From Candidatus Magasanikiibacteriota bacterium (GTDB lineage: Bacteria > Patescibacteriota > Patescibacteriia > Magasanikbacterales > UBA922): 57,522 nucleotides of DNA. Below are positions 1 through 57,522 of this stretch, piece after piece. A model generated the notes under the pieces. The model was not told the origin of the DNA. It ran no database searches and worked only from the letters and a program-made list of their open reading frames with translations. Position 1 is the first letter of the stretch; the number at the start of each line of letters is the position of its first letter. The stretch covers positions 1 through 57,522 of the forward strand of contig DOMK01000020.1 of the NCBI GenBank assembly GCA_003510435.1, written 5' to 3'. The position numbers and the translations under genes are program-made.

Positions 1-468
1 ACGATTGCTGTCACTACCACTGACTCTAATGGACTATACACCTTTAACAATGTCACCAGTAGTCAAGACTACTATATAAAGATATCTACCTCTACCCTTC
101 CTTCTACTAGTACGCGCGGTGTCTCTAGTATGGACCAAACTAAGATTGGTAGACATCTCGTTGGCTTAGAAACATTTAGCTCTGTCTACAAAAAGATCGC
201 CGCCGATGTCAATTGGTCGGGTGGAATCAGTAGTATGGACCAAACTAAGATTGGTAGATTTATCGTTGGTATAGAAACCTCACCTATCTCTGGAGTCTGG
301 CAATTCTATTCTTCAGACACCACACCCACTACCACGGTCAGTGATTCTAATTATTACCGTACCGTCTCTACCGCTAGATTCCTTAATAATCCATCCACTA
401 ACCAATCTAATCAAGACTTCACCGCTATTAAGATGGGTGATGTGAATGGGAGTTGGACGAATCCTTAG
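1..468 (+). CDS. 3' end of a secreted/surface protein with a C-terminal dockerin type I-like domain (5'-truncated by the window)
   Basis: Frame is open from base 1 (TIAVTTTDSNGLYTFNNV...). Duplicated SSMDQTKIGR motif around AADVNWSGGIS and terminal FTAIKMGDVNGS resemble dockerin-like domains. A 28-nt perfect repeat lies at 126-153 and 231-258. Confidence 0.7.
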   Translation, partial: TIAVTTTDSNGLYTFNNVTSSQDYYIKISTSTLPSTSTRGVSSMDQTKIGRHLVGLETFSSVYKKIAADVNWSGGISSMDQTKIGRFIVGIETSPISGVWQFYSSDTTPTTTVSDSNYYRTVSTARFLNNPSTNQSNQDFTAIKMGDVNGSWTNP

Positions 469-492
469 GGAAGTGAATTGTGAATCAAGTAT

Positions 493-522
493 AAGACAGC
501 TCTGTAAAAGGGGCTGTTTTTT
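493..522 (+). terminator. Rho-independent terminator
   Basis: ACAGCTC/GGGCTGT stem followed by a T-run, just after the stop at 468. Confidence 0.7.
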
Positions 523-523
523 A

Positions 524-552
524 TTGACAAATGATTATAAAAATAGTAAGCT
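524..552 (+). promoter_or_regulatory. Putative sigma70 promoter of the ileS leader
   Basis: TTGACA(524-529)-17 nt-TAAGCT(547-552), directly upstream of the T-box. Confidence 0.5.
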
Positions 553-565
553 ATATTTACAATTA

Positions 566-771
566 TAAAAGCGTTATTACCTTGGCAATCACCAAGGGAT
601 GCCCGCCTTCTCCGTCAGCTGACGGATTTGGCAGGGCAAGCTGAAAGAAGAAAATTCTTTTAAGAGGATTGTAGAACTTTCCGGGTAAGCCCGTAATAGC
701 TGTCAATGAAGCACCAAAGCAGGGTGGTACCGTCTCGTAAGAGGCCCCCGCAAAATAAGTGGTGTTTTTTT
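566..771 (+). promoter_or_regulatory. Ile T-box riboswitch, ultrashort stem I type
   Basis: Stem I CCTTGG-CAATCA-CCAAGG with ATC specifier at 588-590; stem II GAAAG/CTTTC with AAGAA/GTAGAA S-turn; IIA/B CGGG-TAAG-CCCG-TAATAGC; antiterminator AGGG-TGGTACC-GTCTC-GTAA-GAGGC-CCCC (721-749); T-run at 765-771; upstream of ileS. Confidence 0.85.
601..637. repeat. Palindromic element inside the T-box
   Basis: Perfect 16-nt palindrome TCCGTCAGCTGACGGA (611-626); 603-634 matches the reverse complement of 32561-32592 at 29/32 nt. Confidence 0.85.
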
Positions 772-1037
772 ATTTAAAATTCTAATTTGTAAGATTAATG
801 AGCGTTGTATATAGTTTAATCAGTGGTAATAATATTTGTTAAAATCTGTTACAATCTGCTTAATCTGCTGTTTGGTGTAATTTAATAGCAGATTTGAACG
901 AATTAAAACAAATTTCAACGGATGGATGATAAAAATTGTTTTTTATTTTTTACCAAATAAAAGTATAAACAACGTTGATAATTCTAACATCTAAATTAAA
1001 CTTTATAACTTATTCCTTAATCCTTATTCCTTTGTAT

Positions 1038-4000
1038 ATGTACAATGCTAACCAAGAAGAACAAAAAGTTCTAAAATATTGGGAAGATAATAAGACTTTT
1101 GAAAAATCTGTTTCAGAAAGACCTGAGAGTAATCCCTATGTATTTTATGATGGACCGCCTTTTGCGACTGGTCTGCCTCATTATGGTCATATTTTAAGTT
1201 CGGTTATAAAAGATGTGGTTCCAAGATATATGACAATGAAAGGCTATCGCGTCCGTCGCCGTTGGGGTTGGGATTGTCATGGTTTACCAATTGAAAACAT
1301 TGTAGAAAAAGAATTAAAAGTCTCAGGCAAAAAAGATGTAGAAGAAAAATTAGGCGTGGATAAATTTAATGAGACTTGCCGATCAAAAGTTTTGACTTAT
1401 ACTCAAGATTGGAAAAAAATGATTAACCGAATTGGTCGCTGGGTAGAGTTTGATAATGCCTACAAAACCATGGACTCAACTTATATGGAGTCTGTTTGGT
1501 GGTCTCTAAAAACTATTTGGGAAAAGGGTTTGATTTATGAAGGCCGAAAAGTTCTCATGTATTGTCCACGTTGTGAAACTCCAGTTTCTAAGGCAGAAAT
1601 TGCGATGGATGATAGTTATAAAGATATTACAGAGGAAACGGTTGTGGTGAAATTTAAACTTAAGGAACAAGGAACAAGGAATAAGGAACAATTAAAAAAT
1701 GTGAATGGACCGGTGTATATTTTAGCTTGGACAACTACACCTTGGACTTTGCCGGGGAATGTGGCTTTGGCAGTTGGCAATGATATTGATTATCAAATTT
1801 TAGAGTTTGCAGATGACTATGATTTTTTGAATTCTAAAAAAGGAGATAAAATAATTATTGCAAAACATGACCATATTGAGAGTGAACTTTTTGGTAATGG
1901 TAGAATTCATATAAAAAAGACGGATTCTACATATAGAAACGCAAATTATTTTGTAAATTACAAAAAAAATAATATAGAGAAAGAGGTATTGTTTAGTAGC
2001 AAAGTATTAGTAAGTAGCGCAGACTTAGTAGGTTTAGAATACGAACCCTTGTTCGATATCCCAGCGATTCACGAAACAGGCAAAAAAGCTTGGTATGTGA
2101 CTGACGCTGATTTTGTTACGACCGAAGAAGGTACTGGTGTGGTACATACCGCGGTAGTATATGGTGAGGATGATTATAATCTTGGCTTGCAAAGAGATTT
2201 ACCAGTCGTGCCACTCTTGGATGATAAAGGGCATTTTAATGATAAAGCGCCAGAATTTATAAAAGGTAAATATTTTAAAGGCGCAGAAAAGGAAATTAAA
2301 GCTGATTTGGAAAGTCGGGGTCTTCTTTTTAGTCGAGAACAACACACCCACTCCTATCCACATTGTTGGCGGTGTGACACTCAGCTTTTTTATAATGCTA
2401 TTTCCGCTTGGTTTATTGATATTCAAAAAATAAAAGACAAACTAATTAAATTGAATGAAAAAATTAATTGGTATCCTGATCATTTAAAGCACGGACGCTT
2501 TTTAAATATTTTGGAAACTGCGCCAGATTGGAATATTTCTCGCAACCGGTTTTGGGCGACACCACTACCATTCTGGCGTTGTGAAGGAGTAAGGAGTAAG
2601 GAAAAAGGAGTAAGTTGTGATAATGTGGTGTGTGTGGGTAGCGTGGCAGAGCTGAAAGATAAAGCCGTAAATTTTGATGAAGTTTATAAGACAGACAAGG
2701 TAGAAGAGATAGACTTACACAAACATTTGGCTGATAAAATTAAATTAAAATGTGAAAAGTGTGGAGGAATAATGTCAAGAATTCCTGAAGTAATTGATTG
2801 TTGGGTAGAGTCAGCTAGTATGCCGTTTGTCGAGTGGCATTATCCATTTGAAAATCAGGAAACTTTTAAAAAACGTTTCCCTGGACAATACATTGCTGAG
2901 TATATTGCGCAAACTCGAGCGTGGTTTTATTACATGCATGTCATGGCGGTGCTTTTGTTTGATGATGTGAGTTTTGAAAATGTTGTTTGTACAGGAACAA
3001 TTCTAAATGACAAGGGTGAAAAACTTTCCAAATCAAAAATGAATTATACTGACCCTTGGAAAATCATTGATGAATTTGGGGTAGATGCTTTGCGTTATTA
3101 TCTTATGACTTCAGTCGTGATGCAAGCGGAAAATTTGTATTTTAATGATCGGGAAGTGCGTGATGTTTATAATAAAGTCATGAATATTTTGGATAATGTG
3201 TTGTCGTTTTATGGGATGTTTAACACGGAGAATACGGAAAAAATGGATTACACGGAGTCTACTAATGTGTTGGATAAGTGGATTTTGGCTAAATTAAATG
3301 TTTTGGTAGGTGAAGTGACAGAACATATGGATAAGTATGACACAGTTCGAGCTGGTAGGCCGATTAAAGATTTTATTGATGAACTTTCTACTTGGTATCT
3401 ACAATGTTCACGTGATCGTTTTAAAGATGAAAATGAAACTGATAAACAATTTGCTTTGTCTACTTTGCGTCAAGTTTTAGAAACTTTATCCAAGGTGATG
3501 GCGCCATTTACTCCATTTATTGCCGAGAAAGTTTGGTTTACAGTGACTGGTAGCAAAGAAAGTGTTCATTTACAGGAATGGCCAGAATTTAGTGAAAAGG
3601 CAAAAGTAGAAAGTCAAAAGGTCTTGGATGAAATGGATGTAGTGAGGAAAATAATTGAGTTAATATTATTTGCACGTGCTGAAGCTAAAATAAAGATTAG
3701 GCAGCCTCTGTCTATTGTTGAAACTGAAAATTATACAAATTTAGAACCTAACTCAGAAATGGTCAAGATAATCAGAGAAAAAACAAATGTTAAAGAAGTG
3801 AAGTTTGTTGAAAAATTTTTAGTAAAATCATCTAATGCATGGATAATAAAAGAAAATGGTGAACTAAAAATAGAATTAAATATTGAAATTACACCAGAAT
3901 TAAAAAAGGAAGGTCTACTTCGTGAAGTGGTTCGAACTATCAATCAAATTCGTAAAGAACAGAAAATGACTATAGAAGATAGAGTGGTGGTGGAATACAG

Positions 4001-4145
4001 TACTGACGATGAATTATTAAAAAGCGTGTTTATGGATTTTGTCGATGAATTGAAAAAGTCAGTTTTGGCAACAGAGTTGAAGGTTGGAGAGAGTGGAAAC
4101 GAAGTTGAGATTGATGGTAAAAAAATAAAATTAAAAGTATCTTAA
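1038..4145 (+). CDS. ileS: Isoleucine--tRNA ligase (IleRS2 type)
   Basis: YDGPPFATGLPHYGH (HIGH), GWDCHGLP, WTTTPWT, GTGVVH, DWNISRNRFW, KLSKS (KMSKS). ATG at 1038 is preferred over the track's 975. Confidence 0.97.
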   Translation: MYNANQEEQKVLKYWEDNKTFEKSVSERPESNPYVFYDGPPFATGLPHYGHILSSVIKDVVPRYMTMKGYRVRRRWGWDCHGLPIENIVEKELKVSGKKDVEEKLGVDKFNETCRSKVLTYTQDWKKMINRIGRWVEFDNAYKTMDSTYMESVWWSLKTIWEKGLIYEGRKVLMYCPRCETPVSKAEIAMDDSYKDITEETVVVKFKLKEQGTRNKEQLKNVNGPVYILAWTTTPWTLPGNVALAVGNDIDYQILEFADDYDFLNSKKGDKIIIAKHDHIESELFGNGRIHIKKTDSTYRNANYFVNYKKNNIEKEVLFSSKVLVSSADLVGLEYEPLFDIPAIHETGKKAWYVTDADFVTTEEGTGVVHTAVVYGEDDYNLGLQRDLPVVPLLDDKGHFNDKAPEFIKGKYFKGAEKEIKADLESRGLLFSREQHTHSYPHCWRCDTQLFYNAISAWFIDIQKIKDKLIKLNEKINWYPDHLKHGRFLNILETAPDWNISRNRFWATPLPFWRCEGVRSKEKGVSCDNVVCVGSVAELKDKAVNFDEVYKTDKVEEIDLHKHLADKIKLKCEKCGGIMSRIPEVIDCWVESASMPFVEWHYPFENQETFKKRFPGQYIAEYIAQTRAWFYYMHVMAVLLFDDVSFENVVCTGTILNDKGEKLSKSKMNYTDPWKIIDEFGVDALRYYLMTSVVMQAENLYFNDREVRDVYNKVMNILDNVLSFYGMFNTENTEKMDYTESTNVLDKWILAKLNVLVGEVTEHMDKYDTVRAGRPIKDFIDELSTWYLQCSRDRFKDENETDKQFALSTLRQVLETLSKVMAPFTPFIAEKVWFTVTGSKESVHLQEWPEFSEKAKVESQKVLDEMDVVRKIIELILFARAEAKIKIRQPLSIVETENYTNLEPNSEMVKIIREKTNVKEVKFVEKFLVKSSNAWIIKENGELKIELNIEITPELKKEGLLREVVRTINQIRKEQKMTIEDRVVVEYSTDDELLKSVFMDFVDELKKSVLATELKVGESGNEVEIDGKKIKLKVS

Positions 4146-4204
4146 TTATCCATATTTAATCATGTTATTAACCACGATCGGTTTGTTTCGTGGTTTTTAC
4201 TCTT

Positions 4205-5146
4205 ATGTTAGCTACTAGATTATCACCCTATCTGAAAAAGTTAACTGCCAAACATCCAGCCATTTATAAACAGTTTGTACCGTCAGTTAAAGAAGAAAAT
4301 GATAATAAGATTACACTGGTTGACCCACTAACCGAAGAACATTTTACCCCTGTTCGTGGTTTGGTGCATAAACACGACAATCGGGTTTTGGTTTTACTGA
4401 CTATGAATTGTTCCGCTTATTGTCGGTTTTGCACACGCCGAAGAAAAGTGTCTGATATTGCCCAGGGGGTTATTAGTGAAGCTGATTTGGACAACATGGT
4501 AAAGTATATAAAGAAGCATCCTAAAATTAAAGAATTAATTTTTTCTGGTGGTGATCCCTTGACTGTGCCAGTGATTTTAAAAAAGGCTTTAGAAAAGTTT
4601 ACCAAGTTGTCTCAAATAAAAGTGATACGAGTGGGAACACGTCTAATGGTTTCCGATCCTAGACTGATAAATGAAAAAGTGCTTGATGCTTTGCGAGTGG
4701 TAAAAAAGCAACCATTATATTTAATGGTTCATTTTGAACATCCAGCGGAAATTACACTAGCTACCATTAAAGCTGTAAAAAAATTACAAACTGTTTCTAC
4801 TATGCTTTTGTGTCAGTCAGTTTTTTTAAAAGGGGTAAATGATAATGTAGAAATTTTGGAAGAATTATTTTCTCGTCTCATTGAAATTGGTGTGAAGCCC
4901 TATTATTTATCTCGCTGTGATTATGTGCGTGGAGCCGAACACTTTATTGTGCCCATAAAAAAGGAAATAAAAATTTTTACTGAATTACGGATTCGTCTTA
5001 GTGGGATTGCCTGTCTGATGTATATTATTGATGTGCCGGGTGGCATGGGCAAAGTGCCAGTGCCCGCTGATTTTTGGCAATTTGATTGTAAACAGTATAC
5101 GGATTTTACAGGGAAAAAGTTTAAAGTGGTAGAGACCAAGAAATAA
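4205..5146 (+). CDS. KamA/EpmB family radical SAM protein (lysine 2,3-aminomutase-like)
   Basis: CSAYCRFCTRRR, GLVHK..NRVL, SGGDPL, IRVGTR, HFEHPAE, QSVFLKGVND, KPYYL, DVPGGMGKVP. Confidence 0.88.
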   Translation: MLATRLSPYLKKLTAKHPAIYKQFVPSVKEENDNKITLVDPLTEEHFTPVRGLVHKHDNRVLVLLTMNCSAYCRFCTRRRKVSDIAQGVISEADLDNMVKYIKKHPKIKELIFSGGDPLTVPVILKKALEKFTKLSQIKVIRVGTRLMVSDPRLINEKVLDALRVVKKQPLYLMVHFEHPAEITLATIKAVKKLQTVSTMLLCQSVFLKGVNDNVEILEELFSRLIEIGVKPYYLSRCDYVRGAEHFIVPIKKEIKIFTELRIRLSGIACLMYIIDVPGGMGKVPVPADFWQFDCKQYTDFTGKKFKVVETKK

Positions 5147-5278
5147 TATTGACTGGCAAGTTTTATCCCTTAACAAAAGCTGGGGGATTTTAATCTAAAA
5201 TACTTAAAACAGTACAACAGAGCAATACTGTAATAATACTTGTGTGTTGTGTTGTTGTTATGTCAAGTTGTTTTTTGG

Positions 5279-5307
5279 TTGACAATAGCACAAAATTTAG
5301 CTAAAAT
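5279..5307 (+). promoter_or_regulatory. Putative sigma70 promoter
   Basis: TTGACA-17 nt-TAAAAT, 30 nt before the ATG at 5338. Confidence 0.65.
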
Positions 5308-5337
5308 TAACTAGTTAATAATTAATACTATAGAAAT

Positions 5338-6303
5338 ATGTTAACTGTAAAACAAATTTATGAGCTCGGGCTCAAATTGGGTATGGAAGCTGATCCAAGA
5401 GGAAAAAGGGGTGTACAAAAATATTTGGAAGCTACGAAAAAAGAATATGAAAATTTATCTGTTAAAGAGAAATTGTATTTTGATAAAAATAAACTTACCA
5501 ATCCATATGCAGATTCTCATATTCATGTGGATGATGACAAAACTCAAGTCAAACGTGTAATGGCCGGGATTGATATTGGTGGTAGTGAAATTTTATTAGC
5601 TTCTCAGCTTGGTGAACGCAAAAAACCAATTGACTTGGTAATTGCTCACCATCCTGTCGGTCGAGGATTAGCCGGGCTTCATGATGTGATGGATATGCAG
5701 GTAGAGATTTATGAACAAGCTGGTGTACCGATTCATGTGGCGGAGAAATTAATGGATAGTAGAGTAAAAGAAGTTGGTCGTAGTGTACACCCATCCAATC
5801 ATTATCAAGTAGTGCAAATGGCAGAACTTTTAAAAATCAATTTAATTAATACTCACACTTTTACAGATAATTTGGTGGCAGATTTTCTAACCAAGTTAAT
5901 GGCTAAGAGAAAACCAGATACTTTGGGTGATGTATTAGATATTTTGATGGAAATACCAGAGTATCAAGAAGCTAAACGTCAGGGAGCTGGGCCTAATATT
6001 GCAATTGGTAGTCTAAAGAGTAAAGTGGGTAGATATTTATTAGAAATGACCGGCGGAACTGAACCAGGCGATAAAGTTTATACCGAGTTATCTCGTTATG
6101 GTCTTAGTACTATTATTGGTATGCACATGAGAGAACCAAGTCATAAGGCCGCAACCGAGAGTCATATGAACGTAGTTATCGCTGGACATATTTCTTCAGA
6201 TTCTTTGGGAATGAATTTGTTTATGGATGAACTTGAAAAGAAAGGGATTGAAATAGTGCCATGCAGTGGCTTGATACGAGTAAGTCGAAATAAGAAAAAA
6301 TAA
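5338..6303 (+). CDS. NIF3/NGG1-interacting-factor-like metal-binding protein
   Basis: NPYADS, GIDI, IAHHP, HT..DN, MTGGTE, GMH, AGHISSDSLGMN motifs. Confidence 0.75.
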   Translation: MLTVKQIYELGLKLGMEADPRGKRGVQKYLEATKKEYENLSVKEKLYFDKNKLTNPYADSHIHVDDDKTQVKRVMAGIDIGGSEILLASQLGERKKPIDLVIAHHPVGRGLAGLHDVMDMQVEIYEQAGVPIHVAEKLMDSRVKEVGRSVHPSNHYQVVQMAELLKINLINTHTFTDNLVADFLTKLMAKRKPDTLGDVLDILMEIPEYQEAKRQGAGPNIAIGSLKSKVGRYLLEMTGGTEPGDKVYTELSRYGLSTIIGMHMREPSHKAATESHMNVVIAGHISSDSLGMNLFMDELEKKGIEIVPCSGLIRVSRNKKK

Positions 6304-6311
6304 ATATTTTT

Positions 6312-6335
6312 TCCTCCCCCTTAAAAAGGGGAGGA
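6312..6335. repeat. CCTCCCC/GGGGAGG hairpin (terminator or palindromic element)
   Basis: CCTCCCC-CTTAAAAA-GGGGAGG; same stem type as the in-frame element at 42030-42049. Confidence 0.5.
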
Positions 6336-6345
6336 TTTTATTTCT

Positions 6346-7620
6346 ATGTCAAAAAAACAAAAATTAGAACTCCTCGCTCCCGCTGGTAGTCCAGAAAAAA
6401 TGGAATATGCTTTTGCCTATGGAGCCGATGCGGTTTACATGGGTATACCGGATTTTAGTTTGCGCGTTAGAATAAATAAATTTGATTTGGCTGACGTAAA
6501 AACTGCGATTGCCACAGCGCATAAATTAAAAAAGAAAATTTATGTGACCGCCAATATTTATGCTCATAATGAGCATCTAGAAAAATTACCGGTTTACTTA
6601 AAAAAACTAAATCAATGGCGTCCTGATGCTTTGATTATTTCTGATCTTGGGGTAATGATGCTAGCGAAAAAGTATGCGCCAAAAATTAAAATTCATGTTT
6701 CTACTCAAGCCAATGTGACTAACTGGGCGGCAGCCAAGTTTTGGGCAGACTCTGGGGCAAGTAGAATTATTTTAGGTCGGGAAGTGACGCTCAAAGAAAT
6801 AAAAGTTATTCATAAAAAATATCCCAAAATTGAATTGGAACATTTTGTTCATGGGGCTATGTGTATGAGTTATTCTGGTCGGTGTATGTTATCAGCTTGG
6901 TTAACTGGTCGGTCGGCCAATCTAGGTGATTGTGCTCAGCCTTGTCGGTGGCAGTATGGAGTAGAAAGTATCAATGCCGAATTGACTGAACCAAATCGTT
7001 CGGACATGAAAATCCCTGTAGAAGAAGATAAAAATGGTACATATATCTTTAATTCCAAAGATTTGTGTCTGATAGAATATTTAGGAGAATTGATTGATGC
7101 GGGAATTGTAAGTTTTAAAATTGAGGGTCGGGCGAAGAGTGTGGCATATCTTTCTACTATTGTTAAGGCTTATCGTGAAGGGTTAGATCCAATTAATAAT
7201 AAAAGATCAGAAGATCAGAAGATCAAAAAGAAATTAAAAAATTTAAAAAAGAAATATTTGGATAGTTTAATGACCAGAGGTTACACGACTGGATTTTTAT
7301 TTGGGAGAGATAAAGTAGAGCAAAATACTGAATTTAGTCATATCAATGGCGAAGAACAATTTGTCGGTGAAGTAGTAGACTGTGTTAAATTTAATAAAAA
7401 ATATTTAGCCATTGTTAAAGTTCATAATGTTTTGCAAGTTGGTGATAAAGTGAGAATTATGATACCTGGTGAAGAAAAAGATTTGTCAGTAACTATAAAG
7501 AAGATGTATAATAAGGATGATAAGGAAATAGAGAGTGCGCATGGAGGAACGCAGGAGTTGGTAATGGTTTTGGTAAATAAAGAAATTAAAAAGTTTAGTA
7601 TTTTATTTAAGTCAAAATAG
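6346..7620 (+). CDS. Peptidase U32 family protein (TrhP/YegQ-like)
   Basis: ELLAPAGS, GADAVYMG, HVSTQAN, FVHGAMCMSYSGRC, GDCAQPCRW, SKDLC, FKIEGR. Confidence 0.92.
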   Translation: MSKKQKLELLAPAGSPEKMEYAFAYGADAVYMGIPDFSLRVRINKFDLADVKTAIATAHKLKKKIYVTANIYAHNEHLEKLPVYLKKLNQWRPDALIISDLGVMMLAKKYAPKIKIHVSTQANVTNWAAAKFWADSGASRIILGREVTLKEIKVIHKKYPKIELEHFVHGAMCMSYSGRCMLSAWLTGRSANLGDCAQPCRWQYGVESINAELTEPNRSDMKIPVEEDKNGTYIFNSKDLCLIEYLGELIDAGIVSFKIEGRAKSVAYLSTIVKAYREGLDPINNKRSEDQKIKKKLKNLKKKYLDSLMTRGYTTGFLFGRDKVEQNTEFSHINGEEQFVGEVVDCVKFNKKYLAIVKVHNVLQVGDKVRIMIPGEEKDLSVTIKKMYNKDDKEIESAHGGTQELVMVLVNKEIKKFSILFKSK

Positions 7621-7713
7621 AACTCAAATTTCCCAAATGACCCAAATTAACCAAAATTAATTTTCGAAAATTTGTGGTAATTTTGGTGATTTGTGTTCTA
7701 TTCAATATTTAAT

Positions 7714-8967
7714 ATGTCTAAAAATAATTTTATAAAAAAAATTCAAGCTAGAGAAATTCTTGATTCACTTGGTAATCCTACAGTAGAAGCCAAAGTGATT
7801 TTGGATAATGGTATGATAGGTATTGGTAAAGTGCCATCAGGCGTTTCTACTGGTGTACATGAAGCAGTGGAATTGCGTGATGGGGGAAAACGTTATGGGG
7901 GCAAAGGAGTTTTGAAAGCAATAAAAAATATTAACACTACTATTGCCAAAGCTCTGCAAGGTATGAAAATTGATAATTTGTCATTGATTGATCAAAAAAT
8001 GTTAGAGTTGGATGGTACTAAGAATAAAGCTAATTTAGGAGGCAATGCAATTTTGGCCGTATCTTTGGCGTGTGCGCGAGCTGGGGCCATAGCTAATGAT
8101 GTGCCACTTTATAAATATCTCCGTTCTACCTATAAAGTTGCAGAAAAAAAATTTCGTATGCCAATACCAATGGCTATGATAATAGAAGGTGGTAGACATT
8201 CTGACAGTGGTTTATCCATACAAGAATTTATGGTTATTCCACGTCATAGTTTATTACGCGAACGAGTCCGAATGTGTTCTCAGATTTTTCATGCATTAGG
8301 AAATTTATTGAGTCAAAAAGGTTATAGTACTGCTTTTGGAGACGAAGGTGGCTATGCACCTGATTTATTAAATAATGAAAGAGCTTTGCAATTAATTATT
8401 GAAGCAATTAAGCAGGCTGGTTGGATACCAGGGAAGCAAGTCTTTTTGGCTATGGATGTTGCAGCCTCTGAATTTTATCGTCATGGTAGTTATTTTTTTA
8501 TGAACAAAAAACAAGGTTGGCGTCCAGCCAAGTTGATTGAAACTTATCGTGCTTGGCTCAAAAAATATCCTTTGTACTCAATTGAAGATGGTTTGGCTGA
8601 AGATGATTGGGTAAACTGGCGTGAATTAACTAAGGAACTAGGAAAGAAAGCAGTATTAGTAGGTGATGATTTATTTGTGACCAATGTCGAACGTATCCAA
8701 AAAGGTGTAGATGAAAAAATAGCTAACGCAGTCCTAATCAAACCTAATCAAATCGGGACTGTGACAGAGACTATGGCGGCTATAAAATTAGTAAAGCAAA
8801 GTGGCTATCAAACAATTATTTCTCATCGTGGTGGAGAAACGGCTGATACTTTTATCGCGGATTTGGCTGTGGCTGTCAATGCCGAATTTATAAAAACCTC
8901 TATTTCTCGTTCCGAGCGTACAGAGAAGTATAACAGGTTGATGGAGATAGAGAGCGAAGTTATCTAA
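7714..8967 (+). CDS. eno: Enolase (divergent)
   Basis: AREILDS.GNPTVE, PSGVSTG.HEAVELRDG, QEFM, GDEGG, DVAASEF, IEDG, GDDL, KPNQIG, SHR. ATG at 7714 is preferred. Confidence 0.93.
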   Translation: MSKNNFIKKIQAREILDSLGNPTVEAKVILDNGMIGIGKVPSGVSTGVHEAVELRDGGKRYGGKGVLKAIKNINTTIAKALQGMKIDNLSLIDQKMLELDGTKNKANLGGNAILAVSLACARAGAIANDVPLYKYLRSTYKVAEKKFRMPIPMAMIIEGGRHSDSGLSIQEFMVIPRHSLLRERVRMCSQIFHALGNLLSQKGYSTAFGDEGGYAPDLLNNERALQLIIEAIKQAGWIPGKQVFLAMDVAASEFYRHGSYFFMNKKQGWRPAKLIETYRAWLKKYPLYSIEDGLAEDDWVNWRELTKELGKKAVLVGDDLFVTNVERIQKGVDEKIANAVLIKPNQIGTVTETMAAIKLVKQSGYQTIISHRGGETADTFIADLAVAVNAEFIKTSISRSERTEKYNRLMEIESEVI

Positions 8968-8992
8968 ACAAAAGTTTTCGTATTGAGTCAGC

Positions 8993-9718
8993 TTACTGTG
9001 AAGAGGTTGATTTTAAAGCAGACATATAATTTTTTAATACAAAAATGGCTTCTTTTTTTAAATTATTTTTTACCCAATTTTTTTCTTTGTCATTTAGTAA
9101 TTCTCCCAATCCACGCAACATCTGATTATCTTTTATGGTTTCAATAATTGTTATACAGCTAGACAAATACTCTGTATTGCTTTTTTGGCTACGGGTTTCC
9201 AATACCATTCGTTCAATATCCCAGTTTTCTTTACCAAAAAAATATATATCATAAACATCGCGGGCGGCAGTTTCCTTGCGTTCGGATAGGGCCATAAGTT
9301 TACTGGCAAATAAGTAGTCTTTTTTGGCCACAAACATTGCTATGCCCAAGAATTCTTTTATTTGATAATGTTTTTTAATATCCGGCAACAATGTGCGTGT
9401 ATTTATTTCTATTTTAATATTATGCTCGGTATCGCCATAGGATAACAAGAAAAACAGAGTGAATCGTTTAATTTTCTCGTCTTTTATTTGACCATATGAT
9501 AGTAAAATATTTTTAATTTTGTCCATTACTATTTTTTGGGTTTTTTCGTCAGCGGTTAGCAAGTCAAAATCCAAATCCACTGAAAAACGCGGTAGGTTAT
9601 AAAAAAAATACGCGCAGGTACCACCTTTGAAACCCAATAAAGAAGAAATGGTGGTGTCAGTATAAATGTCTCGTAATATTTTCCCCATGATTAATTGATG
9701 AATTTCTTTATTCAGCAT
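8993..9718 (-). CDS. abiEii: AbiEii-family nucleotidyltransferase toxin
   Basis: FKGGT...RFSVDLDF, KIEI, K..AL..RK...RDVYD; overlaps the upstream antitoxin gene by 11 nt. Confidence 0.85.
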   Translation of the reverse strand: MLNKEIHQLIMGKILRDIYTDTTISSLLGFKGGTCAYFFYNLPRFSVDLDFDLLTADEKTQKIVMDKIKNILLSYGQIKDEKIKRFTLFFLLSYGDTEHNIKIEINTRTLLPDIKKHYQIKEFLGIAMFVAKKDYLFASKLMALSERKETAARDVYDIYFFGKENWDIERMVLETRSQKSNTEYLSSCITIIETIKDNQMLRGLGELLNDKEKNWVKNNLKKEAIFVLKNYMSALKSTSSQ

Positions 9719-10280
9719 ATTGTTTAAAGTAATTATTTAGCCGTTTAATTAATTGTTGATTGTTGTAAATTTTTACCAAGGCAAAACATTTTTCCCAATT
9801 TATTTGGGATAGATTGTCAAAATAGTATTTTGGATATAAGTAAATGGTGTCCAAAAAAGCTCGTTCAACCGTGGCAATGCTAAAGCCATTATTATTAATT
9901 ATTCCGTCAGTGTTAAACAAAATTCTGTCTTTTAATTTTCTAAAAGTGAAATTATATTTATCCATTTTTAAAGTTTTAGGCCATTTTCCTGCCACAAAAA
10001 TTGTTTCATAATACTGAAAAATAACTCCAGCTTCGCGTAAAACTGTTTCAAAACTAATATATGACGGAGTATAGATGCTGGTGGCTAATTCTTTGGGATT
10101 ATAATTTGTATCCTTTACAAAAATACCGCGACTCAATCTAATTAAAGCGCCAGTTTTGACATAGTATGAGGTTTTAGCTTTTAAATTGTTAACATTGGTT
10201 TCTTCCCAAATCAAAGCCAGATCTTTAATATTTAAGACTGTTTTTGGGGATTTATACAATTTTGCAATCAGATTATCCAT
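9708..10280 (-). CDS. abiEi: AbiEi-family antitoxin/transcriptional regulator
   Basis: N-terminal wHTH-like segment ending LIRLSRGIF, PSYISFETVL..AGVI.Q, ATVERAFLDTIY. Confidence 0.8.
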   Translation of the reverse strand: MDNLIAKLYKSPKTVLNIKDLALIWEETNVNNLKAKTSYYVKTGALIRLSRGIFVKDTNYNPKELATSIYTPSYISFETVLREAGVIFQYYETIFVAGKWPKTLKMDKYNFTFRKLKDRILFNTDGIINNNGFSIATVERAFLDTIYLYPKYYFDNLSQINWEKCFALVKIYNNQQLIKRLNNYFKQYAE

Positions 10281-10315
10281 ATTGTTAGATTTAAGTTATG
10301 TTTACCCTTACTTCC

Positions 10316-10376
10316 ATTATACATTATTTAGACTGTCTTGTCAAGTATTGACAAAGACGACTTTTTTTGATATACT
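10316..10376. promoter_or_regulatory. Back-to-back divergent sigma70 promoters sharing a TTGTCAA-GTA-TTGACAA palindrome
   Basis: Minus strand: TTGACA(10344-10339)-17-TATAAT(10321-10316). Plus strand: TTGACA(10348-10353)-17-TATACT(10371-10376). Confidence 0.85.
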
Positions 10377-10455
10377 TGTCTGTTTAGTAAGATAGGATTA
10401 CTGTATCTAAACACAAAAAGGCTTAAATAAGCCAAAATTTTGTTCATTACAACTG

Positions 10456-10603
10456 TTCCAACGTGAAAAATAGTTTTTTGTATTTATAAAAATTATTTTT
10501 CGCGTTGGAAACAACGTGTTTACCTATATATTTAGCAATCGGTTTAGCGTTGCGAAAGCAGTCAGCGTGATGGTCACGCAGTCTGCACAGTTCTTGTTAC
10601 TGG
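10456..10603 (+). repeat. Conserved structured leader, copy 1
   Basis: TTCCAACGTGAA...TTCGCGTTGGAA hairpin, then ACAACGTGTTTA, TCGGTTT, GCAGTC-hairpin and CAG..CTGGTT; repeated at 11406-11553. Confidence 0.85.
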
Positions 10604-10661
10604 TTCCTCAACGCCGCGTCTTGCTTGCAAGCAGACACATGCGGCACGAAAGGAGGTCGTC

Positions 10662-11129
10662 ATGATGACGACCCGCTCCTCGCTCCTCGCTCTTACCCTG
10701 GCCACCATCCTCTACACCCTCGTGGGATGTGGACCCGCGCCGCAGTCCGTATACTGCGAACGATGGATGACCAGCATGTGCACGTTGCATGAGACGTGCA
10801 CCGAAGTGCCGAGCGACAACCTCGTCTCCAACATGACCTTGGCCACCATGTGGCCAGATGATTGTAAGGAGATGGAACAATCACACATCTTTCGACTGTC
10901 GAGTATCAACTACTCCACCTGCCAGATCACGTACTATACTGGCATGGGGTACAAGGTATTCCAAATGTATGATTGCAACATCGTCGGTTCCGGATACACC
11001 TGGTTAATGCGTGATATGGAGGATTGTGACTACATGCAGGACGATCAGTGCGAGGACGGCGACCCCGACACCGAGGACTTCTGCGGGGATTACTACTACC
11101 CCAACGAGTGCCTCTACCGCGTCAAGTAG
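10662..11129 (+). CDS. GC-rich Cys-rich putative lipoprotein
   Basis: SD AGGAGG at 10651-10656; signal peptide with lipobox LVGC; 10 further Cys; C-terminal CEDGDPDTEDFC. Confidence 0.7.
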   Translation: MMTTRSSLLALTLATILYTLVGCGPAPQSVYCERWMTSMCTLHETCTEVPSDNLVSNMTLATMWPDDCKEMEQSHIFRLSSINYSTCQITYYTGMGYKVFQMYDCNIVGSGYTWLMRDMEDCDYMQDDQCEDGDPDTEDFCGDYYYPNECLYRVK

Positions 11130-11287
11130 GCACGACGCGGACAACACCGCCCACACTCGTGGGGGACCGCAGGTGACCTTCCCGACTCGTTCTTTCGAGC
11201 CATTAGTTCTTTCAAAGGAGGACGAGGCGGGTGGCAGTGATGCGTTCATACAATGCGCACACTGATCCACTCGCCTCGAGGCTATGA

Positions 11288-11330
11288 CGAGATTTATCTT
11301 TATTATAAAAGAGGGGAAAGATAAATCTCG
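11288..11330. repeat. 14-bp perfect inverted repeat between the two GC-rich units
   Basis: CGAGATTTATCTTT / AAAGATAAATCTCG, preceded by the palindrome GCCTCGAGGC. Confidence 0.75.
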
Positions 11331-11405
11331 GCTTCAATTGCTTTATTCTTTTTTTAAAAAAGGATAGAGTTGAGAAGAAAAAATTAAATTTGATCTTTAA
11401 AAATT

Positions 11406-11553
11406 TTCCAACGTGAAGAATAGTTTTTATTATTTTAAAGATTGTCTTTCACGTTGGAAACAACGTGTTTAATATATATCTGGTAGTGTTTTCGTTTCGG
11501 TTTCAATATAGCAGTCTACGCGAAGGTCGCGTTGGTTGCCCAGGTTTTCTGGT
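11406..11553 (+). repeat. Conserved structured leader, copy 2
   Basis: TTCCAACGTGAA...TTCACGTTGGAA-ACAACGTGTTTA, TCGGTTT, GCAGTC-hairpin, CAG..CTGGTT. Confidence 0.85.
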
Positions 11554-11605
11554 TACGCAGAGTCGTATTGCCAAAAAGGCTTAAACGACTAAAGGAGAAC
11601 GCCCC

Positions 11606-12064
11606 ATGAATCTCGACTCTTTCATTCTTCTGGTTATTGTTCTGTTCAAGGGTGTCACCCCATCCACCCCCATAGTTCAGGAGAGTTTCAGCCTGGTGTT
11701 CTCGAACATCGAGTTCGAGGCCGGCCGGGTCACCCTGACCGAGAAGTCAAGGGCTATCCTTGACGACATCGCCAGGGAGCTACGATGCTACCCCGGTATT
11801 AAGGTGCGGGTCGAGGGGCATACCGACGGCCGGGAAGTCGTCGGCTTCAACGCCAACCTTGTTCTGTCCCAGGAGCGGGCGTTGAAGGTGCTCGTGTACT
11901 TAACGACGCAAGGTGGTATGCCTTCCTCCCTCTTAGACTATAGAGGGTATGGGGCTGAACTGCCCATATCAGGGGGATACACCACCAGTGCCCGAGAAAA
12001 AAATCGGCACGTGGAGTTCCATGTGACCGATATAAGCACGTTTCACAACGTGTGTGACGAATAG
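11606..12064 (+). CDS. GC-rich OmpA/MotB C-terminal-like peptidoglycan-binding domain protein
   Basis: IEFEAG, VEGHTD, N..LSQERA, GYGAELP, NRHVEF; hydrophobic N-terminus; SD AAGGAG at 11592-11597. Confidence 0.85.
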   Translation: MNLDSFILLVIVLFKGVTPSTPIVQESFSLVFSNIEFEAGRVTLTEKSRAILDDIARELRCYPGIKVRVEGHTDGREVVGFNANLVLSQERALKVLVYLTTQGGMPSSLLDYRGYGAELPISGGYTTSAREKNRHVEFHVTDISTFHNVCDE

Positions 12065-12289
12065 TCATACCAGCACCACGGCTGGCAACACCGTGGTCGA
12101 TGGCAGTTTCTAGTGCCATACGTTAGCCTTTGCCTGCAAAGGTAAGGAAAACTAGAAAATGGTGTGCCAGACGCGTTAAGCGTTGTGGCATCCATAACTC
12201 GACCTGCGAGACAGAACCCGGGGGGACTTGTTCCACCGCGCCTCACTCACAGGTCCCCCCGTTGTAGTTTATAATTAAATCTTTTTATT

Positions 12290-12394
12290 CCTAGAGGCTT
12301 GCCTCGAGGTTTCCTTGCAGGGAAGAGTTTGAGAAACCGTAGGTTTTTCAAAAAACACTTCCTTGATGGATACCCCGTCAGCTTGCTGCGGGGT
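12290..12394. repeat. ~105-nt element bounded by two GCTTGC-centred hairpins
   Basis: CCTAGAG-GCTTGC-CTCGAGG (12290-12309) and ACCCCGTCA-GCTTGC-TGCGGGGT (12372-12394). Confidence 0.55.
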
Positions 12395-12427
12395 CATTCA
12401 TTTGTAATTTGCAACGGAGAACATTAA

Positions 12428-12462
12428 ATAAAAAAACTCGCTTTGTTGGCGAGTTTTTATTT
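12428..12462. terminator. Bidirectional-type terminator downstream of the SemiSWEET gene
   Basis: AAAAACTCGC/GCGAGTTTTT stem with A and T tracts. Confidence 0.65.
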
Positions 12463-12471
12463 TTTGTTGTT

Positions 12472-12732
12472 TTAGATTATGGCTGTGATAGCTGTAATAA
12501 TACCCAAGATTATTCCTGGAATATTGGCAATAATAATGGGCCAGTCTTTTTTGGTTTTTAAAACACCGTATAATGTCCAGGCCGTGCAATTTATAGTAGT
12601 TATAATTGGCAAGACAATTGATCCTGGTTGACCCGCTAGATTTAATCTAATTTGATCAATGTAAGAAAAATACATGGCAACTGCCATGAAGGAAGCAAAC
12701 CAGCCGATTTTGTCTGTGATTTTTTGGTTCAT
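12472..12732 (-). CDS. SemiSWEET/PQ-loop family sugar transporter
   Basis: 86 aa with three hydrophobic helices; YIDQI, N...W..YG..K..KDWPII.AN.PG. Confidence 0.8.
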   Translation of the reverse strand: MNQKITDKIGWFASFMAVAMYFSYIDQIRLNLAGQPGSIVLPIITTINCTAWTLYGVLKTKKDWPIIIANIPGIILGIITAITAII

Positions 12733-12746
12733 ATTTTTTTTGTATA

Positions 12747-12831
12747 ATTCTGAGCCCCGTCATTCAATGGAATAAGTATTGCTTTTGTTGGTGCAGTGAA
12801 GTAAGGGATTCTTCGCTACGCTCAGAATGAC
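12747..12831. repeat. GTCAT/ATGAC-family palindromic element (intergenic)
   Basis: ATTCTGAGC (12747-12755) pairs with GCTCAGAAT; right arm GGGATTCTTCGCTACGCTCAGAATGAC resembles the right arm at 37164-37200. Confidence 0.65.
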
Positions 12832-12854
12832 AGTATTATACCTAAAAATCAACA

Positions 12855-12883
12855 TTGAAACAAACTAATATTTTTGGTATAAT
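12855..12883 (+). promoter_or_regulatory. Putative sigma70 promoter of gpmI-1
   Basis: TTGAAA-17 nt-TATAAT. Confidence 0.65.
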
Positions 12884-12892
12884 GTCTTTACT

Positions 12893-14485
12893 ATGCTAAA
12901 AAAAGAAAAAACTCAGCGAAAACCAATAGTTTTAGCCATTTTGGATGGTTTTGCTTTGGCGAGTCAAAAGAATAAGGGCAATGCTATTACTCCAGAGACA
13001 GCGCCACATATTTTTTCTTATCTCAAAAAATATGCCAATTCTACTCTCAAAACTTGGGGAGAAAATGTTGGTCTATTTCCTGGTCAACAGGGTAATTCTG
13101 AAGCTGGGCATATAAATATTGGTGCGGGTAGAATTGTAAAGCAAGATTTGGTCGTAATTTCCGAAGCCATTCATGATGGGACTTTTTTCAAAAATGAGGC
13201 TTTTAAACAAGCGATTCATCATATCAAAAAATATAATACCGCTGTCCATGTGATGGGTTTGCTTACTGATGGCAATAGCGCTCATGCTTATCCCGAGCAT
13301 TTTTATGCCATGTTAGAATTATTCCGTCGGGAAGGTATAGACAAAGTTTATTTGCATTTGTTTACTGATGGCCGAGATTCGTCTCCCCATGGGGCGGCTC
13401 ATTTTCTCAAAGAATTGCGTGGACACATGTTAGGTCAAGAAAAAATCGCGACGATTATGGGTCGGTTTTATGCTATGGATAGAAACAAAATTTGGGAAAG
13501 AACCGAGAAAGCTTACGAAGCCATGGTTTTGGGCAAGGGCTGTGTAGCTCTGAGTGCCGAAGAAGCTTTGGAACAGTCATACAATCGAGGTGACACTGAT
13601 GAATATATTTGTCCGTCAGTCATTGTAGAACCCGTCTCCGCTAAAGCTTCGCCGGGCAAGAATAATAAACCTACAGGCCTAATAAAAGATAATGATGCGA
13701 TTTTTTTTGTTAATGCGAGAAGTGATCGCGCTCGGCAAATTACCAAAGCTTTTGTCCAATCAGATTTTAATAAATTGAATCCTGGTTCTTTCAAAAGAAC
13801 CAAAGTACCACAGAATACTCGCTTTGTGGCTATGACAGATTTTGGTCCAGATTTACCAGATATTTTTACAGCTTTCCCTAGCCCAGATATTGCCAATTGT
13901 TTGCCTTTAGTCGTGGATGGTAATTATAAACAATTATATATTTCGGAAACAGAAAAATATGCGCATGTCACCTACTTTATCAATGGTGGTTTTGCTGATC
14001 CACTCAATGGTGAAGAGCGAGAACTAATAAAATCACCACCAATTCGTTCTTATGCTGATAAGCCAGAGATGAATACCAAATTAATGGTAGAAAAAATTGT
14101 AAAATATTTAAATACTGGTAAATATAATTTTATTTGTGTTAATTTTCCCAATACTGATATGGTAGGTCATACGGGAGATTTAATCGCTGCCAAAGAAGCG
14201 GTTTTAGTCGTTGATAATGCAGTCGCCAAAATTGTGGAAACAGTTTTAAAATTAGACGGGCAAATGTTAATCACGGCTGATCACGGCAATGCGGATGAAA
14301 TGATAAATGAAAAGACTGGAGAAATAATGACTGAACACACCAAGAATCCAGTGCCATTTATTTTAGTGAAAAAAGGTAAGAAAACAAAAATGAAAAATGG
14401 TATTTTGGCGGATGTGGCGCCAACACTTTTGAAATTGATGGAAATAAAACAGCCGAAAGAAATGAGTGGTAAAGCGTTGCTATAA
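12893..14485 (+). CDS. gpmI: 2,3-bisphosphoglycerate-independent phosphoglycerate mutase, copy 1
   Basis: LAILDG, GNSEAGH, DGRD, GRFYAMDR, ETEKYAHVT, DMVGHTG, DHGNA. Confidence 0.93.
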   Translation: MLKKEKTQRKPIVLAILDGFALASQKNKGNAITPETAPHIFSYLKKYANSTLKTWGENVGLFPGQQGNSEAGHINIGAGRIVKQDLVVISEAIHDGTFFKNEAFKQAIHHIKKYNTAVHVMGLLTDGNSAHAYPEHFYAMLELFRREGIDKVYLHLFTDGRDSSPHGAAHFLKELRGHMLGQEKIATIMGRFYAMDRNKIWERTEKAYEAMVLGKGCVALSAEEALEQSYNRGDTDEYICPSVIVEPVSAKASPGKNNKPTGLIKDNDAIFFVNARSDRARQITKAFVQSDFNKLNPGSFKRTKVPQNTRFVAMTDFGPDLPDIFTAFPSPDIANCLPLVVDGNYKQLYISETEKYAHVTYFINGGFADPLNGEERELIKSPPIRSYADKPEMNTKLMVEKIVKYLNTGKYNFICVNFPNTDMVGHTGDLIAAKEAVLVVDNAVAKIVETVLKLDGQMLITADHGNADEMINEKTGEIMTEHTKNPVPFILVKKGKKTKMKNGILADVAPTLLKLMEIKQPKEMSGKALL

Positions 14486-14595
14486 TTTACGAATTTCCAA
14501 TTATCAATTTTCAAAAGCATTGAAAATTGTAAATTACTAAATTGAAATTTAAATCTATCCTTTATTGTTTTCAAATTTCGAATTTTTTATAAGTT

Positions 14596-16176
14596 ATGTC
14601 CAATAAAAATAAACCCGTAGTCTTAGCCATATTAGATGGTTGGGGAATTGCTCCAGATGGAGAAGGGAATGCGATTACCCGAGCCAAGACTCCCAATTTC
14701 AACAAATTTGTTCGAGAGTATCCAGTCATGACTCTTCATGCTTCGGGCAATGAAGTTGGTCTTATGTTTGGTCAAATGGGAAATTCTGAAGTTGGGCATT
14801 TAAATATTGGGGCGGGCCGAGTTTATTACCAATCATTACCACGAATTAATCATCATATTAATGATGAAAGTTTTTTTATTAATAAAGCTTTTTTGAGGGC
14901 GGCTGAACAAGTGAAAAAAAATGATTCTGCTTTGCACATTATTGGTCTTATTAGTCCGGGCAATGTACACTCTAGTCAAGATCATTGTTTTGCTTTGCTT
15001 GATTTTGCCAAAAGACAGAAAATAAAAAAAGTTTATATTCATGTTATTTTGGATGGTCGAGATTGTATCTATAATTCGGGAATTGATTTTGTTAAAGAAT
15101 TGCAAAAGAAAATAAAAGAATATCATCGTGGAGAAATTGCTTCTATCTCTGGTCGTTTTTTTGCTATGGACAGAGACAATCGTTGGGATAGAACAGAAAA
15201 AGCTTACAATGCCATGGCCATGGGGGTAGCAGCCAAATATTTTAAAGATCCAATTGATGCGATTGAAGAATCTTATAAACGAGAAGTTTATGATGAAGAA
15301 TTTGTACCAGTAGTAATAGGAAAAGAAGGTAAACCAACGGCCATTGTAAAAAATGGTGATGCTTGCATATTTTTTAATTTTCGTTCAGATCGAGTGCGTC
15401 AATTGACCAAAGCGTTTGTGTTGCCTGGTTTTAATAAATTTAAAAGAGAATATATTAAGGACCTGTGTTTTGTGACTATGACAGAATATGAAAAAGAATT
15501 ACCAATTGTGGTGGCTTATGGTCCACAAGTAGTACACAATTCTTTGGCTGAGACGATTAGTAAAGCGGGATTAAAACAGTATCATGTGGCCGAAACTACC
15601 AAGTATGCTCATATTACATATTTTCTTAATGGTACAGTGGAGGATCCTTTTCCTGGTGAAGATAGAAAAATTGTTTCATCAGTCATGGTATCATCTTATG
15701 ACCAAGCGCCAGAAATGTCGGCTGGAGAAATTACCAAGGAAGTAATCAAAGCGATTGAATCAGAAAAGTATGATGCTATTATGTTAAATTATGCCAATGT
15801 TGATATGGTGGGACATACTGGTAAAATGAAGGCCACTGTTGAAGCTTGTGAAATGGTAGACAAATGTTTGGGAGCAGTGGCTGAGCATGTGTTGGCAAAA
15901 AATGGTGTTTTACTCATTACCGCTGATCATGGTAATGCTGAAGAAGTAAAAAATTTGCAAACTGGAGCCATTGATAAAGAACATAGCACCAATCCAGTTC
16001 CTTTTATAATTATTAGTAATCCATTGCGTGGTCAAGCTGGTCCGACTGGGGATCCACCGGAGGGTGATCTTAGTTTGATGCCACCAGTAGGAATGCTGGG
16101 TGATGTCGCACCGACTATGCTTTCTATTATGGGAGTAGAAGTGCCGAAGGAGATGACGGGAAGAACGTTGTTGTAA
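14596..16176 (+). CDS. gpmI: 2,3-bisphosphoglycerate-independent phosphoglycerate mutase, copy 2
   Basis: LAILDGWG, QMGNSEVGH, DGRD, GRFFAMDRD, NFRSDR, DMVGHTG, DHGNAE. Confidence 0.95.
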   Translation: MSNKNKPVVLAILDGWGIAPDGEGNAITRAKTPNFNKFVREYPVMTLHASGNEVGLMFGQMGNSEVGHLNIGAGRVYYQSLPRINHHINDESFFINKAFLRAAEQVKKNDSALHIIGLISPGNVHSSQDHCFALLDFAKRQKIKKVYIHVILDGRDCIYNSGIDFVKELQKKIKEYHRGEIASISGRFFAMDRDNRWDRTEKAYNAMAMGVAAKYFKDPIDAIEESYKREVYDEEFVPVVIGKEGKPTAIVKNGDACIFFNFRSDRVRQLTKAFVLPGFNKFKREYIKDLCFVTMTEYEKELPIVVAYGPQVVHNSLAETISKAGLKQYHVAETTKYAHITYFLNGTVEDPFPGEDRKIVSSVMVSSYDQAPEMSAGEITKEVIKAIESEKYDAIMLNYANVDMVGHTGKMKATVEACEMVDKCLGAVAEHVLAKNGVLLITADHGNAEEVKNLQTGAIDKEHSTNPVPFIIISNPLRGQAGPTGDPPEGDLSLMPPVGMLGDVAPTMLSIMGVEVPKEMTGRTLL

Positions 16177-16299
16177 TTTACAAATTTTCATAATTTTCAA
16201 TTTTCAAACAGTAATTATTTTTTTGAAAATTGGTAAATTAGTAAATTGAAATTTAAAAACCATGGTTTTATCCACGGTTTTTTATTTTATATTTTAACT

Positions 16300-17451
16300 T
16301 TATGTAGCTAATTGTTTCTTGATGTAATTGATTACTTCTTCTTCCACTTCTTTTAGTGTTTTGTTTATTATAATTGTTGAAGCTTGTTTTTTATCGCCAG
16401 CGGTTGGTTGAAATGGTTTTAAAAGTTCATGAGCATTGTGGCCTTTCACTGCTTTAAGGATTACATGAATACTTGGTTTTTCCAAATTATTATTTTGTTC
16501 ATAAAACAATAAAGTCAAACTAGCTTCGGGCGAATTGCTAATTAGTTCATCTACAATATCATAAAGTTCATTTGTTTCTGCTCCTGATCTAACAAAGTCA
16601 TCACGCGTAATAGTGGTCCAGACCAGACCAATAGATTTATCATGCTGAATATGTGATAAGGCTTGTCCCCAAAGTTTTAGAGTAGAGAGAGATCGAGTAC
16701 GATAAAGATTTTGTACAATATGATCACGGTCAGCCCCCAGGCTCATCAATTTACTAGCCAGGTTTAAAGTGTATGGTTTTATATTTTGTGTTCTAAAGCT
16801 ATGAGTATTGGCAATAATCGCTGTTAAAAGAGCCGTGGCGACTTGTTCATTTATATGTTCACTACCTATAGTTTCAAACATGTCGGCCAAAATTTCCCCG
16901 ACTGAAGTAGCCGTTGAATCAATAATATTTATTTGGCCAAAATGTTCATTACCAGCATGATTATCAATATTAATTACTGGTTTGTTATAAAACAGTTCAG
17001 TGTTGCTATCATAAATAGAACCAAGAGCAGCGTAATCTTCAGTCCCGAGTACAAAAATAATATCATATTTGAAATCAGATTGAGCGGTCCGAACATCATT
17101 GCGAGTCAAAAAACCTTGTTTAGGTGTGACAAAGATTCTTAATTTTTCATCTTTTAGGTCGTAGCTAAGTTCATGTACACCAGTTTTATCAGTATCAACT
17201 GTAATAACAAATTTTTGTAAATGAGAAAAATTAGCTTTAATTGTTTCAGCTTTTTTTAGAAATTCTAAATTTTTTGCTAGGACAAAGTCTTGGACAACAA
17301 TATCCACTCGTTTACCAATACTTTCCAAATACAAAGCCAAAGCCACACTAGAAGCGACCATATCGCCAGTACCTTCTTTATGAAAAGTAATCAAAATATC
17401 TTTTTTACCTTCCAAAAGTTTTTTGATTTGTTCGTAATCATTCAAGGACAT
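16300..17451 (-). CDS. DHH-family phosphoesterase-like protein with degenerate motifs
   Basis: ITFH..GTGD..AS, INIDNH, GQINII, ATS..E, LLTAIIANT.SF. ATG at 17451 (MSLNDY) is preferred. Confidence 0.75.
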   Translation of the reverse strand: MSLNDYEQIKKLLEGKKDILITFHKEGTGDMVASSVALALYLESIGKRVDIVVQDFVLAKNLEFLKKAETIKANFSHLQKFVITVDTDKTGVHELSYDLKDEKLRIFVTPKQGFLTRNDVRTAQSDFKYDIIFVLGTEDYAALGSIYDSNTELFYNKPVINIDNHAGNEHFGQINIIDSTATSVGEILADMFETIGSEHINEQVATALLTAIIANTHSFRTQNIKPYTLNLASKLMSLGADRDHIVQNLYRTRSLSTLKLWGQALSHIQHDKSIGLVWTTITRDDFVRSGAETNELYDIVDELISNSPEASLTLLFYEQNNNLEKPSIHVILKAVKGHNAHELLKPFQPTAGDKKQASTIIINKTLKEVEEEVINYIKKQLAT

Positions 17452-17619
17452 AAATAAAAATGGGTTTTTTAACCTATTACTCTGTTTCAAACAGAATAGA
17501 TGATTATATCAAATGTTATGTTTATTGTCAACCTAGCCAAATTCATATAATTGTGGACAAGTTTTTTGGCTAAAATTAGAGCTTTCTTGCCTTTTTGTTG
17601 AATATCTAGTAAAATATTA

Positions 17620-18102
17620 CTACTGATATACGGATTATCCGGATCAACGGATATTGTTTGGTATCTAATTAGTTTGAAGTATGATGAGGGTAAATTTACT
17701 TCATGAAGAATTATCATATAAAGTTCGTGGTATATTGTATGAAGTTCATAATGAACTTGGTTCTTATCGTAATGAGAAACAATATTGTGATAAGATAGAG
17801 TTTGGATTGAAAGAAAAAGGTCTGAAGTATGAACGTGAAAAGATATTATTACCTAGTTTTGATGGTGAACAAAAAGGTAGAAATAGAATAGATTTTATTG
17901 TGGAAGATAAAATAATTATTGAAGTCAAAGTTGTTCCAAGTTTTTCTCCAAATGATTTTAAACAATGTAAAAGATATTTAGTCAGTAGTAATAAAGAGCT
18001 TTGTTTATTAGTAAATTTTGGATTAAAATCCTGTGTTATTAAAAGAATTTTAAACCCGGATTTGTTAAATCAGTAGATCCGGATAATCAGTAATCTGTAG
18101 AT
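17620..18102. mobile_element. Candidate cassette: GxxExxY gene between inverted micro-repeat arms
   Basis: GATTATCCGGATC (17633-17645) and GATCCGGATAATC (18076-18088) form a perfect 13-bp inverted repeat, each within ACGGAT/ACTGAT-type units. Confidence 0.5.
17681..18076 (+). CDS. GxxExxY family protein (PD-(D/E)XK-like nuclease fold)
   Basis: EVHNELG..RNEKQY, RIDFIVEDKIIIEVK, Q...YL, LLVNFG; 131 aa. Confidence 0.88.
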   Translation: MMRVNLLHEELSYKVRGILYEVHNELGSYRNEKQYCDKIEFGLKEKGLKYEREKILLPSFDGEQKGRNRIDFIVEDKIIIEVKVVPSFSPNDFKQCKRYLVSSNKELCLLVNFGLKSCVIKRILNPDLLNQ

Positions 18103-20730
18103 ATGGATAAAGCTTACGAACCAAATTTATACGAAGATCAAATTTACAAACGCTGGGAAGAAAGCGGATTTTTTAATCCAGATAATTTAGAGGGCGAACC
18201 ATATTCTATTATGATGCCACCACCAAATGTAACTGGTGTGCTTCATCTTGGTCATGCTTTGGAAAATAGTTTAATGGATGTAATGGCGCGGTATCAACGT
18301 ATGCAAGGTAAAAAAGTTTTGTTACTTCCAGGGACAGATCATGCTGCTGTGGCTACTCAAGCTAGAGTGGAAAAGAATCTCATAAAAGAAGGAATGAAAA
18401 ATCCTAGAGAAGAATTAGGGCGTGATGGCTTACTTGAAAAGATTCGAGAATATGCCGAACAATCAAAAGCCACTATTTTAAAACAAATAAAAAAGATGGG
18501 TACGAGTGCTGACTGGTCTCGTCTGGCTTATACATTTGATGAAGAGAGGGGTAAGGCAGTAAATGAAGTATTTAAAAAAATGTATGATGACGGGCTCATT
18601 TATCGTGGATTTAGAGTTGTAAATTGGTCTGTAAAAGGTCAGTCAACAGCTTCTGATGATGAACTTATCTATATTGATCGCAAGGCAAAATTTTATACTT
18701 TTAAATATAGTAAAGATTTTCCTTTTACCATTGCCACGACTCGTCCCGAGACAAAACTAGGGGATACAGCGGTGGCTGTTAATCCAGATGATAAACGCTA
18801 TCAGAAATATATTGGCCAGGTTTTTGATGTAAGTTTTTGTGGGGTTGATTTGAAACTAAAAATTATTGGTGATGAACATGTTGATCCAGAATTTGGTACC
18901 GGCGCACTTGGTGTCACTCCAGCCCATAGTCCGGTTGATTTTGAAATGTATGAAAAACAAAAAGTAAAAAATGACCCAATTGGATTGATCAAAGTGATTG
19001 GCATTGATGGAAAAATGACTAGTGAGGCTGGTGTAGATTTTGTTGGTAAAACAGTGCTTGAAGCTCGTGATTTGGTAGTAGAAAAATTGAAAGCTCAAGG
19101 CTTGCTTGAGGCAGAAGAAGAAATTGAGCAAAATGTTGGCACATCTGATAGGTTTGGTGATGTAGTAGAATCTATTCCTATGGATCAATGGTGGCTTGAT
19201 GTTAATAAAGAAATTCCAAGTAGAGGAAAAAGTTTGAGAGATTTGATGAGGGAAGCTTTAACAGCGGGATTAGACGGAGATATAACAAAGAAGGTGAACG
19301 TTACCCCCGAAAGATTTACAAAGCTTTATCTGGATAGGGTGGATAATTTACGTGATTGGTGTTTATCTCGTCAGATTTGGTGGGGACATCGTATTCCTGT
19401 TTGGTACAAAGGTGAAGAAATCCAGGTTGGGGCAGAAAAACCAGACGGAGATGGGTGGGTTCAAGACGAAGACACACTTGATACTTGGTTTAGTTCAGGG
19501 CTTTGGACTTTTTCAACCCTTGGTTGGCCTGAGCAAGAATTAGACGTTAAAACTTTTCATCCTACAAATTGGATGCAGATGGGTTACGAAATTCTTTATT
19601 TGTGGTTGATGAGAATGGTTCTTATGAGTACCTACAATTTAGGTGAAATTCCATTTAAAGATGCATACATTCACGGAATGTTGCGTGATAAGGATGGACA
19701 AAAATTTTCCAAGTCATCTGGTAATGGCATTGACCCTCTAGAAGTAATAGAAAAATATGGTACTGATGCTTTGCGTTGGAGTTTATTAGGTAGTATTACC
19801 CCTGGTAACGATTCACGTTTTTATTTGGAAAAAGTAGAAGGGGCACAACATTTTGTAAATAAGTTATGGAATATTTCGCGGTTTATTATGTCTGTCATCC
19901 CGAACCCATCGCAGGGTGAAGGATCCCTTAACATTAAGACTTTAGCTGACAAATGGATTTTATCTCGCTTGTCTGTTGTTACCGAGCAAATAACTACCAA
20001 TATTGAAAAATTTCAGTTTTCACAAGCTGGAGAACTATTGCGTGATTTTACTTGGAATGAATTGGCTGATTGGTATTTGGAAATTGCTAAAATTGAGGGA
20101 GACAAAACAGAAGTATTAAACTTTATTTTAAACGCAGTATTAAAAATGTGGCATCCCTTTATGCCATTTGTGACTGAACAAATCTGGACTGAGATTTATG
20201 GCACTGAAAAAATGTTGATGGTAGAAAAATGGCCCAAATGTCATTCTGAACTTGTTTCAGAATCTTTCGAAGGATTTGAATTAATCAAAAATATTATCAC
20301 TGGTATTCGTTCACTTCGAGCAGAAAATAAAATTGAACCAGTAAAGAAATTAAATGCTTTAATTTCTGCTGGTGGTATGGTTGATTTATTCCAAGAAAAT
20401 GCTGAGATTATTAAAGTCTTGGCCAGATTAGAAAATTTACAAATTGAGAAAACAGCTGTAAAACCAGAAGGTAGTATTGGTTTTGTTGAAAGTGGTGTTG
20501 AAGTATTTGTAGATTTGTCTGGGGCAGTGGATATAGCCAAAGAAAAAGTTAGACTAGAAAAAGAAAAACAAGAATTAGACAAATATGTAAAAGGTTTGGC
20601 AGGAAAACTTGGTAATCAAGAATTTGTCAGTAATGCTCCACCAGCTGTAGTAGAGAAGGAACAACAAAAATTAACTGAAGTGAAGGATAAGTTAACTAAA
20701 ATTGAGGGACAGTTAAATAGTTTAAAATAA
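18103..20730 (+). CDS. valS: Valine--tRNA ligase
   Basis: PPPNVTGVLHLGHA, GTDHA, ATTRPET.LGD, GTGA..VTPAH, DWCLSRQIWWGH, KFSKS, C-terminal coiled coil. Confidence 0.97.
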   Translation: MDKAYEPNLYEDQIYKRWEESGFFNPDNLEGEPYSIMMPPPNVTGVLHLGHALENSLMDVMARYQRMQGKKVLLLPGTDHAAVATQARVEKNLIKEGMKNPREELGRDGLLEKIREYAEQSKATILKQIKKMGTSADWSRLAYTFDEERGKAVNEVFKKMYDDGLIYRGFRVVNWSVKGQSTASDDELIYIDRKAKFYTFKYSKDFPFTIATTRPETKLGDTAVAVNPDDKRYQKYIGQVFDVSFCGVDLKLKIIGDEHVDPEFGTGALGVTPAHSPVDFEMYEKQKVKNDPIGLIKVIGIDGKMTSEAGVDFVGKTVLEARDLVVEKLKAQGLLEAEEEIEQNVGTSDRFGDVVESIPMDQWWLDVNKEIPSRGKSLRDLMREALTAGLDGDITKKVNVTPERFTKLYLDRVDNLRDWCLSRQIWWGHRIPVWYKGEEIQVGAEKPDGDGWVQDEDTLDTWFSSGLWTFSTLGWPEQELDVKTFHPTNWMQMGYEILYLWLMRMVLMSTYNLGEIPFKDAYIHGMLRDKDGQKFSKSSGNGIDPLEVIEKYGTDALRWSLLGSITPGNDSRFYLEKVEGAQHFVNKLWNISRFIMSVIPNPSQGEGSLNIKTLADKWILSRLSVVTEQITTNIEKFQFSQAGELLRDFTWNELADWYLEIAKIEGDKTEVLNFILNAVLKMWHPFMPFVTEQIWTEIYGTEKMLMVEKWPKCHSELVSESFEGFELIKNIITGIRSLRAENKIEPVKKLNALISAGGMVDLFQENAEIIKVLARLENLQIEKTAVKPEGSIGFVESGVEVFVDLSGAVDIAKEKVRLEKEKQELDKYVKGLAGKLGNQEFVSNAPPAVVEKEQQKLTEVKDKLTKIEGQLNSLK

Positions 20731-20734
20731 TTTT

Positions 20735-21940
20735 ATGGCAAATGGAAATGGATTTGAAAGAATGTTGGGAAGGGATATAGATAAACATTTTTTGGGCACT
20801 AAAAATAAGGAAGTGTCAGGTGAGAGAATTGAATGGAAAACTAAAATAGTACATGATGATATAGAAAAAATTAGTTTTTTTAGTAGTGAAGTCATTCCTA
20901 AATTAAGAAATTTTTGTGGGCCAATACAAGATTTGAGGACGGATTTTGGTTTTAACGAAGTAAAAAAAATGGCTGGGGATATATCTGCTTTTTGTGCTAT
21001 GTTAAATGAACACGTTGATGTGTTGAAAATAAGAAATTATTTTGGACATGATCTTCAAACTGTTGCCAATAATTTATCTGGTTATTCGACTTTTGTGGCT
21101 GAAGCTACCACAGAAAAGGACGCAAAAGATGATTTGTTAAAATTTTTACCACTTTGGGAAAGATACACTGTTGCAATGGAAGATGTATTATTAAAAGGTC
21201 TATCAAAACAGGAAGTGCTAGAAGTATTTTGTACAGGTGGTGTTGATTTAGGAGTTTTACAAAAAGCCGTTGAATATTTGGTTGGTCGTGAAAGAGATTC
21301 TCTAATAAAATATGGTGATCGGGAAATTGGAGAAAGGAAAAAATATGGTAATTTAAAAAAAATAAATCTAGATGTAAGACAGGATTTAGGTCAATTGGAG
21401 AATAGATTGAAAGGAAAAAAAATAAAAGGTAATACGGGGGCAATAGGAAATTTTATCTTGAATGAATTTAGAAATGATTTTCAAGATAGAATAGATGCTA
21501 GTAAAGTGATTTTGGAAATTGGGGAAGAAAATAATGAATTAGTTATTAGGATTATTGATAATGGGAAAGGAATGAACCCAGAACATTTGGATCGAATGCA
21601 TTCATTAAATGGGACTTTAATATCTAGAAAAACTAGAGAAGGAGTTTTGACAGAGAAAAAAGGAAAATCATCTTGTATTTTTGAGGAAGGTGCATCTGGT
21701 GATATAAACGATAGAGAAGAGCTTAAAAGTTCTGGTTTGGGTGTGGCAAATTTTGATTATAGAATAAAATCAATGGGCGGAAAATTGAGAGTATACAGTA
21801 TAAGACGTGAAACTGGTAAAGTTGCTTCTTATGTTCAGAAAAAAGGACAAAAGACAGATGATCTGGCAAACAAGATGATTTTTGAAGGTTTTAGTTCAGG
21901 GACGGTGTTTGAAATTCGTTTACCAATTGAAGATAAATAA
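20735..21940 (+). CDS. Soluble histidine-kinase-like protein (HisKA-like plus GHKL ATPase)
   Basis: GHDLQ H-box-like motif, LNEFRN, IIDNGKGM, SGLG, GTVFEIRLP; no transmembrane segment seen. Confidence 0.6.
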   Translation: MANGNGFERMLGRDIDKHFLGTKNKEVSGERIEWKTKIVHDDIEKISFFSSEVIPKLRNFCGPIQDLRTDFGFNEVKKMAGDISAFCAMLNEHVDVLKIRNYFGHDLQTVANNLSGYSTFVAEATTEKDAKDDLLKFLPLWERYTVAMEDVLLKGLSKQEVLEVFCTGGVDLGVLQKAVEYLVGRERDSLIKYGDREIGERKKYGNLKKINLDVRQDLGQLENRLKGKKIKGNTGAIGNFILNEFRNDFQDRIDASKVILEIGEENNELVIRIIDNGKGMNPEHLDRMHSLNGTLISRKTREGVLTEKKGKSSCIFEEGASGDINDREELKSSGLGVANFDYRIKSMGGKLRVYSIRRETGKVASYVQKKGQKTDDLANKMIFEGFSSGTVFEIRLPIEDK

Positions 21941-21951
21941 TTTTAAAATTT

Positions 21952-22425
21952 ATGAATAAAATTTTATTAGCTGGGGTTTTATTTGTGTTTTTGGTTGGAG
22001 TGGGTTGTAGTACAAATAATTTACAAAAAAAAGAAGTTGATCAAACTGAAAAGTCTGTCATGGATAAATTTGTTTTAACAACTGAACCACAAGATGCAAT
22101 ATTTTATATTGGTTATGGTATGACTGGTGGCATGGGTTCAATGCCAGTTTTAAAGGGTGCGAATGATTATAATTTAGTCTATAATAATTTATCAGTATTT
22201 TTTAGTGAAAGTTTTGAAGGAACCGTGAGGGAGAAATTACCAAGTTGTTATGAAGGTAGGCCAGAGATAAAAGTTTCTGCCAAGATTCAATTAGAGAAAA
22301 ACAGTTCAATTAATACCTCTATTCCGCCAGATGAAAATGGTAATCAGCCAGAAGAATCATATTATACTGCCAAGGTTTTGGAGTTAAAAAATATTGAGGT
22401 GAAAGCTGTAGAATGTAAAGATTAG
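21952..22425 (+). CDS. Hypothetical lipoprotein
   Basis: Signal peptide with lipobox GVGC. Confidence 0.7.
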   Translation: MNKILLAGVLFVFLVGVGCSTNNLQKKEVDQTEKSVMDKFVLTTEPQDAIFYIGYGMTGGMGSMPVLKGANDYNLVYNNLSVFFSESFEGTVREKLPSCYEGRPEIKVSAKIQLEKNSSINTSIPPDENGNQPEESYYTAKVLELKNIEVKAVECKD

Positions 22426-22463
22426 CTAAAAAATTTTCAATTATCAATTATCAATTTTACAAT

Positions 22464-23654
22464 ATGAATATAAATACAGATCCAAAATTAATTGAGGAAT
22501 TTTTAACTCGTGGGGTGGAAGCGATTTATCCTCATGCTGATGAATTAAAGAAAAAATTAATGTCTGGTGAGAGATTGCGCGCTTACCAAGGCTTTGATCC
22601 AACCGGACCATATCTTCATGTTGGTCATGCGATGGGTATTAGAGCCATGCGACTACTTCAACAAATGGGACACGAAGTAATATTTTTGGTTGGGGATTTT
22701 ACAGCGATGATTGGTGATCCAGACAAAGATACTACTCGTGATATGCTGACTGAAGAACAGATTCAAAAAAATATGTCTGGTTGGAAAGAACAAGCTGGAC
22801 AATTGATTAATTTTGATGGGGAAAATCCAGTTCAATTTAAGCGTAATTCCGAGTGGCTCAAAGATATAAAACTTCCAGAGGTATTGAAGCTTATGTATAA
22901 CACAACTTTACAACGAACTATGGAACGTGATCTGTTTGCGCGTCGTTTGAAAATTGAAGATCCGATTAGACTTCACGAAATTTTATATCCACTAATGCAG
23001 GGCTATGATGGTGTGGCAATGAACGTTGATATTGAAATCGGTGGAGCGGATCAGACTTTTAATATGTTGACCGGCCGAATGTTATCAAAAGCTTATTTGA
23101 ACAAAGAAAAATTTGTCCGAGCCAATCGTATGATGAACGCGCCAGATAGTATTACGATGAGTAAGACCAAGGGTAACGGTATTAATTTGTCAGACAGTCC
23201 AGAAGATATGTATGGCAAGGCCATGTCTTATGCTGATAATGAAATTATTAATGGTTTTGAATTTTTGACCGAAATACCAATGGCTGAAATTAAGGAAATG
23301 GAAAAAGAAATTAAGAATGGCGCTAATCCAATGGAATTTAAAAAGAAAATGGCTTTTGAGATTGTAAAAATTATTAAAGGGGTTGAAGCAGCTCAAATTG
23401 GTCAAACATATTTTGAAAAAGTAATCCAGAGTAAAAATAGACCAGAAGACATTCTAGAATTGAAACCAAGTTCATATAATGTTGTGGATGTCTTGGTAGA
23501 ATCTAAAATTTGCAAAAGTAAATCTGAAGCTAGACAAATGATTGAACAAGGTGGAGTAAAAGTAAATGATGAAAAAGTCTCGGCTTTTGATTTCGCAACC
23601 AAGTCTGGAGATGTGGTGCAAAAGGGAAGTAGGTTTTTTGTACGAGTAAAATAA
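22464..23654 (+). CDS. tyrS: Tyrosine--tRNA ligase
   Basis: GFDPTG..LHVGH, GDFTAMIGDP, YPLMQGYD, GGADQ.FN, TMSKT, C-terminal S4 domain. Confidence 0.96.
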   Translation: MNINTDPKLIEEFLTRGVEAIYPHADELKKKLMSGERLRAYQGFDPTGPYLHVGHAMGIRAMRLLQQMGHEVIFLVGDFTAMIGDPDKDTTRDMLTEEQIQKNMSGWKEQAGQLINFDGENPVQFKRNSEWLKDIKLPEVLKLMYNTTLQRTMERDLFARRLKIEDPIRLHEILYPLMQGYDGVAMNVDIEIGGADQTFNMLTGRMLSKAYLNKEKFVRANRMMNAPDSITMSKTKGNGINLSDSPEDMYGKAMSYADNEIINGFEFLTEIPMAEIKEMEKEIKNGANPMEFKKKMAFEIVKIIKGVEAAQIGQTYFEKVIQSKNRPEDILELKPSSYNVVDVLVESKICKSKSEARQMIEQGGVKVNDEKVSAFDFATKSGDVVQKGSRFFVRVK

Positions 23655-23694
23655 TTCATTTGGCAGATAGCAGATAACATATAGCAAAAAAACT

Positions 23695-25479
23695 ATGATA
23701 GATGAGGTTAAAAATGATTTAAAAAGTTTTCTGATTGAGAGTGGTTTTCATGGTGATTTTAAATTTGAAACGCCGCCAAGAATTGAACTTGGTGATTTGT
23801 GTTTAAATGTTTTTAAGCTATTTGATGAAAATGGAGTGAAAGGTTCTTTAATTTTGGCTGATAAAATAGTAAATCTAATTAGTAACTTAAAAGATGAAAG
23901 CAACCCACTCGTGATGAAGTTTGGTGTAGATGAAAGAATTAAAATTATTGATAAAGTTAATACAGTTGGTCCATATGTGAATTTTTATTTTAATGATATA
24001 GAGTTGGTAAAGAATTTATTAAAAAGTTTTACAAAAGATTTTGGTAAATTGAAAATGGGTAAGGGTAAAAAAATAATGGTAGAATATGGTTGTCCCAATC
24101 CATTAAAGGTTTTTCATTTGGGGCATTTAAAAAATTTAATAACTGGTGAAAGTGTAGCGCGAATTTTTGAAAATGCAGGGTATAAAGTAATTAGAGTGAA
24201 TTATCAAGGTGATGTGGGTATGCATGTGGCCAAAGCTTTGTGGGGGATTAATCAATTAAATGCAGAATTTAAAAAAATAAAGACTAAACCATTATTAGAG
24301 AGGATAAATTTTTTAGGTCGGGCGTATGCTCATGGGGCCAAGGCTTTTGAAGAAAATGAAGTGAGTAAAGCAGAAATATTGGATTATAATGAAAAAGTGT
24401 ATAGCCAGGACAAATCTATTCAAGTGATTTATAAAATGACCAGAAAATGGAGTTTGGATTATTTTGATTTAATTTATAAAAAATTGGATACCAAGTACAA
24501 CCAAATGTATTTTGAATCAGAAGTTTTTGAACGGGGGATAAAAATAGTAGAACAATTTGTAAAAAAAGGTGTGTTTGTAAAAAGTGAAGGCGCTATTATT
24601 TTCCCAGGGAGCAAGTATGGTTTGCATGATCGAGTTTTTATCAATAGTAAGGGTTTGCCAACTTATGAAGCCAAAGAATTAGCCTTGGCCGAAAAAAGAT
24701 ATAAAAAATATCATCCCGCTGGGATTATTCATGTGGTGGGAAAAGAACAAACTGAATATTTTAAAGTATTATTTAAAGCTTTAGAACAAGTAATTCCAGA
24801 ATCAAAAGGTAAGAGTCAACATTTGATTGGTGGATATTTGCAATTGAAGGGGGGAAAGAAAATGAGTTCTCGAACCGGACAGGTCGTAGCTGGTGATGAA
24901 TTGTTAAATATGACAGAATCTGAGATTGTGGAATTGATGAAAGATCGTAAAATTAAAAATAAAGCTGAAGTGGTGAGAAGAATTACTGGTGCGGTTTTGA
25001 AATACTCCATGCTCAAATCTAATGTTTCTCAAGATGTGGCTTTTGATATGGAGGAATCTGTAAGTTTTACTGGTGATAGTGGTCCATACCTTTTGTATAT
25101 TATGGCGCGGATAAAGAGTATACTTAGAAAGTCCCTGCCTCATCGGCAGGCAGGCAAAATCCCTGCCTCATCGGCAGGCAGGCAAAACTCAAAATCCAAA
25201 ATTGTTGTTGTACAGCCAGAAGAAAAGAAATTATTATTACAGATTACCCAATTTGCTGATGTTACCAAATTGGCTGTGGAAAAATTAGATCCTTCGCAAA
25301 TTGCTAAGTATCTGTTTGAATTAGCCCAGAAATTCAATAGTTTTTATGAGAATTGTTCGGTTTTAAAGGCAGAAAGTGAAGTAATTCGTGATTTTCGTTT
25401 GCAGTTGATCAATATGACTGGACAAGTTATGGAAAAAGGGTTAGATCTTTTGGGAATAAAGGCCGTGGATGAGATGTAA
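23695..25479 (+). CDS. argS: Arginine--tRNA ligase
   Basis: VEYGCPN..K.FHLGH, GD.G.H, YEAKELA, KMSSRTG, GDSGPYLLY..AR, F..FYE.C.V. Confidence 0.96.
   Translation: MIDEVKNDLKSFLIESGFHGDFKFETPPRIELGDLCLNVFKLFDENGVKGSLILADKIVNLISNLKDESNPLVMKFGVDERIKIIDKVNTVGPYVNFYFNDIELVKNLLKSFTKDFGKLKMGKGKKIMVEYGCPNPLKVFHLGHLKNLITGESVARIFENAGYKVIRVNYQGDVGMHVAKALWGINQLNAEFKKIKTKPLLERINFLGRAYAHGAKAFEENEVSKAEILDYNEKVYSQDKSIQVIYKMTRKWSLDYFDLIYKKLDTKYNQMYFESEVFERGIKIVEQFVKKGVFVKSEGAIIFPGSKYGLHDRVFINSKGLPTYEAKELALAEKRYKKYHPAGIIHVVGKEQTEYFKVLFKALEQVIPESKGKSQHLIGGYLQLKGGKKMSSRTGQVVAGDELLNMTESEIVELMKDRKIKNKAEVVRRITGAVLKYSMLKSNVSQDVAFDMEESVSFTGDSGPYLLYIMARIKSILRKSLPHRQAGKIPASSAGRQNSKSKIVVVQPEEKKLLLQITQFADVTKLAVEKLDPSQIAKYLFELAQKFNSFYENCSVLKAESEVIRDFRLQLINMTGQVMEKGLDLLGIKAVDEM
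25132..25187 (+). repeat. Tandem 2 x 28-nt hairpin element inside argS
   Basis: TCCCTGCCTCATCGGCAGGCAGGCAAAA at 25132-25159 and 25160-25187; stem CCTGCCT/AGGCAGG. Confidence 0.9.
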
Positions 25480-25510
25480 AAAAATGTTTTTTATGATATA
25501 ATTATTTTGT

Positions 25511-25963
25511 ATGGATAAAAAATCTAAAATTTTGGTTTATATATTTTTTTCTTTAATAGTTATAGTCGTGGTTTTTACATTTTATAAATTCATTATTGCC
25601 AAAGATTATTATATTAGACTAGAAACCACCTGTGAGCCGACAAAAGAACATTGTTTTGTAAACGAATGTAATCCCGAAGAAGAAGAATGTCCAGCCGATC
25701 CAGCTGAAGGCATTAGTTATTATAAAATAATTGAAGAAAAAGCTAGCGCCATACCAGACTGTAGTTTAAGTGGCGAAGAGTGCCCAGAAATTTTTTGTGC
25801 TGAAGGTGAAGACTGCCAAGAGATCTTTTGCGATCCTGAAACAAACGATACTGGTATAGAATGTGTAGACCTGGAAGAATTTATTATTTTATCAGAAGTG
25901 CCAGAAGATACAAGTTTTGAAAATGTGGATTTGACCAGTAGTTCGACAGTCTTGGTAGAATAA
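25511..25963 (+). CDS. Membrane-anchored Cys-rich acidic hypothetical protein
   Basis: One N-terminal TM helix followed by many Cys in an acidic domain. Confidence 0.75.
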   Translation: MDKKSKILVYIFFSLIVIVVVFTFYKFIIAKDYYIRLETTCEPTKEHCFVNECNPEEEECPADPAEGISYYKIIEEKASAIPDCSLSGEECPEIFCAEGEDCQEIFCDPETNDTGIECVDLEEFIILSEVPEDTSFENVDLTSSSTVLVE

Positions 25964-26001
25964 TTTTTTTTAAATTAATTAATGGCTTATTATACTTTTG
26001 T

Positions 26002-27015
26002 ATGATACATTTGCTGGAGGTGTCAATTCTAGCTTTTTTGGACAGCCATTGGTTAATCTTGTCATTTTTAGCGCCAATGTTTTGGGCATTGGTCAACATG
26101 ATTGATGTTTATTTTGTCGATGGGGTGTATGCTGATGAATTAGAAGGCACGATTATCATGGGCATTTTTCAGGCGATTCCTTGTTTGTTTTTAATGTTTT
26201 TTTTGAAAATTGAATTTAGTCAGTTGTTTAATTTTAATTCAGCTAATGGACAGTTGTTTTTTGAGCCAATGATTTTATGGGCTTTGTTAGGAGGACTATT
26301 ATTCAATTTGTCCTTTTATTTTTATTATAAAGCCCTTTTTCATCATAATGACGTCGGTTTGGTACAAATTTTGTGGGGTTTATCAATTGTAGCTGTGCCA
26401 TTTTTGGCCTTTGTATTATTTAGAGAAAAATTGCCAGTGTATAGTTATTTGGGAATGGCTATAACATTATTAGGGGGAGTTGTATTGTCTTTTCATAAAG
26501 GAATAAAAAAGGGAACTTTGAAACGTTATTTGTTTATAATGATTTCAGCCATAGTGTTTTTTTCTCTAAGCATGGTATTAGAAAATAAAGCTTATAATGT
26601 TATTGATGCTAGGGGCTGGGGTAATCAAGGTTTTTTGTTGGTTTTTCTCTGTTTCAATTTAGGGGCTTTGCTTAGTAGTATAATTCTTCTACTGGTTAGT
26701 CGAAAAAATCCTTGGCCATTAATCAAAAAATATTATAAAGTGTTTATTTTGGGAGAAGGAATAACTTTTTTAGGCAATTTGTCTTCCCAAAGAGCTTTGA
26801 GTGTAGCGCCGTCGGTTTCTTACGTTGCCACTATCGAAGCGTTTGTGCCAGTCTTTGTTTTAATTTTTAGTTTGTTAATAGTGGTTATAGCAAAAATTTT
26901 TAATACAAAATTTTCTGTCATAAAAAAAATTTATCAAGATCAATTACAAGGTGTGTCATTAAAAATTGTTGCCATAATAATTATGGCTATAGGTATTTAT
27001 ATAATTAGCAATTAA
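26002..27015 (+). CDS. EamA/DMT-like polytopic membrane protein
   Basis: About 10 hydrophobic helices; FREKL..YSYLG..I...GG motif. Confidence 0.7.
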   Translation: MIHLLEVSILAFLDSHWLILSFLAPMFWALVNMIDVYFVDGVYADELEGTIIMGIFQAIPCLFLMFFLKIEFSQLFNFNSANGQLFFEPMILWALLGGLLFNLSFYFYYKALFHHNDVGLVQILWGLSIVAVPFLAFVLFREKLPVYSYLGMAITLLGGVVLSFHKGIKKGTLKRYLFIMISAIVFFSLSMVLENKAYNVIDARGWGNQGFLLVFLCFNLGALLSSIILLLVSRKNPWPLIKKYYKVFILGEGITFLGNLSSQRALSVAPSVSYVATIEAFVPVFVLIFSLLIVVIAKIFNTKFSVIKKIYQDQLQGVSLKIVAIIIMAIGIYIISN

Positions 27016-27038
27016 ATTTTATTGAGTTTAACTTTATT

Positions 27039-28343
27039 ATGAAAATATTGTTTATCACTTCTAACAACATGATTGCCCCTGATATGGCTCGTCTTTTGCA
27101 GGATGAAGGTAATCAAGTAAAACTTTTTATTGATGATAAGAATCGGAGTGATAATTTTGAAAACATTATTAAGAAATGTAAAAATTGGAAGCAGGAGTTG
27201 GCTTGGGTAGGCAAAGAAGGTTTGATAATTTTTGATGATGTTGGTTATGGCAAGATTCAAGATAATTTGAGAGAGCATGGTTTTGCAGTTTTTGGTGGTA
27301 ATAGCGAAAGTGATAAGCTTGAAATGAAAAGAGCCTATGCCCAAGATATTTTAAAAGATCATGGTTTGCAAACTTTAGAAACCATTGATTTTAACAATAT
27401 TGATGATTGTGTTAATTTTATTAAAAAAAGTAAAAAAACTTGGGTTTTAAAACAAAATGATCATAAACTTAATATTAATACAGTCTCGCAGTTTAAAGAT
27501 AATCAGGATATTTTGGATGTTTTGAAATTGTGTAAAACTAAATATAAAAATAAAGTTAAAGTAATTACTTTACAAGAAAAAGTCGAAGGAATAGAAATTG
27601 GTGTGGGTAGGTTTTTTAATGGCAAGAATTGGGTTGGGCCAGTGGAAATAAATTTTGAACATAAACGACTGTTTGATGATGATGTCGGACCAATGACAAC
27701 TGAAATGGGTACTTTGGCATGGTTTGAGACTGAAAAAGATAGTGTGTTATTTAAAAAAACCCTATTTAAATTAAAACCTTTTTTGAAAAAGATAAAATTT
27801 AAAGGAGATTTTGAAGTTAATTTTATTATAAATGGTAAAAATATTTATCCTTTGGAAATTACCCCCAGATTAGGTTCACCGATAGTTCATCTACAAAGTG
27901 AATTGTTAAACTTGAAATGGTCCCAATTTTTAAAAGCGGTAGCTCTCGGCAAGAGTATCAGGCCAAAATGGAAAAAAGGTTATGGTTTGGTAGTGTTGTT
28001 GGCCGTACCGCCGTTTCCTTATATGACCAAATTAGGAAAAAACTCTCCTAGAGGTGTGATTGTATATTTGGATAAAGTCACAAAAAATGATTTTAAACAT
28101 ATCTTTTTTGAAGGCATGTCAAAAGAAAAGATTCAAGGTAAAGAACAGTTTTATATTTCTGATGAGGAAGGCTATGTCTTATATGTAACTGGGGTAGGTA
28201 AAACTATTGCCAAGGTGCAAAAAGATGTTTATGAAATAATTAAAAAAGTTTATGTTCCGAAATCTCTTTATCGAAGGGACATTGGTTCTAAGTTTTTGCT
28301 TAGTGATGAGAAACTTTTGAAAAAGTGGGGTTATATAAAATAG
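27039..28343 (+). CDS. PurD-like ATP-grasp ligase
   Basis: FGG...SDKLEMKRAYA, LQEKVEG.E, FEHK.L...D.GP.T.EMG, LEITPRLGSP, YVLYVTG.G.T; PurD N-terminal motif absent. Confidence 0.8.
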   Translation: MKILFITSNNMIAPDMARLLQDEGNQVKLFIDDKNRSDNFENIIKKCKNWKQELAWVGKEGLIIFDDVGYGKIQDNLREHGFAVFGGNSESDKLEMKRAYAQDILKDHGLQTLETIDFNNIDDCVNFIKKSKKTWVLKQNDHKLNINTVSQFKDNQDILDVLKLCKTKYKNKVKVITLQEKVEGIEIGVGRFFNGKNWVGPVEINFEHKRLFDDDVGPMTTEMGTLAWFETEKDSVLFKKTLFKLKPFLKKIKFKGDFEVNFIINGKNIYPLEITPRLGSPIVHLQSELLNLKWSQFLKAVALGKSIRPKWKKGYGLVVLLAVPPFPYMTKLGKNSPRGVIVYLDKVTKNDFKHIFFEGMSKEKIQGKEQFYISDEEGYVLYVTGVGKTIAKVQKDVYEIIKKVYVPKSLYRRDIGSKFLLSDEKLLKKWGYIK

Positions 28344-28431
28344 ATGTTATTAAAAGATTGTTTTGTCTCTAGTTTAATATGACCTAATTGTGTTATAATA
28401 TAATTGAAAATTATTTAATCTAAAAAAGATT

Positions 28432-29148
28432 ATGAAGAAAAAAATTAAATTTCAAAAAACTAAAGATTTTTTATCTCAGATTCCAGATTGGGAGAAAGAT
28501 TACAAAAAAAGTAATGAAGTTCAGTTGAATTATGAAAAAAAAGATTGGGCTAATGCCAAGGCGTGTTTTTCTAAGCATGATTTAAAAATTTTAGGTGAAC
28601 CAGTCATGGAAGATTGGGAAACTCCTTATATGAAAGATTTGGCTGAAGTGGCTACAGTTAAAGGTGGAGTGGTTTTAGAATTAGGCTTTGGAATGGGGAT
28701 TTCAGCTAATTTTATTCAGGAGCATAATATTAAAAAACACATTATTATTGAAGCTAATAAAGCTGTGGTCAAACAGGCTAAAAAATTTGCTAAAAAGGCT
28801 AAACATAAGGTGGTAGTATTGGCTGGTTTATGGGAGGATATGATAAAAAAGATTCCCAACAATAGTTTGAATGGAATTTTGTTTGACACTTATCCACTAT
28901 CTGAAGTTGAATTGTATCAAAATCATTTTAATTTTTTTCCTTTTGCCTATCAAAAATTAGTTTCGGGTGGAGTGTTTACTTACTATTCAGATGAAATAAA
29001 GAAATTTGGTAAAGTTCATTTGAAAAAATTACAAGAAGCTGGTTTTAAGAAAAAAAATATCAAGAGCAGAGTGTCTAAAGTTGTTCCACCAAAGAGTTGT
29101 GAATACTGGAAAGCCAAAACTATTCTGGTTCCCATAATTACAAAATAA
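28432..29148 (+). CDS. Guanidinoacetate N-methyltransferase-like SAM methyltransferase
   Basis: ILGEPVMEDWETPYM, GG.VLELGFGMG, H.IIEAN, GLWED, GILFDTYPLSE match eukaryotic GAMT motifs as recalled. Confidence 0.8.
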   Translation: MKKKIKFQKTKDFLSQIPDWEKDYKKSNEVQLNYEKKDWANAKACFSKHDLKILGEPVMEDWETPYMKDLAEVATVKGGVVLELGFGMGISANFIQEHNIKKHIIIEANKAVVKQAKKFAKKAKHKVVVLAGLWEDMIKKIPNNSLNGILFDTYPLSEVELYQNHFNFFPFAYQKLVSGGVFTYYSDEIKKFGKVHLKKLQEAGFKKKNIKSRVSKVVPPKSCEYWKAKTILVPIITK

Positions 29149-29167
29149 GTTTAATTTATATAAATTT

Positions 29168-30859
29168 ATGGATGATCCATTTTATTGTTCCCTGACAATT
29201 TCCCTGAAACATCTGGTGGATTTTAGTTTTGCTCCCCAATTGCTTTTTTATTCATACATCCCGATTATTGTTGTTTCATTAGTTTTTGGTTTTTTTGTTT
29301 TTTTTAAAAGCCAACGTTCGGTCAATGCCAGAAATTTGCTTTATATTGCCATCGTTTTTTCCTTATTTCTTTTGAATGAAATCGTACAGTGGATTGCTAT
29401 TCCCGCTTCTCTGGTAAATTTTGGTTGGTTATTATCACCACTTTTGCAATCTTTGGTTTGGTTTTTTACGATTAGATTTTTTTATCAATTTTTAGAAGAC
29501 AGAGTTTTGCCATGGAAATGGAATTTATTTTTAATGATGTTATTTTTGCCAATAATTTTTTCATTACCAACTAGGTTGAATATAGCTTTTTTTGATTTAG
29601 TAAATTGTGAAGGAACCGTTGGCCCAATTTGGTATTATCTTTATTCATTACAGATTGTTTCTATTATTACTTTATTTATTTGGGGCATGATTAAGTATAA
29701 AAGAAACAAAGTAGACAATTTAAAAAGACAGATATTATTATTAAGTATTGGTGTGCCAATTTTTCTCTTGTCATTTTCTTTATCAAATATTTTAGGAGAA
29801 GTTTTGCAAACTTATCAAATAAATTTGGTTGGTCCAATCGGAATGGCTTTATTTATAGTTTTGCTAGGTTATTTAATTGTTCATTATCATATATTTAATA
29901 TTAGAGTAATTGCGGCCAAAGTCTTGGTTATTACTCTAGTAATTTTGATTAGCTCGCAGTTTTTCTTTATCAGAAATAATACTAATAAAATATTAACAGC
30001 TATTACTTTACTATTGGTAGCAATTTTTGGTTGGCAATTGGCCGCTTCAGTCAATCGTGAAGTAAAACAAAAGGAAGAATTGGCAAAATTGGCCAAATCT
30101 TTGGAAAGAGTTAATCTTCGTTTGCAGGAGCTGGATCGACAAAAGACAGATTTTCTTTCCATTGCTTCCCACCAACTTCGCACCCCATTGTCTATTATGA
30201 AAGGGTATGTAGAGCTTATTCAAGATGGAGCTTATGGTAAAATAGACAAAAAACTTTTTGGGGTTTTGACAGAAATGGATGAAAGCAATGAACGGTTAGT
30301 AAAATTAGTGGATGAATTTTTGGATATTACTAGAATTGAACAAGGACGAACAAAATTTTCTTTTGGATATTTTGACATGAATAAATTAGCCGAGAGTGTG
30401 GCCAAAGAATTGACTAATCGAGCGAATGATAAAGGTCTAGAAATTATTTGCAAGCCAGACAAAAAAATTGAAAAAATTTATATAGATGAAGAAAAAGTTC
30501 GTCATGTGATTTTTAATTTTGTGGATAATGCGATCAAATATAGCAGTAGTGGCAAAATTGTTATTACTACAGAAAAAGAACAAAAAGGTATTACGGTAAG
30601 AGTAAAAGATCAAGGCTTTGGTTTTGGGACAGAGGACCAAGCCAATTTTTATCAAAAGTTTTATCGGGGCAAAAATGTGGCGGGCACCAATGTGACTGGG
30701 ACAGGTTTGGGTTTGTATGTTTGTCGAAAGTTTATTGAGGCTCATTCTGGTCATGTTTGGGCACATAGTAAGGGTATGGAAGAAGGTAGTGAATTTGGTT
30801 TTTGGATTCCCCTAACCAAAAAAACCGCGGAAAAAGCCAATAAAATACTGAGTAAGTAA
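29168..30859 (+). CDS. Membrane sensor histidine kinase (multi-TM N-terminus)
   Basis: Seven or more TM helices; ASHQLRTPLS, NFVDNAIKYS, DQGFG, GTGLGL, GSEF. Confidence 0.93.
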   Translation: MDDPFYCSLTISLKHLVDFSFAPQLLFYSYIPIIVVSLVFGFFVFFKSQRSVNARNLLYIAIVFSLFLLNEIVQWIAIPASLVNFGWLLSPLLQSLVWFFTIRFFYQFLEDRVLPWKWNLFLMMLFLPIIFSLPTRLNIAFFDLVNCEGTVGPIWYYLYSLQIVSIITLFIWGMIKYKRNKVDNLKRQILLLSIGVPIFLLSFSLSNILGEVLQTYQINLVGPIGMALFIVLLGYLIVHYHIFNIRVIAAKVLVITLVILISSQFFFIRNNTNKILTAITLLLVAIFGWQLAASVNREVKQKEELAKLAKSLERVNLRLQELDRQKTDFLSIASHQLRTPLSIMKGYVELIQDGAYGKIDKKLFGVLTEMDESNERLVKLVDEFLDITRIEQGRTKFSFGYFDMNKLAESVAKELTNRANDKGLEIICKPDKKIEKIYIDEEKVRHVIFNFVDNAIKYSSSGKIVITTEKEQKGITVRVKDQGFGFGTEDQANFYQKFYRGKNVAGTNVTGTGLGLYVCRKFIEAHSGHVWAHSKGMEEGSEFGFWIPLTKKTAEKANKILSK

Positions 30860-30965
30860 ATCCCGCACCACAGAGTACCCCAGGCATTAATGTGTGAAAT
30901 GATTGCTGATTTACCTTAGAGAATAGTTAATCCTATACCAGGAGAATATACTCGTGGTGCGGGAT
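30860..30965. ncRNA. Unassigned ~106-nt long-stem structured element
   Basis: ATCCCGCACCAC/GTGGTGCGGGAT 12-bp perfect closing stem, extended by GAGTA/TACTC, with internal stems. Confidence 0.4.
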
Positions 30966-30972
30966 AAAGAAC

Positions 30973-31001
30973 TTGTAAAATTGTTTCAAGTGGTGTATTA
31001 T
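30973..31001 (+). promoter_or_regulatory. Putative promoter of the bactofilin gene
   Basis: TTGTAA-17 nt-TATTAT. Confidence 0.5.
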
Positions 31002-31026
31002 ATCCATAAATAATTTTTTAAATATT

Positions 31027-31491
31027 ATGTATATGTTCCAAAAACCATCTCCAGAAATCGCTCTTAATAAAGATAGACAAATGAATTCTTCCCACGATGA
31101 TGTGGAGACAGTCGTTGGTCCATCAGTTGTGGTCGAGGGTGATTTTGCTTCTGAAGGTAATATTATTGTAAAAGGTACAGTCTCTGGTTCAGTCAAAACT
31201 AGTCGTTTACTGACAGTAGAAAAAGGGGCAAAAATTTTGGCCAGTGTTAAAGCTGGGAGTGCAGTTGTGGCTGGCAGTATTAGGGGTAATGTAAAAGTGG
31301 ATGATAAATTAGATTTACTCGAGACCTCGCAGGTTGCTGGTGATATTATTTGTCAAGTTTTAAGTGTGGCTCCAGGAGCTTTGTTACAAGGAAAAGTGAC
31401 TATGAAAGGTTTGGATATTATAAAAACTGATGACGAAACAAATAAATTATTTGGTAAATTTAAAAAAGTAGAGGATATAGAAAAGAAATAG
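31027..31491 (+). CDS. Bactofilin (polymer-forming cytoskeletal protein)
   Basis: ET.VG..V.VEG....G.I.V.G.V.G beta-helix repeats, ending V.PGA.L.G.V.M. Confidence 0.9.
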   Translation: MYMFQKPSPEIALNKDRQMNSSHDDVETVVGPSVVVEGDFASEGNIIVKGTVSGSVKTSRLLTVEKGAKILASVKAGSAVVAGSIRGNVKVDDKLDLLETSQVAGDIICQVLSVAPGALLQGKVTMKGLDIIKTDDETNKLFGKFKKVEDIEKK

Positions 31492-31525
31492 TTTGTTTTT
31501 TTAAAACTGATAAAAGTGATGCATT

Positions 31526-32290
31526 ATGTACGTATATCTCTACGATAATTTTTTAAAGCAAAAGAAATTTGATTCAATCTTAAAGGCAATAGAGACTAGA
31601 TTGACAGATTTTAGTATAGCTGGTAAAATAATCCGGCTGCAAAATTTTACCAATGCTCAGGCAGTGGTAGAAGATGAAATCAATCGAGGAGCCACGACCA
31701 TTGTAATTGTTGGTAATGATATAACATTTGGTCATGTTTTATCGCGGGCAGCTACCTGCGATATTTTATTTGGTTTTTTACCAATCGGCACAGAAAGTAA
31801 TTCCATTGCTCAAGTGCTAGGTATTCCAATTGGAGTGGAAGCTTGTGATGTTTTGTCAAAGAGACGGAAAGTTAGATTGGATGTCGGTTGGTTTAATAAT
31901 CGTTATTTTGTTTCTCAGTTGCATATACCATCTAGTGATATTACAGTAGAATATGATGAAAAGTTTAGAGTTTCAGCCAAAAATAAGATGGAATTAGTGG
32001 TGTGTAATTTACAACCGTATGTTTGGAAAGGTAAAGGTAAGATTAGTGATTATATTGTTCATCCTCAGGATGGCAAATTAGAAGCTTTTTTACGGCCAGT
32101 ATCTCATCGAGGAATAATTAGAGAAAAGTTTGAAGAACCAAGTTTGTTTCCATTTGAAGAAATGACAGTCAGTAGTCGCAAGCCGTTTGTCGTAGAAGCG
32201 GATGGCAAAGAATCTAAGGAAATAAAAATAAAAATTAAATTAGCCAAGAATAGAATTGGGATGATAGTGGGAAGGGAACGTAAGTTTTAA
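31526..32290 (+). CDS. Diacylglycerol-kinase-family-like protein (degenerate)
   Basis: IVIVGNDITF at the GGDGT position, LP.GT..N.IA..LGIP, LDVG, PQDGKLE, EADG. Confidence 0.65.
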   Translation: MYVYLYDNFLKQKKFDSILKAIETRLTDFSIAGKIIRLQNFTNAQAVVEDEINRGATTIVIVGNDITFGHVLSRAATCDILFGFLPIGTESNSIAQVLGIPIGVEACDVLSKRRKVRLDVGWFNNRYFVSQLHIPSSDITVEYDEKFRVSAKNKMELVVCNLQPYVWKGKGKISDYIVHPQDGKLEAFLRPVSHRGIIREKFEEPSLFPFEEMTVSSRKPFVVEADGKESKEIKIKIKLAKNRIGMIVGRERKF

Positions 32291-32408
32291 ATAAAATACA
32301 AAATACATGGAACAATATACAAAATATACATGATAAAATACATGATATGGATTATGTGGATTAATATAAAATTGTATATTATTACGTGTATATTGTGTAT
32401 TGTTTTAA

Positions 32409-32493
32409 GCTCAGGTGGCGAAATTGGTAGACGCACTACCTTGAGGTGGTAGCGCCGTAAGGCATGGAGGTTCAAATCCTCTCCTGAGCACCA
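32409..32493 (+). tRNA. tRNA-Leu(GAG)
   Basis: GCTCAGG/CCTGAGC acceptor; CTACC-TTGAGGT-GGTAG anticodon arm; long variable arm; GGTTCAAATCC; encoded CCA. Confidence 0.96.
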
Positions 32494-32501
32494 TAAAGAC
32501 C

Positions 32502-32530
32502 TTGACATTTAGGTCTTTTTTTGTTATGAT
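32502..32530 (+). promoter_or_regulatory. rnpB promoter
   Basis: TTGACA-17 nt-TATGAT ending 7 nt before the P1 helix. Confidence 0.75.
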
Positions 32531-32537
32531 TATTAAG

Positions 32538-32964
32538 TTCATTACATAGTAGATGATCGTCCGCCGAATCCGTCAGCTGACGGAGAAGGTGGAAGGAAAG
32601 TCCGAACATTCACCTGGTGCAAATCAGGTAACAGAGTAGCGGGTAACTCCCGTCGGTCGTAAGACTAGAGGTGCGAGCAGTGACGCCGAGACGCGAAAGT
32701 GTTGAGGCATCATGTAAAAGCGCAAGCTTTTTACATGATGAACTCTGATAGTGATATTAGAGGTGAAACGGCAAAATCCTTACTTGAATGAAAGAACAGC
32801 CTTTCGATTCACTTCGTTCGCTTAGAGTAAACTAATTGTTAGATACTTTGAGTGAATGAAGTGCAATTTGATTGGAAAAGTTAGTTCGCTAGACCCAGCT
32901 GGTAACAGCCTGGGCAGATAAATGATCGTCCTAGACAAAATTCGGCTTATAGCTATGTAATGAA
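32538..32964 (+). ncRNA. rnpB: RNase P RNA
   Basis: P1 TTCATTACATAG/CTATGTAATGAA; P2 GATGATCG repeated pattern; AGGAAAGTCCG; ACAAAATTCGGCTTAT near the 3' end. Confidence 0.92.
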
Positions 32965-33091
32965 TAATAAGAAATTCCCTGAAAATGGGGATTTTTTATT
33001 TGTTCTGTTAGTTTGACTTATGGTAGTTTTTTAGCTAAAATATAAAGTAATAAGGTATTATTCCTTATTCTTTACTCCTTATTCCATTTTT

Positions 33092-34510
33092 ATGAAACGT
33101 TCAGAAGTAATTTTAATGGTCTTACAAGTGCCAATTGATTGGTTGCTACTTGTTTTAGCTGGTATTTCGGCTTATTATTTACGTTTTGCTGATTGGGCAA
33201 TTCAATTACGTCCAGTGGTTTTTAAATTAACCCTAAGTGATTTTTCTGAAGTAGTATTTTTTGTCGCTCTAATTTGGGTCTTTATTTTTGCTTTGTTTGG
33301 TTTGTATTCAGCTGACCAAAATAGAAAATTAGCCCGAGATTTATTTCGGGTTTTATTGGCCTGTTCAGTTGGTTTGGGAATAATTGCGTTGTATGTTATG
33401 TTTGCCTTACAGCAGTTTGATTCGCGTTTTTTGGTAGCCTCGGGTTTTGGGTTTGCGGTTATATATATTAGTTTAGGTAGAATCCTTATGCGTGGTGTTA
33501 AGTCACTCTTATATCGCGCAGGAATAGGTTTGCGTCGAGTGGTTATAATTGGGACAGAAGAAGTGACAGTCAGTATTGTTGATACTTTGCAAAATAGAAA
33601 AGAACTGGGCTATAAAGTAATAAAAGTTTTAGAAAAATTCAATAAAAATTTAATTCCAGAATTAGATAAATTAAAATTAAATGAAATAATTTTTACCAAT
33701 CCAAAGGCAGATGAAAAAGAAACTTTGGGAGCATTAAATTTTTGCAATCAACGTCATGTTGTTTTCAAATATTCTGCCGATTTATTTGCTACTTATTCTA
33801 CCAATATGGTTGTGACAGCCTTGGCTGGAGTACCAGTAGTAGAATTAAAACGAACGACTTTGGATGGTTGGGGTAGAGTCATAAAAAGAATTTTTGATAT
33901 TTTGATGAGCATATTAGTGATAATTATTACTAGTCCGATTATGGTTGTTTCTGCTTTGATAATTTTAATTGAAACTGGTCGACCAATAATTTATAAAAAT
34001 GAGCGTGTAGGCTTGCGAGGAAATAATTTTTTTACTTTGAAATTTAGATCAATGTATCAAAAGGATTCTACTGGTTCGCAATTTGGCAAGGCTGGACTTT
34101 CCAATGAAGAAAAAGAAAAAGAATTAATTAAAACTAATAGTATAAAATCTGGTCCATTTTATAAAATTGCTAATGATCCACGAGTAACATTATTTGGTAG
34201 ATTTATTCGCCGTTGGAGTATAGATGAATTGCCACAGTTTTTTAATGTTTTGAACGGCACCATGAGCATCGTTGGTCCACGACCACATCAACCACGAGAG
34301 GTTAAGCAATATGAAGACGAATATAGTACAGTTTTTACTCTAAAACCAGGAATTACTGGTTTAGCCCAGATTTCTGGTCGCAGTGACTTGTCTTTTGAAG
34401 ATGAAATGAGGTTGGATGTTTTTTATATAGAAAAATGGAGTTTGTTTTTAGATATAATAATATTTTTAAAAACACCGTTTATAATTTTTAAAAAAAGACG
34501 AGCTTTGTAA
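33092..34510 (+). CDS. Polyprenyl glycosylphosphotransferase (WcaJ/WbaP-like initiating sugar transferase)
   Basis: N-terminal TM helices; KRIFD, RVG..G..F...KFRSM, DPRVT, RRWSIDELPQ, VGPRP, KPGITGLAQ. Confidence 0.93.
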   Translation: MKRSEVILMVLQVPIDWLLLVLAGISAYYLRFADWAIQLRPVVFKLTLSDFSEVVFFVALIWVFIFALFGLYSADQNRKLARDLFRVLLACSVGLGIIALYVMFALQQFDSRFLVASGFGFAVIYISLGRILMRGVKSLLYRAGIGLRRVVIIGTEEVTVSIVDTLQNRKELGYKVIKVLEKFNKNLIPELDKLKLNEIIFTNPKADEKETLGALNFCNQRHVVFKYSADLFATYSTNMVVTALAGVPVVELKRTTLDGWGRVIKRIFDILMSILVIIITSPIMVVSALIILIETGRPIIYKNERVGLRGNNFFTLKFRSMYQKDSTGSQFGKAGLSNEEKEKELIKTNSIKSGPFYKIANDPRVTLFGRFIRRWSIDELPQFFNVLNGTMSIVGPRPHQPREVKQYEDEYSTVFTLKPGITGLAQISGRSDLSFEDEMRLDVFYIEKWSLFLDIIIFLKTPFIIFKKRRAL

Positions 34511-34514
34511 AAAT

Positions 34515-35588
34515 ATGGCAGAATCTAGATTCGGTTTAGAAAAATTATTAGGTCTGTTGGGAAGAAAAAAACCGTTAGATACTCCACAAGAAGAAGTAGA
34601 CAACGTGTCTGCGTTACCTGAAAGAATGGAAATAGAAAAATTTGAACAAGCCTCGATTCCTGAAATAGAGCCCTATAATTATGATAAGGAAGATTTTTCT
34701 GATTGGGCAGATAGAAACAGTTTAAAATGTTTTGAAAGGTTAGTCGCCCTAGTTTATAATTTATCGGGAGAAGTTGAAACACAGGATCAGTGGAAAAGGA
34801 AAATACTAAAGGCGCCAGATAGAAAATTGTCAGTGCCAGTCTTAGTAAGTTTGGTAGAACAAAATTTAAGAAATTTTTTATCTGGTCTTTTTTATTCAGA
34901 CATTGATGAGAAAGTTGGACGATCCTCCATTCCTTTACCTGGTGTTAATGGTGAAAATGGTGAATTTGTTTCAAAAAAGAGTGAACTACCGGCTAGGAAA
35001 TTGTATATTAATCCAGATATTTCCCGATTGGGGGATTTTGCTGAATTGCTGTATAAAAAATTATGTGATAATAAAGTTAATATTGATGCCATTAAAATTT
35101 ATAAAGGAGATATTGAAACTAGTTACGATGGCCAACCAGGGAAGCATGTGGGTGAACCAGAATATATTTTAAAACAAGGTCATAATACTTTTATTGTTTA
35201 TTTAACAAGTGATCATGACGTGGCGAAAGTTTTAAAATGTATAGATGAAATATCACACGAATCAGATATATCTATGATTAAATATAAGCCAGAAGAGGTT
35301 TTGCGTAGTGTTGTGTTGTTGGATGGCTTAGTAGTTCCTGGTTCTGATCCTTATATATTTCCAAATGGTGTTCGTCCGGATAAATTAAAAGAATCTTTTG
35401 ATAGTAAAGTTGGTAGTTTTTTGTATGAATTGGCTTTTAGTTCTAAATTTAATGATATTAAGTCTGGAAAAGTTAGATATGATGATTTTAGGGTAAAAGC
35501 AGAAGAATTATTTAGAAAATTTTTTAAACAAGGACCGGAGAATTATTTAATTTTAGGGAGAAAAGTAATAAGTTACGAATCAAAATAA
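34515..35588 (+). CDS. Hypothetical protein
   Basis: 357-aa ORF abutting both neighbours; no motif recognised with confidence. Confidence 0.75.
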   Translation: MAESRFGLEKLLGLLGRKKPLDTPQEEVDNVSALPERMEIEKFEQASIPEIEPYNYDKEDFSDWADRNSLKCFERLVALVYNLSGEVETQDQWKRKILKAPDRKLSVPVLVSLVEQNLRNFLSGLFYSDIDEKVGRSSIPLPGVNGENGEFVSKKSELPARKLYINPDISRLGDFAELLYKKLCDNKVNIDAIKIYKGDIETSYDGQPGKHVGEPEYILKQGHNTFIVYLTSDHDVAKVLKCIDEISHESDISMIKYKPEEVLRSVVLLDGLVVPGSDPYIFPNGVRPDKLKESFDSKVGSFLYELAFSSKFNDIKSGKVRYDDFRVKAEELFRKFFKQGPENYLILGRKVISYESK

Positions 35589-35595
35589 TTATAGT

Positions 35596-36720
35596 ATGAA
35601 AATTGCCCTAGTTCACGATTATCTGGCTCAAGATGGGGGAGCAGAAAGAGTTTTAAAAGCCTTTCATGAAATTTGGCCTGAAGCGCCGATTTTTGTTTTA
35701 TTTCATGATAAGGATAAAATTAAAGGTTTTGAAAAAGCCGATATACGTGAATCTTTCATTGCCAAAATGCCTTTTGGTCGGAAGAAATTTAAATTATATT
35801 TTCCTTGGATGCCAAGAGCCACTGAACATCACAATTTGCATGATTTTGATGTGGTTTTGTCTTCTACTTCAGCTTTTGCTAAAGGTGTCCTTACTCGACC
35901 AGAGACTTTGCATATTTCTTATTGTCATACTCCTACCCGATATCTTTGGACAGATACTCATGAATATATTGAAGATTTGAAATATAATAAATTAATTAAA
36001 TTAGCATTACCACGAATTATTCACCATATGCGTTTGTGGGACAAAATGAGTGTGGATAGAGTGGATCATTTTATTGCCAATTCTGGTACAGTGCGAAATC
36101 GTATCCAAAAATATTATCGGCGTGATAGTGATATTATTTTTCCTCCAGTTGATACAGCCAAATTTAAAATATCAGAAAATATTGGTGATTATTTTGTGTC
36201 TGGTGGACGTCTAGTGCCATACAAGAGATTTGATTTACTTGTCCAGGCTTTTAATCGTCTTAAATTACCTTTAAAAATTTTTGGTGATGGACCAGAGTTG
36301 GAAAATTTAAAAGAAATGGCCAAGCCTAATATTGAATTTTTAGGTAGAGTGACAGATGAAGAAAAGGCTCAACTTTTGAGTAAGGCTAGAGCTTTTTTAC
36401 ATCCGCAAGTAGAGGATTGTGGAATTACCCCAATTGAATCTATGGCTTGTGGCCGGCCAGTAATTGCTTATGGAGTAGGTGGAGTGACAGAAACTGTAAT
36501 CCCAGGTAAGACTGGTATATTTTTTAATGATCAGTCTTGGGAATCAATTGTGGATGCCGTGATACACTTTGATCATGAATTGTGGTATCCAGATTATATT
36601 CGCAATTGGGCTTTAAGATTTGATGTTGATAGTTTTAAAGAGAGGATTAAACGGTATGTAGAAGAGAGACATGAGGAATTTAAACAAGGTTTTGAACAAT
36701 GTAAGTTGGAAATACGTTAA
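35596..36720 (+). CDS. GT4 family glycosyltransferase
   Basis: MKIALVHDYL...GGAERV, YCHTP.RY, GRLVPYKR, EDCGITPIESMACG.PV. Confidence 0.92.
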   Translation: MKIALVHDYLAQDGGAERVLKAFHEIWPEAPIFVLFHDKDKIKGFEKADIRESFIAKMPFGRKKFKLYFPWMPRATEHHNLHDFDVVLSSTSAFAKGVLTRPETLHISYCHTPTRYLWTDTHEYIEDLKYNKLIKLALPRIIHHMRLWDKMSVDRVDHFIANSGTVRNRIQKYYRRDSDIIFPPVDTAKFKISENIGDYFVSGGRLVPYKRFDLLVQAFNRLKLPLKIFGDGPELENLKEMAKPNIEFLGRVTDEEKAQLLSKARAFLHPQVEDCGITPIESMACGRPVIAYGVGGVTETVIPGKTGIFFNDQSWESIVDAVIHFDHELWYPDYIRNWALRFDVDSFKERIKRYVEERHEEFKQGFEQCKLEIR

Positions 36721-36771
36721 CACTCAAACATTTAAACACACGGTCTTCGACCTAAACATCACAACACAGAT

Positions 36772-38043
36772 ATGAACATAGGCATTGACATTCGTTGTCT
36801 CATGGATGAAAAACGAACAGGCGTTGGAGAGTATACTTTTGGTTTGCTTGATGCTGTATTTAAATACACCGATTCCCTGACTGCGCAGGCAGGCACTGAT
36901 TTTAAAAAAGATTATACTGATAATAAGGATCAGTTTTTTTTATTTTACAATTCAAATAAGAATATTCAAGATAATTTGCCAAAGTGGGATTATGAGAATG
37001 TACATTATATAGGATTAAATTGGCCTAACAAATTACTTAATTTGCTGTTGTGGTTGAAATTGATTAGGTTAGATAAATTGTTGTTAAGTCATCTTGAGCG
37101 AAATGACGAGCGAAAGCGAGGAATGAAGTCGAAAGATCTTATGGTTAGACAAGAAAAACAATGGGATCCTTCGACTCCGCTTCGCTTCGCTCAGGATGAC
37201 GTGATTGATGTCTGGTTTTCCCCAAATTTAAATTTCACTAATCTTTCAAAACACGTTAAACACATCCAAACTATTCACGATTTGTCTTTTGAATTTTTTC
37301 CAGAATGTTTTACTTGGAAGCGACGTTTGTGGCATTGGTTTTTAAATCCCAAAAAACAGTGCAAGCGAGCGGATATTATTTTGACTCCGTCAGAGAATAC
37401 GAAGCGAGACGTGGTGGAAAGATTTAAGATTGAAGATTTAAGATTGAAGATTTTGAGACCAGGGTTGTCGATTGACAGAGGATATAAGACAGAGGACATA
37501 AGACAGAGATATGGTTTGCCGGAAAAGTATATTTTGTTTTTAGGGACATTAGAACCACGTAAGAATGTTGAAAGTATAATTAAAGCATATAAAATGAATT
37601 ATGAATTAGGAATTAGGAATTATGATTTGGTAATTGTCGGTTCTAGCGGTTGGAAAAATATAGAGCTCTTAAAAACAATTAAAGAAACTCCAGGTGTAAA
37701 ATATATTGGTTATGTCGATGATGAGGATAAAATGGAATTATACAAAAATGCCAGTCTATTTGTTTTTCCAAGTTTGTATGAGGGTTTTGGATTGCCTGTC
37801 CTGGAGGCTATGGCCTGTGGCGTGCCAGTAATTACTTCTAACCGGTCATCACTCACGGAAGTTGGTCAAGATGCAGTTTATTATGTTAATCCTAATAATG
37901 TTAGTGAATTGGCTTCGGCCATTGATCTGATCTTGAAAAATAGTGAGTTAAAAACAAGAATGACAACTGGAGGTTTAGAAGTGGCCAAAGATTTTGATTG
38001 GCAAAAATCAGCTCAGGAGTTTTTAAGTGTAATAAAGAGCTAA
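36772..38043 (+). CDS. GT4 family glycosyltransferase carrying several in-frame repeat insertions
   Basis: IGIDIR, TGVGEY, TIHDL, GTLEPRKN, PSLYEGFGLPVLEAMACG.PV. Confidence 0.92.
   Translation: MNIGIDIRCLMDEKRTGVGEYTFGLLDAVFKYTDSLTAQAGTDFKKDYTDNKDQFFLFYNSNKNIQDNLPKWDYENVHYIGLNWPNKLLNLLLWLKLIRLDKLLLSHLERNDERKRGMKSKDLMVRQEKQWDPSTPLRFAQDDVIDVWFSPNLNFTNLSKHVKHIQTIHDLSFEFFPECFTWKRRLWHWFLNPKKQCKRADIILTPSENTKRDVVERFKIEDLRLKILRPGLSIDRGYKTEDIRQRYGLPEKYILFLGTLEPRKNVESIIKAYKMNYELGIRNYDLVIVGSSGWKNIELLKTIKETPGVKYIGYVDDEDKMELYKNASLFVFPSLYEGFGLPVLEAMACGVPVITSNRSSLTEVGQDAVYYVNPNNVSELASAIDLILKNSELKTRMTTGGLEVAKDFDWQKSAQEFLSVIKS
37088..37200. repeat. 113-nt GTCAT...ATGAC palindromic element, read through in frame
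   Basis: 15-bp terminal inverted repeat GTCATCTTGAGCGAA/TTCGCTCAGGATGAC (one G.T); inner GTCGAAAGATCT/GGATCCTTCGAC. Confidence 0.9.
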
Positions 38044-38176
38044 AGTCGACGTTATAATAGATGTAAATAACAAATAAACATCTATTATGATAACACTAAT
38101 ATTGATAAGCTCGTTAGTTTTTGGTAAAAAATGGCTAAAATTAGCCAAGTTTAAAAAAGTTACTAACCTTTGAAGA

Positions 38177-38205
38177 TTGACAAATATTGAATTTTACAGT
38201 ATAAT
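38177..38205 (+). promoter_or_regulatory. Consensus sigma70 promoter
   Basis: TTGACA-17 nt-TATAAT upstream of the ATG at 38251. Confidence 0.85.
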
Positions 38206-38250
38206 CCGCTATTCTTAACATAATCTTAATAATTTTTTAACCTATAATCT

Positions 38251-41200
38251 ATGCGAAAAATCATCATAGGAGTAGCCGTTTTTGCACTAGCAATTATGGC
38301 TCTACCAAACACAGCCAACGCTGGTGGTTGTTTTACTTCATTGGTAGCTTCTCAAAGCGAATTAACAGCTTTGAATGCTAAGGTAATAAATTTTGAAAAT
38401 ATAGGAACTGATCCAATTACTGGCTATTGGGATACTTATGGCGTCAAGTTTACTGCAGAAAACGGCAAAGCAATCTATACTAATAGTTATAATCGGGCTG
38501 GTGCTGCTAAAGATGTACCAACTGCTTCTGGTGAATATAATATTGCTAATGATGCTACTTGGCCGGCAACTAGCTACAATCAACCTTTAAAAATTACTTT
38601 TAAAGAACCAGTTAATGTTTTTGGGTTTTATCTTGGCAATGCGGAAAATGTAAAACAAATAAAGATTAAATATTTTGATGAGCAAGGTAATGAAGGTTGT
38701 GGTTATACTATAGAAAATAAAAATTACATGCAGGCTACTGGTGGAGCTCAAACTTTTAATGTTCCAGTAAATAAAGCAGTGGATACTTTTGTGGGCTTCA
38801 AGTCTAGCAATGATGTATATTCAATCACTATTGATTATGGTCCAAATTATAATAGTGAATCAATTGATGATTTGATGTTTGTCCCATCTTCACAAAATGT
38901 TCGTTATTGTGAAAAAGATGATAATAACAGTATTTACACAAAAGGTATAATGAAGATTTTTGATTTTAATGGTAAATTTTTTTCAGGACCTTATGAAGAT
39001 TCCTGTTTAAGTGATGGTAAAATAAATGAAAATATTTGTTCTAATGGAACATGGAGTGTTTATCAGGGTTTGTGTGGTGATAATTATTCTTGTGTAGATG
39101 GTGCTTGTCAGGTTGATTCTACAAAAACAGTGGTTCCATTACTATCTAATTTTGTAGCCTATGATTCAGTCACAAATAAAGCTCTGACTGGAAATAAAGT
39201 TGGTTACAAGAAATATAGTAGCTACACAAAACCATTATCAGTTTCGATTTATAATGCAACCAAAGCAATTAAATTTTCTTTGATGCTTAATAATTCTGAT
39301 GATAATTTTACCTATGCTTTCATTTGGAATAATGATCCTTCAGATGGAACAGAAGTTAATTATAATGAACAGACTGTTAAATCCATAGTTAAATCAGCCA
39401 ACTTTAATTCTTCGGCTGTGACAACTTTGAACTTAACTGATTATTATCGTGGTAAGTACGTGATGATGTATGGATTTGTGAGAAATAATGATGGTAAATC
39501 TGAAGTGCCAAATATGCCAGTAGAAGTAGACGAGGTGGTACCACTGTATTTTAGAATGGAGAAATTAAATATACCAACAGTAAATAGTTGTGTAGATTCT
39601 GATAATGGTTTGGATATTTATGCTAGGGGAGTTACTACAGGAGAAAAAGAAGGTTCTAGAGTTTATGGTAGTTATAGTGATTCTTGCAGTGACAAGGTTG
39701 GTGAGTCAGGTTTGTATAGTGGTAAGTGGGTGGTAGAACAACATTGTAGTGGTCCAGTTGATAAACCATATGTTCATACCCAATGGAATGATTGTCCAAA
39801 TGGTTGTATGGATGGTAGATGTGTTGAAAATATTGATTATGATAATACAATAAAGCCTACAGTAGTTTATCCAACAAATAAACAAATTCTAACAAATTAC
39901 CCAAGAGTAGCAACCTTAAAATGGAATCCAGTTAGTGAAGCAGTTTCTTATAATGTAGAATTGACCTGTGACCATTGTAATAGTGTTGCCTGGCAAGATT
40001 ATTATAAATGGAGTTCCAAATCTAATTATTATATTACCACTCCTTTAGACGGTGATAATGAATTTAGATTTAAAGTAAAGGCTGTTTATGCAGATGGTAG
40101 TACAAGCCAATGGTCTGATTATAGATATTTTAGTTATAATACGTCAGCATATTCTGATAGTGTCTGTAGTGATCCAGATGGTACTAATACTAATGTAAAA
40201 GGTTATTCTAGTGGTTTGAATAAAGTGACTAATAAACCAATGAATTATGTTGATTACTGCGCTGCAAGTGATACAAATGATGTATATGCCTATAGTAGTG
40301 ATTATGTTGGGGAGTGGGTTTGTAAAGGAGACGTTGTAGACAATAGAATTAGCAAATGTAAGAATGGTTGTGTAGACGGACGTTGTTTAGAGTCTCCTAA
40401 TGTGGTTTATTCAAATACCGTAAAATATAGATTATTTGAAAATGATTGGTATAATGTTGGTTATCAATTACAGTTTTACGATAAAGGAAATGGTGCTGTA
40501 GGTGCGCTTGCTCTTAGAAAAATATTATCCAATAATATATCAACTTTTGATTTAACTGGGAAAAGTTATGATGACACTAGTGTGGATGTCAAATTGGGAG
40601 AAAGTATCAAATTAACAACTAAAGGTGGAATAACAGATTATTCAGTGAAAATTGATAAAATAAGTTTTAATGCCAATAGTAAGGGGTATGTTGATGTGGC
40701 TATTAGCTCACCAAATTCTAGCATTAAGAATAGGTTATTTGAGGGAGATATGAAAAAGATGGGTTATCAATTGCAATTTTATAATAAAGATTCAGTTGTT
40801 GCCGCTTTTGGTGTTAAGGATGTGACAGACAAAAATAATTTAGTTTTAGAATTAAGTGGTAAGGATTATAATGATACAGATTTAAATTTTAAATTAGGTA
40901 ATACTGTCAAACTAGTTACAGAAGATAGTTCAGCTACTTATTTTATTAAAATAGATGATATTGAGTATGATGTTAATGGTAATAGCAGTATTGATGTATC
41001 TATTGAAACAGAAAATGGAACAACTGCAACGACGGTTACAAAACCAATTGATTCTTGTTACAACCTAACTGGCAAAGGCAATTTAGCTAAGGCCTGGGGT
41101 GATAATAAGGTTTGGTATGTTGAAGGTAATAATAAATATTGGTTTTCATCATCTGAAGTATATTTATCTTGGTTTAGTGATTTTTCTGGAATCAAACTTA

Positions 41201-41802
41201 CAGACGATAGTATAATTAATTCCTTGACTCAGGGTGATAATGTTTGTCTAAAAACCGTATCAACTTGCTATAATCTTTCTGGCCATGGTTATCTAGCAAA
41301 GTCTTGGAATGATAACAAGGTTTGGTATGTTGATAATGCAAGTAAATATTTATTTTCAAGTGAGGCAATTTACAAGTCTTGGTTTAAAGATTTTTCCGGA
41401 ATCAAACTTATTAATGATAGTGTGATGAATTCTTTTGCTCAGGGTTCTGGTGTATGTTATAAAAGAAGTGGCGCTACTATTCCTACAGTGTCTACTCCAG
41501 TAGTAGAAAAGCCTGTAGTATCTTCTGGTATGTCTTGTGGTAATTCGGCTGGTGGCGATGGTCTATATAGCATGTGTAAAGGTGATTCTATACGTCATAG
41601 TGATGGATTTACTATTAATAACCAAGCTTTTACTGATAAGACTCTATATTTAAAGACAGACGGCCTCATATCAACCTATTTACGTCTACCTATGAATGTT
41701 CCAGTGGTAGTCCAGGATTTAACTGGAAAAAATAAGTATGATATTACTTATACGCAAAAAACAGATAAACATGGCGCATTCTTACAGATTGATAGTAAAT
41801 AA
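38251..41802 (+). CDS. Large secreted multi-repeat surface protein
   Basis: Signal peptide (ANA/G); three Cys-rich C.D.D..KG..D.C..E..C..C..GC.DG.C repeats; FN3-like segment; two RLFE..GYQLQFY repeats; two CYNL.G.G.LAK.W.DNKVWYV repeats. Confidence 0.85.
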   Translation: MRKIIIGVAVFALAIMALPNTANAGGCFTSLVASQSELTALNAKVINFENIGTDPITGYWDTYGVKFTAENGKAIYTNSYNRAGAAKDVPTASGEYNIANDATWPATSYNQPLKITFKEPVNVFGFYLGNAENVKQIKIKYFDEQGNEGCGYTIENKNYMQATGGAQTFNVPVNKAVDTFVGFKSSNDVYSITIDYGPNYNSESIDDLMFVPSSQNVRYCEKDDNNSIYTKGIMKIFDFNGKFFSGPYEDSCLSDGKINENICSNGTWSVYQGLCGDNYSCVDGACQVDSTKTVVPLLSNFVAYDSVTNKALTGNKVGYKKYSSYTKPLSVSIYNATKAIKFSLMLNNSDDNFTYAFIWNNDPSDGTEVNYNEQTVKSIVKSANFNSSAVTTLNLTDYYRGKYVMMYGFVRNNDGKSEVPNMPVEVDEVVPLYFRMEKLNIPTVNSCVDSDNGLDIYARGVTTGEKEGSRVYGSYSDSCSDKVGESGLYSGKWVVEQHCSGPVDKPYVHTQWNDCPNGCMDGRCVENIDYDNTIKPTVVYPTNKQILTNYPRVATLKWNPVSEAVSYNVELTCDHCNSVAWQDYYKWSSKSNYYITTPLDGDNEFRFKVKAVYADGSTSQWSDYRYFSYNTSAYSDSVCSDPDGTNTNVKGYSSGLNKVTNKPMNYVDYCAASDTNDVYAYSSDYVGEWVCKGDVVDNRISKCKNGCVDGRCLESPNVVYSNTVKYRLFENDWYNVGYQLQFYDKGNGAVGALALRKILSNNISTFDLTGKSYDDTSVDVKLGESIKLTTKGGITDYSVKIDKISFNANSKGYVDVAISSPNSSIKNRLFEGDMKKMGYQLQFYNKDSVVAAFGVKDVTDKNNLVLELSGKDYNDTDLNFKLGNTVKLVTEDSSATYFIKIDDIEYDVNGNSSIDVSIETENGTTATTVTKPIDSCYNLTGKGNLAKAWGDNKVWYVEGNNKYWFSSSEVYLSWFSDFSGIKLTDDSIINSLTQGDNVCLKTVSTCYNLSGHGYLAKSWNDNKVWYVDNASKYLFSSEAIYKSWFKDFSGIKLINDSVMNSFAQGSGVCYKRSGATIPTVSTPVVEKPVVSSGMSCGNSAGGDGLYSMCKGDSIRHSDGFTINNQAFTDKTLYLKTDGLISTYLRLPMNVPVVVQDLTGKNKYDITYTQKTDKHGAFLQIDSK

Positions 41803-41813
41803 GATTTGAAGTT

Positions 41814-41850
41814 AAAACAATCCTAGTTGATTACTGGGGTTGTTTTTTTT
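41814..41850 (+). terminator. Rho-independent terminator
   Basis: AACAATCCTAG/CTGGGGTTGTT stem followed by a T-run. Confidence 0.75.
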
Positions 41851-41876
41851 GTTTATAACTGATAAAGTATTCCTAT

Positions 41877-43067
41877 ATGAAAATAGGTATAGATTGTCGG
41901 ATGATGGGTTCAAAACAAGCTGGATTAGGACGTTATGTTGAACAGCTGGTTTTAGGTTTACTAGAAATTGATAAAGAGAATGAGTATGTATTGTTTGTGA
42001 TGACCCCACCCTCTTTGTTTCACAAAGTGGCCTCCCCTAATAGGGGAGGGATTAAATATGTTTTAGCAGATATACCTTGGTATAGTTGGCAAGAGCAAAT
42101 TAAGTTTAAAAAAATTATTGATCAAGAGAAAATAGATTTGATGCATTTTCCTCATTGGAATGTGCCGTTGTTTTATAATAAGCCATTTGTGGTGACAGTA
42201 CATGATTTGATTATGTATCACTATCCACGGCAAGAGGCGAGTACGCACGGTCTGATTGTTTATTGGCTAAAAGATTTGATTCATCGGTTAGTTTTACAAC
42301 ATGCTGTAAATAAAGCCAGACAGATTATTGTGACGAGTGAGTTTACAAAACAGGATTTACACCAGACACTGAAAGTATCATTGGAAAAAATGACAGTGGT
42401 GTATCAAGCGCCGTTTCCAAACACGATCCAAGATTCACATAACACGACACAAATTTTAGAAAAATTTAGTATTAAAAAACCATTTGTTTTGTATGTGGGA
42501 AATGCGTATCCGCATAAAAATTTAGAAGGGTTGTTGAAGGCTTGGAAAATTTTTAATGAAAAATATGGTGATGGATATCAATTGGTTTTGGTTGGTAAAG
42601 AAAATTATTTTTATGAAAAGTTAATCAAGAAAACAAAAAATCAAGAAAACAAAAAATCAATTGAACAGGGTGACAATGTAACAATGAAACAATTTAACAA
42701 TGTGGTATTTACTGATTACATCTCTGATAGTGAATTACCTGAAATTTATTCCAATGCGTCGCTCTATGTTTTTCCAAGTTTGTATGAAGGCTTTGGTTTA
42801 CCCCCACTCGAAGCGCAACAATATAATGTGCCAGTGGTTTCTTCCAGCGCTAGTTGTTTGCCAGAAATTTTAGGTGAGTCTGCAATGTACTTTGATCCAG
42901 AAAATTATGAACAAATGGCTGAAGTAATTCACACTGGTCTAGCTAATGAAAATATTAGGTTTGAATTGCAACAAAATGCCAGAGAGAATCTGAAAAGATT
43001 TAACTGGAGTGATTTAGCTAAAGAGACCTTGAAAGTATATTATCAAGACATAAGACATAAGACATAA
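41877..43067 (+). CDS. GT4 family glycosyltransferase with in-frame repeat insertions
   Basis: MKIGIDCR, GLGRY, HFPH.N.P, VTVHD, VGNAYPHKN, PSLYEGFGLPPLEA. Confidence 0.92.
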   Translation: MKIGIDCRMMGSKQAGLGRYVEQLVLGLLEIDKENEYVLFVMTPPSLFHKVASPNRGGIKYVLADIPWYSWQEQIKFKKIIDQEKIDLMHFPHWNVPLFYNKPFVVTVHDLIMYHYPRQEASTHGLIVYWLKDLIHRLVLQHAVNKARQIIVTSEFTKQDLHQTLKVSLEKMTVVYQAPFPNTIQDSHNTTQILEKFSIKKPFVLYVGNAYPHKNLEGLLKAWKIFNEKYGDGYQLVLVGKENYFYEKLIKKTKNQENKKSIEQGDNVTMKQFNNVVFTDYISDSELPEIYSNASLYVFPSLYEGFGLPPLEAQQYNVPVVSSSASCLPEILGESAMYFDPENYEQMAEVIHTGLANENIRFELQQNARENLKRFNWSDLAKETLKVYYQDIRHKT

Positions 43068-43079
43068 GACATAAGACAT
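43045..43079 (+). repeat. Five perfect copies of AAGACAT spanning the stop codon
   Basis: Direct count of the array; the TAA at 43065-43067 lies inside it. Confidence 0.9.
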
Positions 43080-43283
43080 ATAATATTTGTTTTAATTTTC
43101 TTATGGTGATAAAGGAGAGAAATTGTACAACTTTTTTAAGATATAATATCTGTGTATAAATTAGCACAGATATTTTTTTTAACTTAAAAATGTGCTATAA
43201 TATTGATGTTAAAATTAAGTTAGATTTTTCTCTTAAACTAGCTAAAAAATAGAGTTATTAAAATAACAGTAATTTTTTGTTAA

Positions 43284-45878
43284 ATGCCAGCCAAAAGAAA
43301 TGTACAATTGAGGTCTTGTTCTCTGTGTGGTCGAACTGGTCATAATCGAGCACGGTGTAAAAATATTATTACAGAGACAAAAATTGAAAAAAAGGCTAAA
43401 CCAACGCAAAAAACCAAATTATCAACCAAGAAAAAGTTGATTAAAAAAAATGTGGAGGATTTTTTTGTTTCTCAAAAAACTGGTTTGGGTAAACCAATTA
43501 TTGTTAGAAGCGAGATTAATACCAAATCATCACCTCATATAATAAATTTGAAACAAAAGGAAGAAACAATTTGGGATAAAGTTGGTGTTTATCAAGAAAA
43601 GAGTTTAATACCAAAACAGAATGTAGTAGTTGATTTTGGAAAAATGGTAAAGTTGGCTAATGCCACTAGATTGGGGATAGGGAATAGGGATTTGGAGGCG
43701 AGAAAAGTTAGAATACACAAACCAGTGGTCAGCAAAAATTTAACAAATATTAGACAGAAATTTAAAATAAATTTAAATAATTTAATAAATTGGCAAATAG
43801 AAATTAAGGATAAAATTTTTAGCAATTTCCAATCTTCAGTTTTCAGTCTTCAATCTGGATTAAAAAATTTTAATTACAAAAAGTTAGCATACACTTCTTT
43901 AGTTTTATTAGTATTATCTAGTCTACCATTTCCAGCTCTGAGTTATTATCATAGTGTACAAAATACTAGTGCTAGAGTAGTAGAGGCAAGTACCAATGCT
44001 TTTTTATCTTTACAATCTTCAACTGTCGCGGCCATGAATTATAATATCCCCCAAGCTCAATTTGATTTGAATGAAGCTTTGATTTCATTTGGTGAAGCCA
44101 ATACAATTGTAGAAAAAGAGCATCAAGTATTACAATATGTAGCTGGACTTTTGCCAGTCGTTGGTACACAAGTGACTAGTCGTCAACATTTGCTGGTGGC
44201 TGGCCATCATTTGGCTTTAGGTAATACTTATCTTGTAAAAGGTTTAAAAGAGGTGGAGGATAATAGTAGTTTTTCTACGACTGATAAAATTAAAATTATT
44301 GCCAATCATTTATCCAGTGCTATACCACAATACAAAGAAGCTTTGGTTGATTTGAGTGCAGTTGATTCTTCGGCGGTGCCAGTCGAATACCAAGAATCTT
44401 TTAATGATTTTAAAGTTTTATTTACCGCTCTAGTTGATGATATGAATGACATTGTGGATTTGTCTGATTCTCTAGATTTAATTTTTGGTTCAGAACAATT
44501 AAAAAGATATTTACTCGTGTTTCAAAATAATAATGAACTACGTCCGACTGGTGGTTTTATGGGTAGTTTTGCGATTATGGATATACAGAAAGGCAAGATA
44601 ACAAATTTGGATATTCCTGGTGGGGGAACTTATGACTTACAAGGTCAGTTGAATGAATATATCAAACCACCCTTACCTTTGCAATTGTCTAATGCTAGAT
44701 GGGAATTTCAAGATGCTAATTGGTTTCCAGATTTTCCAGCTAGTGCGAAAAAGATTGAGTGGTTTTATGAGCATGGTCGTGGCACCACTGTTGATGGAGT
44801 AATCGCGATTAATGCTTCGGTTTTGGAAAGATTGCTTTCAGTACTTGGTCCAATGGCAGTTAATAATAACGATTTAGTTCTCGCTTCAGATAATGTTTTG
44901 CCTCAATTGCAACACAAAGTAGAAGTTGATTATGATAAAGAAGAAAATAAGCCAAAAGAGATTTTGTCAGATTTGGCTCCACAATTTTTAAATAGCATGA
45001 CACAGTTGGATGCTACGAGTGCCATTCGTCTTTTGTCAGAATTAAACGAAGCCTTAACACAAAAAGAAATTCAAGTTTATTTTAATGATAATATGCTTGA
45101 AACCAAGATGAAAAGTTTTGGCTGGGCAGGAGATATTATGGATAATACAAGTAATCAAGATTATTTGTATGTAGTGAATACTAATATTCATGGACAAAAG
45201 AGTGATGCCAAGATAAACCAAACCATTGAACATCAGGCAGTAGTTGGTGATGATGGTTCTGTTTTGGATACAGTGGTAATTACTCGGGAGCATACAGGTA
45301 TACCAGGAGAGATGTTTTATGGTGTTAATAATGTAGATTATATTAGAGTTTATGTTCCTGCTGGGGCAGAATTGGTTGAAGCTGGTGGTTTTGTTTATCC
45401 GCCAGAAGAGTCTTTTCATGTGCCAGAGGATTGGTATAAAATTGATTCTGATTTGGAAAAAAATGAAAAGGAAATTGATATTGACAAAGAAACCGGTACG
45501 AGAATTACTAATGAGTTTGGTAAAACCGTTTTTGGTAATTGGACCATGACTGCTCCTGGTCAAATAAGTAAAGTTTATTTTACTTACAAATTACCTTTTA
45601 AAGTGATTACTGGAAATAATAAAGAAAAGACAGCTTTTGAAAAATGGAAAAAAACTTTCGTGGGCGAAGCGACCGAAGTGTCTCGATATAGTTTGTTTGT
45701 CCAAAAACAATCTGGCATTGATAGTGATTTTAGTTCTCGGGTGATTTATCCTACTGTTTGGTCGCCAATCTGGCAAGAAAATAAAAATTTGCAGATGGCT
45801 GTTAATGGGGCTGAATTTATTACCAAACTTATGACTGATGATTTTTTTGGATTGATAATGGAAAAAAAAGATAATTAA
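43284..45878 (+). CDS. DUF4012-like membrane protein with an N-terminal CCHC zinc knuckle
   Basis: CSLCGRTGHNRARC at the N-terminus; TM helix near aa 200-220; YLLVFQNNNELRPTGGF.GSF, DANWFPDFP.SA, VDGVIA. Confidence 0.8.
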   Translation: MPAKRNVQLRSCSLCGRTGHNRARCKNIITETKIEKKAKPTQKTKLSTKKKLIKKNVEDFFVSQKTGLGKPIIVRSEINTKSSPHIINLKQKEETIWDKVGVYQEKSLIPKQNVVVDFGKMVKLANATRLGIGNRDLEARKVRIHKPVVSKNLTNIRQKFKINLNNLINWQIEIKDKIFSNFQSSVFSLQSGLKNFNYKKLAYTSLVLLVLSSLPFPALSYYHSVQNTSARVVEASTNAFLSLQSSTVAAMNYNIPQAQFDLNEALISFGEANTIVEKEHQVLQYVAGLLPVVGTQVTSRQHLLVAGHHLALGNTYLVKGLKEVEDNSSFSTTDKIKIIANHLSSAIPQYKEALVDLSAVDSSAVPVEYQESFNDFKVLFTALVDDMNDIVDLSDSLDLIFGSEQLKRYLLVFQNNNELRPTGGFMGSFAIMDIQKGKITNLDIPGGGTYDLQGQLNEYIKPPLPLQLSNARWEFQDANWFPDFPASAKKIEWFYEHGRGTTVDGVIAINASVLERLLSVLGPMAVNNNDLVLASDNVLPQLQHKVEVDYDKEENKPKEILSDLAPQFLNSMTQLDATSAIRLLSELNEALTQKEIQVYFNDNMLETKMKSFGWAGDIMDNTSNQDYLYVVNTNIHGQKSDAKINQTIEHQAVVGDDGSVLDTVVITREHTGIPGEMFYGVNNVDYIRVYVPAGAELVEAGGFVYPPEESFHVPEDWYKIDSDLEKNEKEIDIDKETGTRITNEFGKTVFGNWTMTAPGQISKVYFTYKLPFKVITGNNKEKTAFEKWKKTFVGEATEVSRYSLFVQKQSGIDSDFSSRVIYPTVWSPIWQENKNLQMAVNGAEFITKLMTDDFFGLIMEKKDN

Positions 45879-45901
45879 AATTTATTATTTGATAAAATTT
45901 T

Positions 45902-47818
45902 ATGATACAAAATAAAAATAAAGAAAATCTTGATCATGAGTTTGTAAAAATTGATCTGGATAAAAAATCAATTGTCAAAAAGACCGTCGTTTCCAAACCA
46001 GCCATAAGAAAAAAAGTTGAAAAAATTAGTATAAATAAAGGTGAACAAAAAATAAAAAAAGAATTGCAGGAAATTTATAAAAATGATGATGGTAGTATGC
46101 CTAATATGAAAGATTTTAAAAAGAAGAAAAAAAGAGGATTAGCTAGAGCATTTATGACGTTATTGTTTGCTTGTGCTTTTTTGGCTGGAGTCGCTTGGCT
46201 TGGTTTTTTTGTTTTTCAGCCTAAGGTACAGTTTGCAGAAAATGACGTGGTTTTGGAAATTGAAGGTAAAGAAAATGTTATGACAGGAGAAGAAGTTAAA
46301 TATCGGGTGAAATATAATAATATTCAGAATACATCATTAAAAAATGTGAAATTGCAAATTCGCTATCCAGAAGGTTTTGTTTTTAGCAATGCTAGTGTAA
46401 AACCAACCAATGAAAAACAAGATGAATGGGAACTTAGTTCGTTGGCAGGTAATGCAAATAGTTATATTGATATTTTTGGTCAGATGTATGGAAGTTTAGA
46501 TGAAAAGCAATCATTTCGAGCTTTCTTAAATTATACCCCAGATAATTTTAGTTCAGAGTTTCAAAAAGTGGCTAATATTAATATACAAACAACCGAATCT
46601 CCGGTAGAAATTAATATCAAATCACCCAGTGAAGCTGTACCCGGGTCAGAAGTAGAATTTTTGGTGGAAACTACCAATCGTAATGAAATAAAAAAAGATA
46701 ATATGTTTTTGGTTATGGAACCAGCCGGTGGTTTTGTTAAAACTACTAGTAGTTTATTAAGTATTCCAAACGAGGAGTATCAGTGGAGTTTGGTATCTTT
46801 TGGTGATAAAAATAGTTTATCAATAAAAGGTAGTTTTAATCCTGAAGTTGGTACTGAGGAAGCAAAAGTAATTTTTAAAGTTATTGGTTGGAAAGATGCT
46901 GATAGACAGTCTGATCCTTATGTTTATTTAACAAAAGAAATTCCAATAAAATTATTAAAAACAGATTTGTCTCTAAGTTTGGCAATTAATGGATCAACAA
47001 ATAATATTACGGTTGAGCCAGGTGAAGTTTTGAACACTAGTGTGGTTCTAAAAAATGCTGGTAGTTCACTGTTAAAGAATTTTAGTGTTAGATTGGTTTA
47101 TGAAACACCGTCATACAATGATTTGAGTATGCTCGATTGGCGTTCATTGACTGACAAGGCTGATGGCGATATAATTGGTGAACAAATCAATCCTCAGACT
47201 AGACGGGGTATAATAAATTGGACCTCTAGACAGATTGGTGATTTGCGACAATTGGATCCAAACGAAGAATTAAATATTGATTTAAGTATTCCACTCAAAG
47301 ATTCAAATGACGTTGACCTGACAAAATTTATTGGTACTAATGCTAAAGTTTTTGTGGAAGTAAAGTATGATACCGACAGTGGTCAAAAATTAATTACCAG
47401 TAATGAAATAAACATGGTGATTAATTCAGATTTGAAATTTGAAGTTCGTGATCAAGTGAAACAAGATTCACAAAATAAGGATGTTCATACTTTTACTTGG
47501 TTATTATCAAATAGTTATCATGAACTTAAAGATATAGAAATTTCAGCGGATATTTATGGTGATATTTCTTGGCAAGAAGAAAATTTAGTTGTGCCAGCGG
47601 GTGAGGCAAAATGGGATGGCAAAGAAAAAAAATTAAATTGGAAAATTGGTTCAATGCCAACCAGTCTAGATGTTTTGGCTCTACAATTTAGTTTTGTTTT
47701 AAATAGTAAAAATCCTTCACAAACAAATTTAACTTCCAAAGTTAGTGTTAAAGCAAAAGATATAATTACTGGAGAAGAAATTTTAAAGTCTGGTAATGAA
47801 GTTTTGTTAACACAATAA
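45902..47818 (+). CDS. Single-pass membrane protein with Ig-like/beta-sandwich extracellular domains
   Basis: Lys-rich cytoplasmic N-terminus, one TM helix, repeated beta-rich segments (GEEVKY.V.Y.N, PGEVL...V..KN.G). Confidence 0.7.
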   Translation: MIQNKNKENLDHEFVKIDLDKKSIVKKTVVSKPAIRKKVEKISINKGEQKIKKELQEIYKNDDGSMPNMKDFKKKKKRGLARAFMTLLFACAFLAGVAWLGFFVFQPKVQFAENDVVLEIEGKENVMTGEEVKYRVKYNNIQNTSLKNVKLQIRYPEGFVFSNASVKPTNEKQDEWELSSLAGNANSYIDIFGQMYGSLDEKQSFRAFLNYTPDNFSSEFQKVANINIQTTESPVEINIKSPSEAVPGSEVEFLVETTNRNEIKKDNMFLVMEPAGGFVKTTSSLLSIPNEEYQWSLVSFGDKNSLSIKGSFNPEVGTEEAKVIFKVIGWKDADRQSDPYVYLTKEIPIKLLKTDLSLSLAINGSTNNITVEPGEVLNTSVVLKNAGSSLLKNFSVRLVYETPSYNDLSMLDWRSLTDKADGDIIGEQINPQTRRGIINWTSRQIGDLRQLDPNEELNIDLSIPLKDSNDVDLTKFIGTNAKVFVEVKYDTDSGQKLITSNEINMVINSDLKFEVRDQVKQDSQNKDVHTFTWLLSNSYHELKDIEISADIYGDISWQEENLVVPAGEAKWDGKEKKLNWKIGSMPTSLDVLALQFSFVLNSKNPSQTNLTSKVSVKAKDIITGEEILKSGNEVLLTQ

Positions 47819-47822
47819 AAAT

Positions 47823-48215
47823 ATGAATCCAGAAAAAATAAAAGTTATTTTGAATCAGAAAGATAAATTAGTTTATATAAAATTAGTTGGTGAATTTGAT
47901 GAAGATCATGCTGAACAAGCTGTAGAAAAATATCAGGAAGTTTTGGATGAAATAGAAGAAAAAGAGATTATTTTAAAAAAAGTTTTGTATGATATTACTG
48001 AAGCTGGTGATGCCACGATTAGTGCCAGAAGAATTTTTGCTAGTTTTGCTCGAAATGTTTCTAATAAATATAAAGGACTAAGAGTTGCTTATATTACTGG
48101 TTCTAGATTAGCAAAAATGGTTAGTATTTTTATTCATCGTCTGAGTAGAAATTTGGGAGAAGTGAGGTATTTTAAAAATGAAGCAGAGGCGAGAGAATGG
48201 TTAAGAGGGGAATAA
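47823..48215 (+). CDS. STAS/SEC14 (SpoIIAA-like) domain protein
   Basis: L.D..EAG......AR, RVAYI, RYFKNEAEAREWL. Confidence 0.75.
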   Translation: MNPEKIKVILNQKDKLVYIKLVGEFDEDHAEQAVEKYQEVLDEIEEKEIILKKVLYDITEAGDATISARRIFASFARNVSNKYKGLRVAYITGSRLAKMVSIFIHRLSRNLGEVRYFKNEAEAREWLRGE

Positions 48216-48230
48216 CATTTTTTAAAATAT

Positions 48231-48257
48231 AAAACTAGCTATAAAGCTAGTTTTTTT
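48231..48257. terminator. Bidirectional terminator
   Basis: AAAACTAGCT/AGCTAGTTTT between convergent genes. Confidence 0.75.
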
Positions 48258-48344
48258 GTACTCTACTGTATCGAGAATTTATGTCGCTAGGTTCTATATA
48301 TGAAAAAGTGGCACGAGAGTGGATTTGTTTTTCAAGGAGAGATA

Positions 48345-49136
48345 TTATTGATTATCCATTGTTTTTTTACCATGTAACCAAGAAAATTCGAAAAGCATTT
48401 TTAAAAAATCCGCAAATGTCTGGCTTTGAATTTCAAAGGCAACATTTTCTTCTGGGTTTGAAAGTATAACATTAACTTTGTCATCAAAGATACTAATTTC
48501 ACCACCGGTTTTATAATGTTCATCATCCTCAATCCAGCGATACTCAGTATTTTCCTGTCTTCTCTTATTGCCCTCATAGATTTTTTTATACCAACCAATA
48601 CCTTTGCTATTTTTTACTGCTAAAACTTTTTCTTTAATACCTCGTTTATATCGTTCGATAGACTGATGGGCTCCCATTTCTCCAAAAATATCGACATTTT
48701 TTTGATTTAAAACAGAGTAAATTGTGCTTTTTGAATCAAGCTTATGATAGTACATCTGCTCCATGGCCTTCTGACCCTCAGCAAATTTTATAACTGGTTT
48801 TGAATTTGTTTTGTATAAAGCTTTTAAATCAGGTAAACATTGTTCTAATTCTTCTAAGCGCTGTTCGGCTTGACGTTTTTTACTCTGAAGGTATTGATGA
48901 AGTCGAAAAGGCGGTTCTGCAATATATATTCGTTTTTTATTTTTCAAACTACGGTTAATAATGCCACACATACACAGGCGCACAAGAATGTCGTAACAAG
49001 TTGTTCGATTCAAATTGCATGCCTTACTGATTGACATTATCGAACCCTCGCCCATTTCCAAGGTTGATAAATAGACGCAAGCCTCATTTTTTTGTAAACC
49101 AAGGCGAATAAGTTTTTCAAAAAGTAATGTATCCAT
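48345..49136 (-). CDS. TrmB-family transcriptional regulator
   Basis: LGL..NEA.VY..TLE.GE, RTT.Y..L..L, Y.AEPP, IKFAEG, EISIFDDKV. Confidence 0.88.
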   Translation of the reverse strand: MDTLLFEKLIRLGLQKNEACVYLSTLEMGEGSIMSISKACNLNRTTCYDILVRLCMCGIINRSLKNKKRIYIAEPPFRLHQYLQSKKRQAEQRLEELEQCLPDLKALYKTNSKPVIKFAEGQKAMEQMYYHKLDSKSTIYSVLNQKNVDIFGEMGAHQSIERYKRGIKEKVLAVKNSKGIGWYKKIYEGNKRRQENTEYRWIEDDEHYKTGGEISIFDDKVNVILSNPEENVAFEIQSQTFADFLKMLFEFSWLHGKKTMDNQ

Positions 49137-49304
49137 GTATTATAGTATACCCATATCGATAAAATGTGTCAATTAGTTTCGTTAAAATAGATAATAATAA
49201 AAAAAAGTGCTTATTTTTAGCCAAAATATAGCAATAATTATGACGAACCATATTGTTAATATATATAAAGGAGTCTATAGTTACTATTATTTATTATTAA
49301 CACT

Positions 49305-50426
49305 ATGAACTATATAATAACAGGCAAAAATTTTACTTCCCCATTGTTGAATAAATATAAAGGACAATTAAATTTCTTTGTATTAACTGAAGAAGAGTTG
49401 AGAAGTTCAAACATAATATTTTCACAGGAAGATAAAATTTTTGCACCAGATGAAACTTCATTTCCTATTGTTCTAGCAAGAATAAAAGACAAAAAAAGAG
49501 AGCAAATTGAAAATATAAAAAATAAATATAATTGCCGGTTGCTTTTGAAAGATATTTACCCAAATTTTTATTTCAAATCAGTAAAATTGGTTGATTTAAA
49601 ATTTGTAAAATTACCTAAAAATAAAAAATACATAATAAAACCTCAGAAAGGATTTTTTAGTGTGGGAGTTAAAGAAATTGATAGTAATACTGACTTGAAA
49701 AAAACAGCTACCGAGCTTGAAGAAAATATTAAAAAGAATATTAGTTTTTTTTCTAAAGAAGTTTTTACTGAGGAAGATTTTATTATTGAGGAATATATTG
49801 AAGGTAATGAATACACTTTTGATTTGTTTTATGACGAGAAAGGAAAACCAGTAATTGTCAACATGTGTCATCATCCAATGTCAAAATTTAAGGAATATTT
49901 TAATCTCCTTTATTATACTAGTCAGGATATTTATGAAAAATTTCATGAACAAGTGATTAATATTTTTACCGACTTTAATAAAACATTGAATATAACCAAT
50001 CTGCCAATCCATGCTGAATTTCGAGAGCGCGACGGTCAGCTAATTCCGATTGAATTTAATTTACCTCGATTTGGCGGTTGGGGTTTAGCTGATTTACCCT
50101 ATCATGCTTTTAATTTAGAATCTTTTAAACATTTTTTTGCTGGTACAAAACCGGATTGGAAAAAAATATTTACTGAGCATAAAAATAAATATTATGGCTG
50201 GGTATTGTGTTACAACGGAATTGGCATTGACGTATCCAAATATAGACCAGATTATGAAAAACTGAAAAAGGATTTGGGGAATGTTTTACATTTATACAAA
50301 TTGGATTACACCACAAAACCGACGTTTGCAATTGCCTATGTTGAAAAAACAAATAAAAAGGAACTTGATAATTTGTTGAAAATGGATTTTAGAGATTATT
50401 TTGTGCCAATTAAAAAGGTGGTTTGA
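49305..50426 (+). CDS. ATP-grasp domain protein
   Basis: IIKPQKGFFS.GV, FIIEEYIEG.EY..D, HAEFR, IEFN.PRFGG. Confidence 0.85.
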   Translation: MNYIITGKNFTSPLLNKYKGQLNFFVLTEEELRSSNIIFSQEDKIFAPDETSFPIVLARIKDKKREQIENIKNKYNCRLLLKDIYPNFYFKSVKLVDLKFVKLPKNKKYIIKPQKGFFSVGVKEIDSNTDLKKTATELEENIKKNISFFSKEVFTEEDFIIEEYIEGNEYTFDLFYDEKGKPVIVNMCHHPMSKFKEYFNLLYYTSQDIYEKFHEQVINIFTDFNKTLNITNLPIHAEFRERDGQLIPIEFNLPRFGGWGLADLPYHAFNLESFKHFFAGTKPDWKKIFTEHKNKYYGWVLCYNGIGIDVSKYRPDYEKLKKDLGNVLHLYKLDYTTKPTFAIAYVEKTNKKELDNLLKMDFRDYFVPIKKVV

Positions 50427-50444
50427 TTTCTCTCCATAAATATA

Positions 50445-50477
50445 TAAAAAACTTCACTATAATAAGCGAAGTTTTTT
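50445..50477. terminator. Bidirectional terminator between the ATP-grasp gene and the tRNA pair
   Basis: AAAAAACTTC/GAAGTTTTTT stem. Confidence 0.65.
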
Positions 50478-50478
50478 G

Positions 50479-50553
50479 TGGTACCCCCAGAGAGGATCGA
50501 ACTCCCATCTTCAGGTTCGAAGCCTGATATTCTATCCATTGAACTATGAGGGC
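50479..50553 (-). tRNA. tRNA-Arg(TCG)
   Basis: Reverse complement reads GCCCTCA...TCAGG-CTTCGAA-CCTGA...GTTCGATC...TGGGGGT-A-CCA. Confidence 0.93.
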
Positions 50554-50633
50554 AAAATAAAACACGATACAAAATACACTTATCACTTACACAAATAATA
50601 TGTATCGTGTTATGTGTGTCATGTATCGTGTTT

Positions 50634-50709
50634 TGGTACGCCGCCTGGGGATTGAACCCAGGACCTTGGGCTTAAGAGGCCCCTGCTCTACCAACTGAGC
50701 TAGCGGCGC
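50634..50709 (-). tRNA. tRNA-Lys(CTT)
   Basis: Reverse complement reads GCGCCGC-TA-GCTCAGTTGGTAGAGC...CTCTTAA...GGTTCAATCC...GCGGCGT-A-CCA. Confidence 0.93.
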
Positions 50710-50726
50710 GTGTGAAATTCAATATT

Positions 50727-51494
50727 TTACTCAAAATATTCACTTTTTGTGTCTTGTTTAATTATATTTATTTTTGGACCAGGCCATTTTTTTATTTCCA
50801 AAGCATTTTCGGCTGCATTTACTTGGGCTTCTTGTTTGCTACTACCATGCCCTTCGGCAATTTTTTCTTTGTCCAAATAAACTCCGACAATAAATTCTTT
50901 GGCATGATCAGGACCGTCTTCTTGGATAACTTTGTAAGTAGGAGTAATGCCAATAATTTCTTGAGCTGATTCTTGAAATCTAGATTTTGGATCCATCCAA
51001 AGACCTTTCTCCAATACTTCTGGCAGTTTAGAAATAAACCATCTTAAAATAAATTGTTTGGCCATATCCCAACCTTGATCAACATAGATAGCTCCAATCA
51101 ATGATTCCATTACTTTGGCTAGAATATATTCTCTGGCTTTAGTGCCAGCGTCTTTGGATTCACCATGACTTAAGAATAAGTATGGCTCCATATCAATTTC
51201 ACTGGCAATTTGGGCACACATTTTGGCGTTTACCAAGGCGGCTCGCCAATTGGTCAATTCACCTTCAGGATTTTGATAGTTTTCAAATAAATGTTCAGTA
51301 ATAACTAGTTCTAGTACAGCATCACCCAAAAATTCTAATCGTTCATTATGTCCCAAAGCAAAATCACGATTTTCATTTAGATAAGAACGATGAACCAAGG
51401 CTTGGACAATATAATTGGAATTATTAAATTTTATTCCAATTCTGTCTTCAAGGTTTTTAAATTTTTTTTCTTTGTATTGTTCAACGATTTGCAT
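50727..51494 (-). CDS. rnc: Ribonuclease III
   Basis: HRSY.NE, NERLEFLGDAVLE, ESLIGAIY.D, dsRBD DPKSR.QE, G.G.SK.EA...AA. Confidence 0.97.
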   Translation of the reverse strand: MQIVEQYKEKKFKNLEDRIGIKFNNSNYIVQALVHRSYLNENRDFALGHNERLEFLGDAVLELVITEHLFENYQNPEGELTNWRAALVNAKMCAQIASEIDMEPYLFLSHGESKDAGTKAREYILAKVMESLIGAIYVDQGWDMAKQFILRWFISKLPEVLEKGLWMDPKSRFQESAQEIIGITPTYKVIQEDGPDHAKEFIVGVYLDKEKIAEGHGSSKQEAQVNAAENALEIKKWPGPKINIIKQDTKSEYFE

Positions 51495-51609
51495 AAATTG
51501 AGAGATTACCTAGTAAAATAGGTATCGCCAATTTTCAGTAGCTTACCTAATTTAGGCCGGATACTGAAAATAGGAGATAGAGTAAAAAATTAATTTTTAA
51601 ATAAAAAGA

Positions 51610-52038
51610 TTATTCTTTTTTTATATTAGCATTTTTAAAAATTGCTCCCAAAACACCATTAACAAATTTTCCGCTGGATTGGCCACCATAAGTTTTGGCT
51701 ACTTCTATAGCTTCGTTAATTGCTACTTTTGCAGGAATTTTATCATTAAATTTCAATTCATAAATACCTATCCGCAAGACGTTTCTGTCTACTAATGATA
51801 GTTGCTCCAAAGGCCAGTTGGTGGCGTATTGAGTGATTATTTTGTCAATTTCAGATAAATTATTTATAACTCCATCCACTGTATCATAGACATATTGTTT
51901 ATCTTCGGTTAGCCCAGCGCCAAATTCTTCTAGATTCTGATCTATAATGGCAGGCAAAACAGCCGTGGGTTGATTTTTGAAATCCCATTGATACAAAGAT
52001 TGCATGACAATTGATCTAGCTAAATGACGATTGGACAT
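51610..52038 (-). CDS. nusB: Transcription antitermination factor NusB
   Basis: [47 protein letters not shown] at 52038 is preferred. Confidence 0.95.
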
Positions 52039-52132
52039 AATACATTGATTCCACAAATTATTATGGATTTCACTGATTTTTAATTATGTACCTTGTTTTA
52101 TAATTAATCAATCTGTAAAATCAGTCTATGTG

Positions 52133-52363
52133 TTATTTAGAAGTTTTGCCAGTGGCTTTTTGGCTGCGTTTTAATCTGGCAGTGCGTTTTTCAACATTAA
52201 CAACACTTTTGCCACGGTAGTTTCCACATTTGGCACAGGCAACATGAGGTTTAATAACCGCATTGCAAGTGCTACATTTGGTAGTAGTAGTTTTTTTCAA
52301 AGCAAAATGAGAAGCTCGGTCGTGCTTTGATCTAGGTGTGCGTTTTTTTGAAGGTAGACCCAT
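52133..52363 (-). CDS. rpmF: 50S ribosomal protein L32
   Basis: MGLPSKK....K..R..H, C..C....PH.AC..CG.YRG. Confidence 0.93.
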   Translation of the reverse strand: MGLPSKKRTPRSKHDRASHFALKKTTTTKCSTCNAVIKPHVACAKCGNYRGKSVVNVEKRTARLKRSQKATGKTSK

Positions 52364-52533
52364 ATATTTATGAAATACCAAATTACAAATATCAAATTAC
52401 AAAAATTGAGATTTGGTGTTTGTTTTGGTAATATATTAATAATAAACTGGGAATATTATACAATAAATTAAAAATAAAATCAAGGGGTAGGCTAGGAATT
52501 GCTAAAAATCCATTTTTTCGCTAGAATAGTGGT

Positions 52534-53466
52534 ATGTTAAACAATATGGATCAGCCGGTTTTGGCTGAATTTTTACAATCTAGTGAATGGAGTGAGTTTC
52601 AAGCGTCCACAGGTAAAAAGGTGGTAAATTTTGTTATTGATAATGTGCCGGTACAGGGTTTTGAACACAGCTTATCTTTTTTGGGGAAGTATTTGTATAT
52701 TCCTAGGTTTAAGACATCAGACTTAAGACTTAAGGATATAATTGAATATGTAAAAAAATCAGATTATATTTTTTTGAGAATGGAACCTTTGGAAGAATTT
52801 CCAATTTCCAATTTCCAATTTTCCGTAGTTAAAAACAGACAGCCTCAAACCACTTTAGTTTTGGATGTAAATAAAAGTGAAGAAGAATTATTATCATGCA
52901 TGCATACCAAAACCCGCTACAACATTCGCTTAGCAGAAAAAAAAGGTATTACAATCAGTCAAGAGAAAAATATAGATAATTTTTGGAATTTGAATCTAGA
53001 AACTAAAGAACGAGATGAATTCAAAAGCCATGAAAAAAAATATTATGAAAAAATGCTTGAATCTAATTTGAGTTATCAATTTACAGCATTTTTTGAAGGT
53101 AAACCGATTGCTAGTAATATTATATTGATTTATAAAAATACTGGCACATATTTACATGGTGCTTCTAGCAATAAATATCGAGATTTGATGGCGCCATATT
53201 TATTGCAATGGGAAGGAATAAAATTGGCCAAGAGTCAGGGCTGTAGTTATTATGATTTTTGGGGAGTCGCGCCACAATTAACCGAGGGAAGAGGTCAAGC
53301 CACATGCTTTAATAATTTTTGTTGGGAAGTTAATCATAAGTGGACTGGAGTGACTCGTTTTAAAGCAGGGTTTGGGGGACAGGTGAAGGAATATCCAGGA
53401 GGTTGTGATATAATATTAAAGCCGTTTTTTTATAAATTATATAAATTAATAAAAAAGATATTATGA
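52534..53466 (+). CDS. FemAB/FemX-family peptidoglycan bridge aminoacyltransferase
   Basis: FLQS.EW, KTRYNIRLAEKKG, YLHGAS, LLQWE.I..AK..G...YDFWG, FKAGFGG. Confidence 0.9.
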   Translation: MLNNMDQPVLAEFLQSSEWSEFQASTGKKVVNFVIDNVPVQGFEHSLSFLGKYLYIPRFKTSDLRLKDIIEYVKKSDYIFLRMEPLEEFPISNFQFSVVKNRQPQTTLVLDVNKSEEELLSCMHTKTRYNIRLAEKKGITISQEKNIDNFWNLNLETKERDEFKSHEKKYYEKMLESNLSYQFTAFFEGKPIASNIILIYKNTGTYLHGASSNKYRDLMAPYLLQWEGIKLAKSQGCSYYDFWGVAPQLTEGRGQATCFNNFCWEVNHKWTGVTRFKAGFGGQVKEYPGGCDIILKPFFYKLYKLIKKIL

Positions 53467-54032
53467 ACTTATCCTGGTCGCAAAAATTATTTTTACGCAT
53501 CAATGCTGAAATTGGCAAACGAATTTGGCTGGATAAAATCATGAAATTGGTTGCTCACTGGTTAATTTACTTGTATTTTTTTATTGTCTTGGTTTGGGGA
53601 GTAATTGTTTTGACACCAGTTGAGCTAAAATTATTCATAAAACTTCTTTTGACAGTGGTGGCTTTGAGTAATATTATTGTTTGGCTATTGGCAGTTGTCT
53701 GGCGTCACCCGAGACCAATTGAAGAATTACCCAATGTCAAAGAAATTGTTTTACCTTTGCAAACTTTTCGATCATTTCCTTCTATTCATACGATGATGTC
53801 TTTTACTTTTTTGTTTTTGACAATTTTGAGTGGAATTGGAATTTTGGGAATAATAATATTTTTCATTATTTCTGTAATTATTGCTACGGCGCGAGTGTAC
53901 GTGGGTGTTCATTATCCAAGAGATATTATTGGGGGAATATTTTTTGCTCTATTTTTTTCTGTAATCGTTTTTTGGTTATTGGAAAATGTTTCTCAGCCGG
54001 TGTATGTTTGGTTTATCAACTTGTTTAATTAA
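53463..54032 (+). CDS. PAP2-family membrane phosphatase
   Basis: RHPRP, SFPSIH, ARVYVGVHYPRDI. Confidence 0.9.
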   Translation: MNLSWSQKLFLRINAEIGKRIWLDKIMKLVAHWLIYLYFFIVLVWGVIVLTPVELKLFIKLLLTVVALSNIIVWLLAVVWRHPRPIEELPNVKEIVLPLQTFRSFPSIHTMMSFTFLFLTILSGIGILGIIIFFIISVIIATARVYVGVHYPRDIIGGIFFALFFSVIVFWLLENVSQPVYVWFINLFN

Positions 54033-54142
54033 AATATACAAATATACGGATAATACGAATTATACTAATGCTATACAAATATGCATTGCCGAATAAAATT
54101 CGTATATCATTAGTATAATTCGTAAATTTATTAGTATTATTT

Positions 54143-54853
54143 ATGAATGCTATTATTCTCTGTGGTGGTTTATCTACCAGGTTAGGTGATATCACCAAAT
54201 CAATCCCAAAAATTTTATTACAAATTGGTGATAAGACAGTTTTGGATTGGCAATTGGAAAAATTAAAAACTGTAGGTGTAAAGGAAGTGGTTTTGGCGGC
54301 TGGTCATTTGGCCAGTGTTTTAGAGGCAGAAGTCGGAATGGAAAGAAATGGTTTGGAAATTATTTATGCGATTGAAGACAAAAAACTGGGGACTGGCGGA
54401 GCGATAAAACATGGTTTGGAATATGTGTTAAGACCCGAAGAACCAACTTTTATTTTGAATGGGGACATAATGTACACTATAGATTTTTTGGATATGGCCA
54501 AATATCTAAAGGCTGGTAGTGATGGTATTATTTTGGGTGCCTATGCGCCAGATATTGCTAGTTATGGTACTTTAATTTATGATGAAACTTTTCATTTGCA
54601 TGAATTTAAAGAAAAAATGGGCGAACATAAACCAGGTTATCAAAATGGTGGTTTGTATTTGTTCAATCCCCAAGTGACAAAATATTTTCCAGATAAAGAT
54701 GAATTTAGTATTGAGTATGATGTATTTCCCAAGATGAAAGATCTCCATGTTTATGAATCAGATCGACCGTGGGTAGATATTGGTTTGCCAGAGAGGTTGG
54801 AATGGGCGAGGAGTAATTGGGAAAGATTTAAAGATCAGAAGATCAAAAAATAA
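54143..54853 (+). CDS. Sugar-phosphate nucleotidyltransferase (NTP_transferase family)
   Basis: IILCGGLSTRL....PK.L, E...LGTGGA, LNGD, W.DIG.PE. Confidence 0.88.
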   Translation: MNAIILCGGLSTRLGDITKSIPKILLQIGDKTVLDWQLEKLKTVGVKEVVLAAGHLASVLEAEVGMERNGLEIIYAIEDKKLGTGGAIKHGLEYVLRPEEPTFILNGDIMYTIDFLDMAKYLKAGSDGIILGAYAPDIASYGTLIYDETFHLHEFKEKMGEHKPGYQNGGLYLFNPQVTKYFPDKDEFSIEYDVFPKMKDLHVYESDRPWVDIGLPERLEWARSNWERFKDQKIKK

Positions 54854-54996
54854 TATGAAGAAAATATTTTTTAATTTATAATTTAAGATTTATTAATAAT
54901 TTTTATTACAAATTTTTAGGTCTAGGAACACTACTAATTTTATCGTTAGTTGGTAGTTATTTTTTTTATCGCCATAATCATCCAAAATATATTCCA

Positions 54997-55761
54997 TTGC
55001 CACCACGGCCAGAAATTACTTTGACTATTATTCCTGGTTGGGATTTGCGCGATGTGGCAGAATATTTAGTTGCACAAAAATTAGCTAGTAGTACAGCTGA
55101 TGTGTATGCACTTACAGGAGAACCGGCGAAACTAATAAAAGATGGCACCAAAAAATATGATTTATTATGGCCAAATCGTGAAATAGGTATTGATATTTGG
55201 TCAGTGAAACCTGATAATCAGAATTATGAAGGTTATTTGGGACCGGAAACAGTTAGAGTTTTTCAAGGTTCTTCAGTCAAAGAAATTTTAAGTAAATTTT
55301 TGTTTGAACGGGCAAAACAGATTGATATTCAACTGCCTTCTGAATTTCCAGAATTGAACGTGAAAAATATGAATTGGCATGAAATTTTAACCATGGCCAG
55401 TATTTTGGAACGTGAAGTTAGAAATTTAGAAGACAAAAAATTAGTGGCAGATATTTTTTGGCGCCGTTTAAAAAAGAATTGGGCTCTGCAAGCTGATTCT
55501 ACAGTGCATTATGCCGTAGGCAAAGAGGGAAATGTATTTACTACAAATGAGGATCGGCAAACAGATTCACTTTGGAATACTTATAAATATCCTGGGCTTC
55601 CTCCAGGGCCAATTTGTAATCCTGGACTTGAATCAATTCAAGCAGCGCTTTATCCAGAAGCAAATAATTATTGGTATTTTTTGACAGATAAAAATGGGGC
55701 TGTACATTATGCCAAAACCTTGGAAGAACAGAATAGTAATAAATATAAGTATTTAAAATAA
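54997..55761 (+). CDS. mltG: Endolytic transglycosylase MltG; the TM-coding frame extends upstream to 54859 and the ATG at 54855 is out of frame
   Basis: EGYL.PET, ASILERE, LQADST..Y, YNTY-like WNTYKYPGLPPGPICNPG..SI.AAL.P, Y.YF, HYAKT.EE. Confidence 0.9.
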   Translation: MPPRPEITLTIIPGWDLRDVAEYLVAQKLASSTADVYALTGEPAKLIKDGTKKYDLLWPNREIGIDIWSVKPDNQNYEGYLGPETVRVFQGSSVKEILSKFLFERAKQIDIQLPSEFPELNVKNMNWHEILTMASILEREVRNLEDKKLVADIFWRRLKKNWALQADSTVHYAVGKEGNVFTTNEDRQTDSLWNTYKYPGLPPGPICNPGLESIQAALYPEANNYWYFLTDKNGAVHYAKTLEEQNSNKYKYLK

Positions 55762-55766
55762 TTTTT

Positions 55767-57281
55767 ATGTCAGATGAACAAAGAAGAGAAGAACCTGCAC
55801 GTTTTAAAGTAGTTCCGCCAGAAAAGCCTGATGATGTTCCCGTTCCAGAAGAGCCAGAAGGTGAAGATGTAAGAGAATTAAGAGAAAAAAGTAATAAAAT
55901 TACTGATAGTATTACTAAAACCAATCAGATTGTGGATACTGTAGTCCCAGAGAGTTTACTGTCTCTCGACATGGTGAATGGTAATTTAGAAAAAATGGTT
56001 GGAGTTAAAAATACTTTGGAACAAGTACAGCCAGTTTTGGATGATAGTGATAGTGAATTTTGTAGTAGTAAAGTTTATTTATCAGTACATGATTCTAATT
56101 TTTTATTAAGCGCTTTAGAATTGTACGAAAAGATAAAGTCTTTGCGCTCTATGGCGCCAAGAGAAGAAGAATTGCAATATGGTTCTTCAAAATACAAATT
56201 GGTTTCAGTGATGGAAGATTGTATGTATTTGTTAAATAAAATGCAGGAGCGTTTGAGTGCTTTTTGTTATTTAAATATTCGTTTTAGTAATTCTAATCCT
56301 TATATTGTTGGTAAGGAAAATTTTAGCAGTGGTGAAGACAGGGAAAAAGCCGGTGGTGAGGCTTTTGAAAAGATAAAACCATTATTTGAAATTTTACAAA
56401 AATCTAAAAATATACAAGTTAGGAATGAACTTAGAGGAAGTAAGGGTAGTCATGATTTACAAAGTGTAGTATTGGATAAGGTTTTATTAATTGCTTTTTA
56501 TAGTAATAATAGTGATGCTCTGCACCTTGCCCTAAGTCATATGGATGATTTGGAAGAATGGGATAAACAAAATTTGTTTCATTATTTACAGCCAGTATAT
56601 GGGGGTAATAAACCAAATACGGAAATTGAAGCCAGAATAAGAGAATATAAAAGAACAGAGGCATTTGGTGATTTAATGGCCCAATTACCGGATCTAGAAT
56701 CATTGATCAGGTTTATTGATTTGCATGTAGACAAAATAGCTATTGAGCATACTACACAAGAATATGATTATCATAATAAAGAATATTTGATAAATGCGAT
56801 TTTAGAATTAATTAAAGTAAATACTTTTTCTTCTGATTTACAAAATAAAGGAATGGAAGAAGCATATGAAGTTTATAAAGAAAAAGTACGTAGAATGATA
56901 GAAGCGAAATTATCTGGCAGTATAAAAGAAATGAGACATCCTTTAACACGACATGTAGGAGATTTTAATTTGCGTGAAACAGTATCAGGTCACATAAAAA
57001 AAGAAATGATTGATGAGGCATCTTTCTTTTTGGCTAATGAGCGCAACTTTAATTTGGCCGAAGCTTTGGAAAAAGGTTGGATATCAACTATTTGGTATTT
57101 TCAACGTACTTTTCAACCAGAACAAACAATTACAGCGGTAATTAAAATTGATGATGTGGACACTATTGTAAATACGACAGGTAAAGAATTATTGGAGTAT
57201 ATTGAAAATCGACCAAGAGGTGTAAAAGATGAAAAATTAGATAAAATTATTGAATATTTAAAAGAACATGAGGCAGTATAA
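55767..57281 (+). CDS. Hypothetical protein with a Pro/Glu-rich N-terminus
   Basis: 504-aa ORF abutting both neighbours; no motif recognised. Confidence 0.75.
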
Positions 57282-57286
57282 AAATT

Positions 57287-57522
57287 ATGAACACATCCGA
57301 CTTTGATTACAATTTACCCACTGAATTGATTGCTCAAAAACCAATTGAGCCACGTGATCATTCGCGTTTGCTTGTTGTTAATAGAGAAAATAATAAATTG
57401 GAACATAAACATTTTTTTGATATTGTTGATTATCTAAAGCCAGGTGATTTGTTGGTTTGGAATAATTCTAAAGTTTTTAAAGCGAGATTGTTTGGTGAAT
57501 TAGTAGATGCTGATAATAACCA
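57287..57522 (+). CDS. queA: S-adenosylmethionine:tRNA ribosyltransferase-isomerase (3'-truncated by the window)
   Basis: Hand translation: [30 protein letters not shown]...[18 protein letters not shown]. Confidence 0.93.

Follow-up and report, generated by a model that had tools for sequence, protein, structure and literature searches.

Can a T-box whose stem I is reduced to a single very short hairpin control its gene by ending transcription? This question is raised by the leader of ileS in a Candidatus Magasanikiibacteriota genome of 1.21 Mb with 35% G+C, from which the window, the whole stretch of 57,522 nucleotides that was analysed, is taken. Judged from its sequence and that of its relatives, the leader is almost certainly a genuine Ile T-box. 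The best explanation as a whole, which is given a probability of about 0.6, is that the leader would sense uncharged tRNA-Ile(GAU) and control ileS by transcription attenuation.

The gene ileS (1038-4145, + strand) encodes an isoleucyl-tRNA synthetase of the IleRS2 type, which is MupA-like and archaeal/eukaryote-like. Its product reaches 804 bits with TIGR00392 (cut-off 621), 709 bits with the MupA model and 675 bits with the MupB model. Among named records, the nearest IleRS relatives are found in Candidatus Magasanikbacteria MAGs, followed by other Patescibacteria and then by DPANN and Asgard archaea, with ~45% identity. Upstream of the leader lies a likely promoter (524-552, + strand), consisting of TTGACA at 524-529 and, after 17 nt, TAAGCT at 547-552, which would place the transcript start near 559 (ACAAU...). 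The same arrangement is present in at least five relatives, where TTGAC(A/T), 16-17 nt and TAnnnT are located exactly 6 nt before a conserved ACAAT. A consensus promoter scan missed the weak -10 element of the window. Every listed T-box element is contained in positions 559-775, and direct reading of the sequence located all elements named in the original prediction. The predicted fold of a 221-nt stretch has an energy of -72.5 kcal/mol, compared with -54.4 +/- 4.2 for shuffles (z = -4.3).

The ultrashort stem I is an 18-nt hairpin (580-597, + strand) with six base pairs, CCTTGG at 580-585 and CCAAGG at 592-597. Its loop CAATCA (586-591) holds the specifier ATC (588-590) followed by the conserved purine A591. 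The long stem I with a K-turn, an internal specifier loop and a distal double T-loop platform is absent from the window leader. For comparison, 78 leaders were fetched from the order, and 14 relatives served for detailed pair counts. A hairpin of 4-9 bp with AUC and a purine in its apical loop is present in 78/78 order leaders, a count that is partly by construction as the stem I script searched for ATC, while the fixed place of the hairpin after an AAAGCG motif is not. The stem itself varies in a compensatory manner, with CCTTGG/CCAAGG, CCTG/CAGG, CCCGT/GCGGG, TTTCTG/CAGAAA and GTGG/CCAC among the variants. AUC and A591 agree with the identity of the downstream gene, ileS, and with the tRNA-Ile(GAU) of the genome. 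This tRNA is encoded at G000:C3:69874-69950 and ends in GCCCACCA, with A as discriminator and an encoded CCA, so that its anticodon and acceptor end fit the specifier AUC and the bulge UGGU of the antiterminator, respectively. The bulge is complementary to the ACCA end.

Stem I is enclosed by a short closing helix, P0, which the original prediction had missed. Its 5' strand AGC (570-572, + strand) pairs with GCU (640-642, + strand), which abuts stem II directly, and the AAAGCG motif represents one of the P0 strands. Among the 14 relatives, the three pairs were counted as AU:10 UA:2 GC:1, GC:10 AU:3 GU:1, and CG:14. When strands were swapped among the 78 leaders, native combinations were more stable than non-native ones (-4.55 vs -3.32 kcal/mol, p <= 0.0002); variants of P0 comprise AGCGC/GCGCU, ACGC/GCGU, GACG/CGUC, GGCG/CGCC, AACC/GGUU and GAC/GUC. 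Many relatives contain a K-turn-like UGA...GA between P0 and stem I, which is not found in the window leader. A pairing of 573-580 with 693-700 proposed by the minimum free energy (MFE) fold was rejected, being unkept in three relatives inspected by eye and in conflict with the well-supported IIB pseudoknot.

An inserted palindromic hairpin (601-638, + strand; core CCGTCAGCTGACGG at 612-625), also missed previously, occupies the junction between stem I and P0. It belongs to a palindromic repeat with seven copies in the genome and lies outside stem II. One of the copies is found in the same window at 32570-32583, in the P3 arm of RNase P RNA. The repeat is absent from a leader of the same genus (L004), and in other relatives the site is empty or holds an unrelated hairpin.

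Stem II (643-681, + strand) follows, with the base GAAAG (643-647) / CTTTC (677-681) and a distal helix formed by 653-658 and 665-670. Between them, the purine strands AAGAAA (648-653, + strand) and GTAGAA (671-676, + strand) resemble an S-turn, which is inferred from the conserved GAAAGAA/AGUAGAA strands; AGUAGA is nearly invariant. All five base pairs of the stem II base are changed on both sides among the 14 relatives, and 98.6% of the cells are paired. The adjoining element CGGG-TAAG-CCCG (682-693, + strand), followed by TAATAGC (694-700), forms stem IIA (682-684 / 691-693) and the pseudoknot IIB (688-690 / 699-701), together spanning 682-701. With 78 leaders aligned to the model, IIA is paired in 99.6% and IIB in 92.1%, and the IIB pair 688-701 occurs as AU:40 GC:14 UA:3 CG:1.

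The antiterminator (719-751, + strand) has the bulge UGGUACC (725-731) and the loop GUAA. The T-box sequence was read as GGGTGGTACCG at 722-732 and, within the antiterminator, as AGGGUGGUACCG at 721-732 (both + strand). Helix A1 pairs GGG (722-724) with CCC (746-748) and can be extended to 719-724 / 746-751 with one A.C mismatch, and helix A2 pairs GTCTC (732-736) with GAGGC (741-745). The 14 relatives have 92.9% of A1 and 94.3% of A2 paired, with changes on both sides in 8/9 pairs. For the 23 pairs of P0, the stem II base, IIA, IIB, A1 and A2 together, 95.6% are paired in these relatives vs 78.5% in shuffles; 18/23 pairs are changed on both sides, and sliding the partners reduces pairing to at most 50%. 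The covariation score of 0.626, compared with 0.270 in shuffles, was reached by 0/500 shuffles. Of the features by which T-box membership was judged, the window leader has a specifier with its purine, an antiterminator with a UGGN bulge, and stem II with IIA/B, the last as in T-boxes other than the glycine type.

Standard annotation is blind to this family of CPR T-boxes. The Rfam model RF00230 misses the leader, with 17.9 bits and E = 0.11 against a gathering score of 93. Rfam reports no T-box in the window at the gathering threshold, and a permissive threshold returns only a weak match. The alignment to RF00230 leaves the stem I region unmatched, and the score is low because the stem I part of the model has nothing to match. 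The Infernal check suggested in the original prediction, made with RF00230, falls below the cut-off, and the identity of the leader rests on comparison. On this basis the central claim is upheld, namely that a CPR genome has an Ile T-box whose very short stem I presents the specifier in its apical loop. The expected conservation of the ATC loop in relatives is upheld as well. TBDB ran its short-stem model on Actinobacteria only. Searches of the accessible literature for T-boxes in Patescibacteria or the candidate phyla radiation found nothing.

For searches, a covariance model of 74 positions was used, covering the core from the 3' strand of the S-turn to the T-box. It finds a single copy per genome in 82/151 genomes of the order, always upstream of ileS. 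By taxonomic family, matches were obtained in 43/58 (f1), 35/59 (f4) and 3/7 (f8) genomes. The model also matches 22/150 other genomes of the same class and, in records of Moranbacteria, Pacebacteria and Microgenomates, sites that precede the IleRS gene. By eye, the same leader was recognised at 14/30 ileS loci of relatives. The core of the window leader scores 71.5 bits, mid-range for the family. Because full-leader alignments made with MAFFT misplaced stem I, the A2 loop and the terminator, scripts that take conserved motifs as anchors were used for stem I, P0 and the terminator. A helix inside the T-box that RNAalifold proposed on the MAFFT alignments is spurious.

The output of the leader is quite likely transcription termination, as read from the arrangement of U-runs and start codons. 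The window leader has a U-tract (U765-U771, then A and UUU) within 760-775 on the + strand. Under a strict rule, a U-run begins 0-28 nt (median 13) past the A1 3' strand in 73/78 leaders; three of the remaining five show a visible U-run, and overall ~95% of the leaders have one. By chance, a 21-nt stretch of the genome holds the start of such a U-run 13% of the time. A GGAG-like Shine-Dalgarno (SD) sequence before the start codon was found in 0/73 leaders, and none precedes the ATG in the window. In these 73 leaders, 5 to 342 nt separate the U-run from the ATG, with 38 at 30 nt or less, 17 at 31-100 nt and 18 at more than 100 nt. The ileS ATG of the window lies 266 nt past the U-run. Leaders located 170-460 nt from ileS are among those with the best-scoring cores, and one relative has a whole gene inserted between leader and ileS, with a core still as good as the others. 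Equally good cores in distant leaders are predicted by a device acting at a distance. The SD sequestrator of the actinobacterial ultrashort (US) type finds no counterpart here, given that no SD-like sequence is present and the ATG follows only after 266 nt. Half of the relatives have the hairpin at most 30 nt from the ATG, so an effect on translation is possible in those.

The 266 nt between the putative terminator and ileS form an AT-rich spacer (772-1037, + strand) that consists largely of repeats. Parts of it recur on contigs C17, C10, C16, C11 and C12, and its last 24 nt are present at 15 or more sites. A leader of the same genus has an unrelated spacer of 114 nt. Weak promoter-like sites occur in the spacer at 787-815 and 975-1002, which could provide ileS with a second, T-box-independent promoter and transcript.

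The best terminator candidate was found around the antiterminator. The strand UGGUGUUU (TGGTGTTT as DNA; 760-767, + strand) runs into the U-tract and is complementary to AAGCACCA (709-716, + strand), which is located upstream of the T-box. In this helix, A709-A710-G711 pair with U767-U765 and CACCA pairs with UGGUG, with a duplex energy of -10.9 kcal/mol. The MFE fold contains it as 709-717 / 759-767 together with the antiterminator, and MFE folds predict the enclosing layout in 35/43 f1 leaders. The helix shares no base with A1 or A2 and does not correspond to a class I terminator; in the window leader, the antiterminator 3' half has no complementary sequence downstream.

A swap test was performed on f1 (n = 43), a group set by taxonomic family, which avoids circular grouping by predicted fold. 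The upstream segment and the 3' strand pair better in native than in swapped combinations (-9.06 vs -6.99 kcal/mol, p <= 0.0002), whereas the antiterminator 3' half with the linker has no preference for its own 3' strand (p = 0.14). The strand pairs differ among genera, with GAAGCACCAA/UUGGUGUUUU, AAGAGCUACG/CGUAGUUUU, GUGCUACC/GGUAGC, AAGCGCC/GGCGUUU and AUUCACAG/CUGUGAUUUU as examples. The GAAGCACCAA/UUGGUGUUUU pair is kept in ~10 genomes of several genera that lack stem III. From these comparisons, the helix 709-716/760-767 is probably the terminator and would enclose an intact antiterminator. Both the output by termination in place of SD sequestration and the pairing around the antiterminator had been put forward in the original prediction. 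The former agrees with the missing SD sequences, the variable distance to the ATG and the frequency of U-runs, and the latter has proved conserved and co-varying. The stem adjoining the U-tract is modest, with 8 bp and three G-C pairs, which is a weakness of this assignment. The enclosing wiring is not described in the T-box literature searched.

As the terminator helix and the antiterminator have no nucleotide in common, secondary structure alone predicts no switch. What the terminator helix does overlap is the purine string. The linker at 709-718 (+ strand) is composed of AAGCA (RRRxG, 709-713), CCA and AA, and its part 709-716 doubles as the 5' strand of the terminator helix. Relatives carry GCCAC..GUGG or similar where stem III is expected, in a module of the form AAGxG-(GCCAC..GUGG)-AA. 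The window leader and ~10 close relatives from several genera have no stem III hairpin, a point that the original prediction had missed, although the purine string AAGCA...AA is present; only CCA is left of stem III in this subfamily (~10 genomes). The AAG of the purine string is kept in 68/78 leaders. Stem III of at least 3 bp is present in 25/43 leaders of f1, and wherever an f1 leader has both stem III and the long-range helix (20/20), the two share nucleotides.

Two candidate functions for these strands were rejected, namely ACCA (713-716) as a mimic of the tRNA end that binds the bulge and UGGU (760-763) as a second site for the tRNA acceptor. Other subfamilies have GCUAC/GUAGC, GCGCC/GGCG and other sequences at these positions. 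A "long-loop stem III" of 3-4 bp, formed by CUGU (700-703) and GCAG (719-722), conflicts with IIB and was likewise discarded.

The 5'-RRRxG-stem III-AA-3' module is known to be conserved. Where the tRNA acceptor end pairs with the T-box bulge, the purines of the module follow the minor groove of the resulting duplex (PMC7583486). The RAG motif corresponds to the purine string (PMC11297988). Without the purine-string/stem III module, an antiterminator shows no appreciable tRNA binding (PMC7583486), and the module latches only once the end of an uncharged tRNA has docked (PMC7583486; PMC11297988; bioRxiv 10.1101/2023.02.28.530422). Stem III has been described as stacking on the antiterminator (bioRxiv 10.1101/2023.02.28.530422).

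The proposed switch would make use of this latch. P0 would carry the 6-bp stem I and show AUC-A in its apical loop, with stem II and IIA/B following and no elbow platform. The bulge UGGU of a standard antiterminator would pair with the ACCA end of tRNA-Ile. In the OFF state, UGGUGUUU (760-767) with the U-tract would pair with AAGCACCA (709-716) and enclose the intact antiterminator. The 5' strand of the terminator would thus be the purine string RRRxG and, in relatives, also the 5' half of stem III. Uncharged tRNA would pin the purine string, along with stem III where present, so that the terminator helix would be blocked and the polymerase would continue into ileS. With no tRNA end docked, the purine string would be free, the helix would close beside the U-tract, and transcription would stop. 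That competition for the terminator runs through the purine string or stem III is inferred, and is held tentatively at slightly less than even odds. Still more tentative is the general proposal of a second T-box logic, in which the terminator captures the stem III/purine-string latch instead of the antiterminator, and neither a stem III hairpin nor a stem I that binds the elbow is needed. A counterpoint to the best explanation is that the window subfamily lacks stem III, which is called indispensable in the literature. Another counterpoint comes from about one third of the order, chiefly members of f4 and f8, where stem III is always missing and a separate hairpin (e.g., GCACGC..GCGUGU) stands directly past A1 and before the U-run, overlapping A1 by 0-2 nt. 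The enclosing helix does not account for these hairpins.

The same helix could instead be a structural clamp, that is, a stem III split around the antiterminator and formed in all states. The U-rich stretch would then not be a regulated terminator, and any control would be exerted by the U-rich region without an SD before the AUG, on the start of translation or on the stability of the mRNA. Consistent with this, every fold accommodates the helix and the antiterminator together, and the helix is located where stem III would stack on A1 (bioRxiv 10.1101/2023.02.28.530422); in principle, a helix below A1 could stack like stem III and be compatible with bound tRNA. The ATG at most 30 nt past the U-run in 38/73 relatives, with no SD, also means that the U-rich tract may serve as a landing site for the ribosome. 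A role at the start codon is difficult to reconcile with an ATG 266 nt away in the window and 100-340 nt away in 18 relatives, and with an inserted gene in one relative, as these leaders have cores among the best-scoring. Moreover, a helix that abuts seven consecutive U residues is what an intrinsic terminator normally looks like, and if AAG 709-711 paired with the U-tract, the purine string that tRNA sensing requires would be lost. A clamp of this kind is considered unlikely.

Termination could also be brought about by a local hairpin, C748-C751/G759-G762, which would take one nucleotide of the A1 3' strand as in canonical T-box terminators and leave the long-range complementarity incidental. 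CCGC and GUGG can pair across a 7-nt loop close to the U-tract, and local hairpins are used by Moranbacteria-type relatives and by many f4 and f8 leaders. However, the hairpin in the window has only four pairs, one of them G-U, is separated from the U-run by two unpaired bases and is never chosen by the MFE fold. Co-variation in f1 also favours the upstream segment (p <= 0.0002) over the antiterminator 3' half and linker (p = 0.14), which makes a local terminator a very doubtful alternative to the enclosing helix. Equally improbable is a decaying relic, with ileS driven by a promoter in the repeat-filled spacer: stem III is absent, a palindromic repeat is inserted at 601-638 and the spacer holds weak promoter-like sites, but the core has a mid-range score of 71.5 bits, the specifier, the bulge, the pseudoknot and all helices are preserved, the stem-III-less layout with its conserved GAAGCACCAA/UUGGUGUUUU pair is shared by ~10 genomes of several genera, and the insertion site of the repeat is the very one at which variable hairpins are tolerated in relatives.

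With the reading of a tRNA-responsive terminator that encloses the antiterminator, the leader can be placed among known T-boxes. It shares with class I (tyrS and glyQS of Bacillus subtilis; RF00230) the T-box antiterminator, a hairpin with a U-tract and its position in the leader of a synthetase gene, and its stem II and IIA/B are as in tyrS-type leaders. Unlike class I, the window leader is without the long stem I and its K-turn, internal specifier loop and double T-loop platform. The 5' strand of the proposed terminator is located upstream of the T-box, whereas class I employs the 3' half of the antiterminator. The distal platform is regarded as generally required for transcriptional T-boxes (review PMC7583486). 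Reviews associate a short stem I with slow, reversible control of translation, while control of transcription needs a long stem I to catch the tRNA before the polymerase reaches the terminator (PMC7583486).

Ultrashort stem I T-boxes of ileS occur in Mycobacterium tuberculosis and M. smegmatis, and a short-stem form in Nocardia farcinica, according to Sherwood, Grundy and Henkin (2015; cited in PMC7583486 and bioRxiv 10.1101/2023.02.28.530422). In their published description, the actinobacterial US T-boxes control translation by means of an SD sequestrator, and all of them are stated to regulate ileS only (bioRxiv 10.1101/2023.02.28.530422). The window leader resembles them in presenting AUC and a purine in the terminal loop of a short helix, with no platform for binding the elbow. 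The stem II S-turn, the IIA/B pseudoknot, the RAG/RRRxG string and the UGGN bulge are common to both, as are the IleRS2-type ileS gene downstream and the sensing of tRNA-Ile, which is predicted for the window leader. It differs in having no SD, an ATG 266 nt away, a helix with a U-run and no stem III. The seating of stem I on P0, with a site for variable hairpins, may be a further difference. CPR relatives also use the architecture for valS and aspS.

Within the CPR, the Moranbacteria-type ileS leaders (L168, L170, L171, L173, L174, L178) have a similar short stem I, GGAA-nUAUCAAn-UUCC, together with stem II, IIA/B, the T-box and an IleRS2 gene. They differ from the window leader in that stem III is kept and a canonical terminator takes the A1 3' strand, e.g., UCCUUAUGCA..UGCGUAAGGA followed by U6-8. 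These leaders, in which a short stem I is joined to an overlapping terminator of the canonical kind and a U-run, indicate that termination with such a sensor occurs in the CPR.

On this reading, a large CPR family would break two stated rules, combining an ultrashort stem I with a terminator-type output and including Val and Asp specifiers in relatives. Reduced CPR genomes would thereby retain feedback from tRNA charging on their synthetase genes. If the enclosing terminator is real, the stem III/purine-string latch would itself be the switched element. The stem III hairpin and the stem I that binds the elbow, both held to be required for a transcriptional T-box, would be dispensable in the window subfamily. 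Such a layout would offer a compact design for tRNA-responsive synthetic switches and a direct test of the contribution of the purine string.

A further suggestion of the original prediction was that the actinobacterial sensor may have arrived together with the IleRS2-type gene. The IleRS2 type of the gene was confirmed, but a joint transfer is not supported, as the same short stem I precedes valS and aspS in the same class. Leaders of valS contain GUC in the stem I loop (L183, L185, L188, L189, L191), and a leader of aspS contains GAC at this position (L192); the identity of the gene was confirmed for L183, L189, L192 and L186. With Val and Asp leaders of this kind in the same class, a short stem I looks like a general habit of CPR T-boxes. 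The glyS leader of the same genome also looks alike by eye, with AGC..CGGU-UUGGCG-ACCG..GAGCU.

Two tRNA-Ile species are encoded in the genome, one with the anticodon GAU (G000:C3:69874-69950) and one with the anticodon UAU, which reads AUA (G000:C7:32418-32492), and only the former matches the AUC specifier of the ileS T-box.

The same genome contains a second T-box, located upstream of the glycyl-tRNA synthetase gene glyS on the minus strand (G000:C8:26501-26647, corresponding to positions 1501-1647 of locus L001), which scores 36.6 bits and thus lies below the RF00230 gathering score of 93. Read by eye, the glyS leader has the closing AGC..GCU helix of the ileS leader, displays GGC-G in the loop of a 4-bp hairpin, and carries a T-box bulge with the sequence UGGA. 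Its terminator, AGACCA..UGGUCU followed by U8, was likewise read by eye and shares about 3 nt with the antiterminator helix A1. The glyS ATG is located about 170 nt downstream of this terminator, with a TGnTATAAT-like box and a repeat in between.

In genomes of the same class, leaders upstream of valS (L183, L185, L187-L191, and L193) and aspS (L186 and L192) have the stem II, IIA/B pseudoknot and T-box core of the ileS leader. Their short hairpin displays GUC upstream of valS and GAC upstream of aspS, and in most of them a canonical overlapping terminator is present downstream. The ileS leaders without stem III from families f4 and f8 of the same order (e.g., L095, L101, L094, L075, and L054) end in a stand-alone hairpin, GCACGC..GCGUGU with a U-run, directly 3' of A1. 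As this hairpin shares only 0-2 nt with the antiterminator, no competition between the two is evident.

The T-box promoter is directly preceded by an ordinary intrinsic terminator at the end of the upstream gene, consisting of the hairpin CAGCTC-N8-GGGCTG and T6 (window 496-522), which is absent from the list returned by a consensus scan. On the other side, the spacer between the T-box terminator and ileS (window 772-1037) is composed of repeats. A 116-nt piece is found again on contig C17, pieces of about 70 nt recur on C10, C16, and C11, and the last 24 nt upstream of the ileS ATG (CTTATTCCTTAATCCTTATTCC-like) occur at at least 15 sites on both strands. In the relative G015 (L020), a small gene of about 115 aa (MEGNKKNPLFIKADFF...) is inserted between the T-box terminator and ileS, and its product presumably resembles proteins of the "four-helix-bundle / 23S rRNA intervening sequence" family. 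A similar ORF is present in L086.

The genome contains seven copies of a palindromic repeat with the sequence CCGCC-nnnn-CCGTCAGCTGACGG-nnnn-GGTGG and a length of about 34 nt. One lies within the stem I domain of the ileS T-box (window 601-638), and a second, inverted copy (window 32561-32592) makes up the P3 arm of the RNase P RNA, which barely passes its Rfam cut-off (100.5 vs 100 bits). The remaining copies are located at C2:81298, C8:7350, C8:19421, C14:38156, and C17:64096.

Many public MAG records encoding an IleRS 60-73% identical to the Magasanikbacteria protein are titled "uncultured Gammaproteobacteria" (L103, L108-L110, and others); these are probably mislabelled Patescibacteria bins.

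Follow-up and report, generated by a model that had tools for sequence, protein, structure and literature searches.

A covarying leader hairpin ahead of GC-rich orphan genes in Candidatus Magasanikbacteria and its possible action in cis in their mRNAs

We analyzed a 57,522-nt stretch of DNA (contig DOMK01000020.1 of assembly GCA_003510435.1; hereafter, the window) from Candidatus Magasanikbacteria (CPR), an ultra-small groundwater bacterium, and found two tandem units at 10456-12262, each consisting of a hairpin, a 5' UTR, a Shine-Dalgarno (SD) sequence, a GC-rich ORF, and a structured 3' UTR (Table 1). The reading that we favor, and to which we would give an even chance, is a two-gene islet of lineage-specific, GC-rich, SD-dependent orphan envelope genes, each with a cis-acting hairpin in its mRNA leader. 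Three other Magasanikbacteria species have hairpins of this family immediately 5' to unrelated GC-rich ORFs, on the coding strand.

Table 1. Features of the two units and their surroundings (window coordinates)
Feature	Position	Strand	Details
abiE promoter	10316-10344	-	divergent from unit 1 promoter
sigma70-type promoter	10348..10376	+	TTGACA-17-TATACT with TG extension; near-consensus, 11/12 matches
Small stem-loop	10420..10433	+	GGCTTAAATAAGCC; between promoter and hairpin 1
Leader hairpin 1	10456..10510	+	~23 bp, AT-rich; base CCAACGUG/CGCGUUGG; 2 G.U pairs on + only
7-4-7 palindrome, unit 1	10503..10522	+	CGCGTTG-GAAA-CAACGTG then TTTA; hairpin 1 3' arm plus third CAACGTG
5' UTR stem-loop, unit 1	10558..10586	+	conserved; GCAGUC-A-GCGUGA-UGG-UCACGC-A-GUCUGC
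SD sequence, ORF1	10650..10656	+	AAGGAGG, 5 nt ahead of ATG
ORF1	10662..11129	+	155 aa; N-terminal signal, lipobox-like LVGC, 14 Cys; GC3 0.77
3' UTR, unit 1	11130..11329	+	structured, GC-rich; z -6.9
Leader hairpin 2	11406..11459	+	paralogue of hairpin 1; 4 G.U pairs on + only
7-4-7 palindrome, unit 2	11452..11471	+	perfect; CACGTTG-GAAA-CAACGTG then TTTA; called terminator-like by the prediction tool
5' UTR stem-loop, unit 2	11511..11539	+	conserved; GCAGUC-U-ACGCGA-AGG-UCGCGU-U-GGUUGC
SD sequence, ORF2	11592..11597	+	AAGGAG, 8 nt ahead of ATG
ORF2	11606..12064	+	152 aa; N-terminal hydrophobic anchor and OmpA-type domain; GC3 0.68
3' UTR, unit 2	12065..12262	+	structured, GC-rich; z -8.2 for 12062-12470
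Multicopy short repeat	12274..12403		not part of the cassette; ~10x local metagenome depth
Bidirectional intrinsic terminator	12432..12458		common to SemiSWEET gene; terminator prediction
SemiSWEET gene	12472-12732	-	
RNase III gene rnc	50727-51494	-	Ribonuclease_3 + dsrm; Pfam list

Results

Two GC-rich units lie between enolase and iPGM

The window has a GC content of 33.8%, and the two units form its sole island of at least 48% GC, the RNase P RNA excepted. GC content reaches 0.55-0.65 within the units and is 0.19-0.30 in the sequence between and beyond them, and the GC3 values of ORF1 and ORF2 (Table 1) compare with 0.19-0.33 in 37 host proxy genes. An SD core was present upstream of just 3 of 39 proxy genes, and ORF1 and ORF2 are two of the three. 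The anti-SD motif is missing in a subgroup of Parcubacteria (PMC9297842). ORF1 and ORF2 encode unrelated proteins (BLASTP E 0.054 over 18 residues). A preliminary description of this DNA had noted the switch in composition into the genes and back after the trailers, the strong SD sequences on both genes unlike most genes here, the lack of relationship between the genes, and an adjoining AbiE toxin-antitoxin pair, and these observations hold.

In most of 80 related species, iPGM directly follows enolase across a gap of ~10-250 bp. The interval in the window measures 3.9 kb and houses both units, the AbiE pair (AbiEii/AbiEi, directly upstream of the island), and a SemiSWEET gene; enolase, iPGM, and tRNA synthetase genes flank the island. 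The GC-rich island was missing from all 80 related enolase loci compared, and similar SD-led GC-rich ORFs are present in many of them. Several public assemblies break or diverge at the multicopy repeat downstream of unit 2.

From its sequence, ORF1 is predicted to be a Cys-rich lipoprotein-like orphan; its AlphaFold model had a pLDDT of 43, too low for use. Matches of ORF1 to giant repeat proteins by phmmer (P0003-P0005) were discarded as spurious, being due to score summation over tandem repeats. ORF2 is a predicted anchored OmpA-family (peptidoglycan-binding) protein without a close relative, and its OmpA domain (PF00691, residues 37-134) was detected at 9.5e-16 with 58.4 bits, where the gathering cut-off is 27.2. 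Searches of 5.8 billion clusters and 1.84 billion representatives gave no credible homologue for ORF1 or ORF2, so a recent import from sampled GC-rich bacteria is doubtful, as is the "foreign" origin that had been ascribed to the genes.

The leader hairpins covary and pair better on the coding strand

The two units share a 20-mer, CGTTGGAAACAACGTGTTTA, that occurs exactly twice in the window (0 expected by chance). Their leaders are 84% similar over 92 nt (10440-10531 vs 11390-11479), a wider stretch than was reported before, and weaker similarity extends to about 10600 in unit 1. The 5' UTR is conserved in part between the units, with compensatory changes in its stem-loop (GCGTGA-TGG-TCACGC in unit 1 vs ACGCGA-AGG-TCGCGT in unit 2).

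Each unit was said to begin with a ~55-nt hairpin that is better paired on the top strand, and our folding data agree. The + strand RNA folded at -27.6 kcal/mol for hairpin 1 (z -7.0) and -26.8 kcal/mol for hairpin 2 (z -7.6), whereas the - strand folded more weakly (-20.0 and -17.1 kcal/mol, respectively); the covariance-model score of hairpin 1 was 72.9 bits on the + strand vs 51.1 bits on the - strand. Over five copies of the hairpin, folding energies were -26 to -29 kcal/mol on the coding strand vs -14 to -22 kcal/mol on the other strand, covariance-model scores put the coding strand ahead by 20-39 bits, and 19 G.U pairs were present on the coding strand vs none on the opposite strand. The stems run without interruption for 21-24 pairs, G.U wobbles among them, and have no more than one mismatch. 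The five-copy alignment has a 23-pair helix that is 94.7% paired, with 11 pairs changed on both sides and an invariant G18.U40 wobble; none of 500 shuffles matched the observed helix values. Because the wobbles are confined to one strand and the stem covaries, the data point to an element that would act as RNA, or as top-strand ssDNA, rather than as a duplex operator. Within the island, there was no Rfam 15 match at gathering score, and an E-value scan returned only sub-threshold hairpins of the miRNA-precursor type.

From the promoter at 10348..10376, the unit 1 transcript probably begins ~72 nt ahead of hairpin 1. A promoter scan found no recognizable promoter upstream of hairpin 2, only a weak promoter-like site in unit 2. 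The palindrome at 10503..10522 may form an alternative small hairpin, and it is overlapped by a weak promoter-like sequence at 10505-10532 (TTGGAA-16-TATATT, 9/12 matches). A 13-bp hairpin rich in AT (11289-11329) closes the 3' UTR of unit 1, and no U-tract follows it immediately.

Related hairpins precede unrelated GC-rich ORFs in other species

The hairpins of three related loci, L017, L047, and L055, occupy an intergenic slot other than enolase-iPGM. Two different slots are repeatedly filled by differing GC-rich cassettes. TTGACA-17-TAnnnT promoters precede the hairpins at all three loci, and a near-consensus promoter lies upstream in four of five sequenced hairpin copies. Between L017 and L047, the promoter, leader, and flanks are kept (75-85% nucleotide identity) and the ORFs are unrelated; a standard AT-rich module ahead of GC-rich odd genes, as earlier described for the window, is thus real. 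A covariance model built without L017 recovered the L017 hairpin independently (E 0.028), and all four CAAC...GTTG hairpins of at least 15 pairs in 1.46 Mb lay just 5' of GC-rich ORFs on the coding strand. In L017, L047, and L055, a leader segment (GAGCGUUGUU) also pairs with a 3' UTR segment (ACAACGCUC), and this pairing covaries; the L055 product is a 48-aa membrane peptide. AbiEi was rejected as a hairpin-binding partner, as these three hairpins have no AbiE nearby.

Covariance models R1 and R2 found only the two hairpin copies in the window and no third, R2 found no additional members in 1.43 Mb, and a BLAST comparison of leaders and trailers with the 80 related enolase loci returned nothing for the leaders. 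Exact leader and hairpin patterns were absent from genome, metagenome, and viral contig sets, a weak negative since these sets also missed the window's own contig, and blastn of the island against a phage collection gave no match. A third hairpin copy, on a 10.5-kb contig, came from a co-occurring genome, and it is the only other sequence with at least 80% similarity to the leader in the metagenomes that contain the window genome. This single additional copy in the source metagenomes comes near to a leader that occurs only twice, which had been named as evidence against the idea. Most other GC-rich SD-led ORFs of relatives lack the long AT-rich hairpin, so the hairpin is not required by the whole gene class.

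ORF1 is transcribed in situ

We observed that ORF1 is transcribed in situ. From 7300-46000 of the window (~39 kb), metatranscriptome contigs contained only the ORF1 interior, at 100% identity in two samples, and the RNase P RNA, making ORF1 the only protein-coding transcript recovered. This evidence consists of assembled contigs with a depth of 2-5. ORF2 RNA was not recovered in the metatranscriptome contigs where ORF1 RNA was, and a third sample had none of the window organism's transcripts. The leader sequence was found in no RNA run, so that transcription of the hairpin is something we infer rather than see.

Discussion

We propose that Magasanikbacteria carry a class of genes for small anchored or secreted envelope proteins, which would occupy variable slots between housekeeping genes, each gene of the islet having a paralogous ~55-nt AT-rich hairpin that would act in cis in the mRNA leader. 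Transcription would start at the 10348-10376 promoter and run through hairpin 1, with unit 2 transcribed either as a continuation of this message or from the weak internal TTGGAA promoter. The 21-24-bp duplex may be a processing or stability element, most simply a putative site for the RNase III encoded at 50727-51494; a NusB gene is also present in the window. Cleavage at the hairpin would set the mature 5' end, and thereby the half-life and translation of a structured, SD-dependent mRNA, and it would split the message of the tandem units into its two cistrons. Local duplication, or the arrival of two cassettes of the same family, could account for the pair of leaders, rather than a dedicated capture enzyme.

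The hairpin is possibly an RNase III site: its 21-24 pairs compare with the at least ~20 bp of dsRNA expected of a substrate, and the organism encodes rnc. Attenuation, protein binding, or ssDNA transactions fit the strand asymmetry equally well. RNase III hairpins are known from the early mRNA of phage T7 and from the leaders of bacterial genes, rnc and pnp among them, likewise as stems of about two turns of dsRNA in leaders and between cistrons; the T7 sites have internal loops, whereas the window stems are almost perfectly paired with G.U wobbles and their cleavage is putative. The mRNAs of hok-type type I toxins have long-range 5'-3' pairing, and the covarying leader/3' UTR pairing of the L017, L047, and L055 cassettes, together with the membrane peptide of L055, is reminiscent of them. 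The window ORFs differ in encoding 152-155 aa, and a search for pairing between the 5' and 3' UTRs of the window units gave only unconvincing 9-10-bp matches, with no antisense RNA found in the window.

Among the alternatives, an attenuator is unlikely. In the two window leaders, the 3' arm of the hairpin can pair either with its 5' arm or with the downstream CAACGUG (a 7-bp GAAA-tetraloop hairpin followed by UUUA), and termination would be toggled by a factor able to bind or melt the long hairpin. The 7-4-7 palindrome with TTTA is exact in both units and scores as terminator-like in unit 2, the hairpin in the co-occurring genome is followed by another small hairpin (CACCCA-TACAGTG-TGGGTG), and RNA was recovered for ORF1 and not for ORF2. 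However, the long hairpin (~-27 kcal/mol) is far stabler and is transcribed first, so the small alternative would rarely form; moreover, the U-tract is poor (UUUAAUAU or UUUACCUA), and L017, L047, and L055 have no equivalent third CAACGTG copy beside the hairpin. We regard as very unlikely an ordinary recent horizontal acquisition, that is, a small moron-like GC-rich fragment with a locally duplicated regulatory region, its hairpin a leftover terminator or stabilizer. Very large protein collections contain no homologue of either ORF, the leader shares the AT-rich character of the host and comes from a hairpin family that covaries across species, there are no phage or plasmid matches, and ORF1 is among the best-recovered in situ transcripts of the region, all of which weigh against such an origin despite the absence of the island from all 80 related loci, its atypical composition, its own promoter and terminators, and the mobile-type AbiE pair next to it. 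The least probable reading, and a very improbable one, is a duplex operator or promoter module, in which a dimeric factor would bind CAACGTG half-sites overlapping TTGGAA-16/17-TATATT in a small regulon. The three CAACGTG per leader that had raised this idea are present as CAACGYG, with 9 of the 12 window copies inside the island; unit 1 has TTGGAA-16-TATATT at 9/12 matches, and an 18-bp palindrome overlaps the -35 hexamer. It is disfavored by the placement of all 19 wobble pairs on the coding strand and by 11 covarying pairs in a stem whose interior sequence changes freely. L017 has a changed half-site (CAACAUG) and L047 no longer has one (CAGCCUG), with pairing retained in both, the -10 hexamer of unit 2 (TATATC at 15 nt) is poor, and consensus promoters lie upstream of the hairpins, with none inside.

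The preliminary description had favored a gene-capture platform, a proposal that we find unproven and quite unlikely. The hairpin would be an ssDNA recombination or docking site (attC- or HUH-target-like), and an enzyme whose gene lies elsewhere would insert or exchange GC-rich cargo at its 3' base. Leader homology does stop at or just past the 3' end of the hairpin in comparisons of L017 with L047, of both with L055, and of the window with the third copy; unrelated ORFs lie between conserved flanks in L017 and L047, two intergenic slots repeatedly hold differing GC-rich cassettes, and an ssDNA site would likewise be expected to fold in a strand-specific way. The hairpin base, CCAAC/GTTGG, resembles the AAC/GTT core of attC. 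The R''/R' consensus of attC is RYYYAAC / GTTRRRY, to which the window copies (TTCCAAC / GTTGGAA) conform at 6 of 7 positions each; L017 has CATCAAC / GTTGGTG, and L047 has CCAGC / GCTGG, with AAC/GTT lost and the CAAC not kept. In a folded attC site, the central spacer is unpaired, 2-3 bases are extrahelical, and the bottom strand serves as substrate (PMC2727003); the helix here is continuous, has neither spacer nor extrahelical bases, and folds better on the coding strand by 7-14 kcal/mol. Models R1 and R2 found no hairpin after ORF2, and the similarity of units 1 and 2 continues ~90 nt beyond the hairpin, so a capture junction is not fixed. As had been noted for the adjacent genes, no integrase, transposase, or RT appears in the precomputed Pfam lists for 662-57522 of the window. 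An HUH enzyme is likewise absent from these lists, as are an integron integrase, which is optional for a CALIN, and any other recombinase. In four DNA runs, the suggested check for empty sites and circles turned up no joints from excision, empty sites, or circles. Finally, the flanking genes are ~80% identical in nucleotides and neutral sequence is saturated, so the "unrelated ORFs" of L017 and L047 could reflect rapid divergence. Retrons, DGRs, group II introns, and IS200/IS605 elements were rejected, as there was no RT or TnpA gene (662-57522) and no Rfam match. We hold it just as unlikely that the locus represents an ORF-level cassette system in Magasanikbacteria, and perhaps other Patescibacteria, in which the AT-rich leader hairpin would be the 5' docking boundary and a recombination or targeting site (ssDNA or RNA), and GC-rich SD-dependent orphan cargo would be gained, exchanged, and lined up in tandem at intergenic hot spots, every item bringing structured UTRs and a terminator of its own.

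Integron arrays and CALINs resemble the locus in their tandem unrelated ORFs in one orientation and ~55-nt imperfect palindromes ending in CAAC / GTTG (PMC2727003). They differ from it in that the window has no IntI, spacer, extrahelical bases, or site after the last ORF and its top strand folds better; its units also have their own SD sequences, UTRs, and terminators, with conservation that reaches beyond the hairpin. The PeSL cassettes of T4-type phages are similar in that promoter and stem-loop modules are repeated before small ORFans in hyperplastic regions, where the repeats provide homology for modular shuffling of unrelated ORFs (PMC2839356, PMC4122927). In the window, there is a promoter with a hairpin in unit 1, a weak promoter-like site in unit 2, and no U-tract after the long hairpin. 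PeSL elements are found in phage genomes and have a stem-loop with proven terminator function, whereas here the setting is a bacterial chromosome, the hairpin lies downstream of the promoter in the 5' leader, and four DNA runs gave no mini-circle or deletion joints. Phage morons and genomic islets are also self-contained transcription units of foreign composition inserted between conserved genes. Here, however, there is no prophage context: the flanks are enolase, iPGM, and tRNA synthetase genes, phage and viral collections gave no matches, the leader is host-like and conserved across species, and the cargo has no identifiable donor.

The CPR (Patescibacteria) are uncultured, and gene regulation in them is little understood. 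The locus defines a putative cis-acting element, a ~55-nt hairpin that covaries and keeps one G.U pair invariant. The element is tied to orphan envelope genes that are GC-rich and SD-dependent although their genomes are for the rest AT-rich and poor in SD sequences, and at least one of these genes appears to be strongly expressed in the aquifer. If the hairpin governs processing or stability, it would be a new regulatory RNA motif for the phylum. A role in marking a cargo boundary would instead indicate a new route by which ultra-small symbionts diversify their cell surface. Under either reading, the hairpin covariance model can map this gene class over all Patescibacteria genomes.

Two GC-rich units each begin with a long AT-rich hairpin

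The window has a GC content of 33.8%; within the genome collection it is nearest to Candidatus Magasanikbacteria GW2011_GWC2_37_14 (enolase identity 89%), and contigs identical to it came from one groundwater study. Two tandem units on the + strand each start with a long AT-rich hairpin. Their leaders are paralogous, being 84% alike over 92 nt, and this likeness is gone by ~10600/11555, past a 5′ UTR stem-loop with compensatory changes between the units. GC3 was 0.77 for ORF1 and 0.68 for ORF2, compared with 0.19-0.33 for 37 host proxy genes, and the 3′ UTRs were strongly structured (z -6.9 in unit 1, -8.2 in unit 2). Both ORFs follow a strong SD (AAGGAGG for ORF1, AAGGAG for ORF2), and they are two of only 3/39 proxy genes with an upstream SD core, a scarcity that agrees with the reported absence of the anti-SD motif from a subgroup of Parcubacteria (PMC9297842). 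Folding, GC3 and SD counts confirmed the array of hairpin, SD, GC-rich ORF and structured trailer proposed in the preliminary description, which also correctly held the two genes to be unrelated: their proteins show no relationship. The ORF1 protein contains 14 cysteines, and its N-terminus resembles a signal or lipobox. We found no Pfam match and no credible homologue for it (5.8 billion clusters; 1.84 billion representatives); a few phmmer matches to tandem-repeat giants were judged spurious, and its AlphaFold model was unusable. ORF2 encodes an anchored protein with an OmpA domain, for which a close relative was not found.

Positions of the units' main features and of comparable cassettes in related loci
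Feature	Position	Strand	Remarks
Leader hairpin 1	10456-10510	+	-27.6 kcal/mol as + strand RNA vs -20.0 for the other strand; z about -7
ORF1	10662-11129	+	155 aa
Leader hairpin 2	11406-11459	+	-26.8 kcal/mol as + strand RNA vs -17.1 for the other strand; z about -7
ORF2	11606-12064	+	152 aa
Cassettes in the DHH-ValRS slot	L017:15645-16636, L047:15584-16438, L055:15569-16244	-	consensus promoter, leader and flanks common; GC-rich ORFs unrelated

The hairpins form a family that preserves pairing in one strand

To follow the hairpin outside the locus, we compared contigs from four DNA runs of the source study with window 10300-12600 at a likeness of at least 80%. Apart from a third hairpin copy, nothing else resembled the leader, UTRs or ORFs. 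The contig with this third copy, from a co-occurring genome, differs in depth (36.5 vs 13.4) and shares the hairpin only, beyond which its sequence is unrelated; as a lead, that genome offers the order TTGACA-17-TATACT, CCAACGCG-33 nt-CGCGTTGG, GC-rich gene. Exact-pattern scans of genome and metagenome contig collections gave no leader match, a weak negative since even the contig of the window escaped them. A regular-expression scan of 80 related enolase loci picked out L055 (Gw_Bodden_bin_243), whose hairpin shares the window's stem base, CCAACGUG/CGCGUUGG, but not its interior and, on the coding strand, immediately precedes a GC-rich ORF for a 48-aa membrane peptide. The leader search by covariance model that the preliminary description had proposed, built on the two window copies and L055, independently found a hairpin at L017:16283-16337(-) (E 0.028), 37 nt 5′ of a GC-rich 141-aa Cys-rich ORF. 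L047 carries the orthologue of this hairpin; the hairpin is not confined to the window's locus. A five-sequence covariance model found no additional members, and no Rfam family matched. Across 1.46 Mb, there were exactly four CAAC...GTTG hairpins of at least 15 pairs, each 5′ of a GC-rich ORF on the coding strand.

The 23-pair helix shows 94.7% pairing over the five copies; 11 of its pairs have changed on both sides, and its G18.U40 wobble is invariant. None of 500 column shuffles reached the observed values, and slid controls dropped to about 44% pairing. The coding strand has 19 G.U pairs and the other strand 0; folding energies were -26 to -29 and -14 to -22 kcal/mol, respectively. Such covariation and strand-specific wobbles would be expected of a structure formed in one strand, either in the transcript or else in the top strand of the DNA. 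Since near-consensus promoters of the same orientation lie upstream (window 10348-10376, L017, L047 and L055) and an ORF lies downstream, action in the transcript is the simplest reading. A duplex operator at the half-sites, the regulon alternative of the preliminary description, would keep the half-site sequence; however, pairing survives changes of the half-site to CAACAUG (L017) and CAGCCUG (L047), and the absence of G.U pairs from the other strand is not expected either, making an operator very improbable.

Two intervals receive different inserts among relatives

In the window, enolase and iPGM1 are 3.9 kb apart; between them stand abiEii-abiEi on the - strand, the two units and a gene for SemiSWEET. 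In most of the 80 related loci, iPGM1-iPGM2 begins roughly 10-250 bp after enolase; about ten have larger, mutually different inserts, and in none does this slot contain AbiE, ORF1, ORF2, SemiSWEET or the leader. By these comparisons, the interval is a variable slot and the island is specific to the window's lineage. The closest available relative has a 630-bp AT-rich insert here (L011:11231-11859), in which a perfect promoter, TTGACA-17-TATAAT, accompanies a small ORF that resembles nothing in the window's island. A distant relative has a 1065-bp island of 57% GC (L090:11246-12310; locus background 44%) that carries, on the - strand, an ORF of 282 aa led by an SD; another GC-rich island occupies the DHH-ValRS slot of that locus.

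We also recorded other features of the neighborhood. The two tandem iPGM paralogues (cofactor-independent phosphoglycerate mutase; 12893-16176), ~40% identical to each other, recur after enolase in nearly all 80 loci, and the window's flanks just downstream of the copies (14438-14553 and 16129-16257) are 75% alike. The peptidase U32 gene-enolase gap holds an ~88-nt long imperfect palindrome (7616-7702), ~80% identical to its own reverse complement. Several public assemblies end or diverge within 12286-12410 (at 12286, 12303 and 12400-12410) because of a multicopy short GC-moderate repeat at 12274-12403, present in variant copies at ~10x local depth in the source metagenomes; its 34-nt core (12369-12402) also occurs at L058:106-139 (94% identity).

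In most relatives nothing occupies the DHH-ValRS slot, which measures 150-270 bp there. In the window it holds a PDDEXK_3 nuclease gene (17681-18076), with a homologue there only in L078 among the relatives. GC-rich inserts occupy it in about 10/53 relatives. L017 and L047 are 77-82% identical in the flanks and 75-85% in promoter and leader, with no detectable similarity between their ORFs. The ~150-nt leader of L017, L047 and L055 runs from a covarying small stem through ACCCAUUUCAAAAGAGCGUUGUU to the long hairpin, and a stretch of this leader can pair with a complementary stretch of the 3′ UTR immediately ahead of the terminator, a pairing that covaries in L055. In the close pair L074/L081, such a cassette gene was inherited vertically and is diverging quickly.

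ORF1 is expressed in situ

The interior of ORF1 (10675-10926) was recovered at 100% identity from metatranscriptome assemblies of two samples of the source study (depth 2.4 and 5.2); these data are assembled contigs of low depth. Within window 7300-46000, the only other sequence recovered was the organism's RNase P RNA (32541-32965), whose depth of 140 in one metatranscriptome (run X7) served as a positive control for the organism's RNA in that sample. Enolase, both iPGMs, the tRNA synthetases and ORF2 were absent from these assemblies, as were the organism's transcripts from a third sample. These recoveries mark ORF1 as an active gene, probably a highly expressed one. The leader, presumably transcribed, appeared in no RNA run.

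A possible leader RNA and its alternatives

The preliminary description proposed a gene-capture or expression platform; under capture, the hairpin would be a single-stranded DNA docking site. GC-rich inserts behind a conserved leader do recur, as the DHH-ValRS slot shows; there, conserved flanks and leader surround dissimilar ORFs, the leader pairs with the 3′ UTR, and likeness stops at the hairpin's 3′ end in L017/L047, as it does when the third copy is compared with the window. However, units 1 and 2 stay alike ~90 nt past the hairpin, so the junction is not fixed, and no hairpin follows ORF2. No recombinase was found: the precomputed Pfam annotation (window 662-57522) agrees with the preliminary description in listing no integrase, transposase or RT. 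The attC hallmarks of an unpaired central spacer, extrahelical bases and bottom-strand preference (PMC2727003) are also absent, and integron attC arrays are alike in form only. Contigs of the four DNA runs, searched for the suggested empty sites and circles, gave no deletion or circle joints and no polymorphism. Moreover, at ~80% nucleotide identity of housekeeping genes neutral sites are saturated, so fast surface-protein genes could become unrecognisable without a swap, and the L074/L081 gene is an example of vertical descent with quick divergence. We consider capture quite unlikely. Plain recent horizontal transfer with a functionless hairpin has still less to recommend it: the cargo has no relatives and the AT-rich leader is both conserved and native, which also weakens the earlier label of the genes as foreign. 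A window-specific 7-4-7 palindrome (3′ arm, GAAA, CAACGUG, then UUUA) would permit an attenuator, which we regard as unlikely.

A conserved, strand-specific, covarying hairpin thus lies 5′ of orphan envelope genes that are GC-rich and SD-led. We give roughly even chances to its acting in cis, as an element of the RNA leader, in a gene class specific to the lineage. Transcription would start from the 10348-10376 promoter and pass through hairpin 1; unit 2, with no recognisable promoter upstream, may be reached via read-through or a weak TTGGAA site. The 21-24-bp duplex could be a processing or stability element. RNase III and NusB genes are present in the window (precomputed Pfam annotation), and this RNase III would be the most economical candidate enzyme, its cut fixing the mature 5′ end and parting the cistrons; this detail by itself is possible but doubtful. 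PeSL regulatory cassettes of T4-type phages (PMC2839356), phage morons and RNase III processing hairpins are among the closest analogues, and we found no paper that describes this hairpin, or orphan cassettes that are GC-rich and depend on an SD, from CPR bacteria. Overall, the units are best understood as self-contained accessory gene units, a known kind, here carrying a conserved leader RNA motif that is new.

Follow-up and report, generated by a model that had tools for sequence, protein, structure and literature searches.

A duplicated hairpin module in the leaders of two GC-rich envelope genes of a Candidatus Magasanikbacteria genome

The window, that is, the whole 57,522-nucleotide stretch analysed here (contig DOMK01000020.1), comes from an uncultured groundwater member of the AT-rich Candidatus Magasanikbacteria (CPR). 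It contains an island with two plus-strand genes. ORF1 (unit 1, 10662-11129) encodes an orphan, Cys-rich protein of 155 aa with a lipoprotein-type signal, and ORF2 (unit 2, 11606-12064) encodes a 152-aa OmpA-domain protein, for which a search for a close relative found none. The two genes are unrelated to each other, and both are GC-rich envelope genes led by a Shine-Dalgarno (SD) site. Their GC3 values are 0.77 and 0.68, respectively, compared with 0.15-0.33 in 41 of the 42 remaining genes, and they make up two of the three genes with an SD among 44 host genes. Neighbours scanned against Pfam are a peptidase U32, an enolase, AbiEii, an unnamed 190-aa protein, SWEET and iPGM. The region shows a strong G>C skew on its plus strand.

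The likely main promoter of the island is P1 (10348-10376, plus strand; TTGACA-17-TATACT with TG), identified by a promoter scan and by homology to positions 8230-8302 of the closest relative, L015, in which this near-perfect promoter is conserved. P1 and the promoter of abiE (10344-10316, minus strand) stand back-to-back, and the promoter matches for the pair are 11/12 and 12/12. The P1 leader includes a small hairpin, GGCTTAAATAAGCC (10420-10433, plus strand), look-alikes of which lie 3' of the consensus promoters of two other GC-rich genes in L015. The tail of unit 1 (11264-11387, plus strand), with a 14-bp hairpin at 11288-11330, is conserved in L015, as is the bidirectional intrinsic terminator (12432-12458, terminator scan) that closes the island. 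That terminator is the sole canonical one found by the scan, which detected none from P1 to ORF1 and none in the gap that separates ORF1 from ORF2. An assembly chimera was considered and rejected, the junctions being identical in independent assemblies and samples.

In both units, the GC-rich DNA begins at a conserved TCGGTTT located 14-19 nt 5' of a 29-nt GC hairpin with 13 stem positions, which we call H1. The motif and its spacer occupy 10539-10557 in unit 1 (TCGGTTT itself at 10539-45) and 11497-11510 in unit 2 (11497-11503). H1 of unit 1 (10558-10586, plus strand) reads GCAGTC-A-GCGTGA-TGG-TCACGC-A-GTCTGC, and H1 of unit 2 (11511-11539, plus strand) reads GCAGTC-T-ACGCGA-AGG-TCGCGT-T-GGTTGC, with 12 of 13 positions paired, two of them as G.U. 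A sequence-only reading of this DNA had picked out the inner hairpins (10565-10579 and 11518-11532), the enclosing GCAGTC (10558-63; 11511-16) and TGC (10584-86; 11537-39), the preceding TCGGTTT and a following CAG...CTGGTT (10588-10604 and 11541-11553), and every one of these strings and positions was confirmed. RNAfold and RNAalifold recover H1 in both copies (-13.9 and -12.0 kcal/mol), and the hairpin is present in the MFE and centroid folds of either leader regardless of the 5' end chosen. The two compensatory pair changes that had been noted (G-C to A-U and U-A to C-G) are borne out and are joined by a G-C pair that becomes G.U and a U.U mismatch that becomes U.G. Although 9 of the 29 positions differ between the units, no pair is broken and one mismatch is repaired; the pairing of two paralogous leaders has been kept through compensatory and wobble changes. 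The loop and closing pair are conserved and the stem is variable. H1 can be aligned without gaps, while the adjoining leader has drifted to background identity.

When nine random substitutions were introduced into copy 1, 0.2-0.3% of trials kept at least 12 of 13 positions paired; with copy 2 as the starting sequence, this fraction was 2-6%, depending on direction and transition bias. The neutral-mutation P for the H1 pairing is therefore 0.002-0.06. In a slide control, H1 was 96% paired versus 21-46%. The shuffle control (130/500) has no power with two sequences only, and the whole-leader z-scores are weak (-2.3 and -1.2). Because the searches found only two copies, the covariation lacks real statistical power, just as had been cautioned. 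Template-switch 'palindrome correction' can also mimic compensatory change. Overall, the H1 hairpin is real and is probably under constraint. H1 was not flagged as an intrinsic terminator by the scan; it has no U-tract and is followed by ACAGUUCUU and CCAGGUUUU. The GGA motif of CsrA/RsmA sites is absent from its loops, which read GAUGGUC and GAAGGUC; the SD AAAGGAG would suit a second CsrA site.

Downstream of H1 lies a second, smaller hairpin, H2, which is CAGT-TCTTGTT-ACTG in unit 1 (10588-10602, plus strand), with a boxA-core-like, U/C-rich loop containing GTTCTTG, and CCAG-GTTTT-CTGG in unit 2 (11540-11552, plus strand). A third hairpin, H3, is followed immediately by a strong SD site in both units. 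In unit 1, H3 (10613-10645, plus strand) precedes the SD AAAGGAGG (10649-56), which together with a palindrome over the start codon spans 10649-10673 (plus strand). In unit 2, H3 (AGTCGT...ACGACT, 11561-11590) and the SD AAAGGAG (11591-97) together span 11561-11597 (plus strand), and the H3 loop contains CAAAAAGGCTTAAA, which is identical to 10414-10427. The sequence-only reading was correct that a hairpin precedes each SD and that GGTCGTCAT-G-ATGACGACC (10655-10673) folds over the ATG at 10662 in unit 1; neither element is homologous between the units, identity 3' of H2 being 59% versus 48% in a coding control, i.e., background. The SD is predicted to be mostly paired in both units (probability unpaired, 0.10 and 0.32), with different pairing partners. 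Two further candidate features of the leaders were rejected: an upstream ORF across the GC-rich leader (10516-10665), which is present in unit 1 alone, and pairing between leader and trailer ends, which was not above shuffles (28/200 and 12/200 shuffles were equally good).

Homology between the units extends well upstream of the GC-rich leaders, spanning an AU-rich hairpin to about H2 before it ends; the 'leader' described previously is only the 3' part of this larger duplicated module. The AU-rich hairpin is an inverted repeat of 23 pairs (two G.U) in unit 1 (10456-10510, plus strand; -26.9 kcal/mol on the plus strand and -19.0 kcal/mol on the minus strand) and of 24 pairs (four G.U) in unit 2 (11405-11460, plus strand; -26.8 and -17.1 kcal/mol). 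Identity between the units is 96% in its left arm and 83% in its right arm, 86% in a third box, 69% in H1 and 52% in H2. The third box is a third copy of the hairpin's foot sequence, and in each unit an alternative hairpin around a GAAA loop can be drawn: CGCGTTG-GAAA-CAACGTG in unit 1 (10501-10518, plus strand), in which the 3' arm of the inverted repeat pairs with the third copy, and CACGTTG-GAAA-CAACGTG in unit 2 (11450-11467, plus strand), followed by TTTAATATAT and flagged as terminator-like by the scan. The tail behind the latter is UUUA only, short of the U-tract of an attenuator or terminator. The unit 1 alternative hairpin overlaps the -35-like TTGGAA of a candidate promoter, P2 (10505-10532), which was flagged in unit 1 only; its -10 spacing is poor in unit 2.

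Across the four hairpins (the AU-rich hairpin and H1 in each unit), there are eight G.U pairs on the plus strand and none in the minus-strand folds, and, with a single exception, every imperfection in the stems is a G.U on the plus strand. The plus-strand fold is favoured by 7.9-9.7 kcal/mol for the long hairpins and by 0.9-2.5 kcal/mol for H1. This asymmetry favours a role as RNA; given the G>C skew of the plus strand, strand-biased C-to-T mutation could give some G.T asymmetry without selection. With about 20 bp or more of near-continuous double-stranded RNA on the transcribed strand as the length criterion for RNase III, only the AU-rich hairpins are long enough, and H1, with 11-13 pairs, is too short. 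The two copies diverge by 31% in H1, versus about 16% for the flanks between the host and L015, which indicates that they do not stem from a fresh local duplication.

Comparison with relatives shows that the content of this site varies. L015 has the same promoter and tail and a different cassette; the module is absent and the cassette carries neither hairpin. Compared with L015, unit 2 represents an insertion with ATTAAAT on either side. In three further relatives (L017, L019 and L021), the site is empty, as judged by synteny through iPGM homologues. Judged by eye, both of the GC-rich L015 genes that were read have a hairpin ending 0-5 nt 5' of the SD. Contigs carrying ORF1 or ORF2 number 13, come from several samples and are 99.9-100% identical, with no empty or rearranged form of the site among them. 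An AU-rich hairpin related to those of the two units occurs as a third copy in an unrelated 10.5-kb contig from the same samples.

Searches for families and further copies covered several collections. Rfam 15 gave no gathering-level match in the island and, at E ≤ 10, nothing over 10539-10661 or 11486-11605, in agreement with the earlier statement that H1 resembles no recognised riboswitch; the nearest matches at E ≤ 10 are generic miRNA-type models on the AU-rich hairpins (that of unit 2 ends at 11474) and terminator-type models at 12358-12465. A covariance model (R1) found no third copy in 155 kb comprising the window and its relatives (seven loci besides the window), and blastn against phage and plasmid records detected no related DNA. 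In viral contigs, the hairpin pattern, the H1 pattern (GCAGTCNNNNNNNNGGTCNNNNNNNNTGC), the flank of the third copy and a hairpin-only pattern each gave zero matches. The scans of genomes and metagenome contigs used patterns from the upstream hairpin and promoter block, not from H1. The pattern GTTGGAAACAACGTGTTTA had three chance matches in unrelated taxa among 596 Gb of species genomes, and CAACGTGAAN{28,44}GTTGGAAACAACG had one chance match in metagenome contigs, inside an mnmG-like gene; the latter pattern required the third box and so left out hairpin-only copies such as that in the 10.5-kb contig. Among 5.8 billion proteins, ORF1 and ORF2 matched only themselves, with no donor or homologue, and HMMER returned only weak Cys-repeat matches in giant adhesin-like proteins. 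As found, the H1 family thus has two members in one genome. The proposal of a wider motif is not sustained by the covariance-model, pattern and blastn searches, which gave no further homologue, and what is conserved amounts to a 29-nt and a 4-bp hairpin.

ORF1 is transcribed in situ. Metatranscriptome contigs from two samples, compared across 44.5 kb, fall only on ORF1 (10675-10885 and 10729-10926) and on the RNase P RNA, making ORF1 the sole protein-coding gene of the 44.5 kb to be assembled from the two environmental metatranscriptome samples. No transcript contig covers the leader or ORF2 in these sparse contigs.

We tentatively read the two leaders as the 3' halves of paralogous copies of a non-coding module of about 150 nt, a duplicated structural 5'-UTR and intercistronic module and not a ligand sensor, an interpretation that we consider a little short of probable. 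As it stands, the arrangement resembles a duplicated mRNA leader private to this genome more than a new riboswitch-like family that could be demonstrated. Each copy comprises, in order, the 23-24-bp AU-rich hairpin, the third foot copy CAACGUG, which can pair with the 3' arm of that hairpin around the GAAA loop, an AU-rich spacer that also resembles a weak sigma-70 promoter, H1 and H2, and each precedes an unrelated accessory envelope gene, the Cys-rich lipoprotein or the OmpA-domain protein. The module would act in plus-strand RNA: a transcript initiated at P1, with a possible contribution from the internal promoter P2, would contain it within its long 5' UTR and again within the region between the cistrons. 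Transcription would then run through the module, the long hairpin may undergo RNase III-type processing, and H1 would be a constitutive structural element that senses no ligand and serves the stability, processing or insulation of a highly structured, GC-rich message. Counting against this interpretation, L015 expresses a GC-rich gene at the same site without the module.

Stabilising stem-loops in 5' UTRs are known from the E. coli ompA hairpins and from the RNase III-generated 5' stabiliser of phage SP82 in B. subtilis, where a processing site creates a protected 5' end. The leaders would resemble these systems in that an mRNA for an envelope protein carries GC-rich hairpins in its untranslated 5' part, which act constitutively as RNA and bind no ligand. 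They differ in that there is no sequence similarity, that the host otherwise lacks SD sites and has AT-rich, unstructured leaders, and that H1 is at least 19-24 nt from any predicted 5' end. Without processing of the RNA, such a distance (about 19-24 nt) places H1 too far inside to serve as a protective hairpin of the classic 5'-terminal kind. Early and late mRNAs of phage T7 carry intercistronic RNase III hairpins, and the likeness here is a hairpin of at least 20 bp before each gene of a predicted polycistronic transcript, in repeated paralogous copies with sense-strand G.U pairs. This likeness holds for the AU-rich hairpin and not for H1, and T7 sites have internal loops, whereas the AU-rich hairpins have none.

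Several other readings of the same features were weighed. (i) H1 may be functionless, with the two copies decaying duplicates and the covariation a product of chance and of the reader's choice among many GC-rich hairpins. In its favour are the mere two sequences, a neutral P of up to 0.02-0.06, an uninformative shuffle control, weak leader z-scores and a closest relative that manages without the module. However, 9 of 29 positions have changed with no pair lost and a mismatch repaired, and H1 stays gap-free in alignment amid a leader at background identity and is part of both the MFE and the centroid fold in either leader, so we regard this reading as unlikely. (ii) H1 and the U/C-rich stretch after it could form a boxB-boxA-like site that loads NusB/NusE and makes polymerase resistant to termination on long untranslated leaders, as in rRNA operons. 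The order of parts, a hairpin and then a linear U/C-rich element early in a long untranslated transcript, is that of rrn leaders and lambda nut sites, GTTCTTG lies directly 3' of H1 in unit 1 (10590-10596), and in an alternative alignment the units share 9 of 10 positions of TTCT(T/G)GTTAC; the boxA-like strings under this reading are UUCUUGUUAC and UUUUCUGGUUAC. The published boxA consensus is GYTCTTTAANA (PMC5725501). Against this consensus, which may not be that of the host, unit 1 (GTTCTTGTTAC) matches at 7 of 11 positions and unit 2 in its best register at about 6 of 11; the TAA part is absent in both units, and the core is absent in unit 2, which has GTTTTCT instead of GTTCTT. By our own estimate, a 6-mer would turn up about 20 times on each strand of the window, and the element lies within the predicted H2, in its loop or its stem. 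Such a site is an unlikely explanation. An Rfam scan found no rRNA genes in the window. (iii) A regulated switch could operate, either through a protein that binds the H1 loop (GA-NGG-UC) and, together with the SD, represses translation, or through an attenuator built on the three CAACGUG copies, in which the right arm would be released for the short GAAA hairpin once a ribosome had translated an 8-codon mini-ORF to its end on the left arm. TTG-started 8-codon frames do end at the left-arm TGA in both units (10440-10466, MFITTVPT; 11390-11416, MIFKNFPT), the third box and 3' arm are 100% identical over 20 nt, and the short hairpin of unit 2 was flagged as terminator-like; the H1 loop and closing pair are conserved above a variable stem and the SD is predicted mostly paired (0.10 and 0.32 unpaired). 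However, the long hairpin is the first to form and, at -27 kcal/mol, easily prevails over the 7-bp one at -9; only UUUA follows the short hairpin; TTG is frequent in AT-rich sequence; and the two mini-ORFs, lying in a flank of 70% identity, do not count as independent. In addition, no regulator was identified, the SD pairs with different partners in the two units, and the GGA motif of CsrA sites is missing from the H1 loop. We find either version improbable.

(iv) The hairpins could instead act in DNA, as single-strand recombination or boundary sites of the attC or IS200/IS605 kind, or be template-switch quasi-palindromes with no role as RNA. GC-rich DNA does begin at TCGGTTT, 14-19 nt 5' of H1, in both units, the content of the site is swapped among relatives, including the ATTAAAT-flanked insertion of unit 2, the third AU-rich hairpin lies in an unrelated contig, and a G.T wobble asymmetry is equally expected for a folded DNA strand. 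Like integron attC sites, the AU-rich hairpins are imperfect inverted repeats with AAC...GTT feet between promoterless-looking single genes, in a cassette-like array with strand-specific folding. Their feet (TTCCAAC/GTTGGAA) match the R''/R' cores RYYYAAC/GTTRRRY at 6 of 7 positions each, and the long hairpin of unit 1 has no extrahelical bases or unpaired positions and that of unit 2 a single A.C. Unlike in an attC array, no hairpin copy follows ORF2, the last gene; conservation runs at least 20 nt past GTTGGAA, beyond the GTT crossover into the leader of the next unit and on into H1; and H1 itself has no attC features. No integron integrase (IntI) is present among the Pfam-scanned neighbours, and no integrase, transposase or HUH gene was found adjoining the island, where the AbiE pair, enolase, SWEET transporter and iPGM lie. 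The L015 cassette lacks both hairpins, and the 13 contigs are identical with no empty or rearranged form, which makes this reading quite improbable. The units also recall phage 'morons': each consists of one gene of foreign-looking GC content that brings its own expression signals, lies between conserved genes and varies among relatives. They differ in lacking a phage context and in sharing a leader module and not genes, and no donor or homologue was found among 5.8 billion proteins or in phage and plasmid records. (v) A new riboswitch class that binds a metabolite or an ion would fit the 5' UTR position, the conserved pairing, the hairpin near the SD and the lack of an Rfam match. The conserved part, however, is about 50 nt of simple hairpins with no junction, pseudoknot, conserved bulge or internal loop, the parts of an expression platform are unconserved and the SD partners differ, the downstream genes encode a lipoprotein and an OmpA-domain protein rather than transport or metabolic functions, and there are two copies only. 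We consider a riboswitch highly improbable. The earlier proposal of a new cis-regulatory motif is thus borne out in part, as regards the paralogous leaders with their kept H1 pairing, the lack of an Rfam match and the transcription of ORF1, but nothing demonstrates a cis-regulatory, ligand-responsive or signal-responsive role.

A bolder version of the structural-module interpretation, which we think quite unlikely, is that the whole module is a dedicated RNA 'gate' through which GC-rich envelope genes with an SD are expressed as a class of their own in an otherwise SD-less CPR host. Its parts would be the 8-codon mini-ORF ending in the left arm, the AU-rich hairpin, the third foot copy with its capacity to refold into the GAAA hairpin, and H1/H2. 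The choice of fold would depend on the state of translation or on RNase III cutting the long hairpin, and the refolded 5' end together with H1 would set the stability and translation of each cistron. If this were true, the related hairpin in the 10.5-kb community contig would point to a dispersed element, not a private duplication.

Taken alone, H1 is of local interest, as a small leader hairpin in two copies, and its value lies in its context, a duplicated expression module before orphan GC-rich genes with rare SD sites in an ultra-small bacterium. What follows from this context we put forward as hypothesis and not as result. If the module recurs elsewhere, it could be modelled and traced. 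If the module controls processing, stability or translation, it would provide a handle on a second, SD-dependent expression regime in CPR bacteria, one that serves fast-evolving surface proteins.

Every string quoted in the sequence-only reading was found where it had been placed, and the GC hairpin at the centre of its proposed covarying structure, H1 (10558-10586 before ORF1 and 11511-11539 before ORF2), folds in both leaders and is the sole helix that RNAalifold retains with covariation. The two copies differ at nine positions over 29 nt; in the stem, two pairs are replaced by double compensatory changes, a G-C becomes G.U and a U.U becomes U.G, with no pair lost. H1 is kept this well under random substitution in 0.2-0.3% of trials from copy 1 and 2-6% from copy 2. 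The register control is clean, and the shuffle control (130/500) is blind with two sequences. The caution that two copies lend only weak statistical support is borne out. H1 is real and, on these thin statistics, probably constrained; a rival reading is a hairpin without function.

Identity between the two units was computed segment by segment, with the coding region as a control (48%). It is 96% in the left arm and 83% in the right arm of the AU-rich inverted repeat (10456-10510 and 11405-11460), 86% in the third copy of its foot sequence (the third box), 69% in H1, 52% in the short following hairpin H2 and 59% from the pre-SD hairpin H3 to the ATG. The "leader motif" thus makes up the 3' end of a duplicated module that extends further upstream. 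As described, hairpins lie ahead of the SD and across the start codon; given 59% identity versus 48% in the control, they are analogous between units rather than homologous, and the predicted SD pairing partners are not the same in the two units. An exact 14-nt repeat, CAAAAAGGCTTAAA, lies at the small hairpin of the leader of promoter P1 (10414-10427) and in the loop of the unit 2 pre-SD hairpin (11572-11585); by a rough estimate about 0.01 are expected by chance in 2.2 kb, and the repeat may be a recombination scar.

The window, from a groundwater Candidatus Magasanikbacteria (CPR), has 33-34% GC, carries RNase P RNA and tRNAs, and encodes an iPGM that shares 92% identity with a protein bearing the group's name. 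The 1.9-kb island, at ~55% GC, lies between an AbiEi/AbiEii pair and a SWEET gene and has two genes. ORF1 (10662-11129) encodes a Cys-rich protein that has a lipoprotein-type signal and matches no Pfam family; ORF2 (11606-12064) encodes an OmpA-domain protein. A search of 5.8 billion clustered proteins yielded no relative of either, and HMMER against 1.8 billion representatives gave only weak Cys-repeat matches for ORF1. GC3 is 0.77 in ORF1 and 0.68 in ORF2, versus 0.15-0.33 in 41 of the 42 other genes and 0.42 in a 112-aa ORF at the window edge. Of the 44 window genes, only 3 have an SD core no more than 20 nt from the start, namely ORF1 (AAAGGAGG), ORF2 (AAAGGAG) and peptidase U32 (6346); the others have AU-rich upstream regions. 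By eye, trailer 1 (11213-11283) shows AAAGGAGG again, as a second SD-like site, together with a short ATG frame (11240-11287) whose end falls within the conserved tail. Because the same DNA occurs in 13 contigs from independent assemblies and samples at 99.9-100% identity, an assembly chimera is ruled out.

In the closest relative, L015, the flanks are ~84% identical, and P1, the tail hairpin and the terminator are common to both; the single GC-rich gene between P1 and the terminator is a different one, with TSP3 repeats, and both hairpin modules are absent. In more distant relatives, enolase directly adjoins iPGM. Compared with L015, unit 2 (~1.04 kb including a MITE-like repeat) is an insertion between tail and terminator, flanked (11383-11389, 12423-12429) by ATTAAAT as a direct repeat, or by 13-nt sequences that are 85% identical (GAAAAAATTAAAT / GAGAACATTAAAT). 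The module copies have diverged more than the species flanks, so they predate the split or arrived separately, which hints that unsampled relatives exist. At the MITE-like repeat (12287-12403, between the unit 2 trailer and the terminator), five other assemblies break or run into different DNA, with depth ~3- to 8-fold that of the island's own contig; one alternative assembly (L004, 3594-4096) continues from the MITE into another locus, whose GC-rich 3' ends resemble those of tRNA or tmRNA (GGTTCGAATCC...CCA). A second multi-copy short element lies at ~12800-12838, between SWEET and iPGM, where numerous contigs from elsewhere begin or terminate and depth rises up to ~5-fold.

No third H1 was found by a covariance model of the leader over 155 kb (window and relatives), nor a third copy in genome and metagenome scans for upstream hairpin and promoter-block patterns, nor H1 in viral-contig pattern scans, nor the module in phage and plasmid searches. 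A third AU-rich hairpin does occur in an unrelated 10.5-kb contig, present in four DNA runs from the same samples at a depth 2.3-2.7 times that of this genome. A different GC hairpin, GAATAACACCCATACAGTGTGGGTG, comes after it, and the third box and H1 are missing there. The AU-rich hairpin is therefore a dispersed element.

P1 (10348-10376) matches 11 of 12 consensus positions, plus TG, and is kept in L015. Two near-perfect promoters stand back to back at 10316-10376, with 3 nt between the -35 boxes (TGTCAA-GTA-TTGACA); one is directed toward abiEi/abiEii and the other toward the island. Three different GC-rich gene units, from two genomes, have a TTGACA-17-TATACT promoter followed 45-60 nt downstream by a small hairpin, GSCTTAAWTWAGSC in form, and then AAA(A)TT: at 10420-10433 here and, in L015, at 8313-8326 and 3530-3517 (minus strand). 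The candidate promoter P2 inside the module, TTGGAA-16-TATATT (10505-10532 in unit 1), is moderate in unit 1 and poorly spaced in unit 2. There is a single canonical terminator, at 12432-12458. Metatranscriptome contigs were compared over 44.5 kb (7600-14600 and 20001-57522). Those in the first interval, from two samples, lie on ORF1 alone, the only protein-coding gene covered in the 44.5 kb, and the only full-length match in the second is RNase P RNA (32547-32801); ORF1 mRNA is abundant in situ. No contig covers the leader or ORF2, an absence that, with contigs, proves nothing.

The long AU-rich hairpins fold at -26.9 (unit 1) and -26.8 (unit 2) kcal/mol on the + strand and at -19.0 and -17.1 on the minus strand. 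Their imperfections are G.U on the + strand, except one A.C in unit 2, and with two further G.U from unit 2 H1 the total is 8 versus 0 in minus-strand folds (8 versus 1 under a strand-symmetric model, one-sided P ~0.02). The + strand is G-rich, so biased C-to-T mutation could contribute. This asymmetry points to folding of the + strand, either as RNA or as DNA (the latter as a rival reading, a DNA-level recombination site, might have it), and implies transcription from upstream.

Among RNA-level rivals, a riboswitch is unlikely. An Rfam scan agreed with the earlier impression in giving no match to H1. A Nus-type antitermination site would find a GTTCTT core in unit 1 only, and neither leader matches the published boxA consensus GYTCTTTAANA (PMC5725501). 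For a regulated switch or attenuator, both units offer a TTG-started 8-codon frame (10440-10466, MFITTVPT; 11390-11416, MIFKNFPT) whose TGA falls inside the left arm of the AU-rich repeat; a ribosome terminating there would cover that arm and could release the right arm to form the short GAAA hairpin with the third box. Overall, H1 is a genuine hairpin, probably at the RNA level, within a leader/intercistronic module that was duplicated, and we tentatively favour a constitutive structural role for it, in processing, stability or insulation.

Follow-up and report, generated by a model that had tools for sequence, protein, structure and literature searches.

A GxxExxY-family nuclease gene between inverted short-unit arms in the valS leader of a Patescibacteria genome: candidate copy of a mobile cassette family

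Introduction

Small genes associated with short inverted repeats are known from several systems. In REPtrons (REP/REPIN sequences together with the gene of a RAYT, or REP-associated tyrosine transposase), inverted copies of a short repeat surround a small nuclease-type gene, and this repeat is also scattered over the intergenic spacers of the genome as gene-less hairpin doublets. Free-standing homing endonuclease genes (T4 seg/mob; I-Ssp6803I) are small nuclease genes wedged between conserved genes and present or absent among relatives. To our knowledge, no such gene carries terminal inverted repeat arrays or is accompanied by gene-less hairpins. Short palindromic insertions, which fill spacers and are tolerated in frame in coding genes, are represented by MITEs and Rickettsia palindromic elements (RPEs), and the ORF-bearing IVS of 23S rRNA hold a small ORF within inverted repeats able to form a long transcript stem.

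The locus described here shares traits with each of these systems. It is part of a 57,522-nt stretch of DNA from Candidatus Magasanikiibacteriota bacterium (referred to as the window), which is AT-rich (33.8% GC) and whose ValRS relatives are Patescibacteria near Magasanik-, Uhr- and Falkowbacteria. A sequence-only reading of the window had interpreted a GxxExxY-family gene upstream of valS, with its inverted flanking arms, as a mobile cassette whose nuclease makes or moves the micro-repeat hairpins found across the window. The same reading had described the family as lacking an established function, in agreement with the full text available to us, where it appears in a family listing ("function unknown") and in incidental mentions. 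No description of an arm–nuclease–arm cassette family was found in the searchable literature.

Results and discussion

Layout of the locus

The features of the locus are collected in Table 1. The observation made by the sequence-only reading was confirmed. The perfect 13-bp inverted repeat (GATTATCCGGATC and its exact reverse complement) forms the core of two arms, each built from four T-[A/G]-C-N-[G/A]-A-T units, and the nuclease gene is the only ORF between them. The right arm runs over the stop codon, with 1 nt shared between the perfect core and TAG and 7 nt between the extended arm and the ORF end, and its unit array reaches 18100-18102, directly 5' of the valS ATG. An alternative start of the nuclease ORF at 17684 (130 aa) corresponds to the public gene call.

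Both the DHH promoter and the valS promoter are located upstream of the cassette and can be aligned with relatives, where the TTGC..-17-TA.A.T element is likewise found 5' of valS. The cassette starts 4 nt 3' of the valS -10 box and its right arm runs up to the valS ATG. Thus, the valS 5' leader contains the whole unit, which is expected to be transcribed from the valS promoter as first cistron; valS is now the second cistron, behind the cassette. A DnaA-box-like sequence (TGTGGACAA, 17552-17560) between the divergent DHH and valS promoters is kept in many relatives and reads TGTGGATAA in L057, L058 and L007. In addition, a small terminator-like hairpin is found inside the left arm at 17636-17663 (TATCCGGATCAACGGATA followed by TTGTTTGG), which could attenuate read-through into the cassette.

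Table 1. Positions of the cassette, its neighbours and related hairpins in the window
Feature	Position	Strand	Composition or evidence
DHH-family gene, conserved divergent valS neighbour	16300..17490	-	Pfam DHH; probable true start 17451
DHH gene promoter	17531-17503	-	TTGACA-17-TATAAT, perfect consensus; promoter scan
valS promoter	17587..17615	+	-35 TTGCCT 17587-17592, 17-nt spacer, -10 TAAAAT 17610-17615; consensus scan
Left arm	17619..17653	+	units ACTACTGAT / ATACGGAT / TATCCGGAT / CAACGGAT; perfect 13-nt core 17633-17645
GxxExxY-family PD-(D/E)XK nuclease gene	17681..18076	+	131 aa; PF13366 and TIGR04256 matches
Right arm	18068..18102	+	inverted units AATCAGTAG / ATCCGGATA / ATCAGTA / ATCTGTAGAT; perfect core 18076-18088
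valS (valyl-tRNA synthetase)	18103..20730	+	875 aa; Pfam tRNA-synt_1, Anticodon_1, Val_tRNA-synt_C
Gene-less hairpin, 17-nt loop	54033..54142	+	units ATACGGAT / ATACGAAT / ATACTAAT and inverted units; inverted repeat 27 nt at 93%
Gene-less hairpin, opposite orientation, upstream of ileS	834..913		CAGAT / CGAAT / CAAAT / CGGAT units; inverted repeat

The repeat extends well beyond its core. Without gaps it covers 24 nt at 88% (17629-17652 and 18069-18092), and with a single 1-nt indel allowed about 34 nt at 82% (17619-17652 and 18069-18102), i.e. four units per arm. The extent of the left arm is backed by other contigs of the source metagenome, on which this exact stretch recurs in independent copies. 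Within the 57.5-kb window, the third near-match to the GATTATCCGGATC core has two mismatches, and ATCCGGAT occurs twice, both times in the arms. The arm score of 16.5 compares with a maximum of 13.5 among 3000 random window intervals of the same geometry, none of which reached the observed value. With arms that are 82–88% complementary, the copy at valS looks like an older, fixed insertion.

The encoded nuclease

The ORF product matches PF13366 (86.5 bits, cut-off 22) and TIGR04256 (86.3 bits, cut-off 35), both with E=2e-24. PDDEXK_3 is the only Pfam match of the ORF, and an HUH/Y1 transposase (RAYT) is absent. The residues E31, D70, E80 and K82 (130-aa numbering) are invariant in an alignment of 45 homologs, indicative of an intact E..D..ExK site. 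The literal G-x-x-E-x-x-Y signature is absent and replaced by G-S-Y-R-N-E-K-Q-Y, i.e. the YxxExxY form that the sequence-only reading had pointed out. This form is common to the whole Patescibacteria clade (consensus LGxYRNEKQY); judged from the alignment, the G-to-Y exchange is a subfamily variant, compatible with membership in the GxxExxY family.

The AlphaFold model (pLDDT 92) predicts an alpha-beta protein with a minimal PD-(D/E)XK core, and the folds nearest to this model are lambda exonuclease, Cas4, RecB-type nucleases, tRNA-splicing endonuclease and Hjc (TM ~0.5). A sequence search of the PDB found no relative of the nuclease. PD-(D/E)XK enzymes cut DNA but do not join it, and any transposition of the cassette would therefore require host functions. 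The family is very large: a profile search among 1.8 billion representatives returned 8,753 GxxExxY clusters at 50% identity.

Inverted arms in homologous loci

Homologs at 49–80% identity were collected from protein look-ups and a metagenome scan, and the best inverted repeat between their flanks was scored. The null comprised 1118 further ORFs of these loci, HMM-screened for GxxExxY and scored at the ORF borders with slightly shorter flanks. When the flanks were set at the domain borders, the arm score exceeded the 95th percentile of the null in 65 of the 69 distinct loci (~94%) and the 99th percentile in 59 of them, at a median of 19 vs 7.5 in the null. Flanking inverted repeats, which the sequence-only reading had suggested looking for at other GxxExxY loci, are found in the large majority of homologous loci. 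Arms were absent around distant viral PF13366 members (30–35% identity; median 7.0 vs 7.5 in the null). This indicates that the arms characterize the cellular cassette clade and not the Pfam family at large, and that the scoring method does not find arms everywhere.

The terminal inverted repeats span 24–46 nt, with perfect arms of 35–46 nt in L060, L075 and L081. Their units follow the consensus T-[A/G]-C-N-[G/A]-A-T, are 7–9 nt long and recur mostly with a period of 8 nt. In the unit logo, position -4 is C in 95% of the units and position -3 is free. All eight units within one element carry the same variant, either GGAT, GAAT or GAAA. Such sharing goes beyond the needs of base-pairing and would be expected of iterated protein-binding sites.

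The arms of two loci (L132, 2400-3000; L136, 2070-2650) are about 96 nt long, roughly double the usual four-unit length, at 70–75% complementarity, and this cassette is accompanied by a separate gene-less hairpin 1.3 kb upstream. Moreover, a strand asymmetry was noted in the arms of 50 cassettes (L057–L151). Comparing the left arm with the mirrored right arm, G/T differences outnumber T/G (44 vs 17) and G/A differences outnumber A/G (36 vs 17), so that the right arm avoids C on the coding strand.

Empty and filled valS leaders

A scan of one genome per species yielded 56 valS loci, and 53 related loci with readable upstream sequence were compared. The divergent DHH gene upstream of valS is syntenic in ~45 relatives and an immediate neighbour (about 140–300 bp) in ~35 of them; the DHH–valS gap in the window measures 613 bp. 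A GxxExxY gene 5' of valS is absent from all 53 related loci; their leaders are empty in this respect, a state that the sequence-only reading had suggested looking for in relatives. Relative to these loci, sequence comparison identifies 17619-18102 as a 0.48-kb insertion between the valS promoter and the ATG. The arrangement is illustrated by L053, in which the valS promoter region is alignable to the -10 box and ATGGATAAA, with the same first codons as in the window, follows after 9 nt; the promoter of L053 is thus 9 nt from the ATG. The assembly of the closest relative, JAHJGG01, has an empty valS site (L001), yet a cassette is present elsewhere in it, between a HIT and a NUDIX gene (L065).

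Two of the leaders stand out. In L051, one of the 53 empty leaders, a solo five-unit array (5955-5994; CATCAAAT GCACTGAT TACCGAT TACTGAT TACCGAAT) stops at the valS ATG. In L053 (Magasanikbacteria GW2011_GWC2_37_14), a different, GC-rich insert of ~400 bp without a GxxExxY gene is located between DHH and valS (5400-5850), upstream of the conserved promoter block.

Including the window, five valS-leader cassettes were found (the others being L057, L058, L059 and L221), and 53 of the 58 leaders examined are empty. Three of the four closest homologs of the nuclease (80, 71 and 69%) are encoded immediately 5' of valS, as is a fifth (69%). The right arm abuts the valS ATG in all five cases, and the left arm follows the promoter in the window, L057 and L058 and precedes a promoter-like site in L059 and L221. 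Filled and empty hosts are intermixed on the ValRS tree and at least three changes are forced; a host clade of the window and L057 is rejected (p-AU 2e-87). For the cassette proteins, a tree with four of them as one clade (L221 left out) reached a likelihood above that of the free search (p-AU 0.72). The pair L058–L221 is 73% identical in ValRS and 70.5% in the cassettes, with different unit variants, and the pair window–L057 63% identical in ValRS and 80% in the cassettes. Distances between cassettes thus do not follow those between hosts.

Such a pattern would be expected if cassettes had repeatedly entered, or been replaced at, one preferred site. Still, as the valS cassettes possibly form one clade that branches roughly as the hosts do, they may instead derive from ancient vertical descent with many losses. 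The start of valS gives a hint of a co-conversion tract, suggestive only and not significant: over the first 25 codons, the window and L057 share 83% nucleotide identity, the highest value of any pair (77% for L001, 71–77% for all relatives), compared to 42–65% in the next six 25-codon blocks and up to 80% in later blocks.

Genomic contexts and in-frame forms

Homologous cassettes occupy about 60 different gene contexts. These include ParA|ParB, PrgI|TraC-like, HIT|NUDIX and gatA|LOG-like gene pairs, and further cassette sites were found upstream of infB, pgk and murG. The identity between cassettes in different contexts is at most 85% at the amino acid level. In all 37 distinct contexts with a co-directional neighbour pair, the cassette is co-oriented with its neighbours (p=1.5e-11). 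Median spacer lengths are as short as 60 and 52 nt, so that the arms fill the spacers; the right arm usually lies 0–5 nt 5' of the next start codon.

In addition to free-standing genes, in-frame fusions were observed: RecJ-GxxExxY in eight loci, FolD-GxxExxY in three and GxxExxY-dUTPase in two (L093, L094, L096-L098, L102, L104, L108, L122-L124, L146 and L147). Here, the arms are translated as Asp/Asn/Thr-rich linkers such as TCDTDMQINADDTDNADDTD. Loci that had seemed armless due to low scores turned out to be in-frame fusions of this kind, with arms inside the ORF. Many of the best profile matches are long proteins, and among ten of these that were scanned the domain is located inside enolase, FolD, RecG and GT1 glycosyltransferases. 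The ten embedded copies showed PDDEXK_3 and host domains only; unlike inteins, none contained a Hint splicing domain.

Gene-less hairpins and other micro-repeats

The hairpin at 54033-54142 (DNA fold z=-5.0) makes up the entire spacer between the co-directional ORFs 53463-54032 and 54143-54853. Among the other repeat hairpins of the window, this one and the hairpin upstream of ileS are the only two that use the cassette-arm type of unit. In total, the 57.5-kb window contains seven TWCNRAT arrays vs 1.4 expected.

Two more gene-less hairpins with cassette-type units were identified in the source groundwater metagenome, on contigs of matching depth. The first, on a 5428-nt contig, consists of a left-arm copy with five mismatches, 9 nt, and a perfect inverted copy of 17619-17652 (34/34). 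The depth of this contig is close to that of the window (12.2 vs 13.6 in one run, 5 vs 4.1 in another). A match of 34/34 cannot be due to chance, and the gene-bearing and gene-less forms are thereby linked within one population. The second hairpin is located on a 12050-nt contig at a depth of 14 (window 13.6). Extra arm copies were also found near the cassettes of other loci, with 15 matches vs 0 for shuffled arms. A joint in the source metagenome that skips 412 nt was traced to a separate gene-less hairpin and is hence no excision product.

The broader proposal that the nuclease stands behind all micro-repeat hairpins of the window could not be upheld. Only the TWCNRAT arrays are related to the cassette arms, and as the AAGGAAC, AAGACAT, AATTTCC and other heptamer arrays are of unrelated unit, a link of the nuclease to all micro-repeats is unsupported. 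Unrelated units of this kind are found in and 5' of ileS, with heptamer arrays at 1009-1032, 1662-1691 and 2584-2614. A (C)TTATTC x3.4 array lies just 5' of the probable ileS ATG, and AAGGAAC x4.3 (the inverse of the TTATTC array) and AAGGAGT x4.4 are read in frame within IleRS as KEQGTRNKEQ and EGVRSKEKGV. The glycosyltransferase-like ORF at 36772-38043 likewise contains in-frame arrays, namely AAGATT[T/G] x5 (37419-37453), a 14-nt unit (37474-37512) and A[T/G]GAATT (37594-37625).

Mobility and preferred reading

Presence/absence variation was not seen at two other sites (exact PrgI and ParA neighbours) among the 10 places listed for each, of 24 contigs, and the source metagenome gave no cassette-less valS contig. 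No target-site duplication was detected at the cassette borders, no filled site could be matched to an exact empty counterpart at high identity, and a tblastn search of plasmid and phage collections returned no match at E<=1e-6. Together, the lack of empty alleles, of a cassette-less valS contig and of a target-site duplication suggests that movement is slow or rare; present-day mobility of the cassettes is low or undetected. The sequence-only reading had named stable synteny with valS and armless family members as observations that would speak against a mobile element. Linkage to valS does recur (five loci), and population variation was not seen at the two other sites; on the other hand, the valS-linked hosts do not form a clade and arms are present in other members of the family.

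The idea of a mobile cassette has good comparative support from the 53 unfilled related valS loci, the arms at ~94% of the homologs, the ~60 contexts, the fusions and the gene-less hairpins. In our preferred reading, 17619-18102 is one copy of a selfish arm–nuclease–arm cassette family of ~0.45–0.5 kb that is widespread in Patescibacteria and promoterless at this site, a reading to which we assign a probability of about 0.6. The nuclease would bind the iterated units of its own arms, making these iteron-like, and the break that it introduces would be used by host repair to copy the unit, much as for homing endonucleases or REP/RAYT systems. Non-autonomous derivatives of the cassette would account for the gene-less hairpins. 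A wider proposal is put forward tentatively: the arm-bearing cellular GxxExxY proteins might be the mobilising nucleases of an unrecognised class of autonomous elements, possibly the smallest known, with foldback ends of iterated heptamer/octamer words recognized by their own nuclease, dependence on host transcription and, when in frame inside enzymes, on host translation, gene-less hairpins shed into intergenic spacers, and site-specific lineages such as the present one, homing to the site just 5' of the valS start codon in distantly related hosts.

Alternative explanations

Given the dozens of short heptamer arrays in the window, the flanking repeat might be considered a chance outcome where short tandem repeats abound in a genome. 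The random-interval test (0/3000) and the recurrence of the arm design at 65/69 homologous loci refute this origin, leaving it a negligible probability. A more serious, albeit unlikely, alternative is that the arms act in RNA: they would form a stem in the operon transcript, and processing by RNase III or another host enzyme would insulate the mRNA, with the nuclease being a free-standing homing endonuclease with another target. At the window locus, the arms would be part of the operon transcript (the left arm starting 4 nt past the -10 box), cassettes are invariably co-oriented with host genes, and the two arms pair with each other in the RNA fold of 17616-18105, in the minimum-energy and the centroid structure alike (z=-2.96). 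Moreover, the arms are still ~86% complementary across a long divergence. The type of arm mismatch argues against such a stem. Transversions account for 62% of the mismatches between arms (252 in total), changes compatible with G-U pairing show no excess on the transcribed strand (56 vs 39), and the commonest difference is a left G vs a mirrored right T at the free unit position. Based on the prevalence of transversions and the lack of G-U enrichment, recognition of the units at the DNA level by the encoded nuclease appears favoured over a role in RNA. The single variant shared by all eight units of an element is likewise not needed for pairing alone. In L059 and L221, a promoter-like TTGATT-17-TAAAAT/TAAACT sequence is located between the left arm and the ORF, which may place the left arm outside the transcript, and the fusions translate their arms as linkers. 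Finally, read coverage of the locus was zero in three metatranscriptomes of the same study.

It is also rather improbable that the nuclease is a domesticated, vertically inherited host gene with a function in repair, RNA processing or valS regulation, whose arms serve as operator or regulatory sites and whose apparent mobility reflects ancient paralogy and loss. Such a history would be consistent with five cassettes at one place 5' of valS, four of which as a single clade are not rejected, with the absence of population-level presence/absence variation at the two other sites, among the places listed, and with a well-conserved protein whose catalytic residues are intact. It is difficult to reconcile with the 53 empty leaders out of 58 and the scattering of filled hosts on the ValRS tree, with ~60 unrelated contexts and with the existence of gene-less hairpin copies. 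In-frame embedding in enolase, FolD, RecG, RecJ and glycosyltransferases is likewise unlike a dedicated host regulator.

Significance and comparison with known systems

If the preferred reading of 17619-18102 as a copy of a selfish cassette is true, a function would be assigned to the very large, function-unknown family PF13366/TIGR04256, and the known kinds of bacterial mobile DNA would be extended by a nuclease-only, repeat-ended cassette. Part of the short-repeat hairpins and of the extra domains in housekeeping enzymes of candidate-phyla-radiation bacteria would be explained as well. The window locus is informative in three respects: the cassette takes over a housekeeping promoter, with valS as second cistron; the filling of the same valS leader in non-sister hosts makes target choice testable; and the 34/34 arm match ties the gene-bearing to the gene-less form within one population.

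Among the described systems, REPtrons come close: they too have a small nuclease-type gene between inverted copies of one short repeat, with gene-less hairpin doublets of it scattered over the spacers of their genome. REPtron repeats number tens to hundreds of dispersed copies per genome; the 57.5-kb window has seven TWCNRAT arrays. The cassette differs in its enzyme, a PD-(D/E)XK nuclease instead of an HUH/Y1 transposase, in its arms of four iterated 7–9-nt units instead of one REP palindrome, and in a gene that occurs in multiple contexts, co-oriented with operons and at times translated inside host proteins. The resemblance to free-standing homing endonuclease genes comprises a small nuclease gene wedged between conserved genes, presence or absence among relatives (5 filled, 53 empty), recurrence in non-sister hosts and, for I-Ssp6803I, the PD-(D/E)XK catalytic fold; the terminal arrays and the gene-less hairpins set the cassette apart. 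MITEs and RPEs share the short palindromic insertions that fill spacers and are tolerated in frame within coding genes, but these elements are gene-free whereas the cassette has an autonomous-looking, gene-bearing form. Compared to IS elements and MITEs, it shows neither a target-site duplication nor a known transposase class, and its top cross-context identity is 85% aa. As in the ORF-bearing IVS of 23S rRNA, a small ORF is enclosed by inverted repeats able to form a long transcript stem. However, the cassette is located in an mRNA leader and not in rRNA, its arm mismatches lack RNA-type compensation, and the IVS ORF encodes a four-helix-bundle protein of another family.
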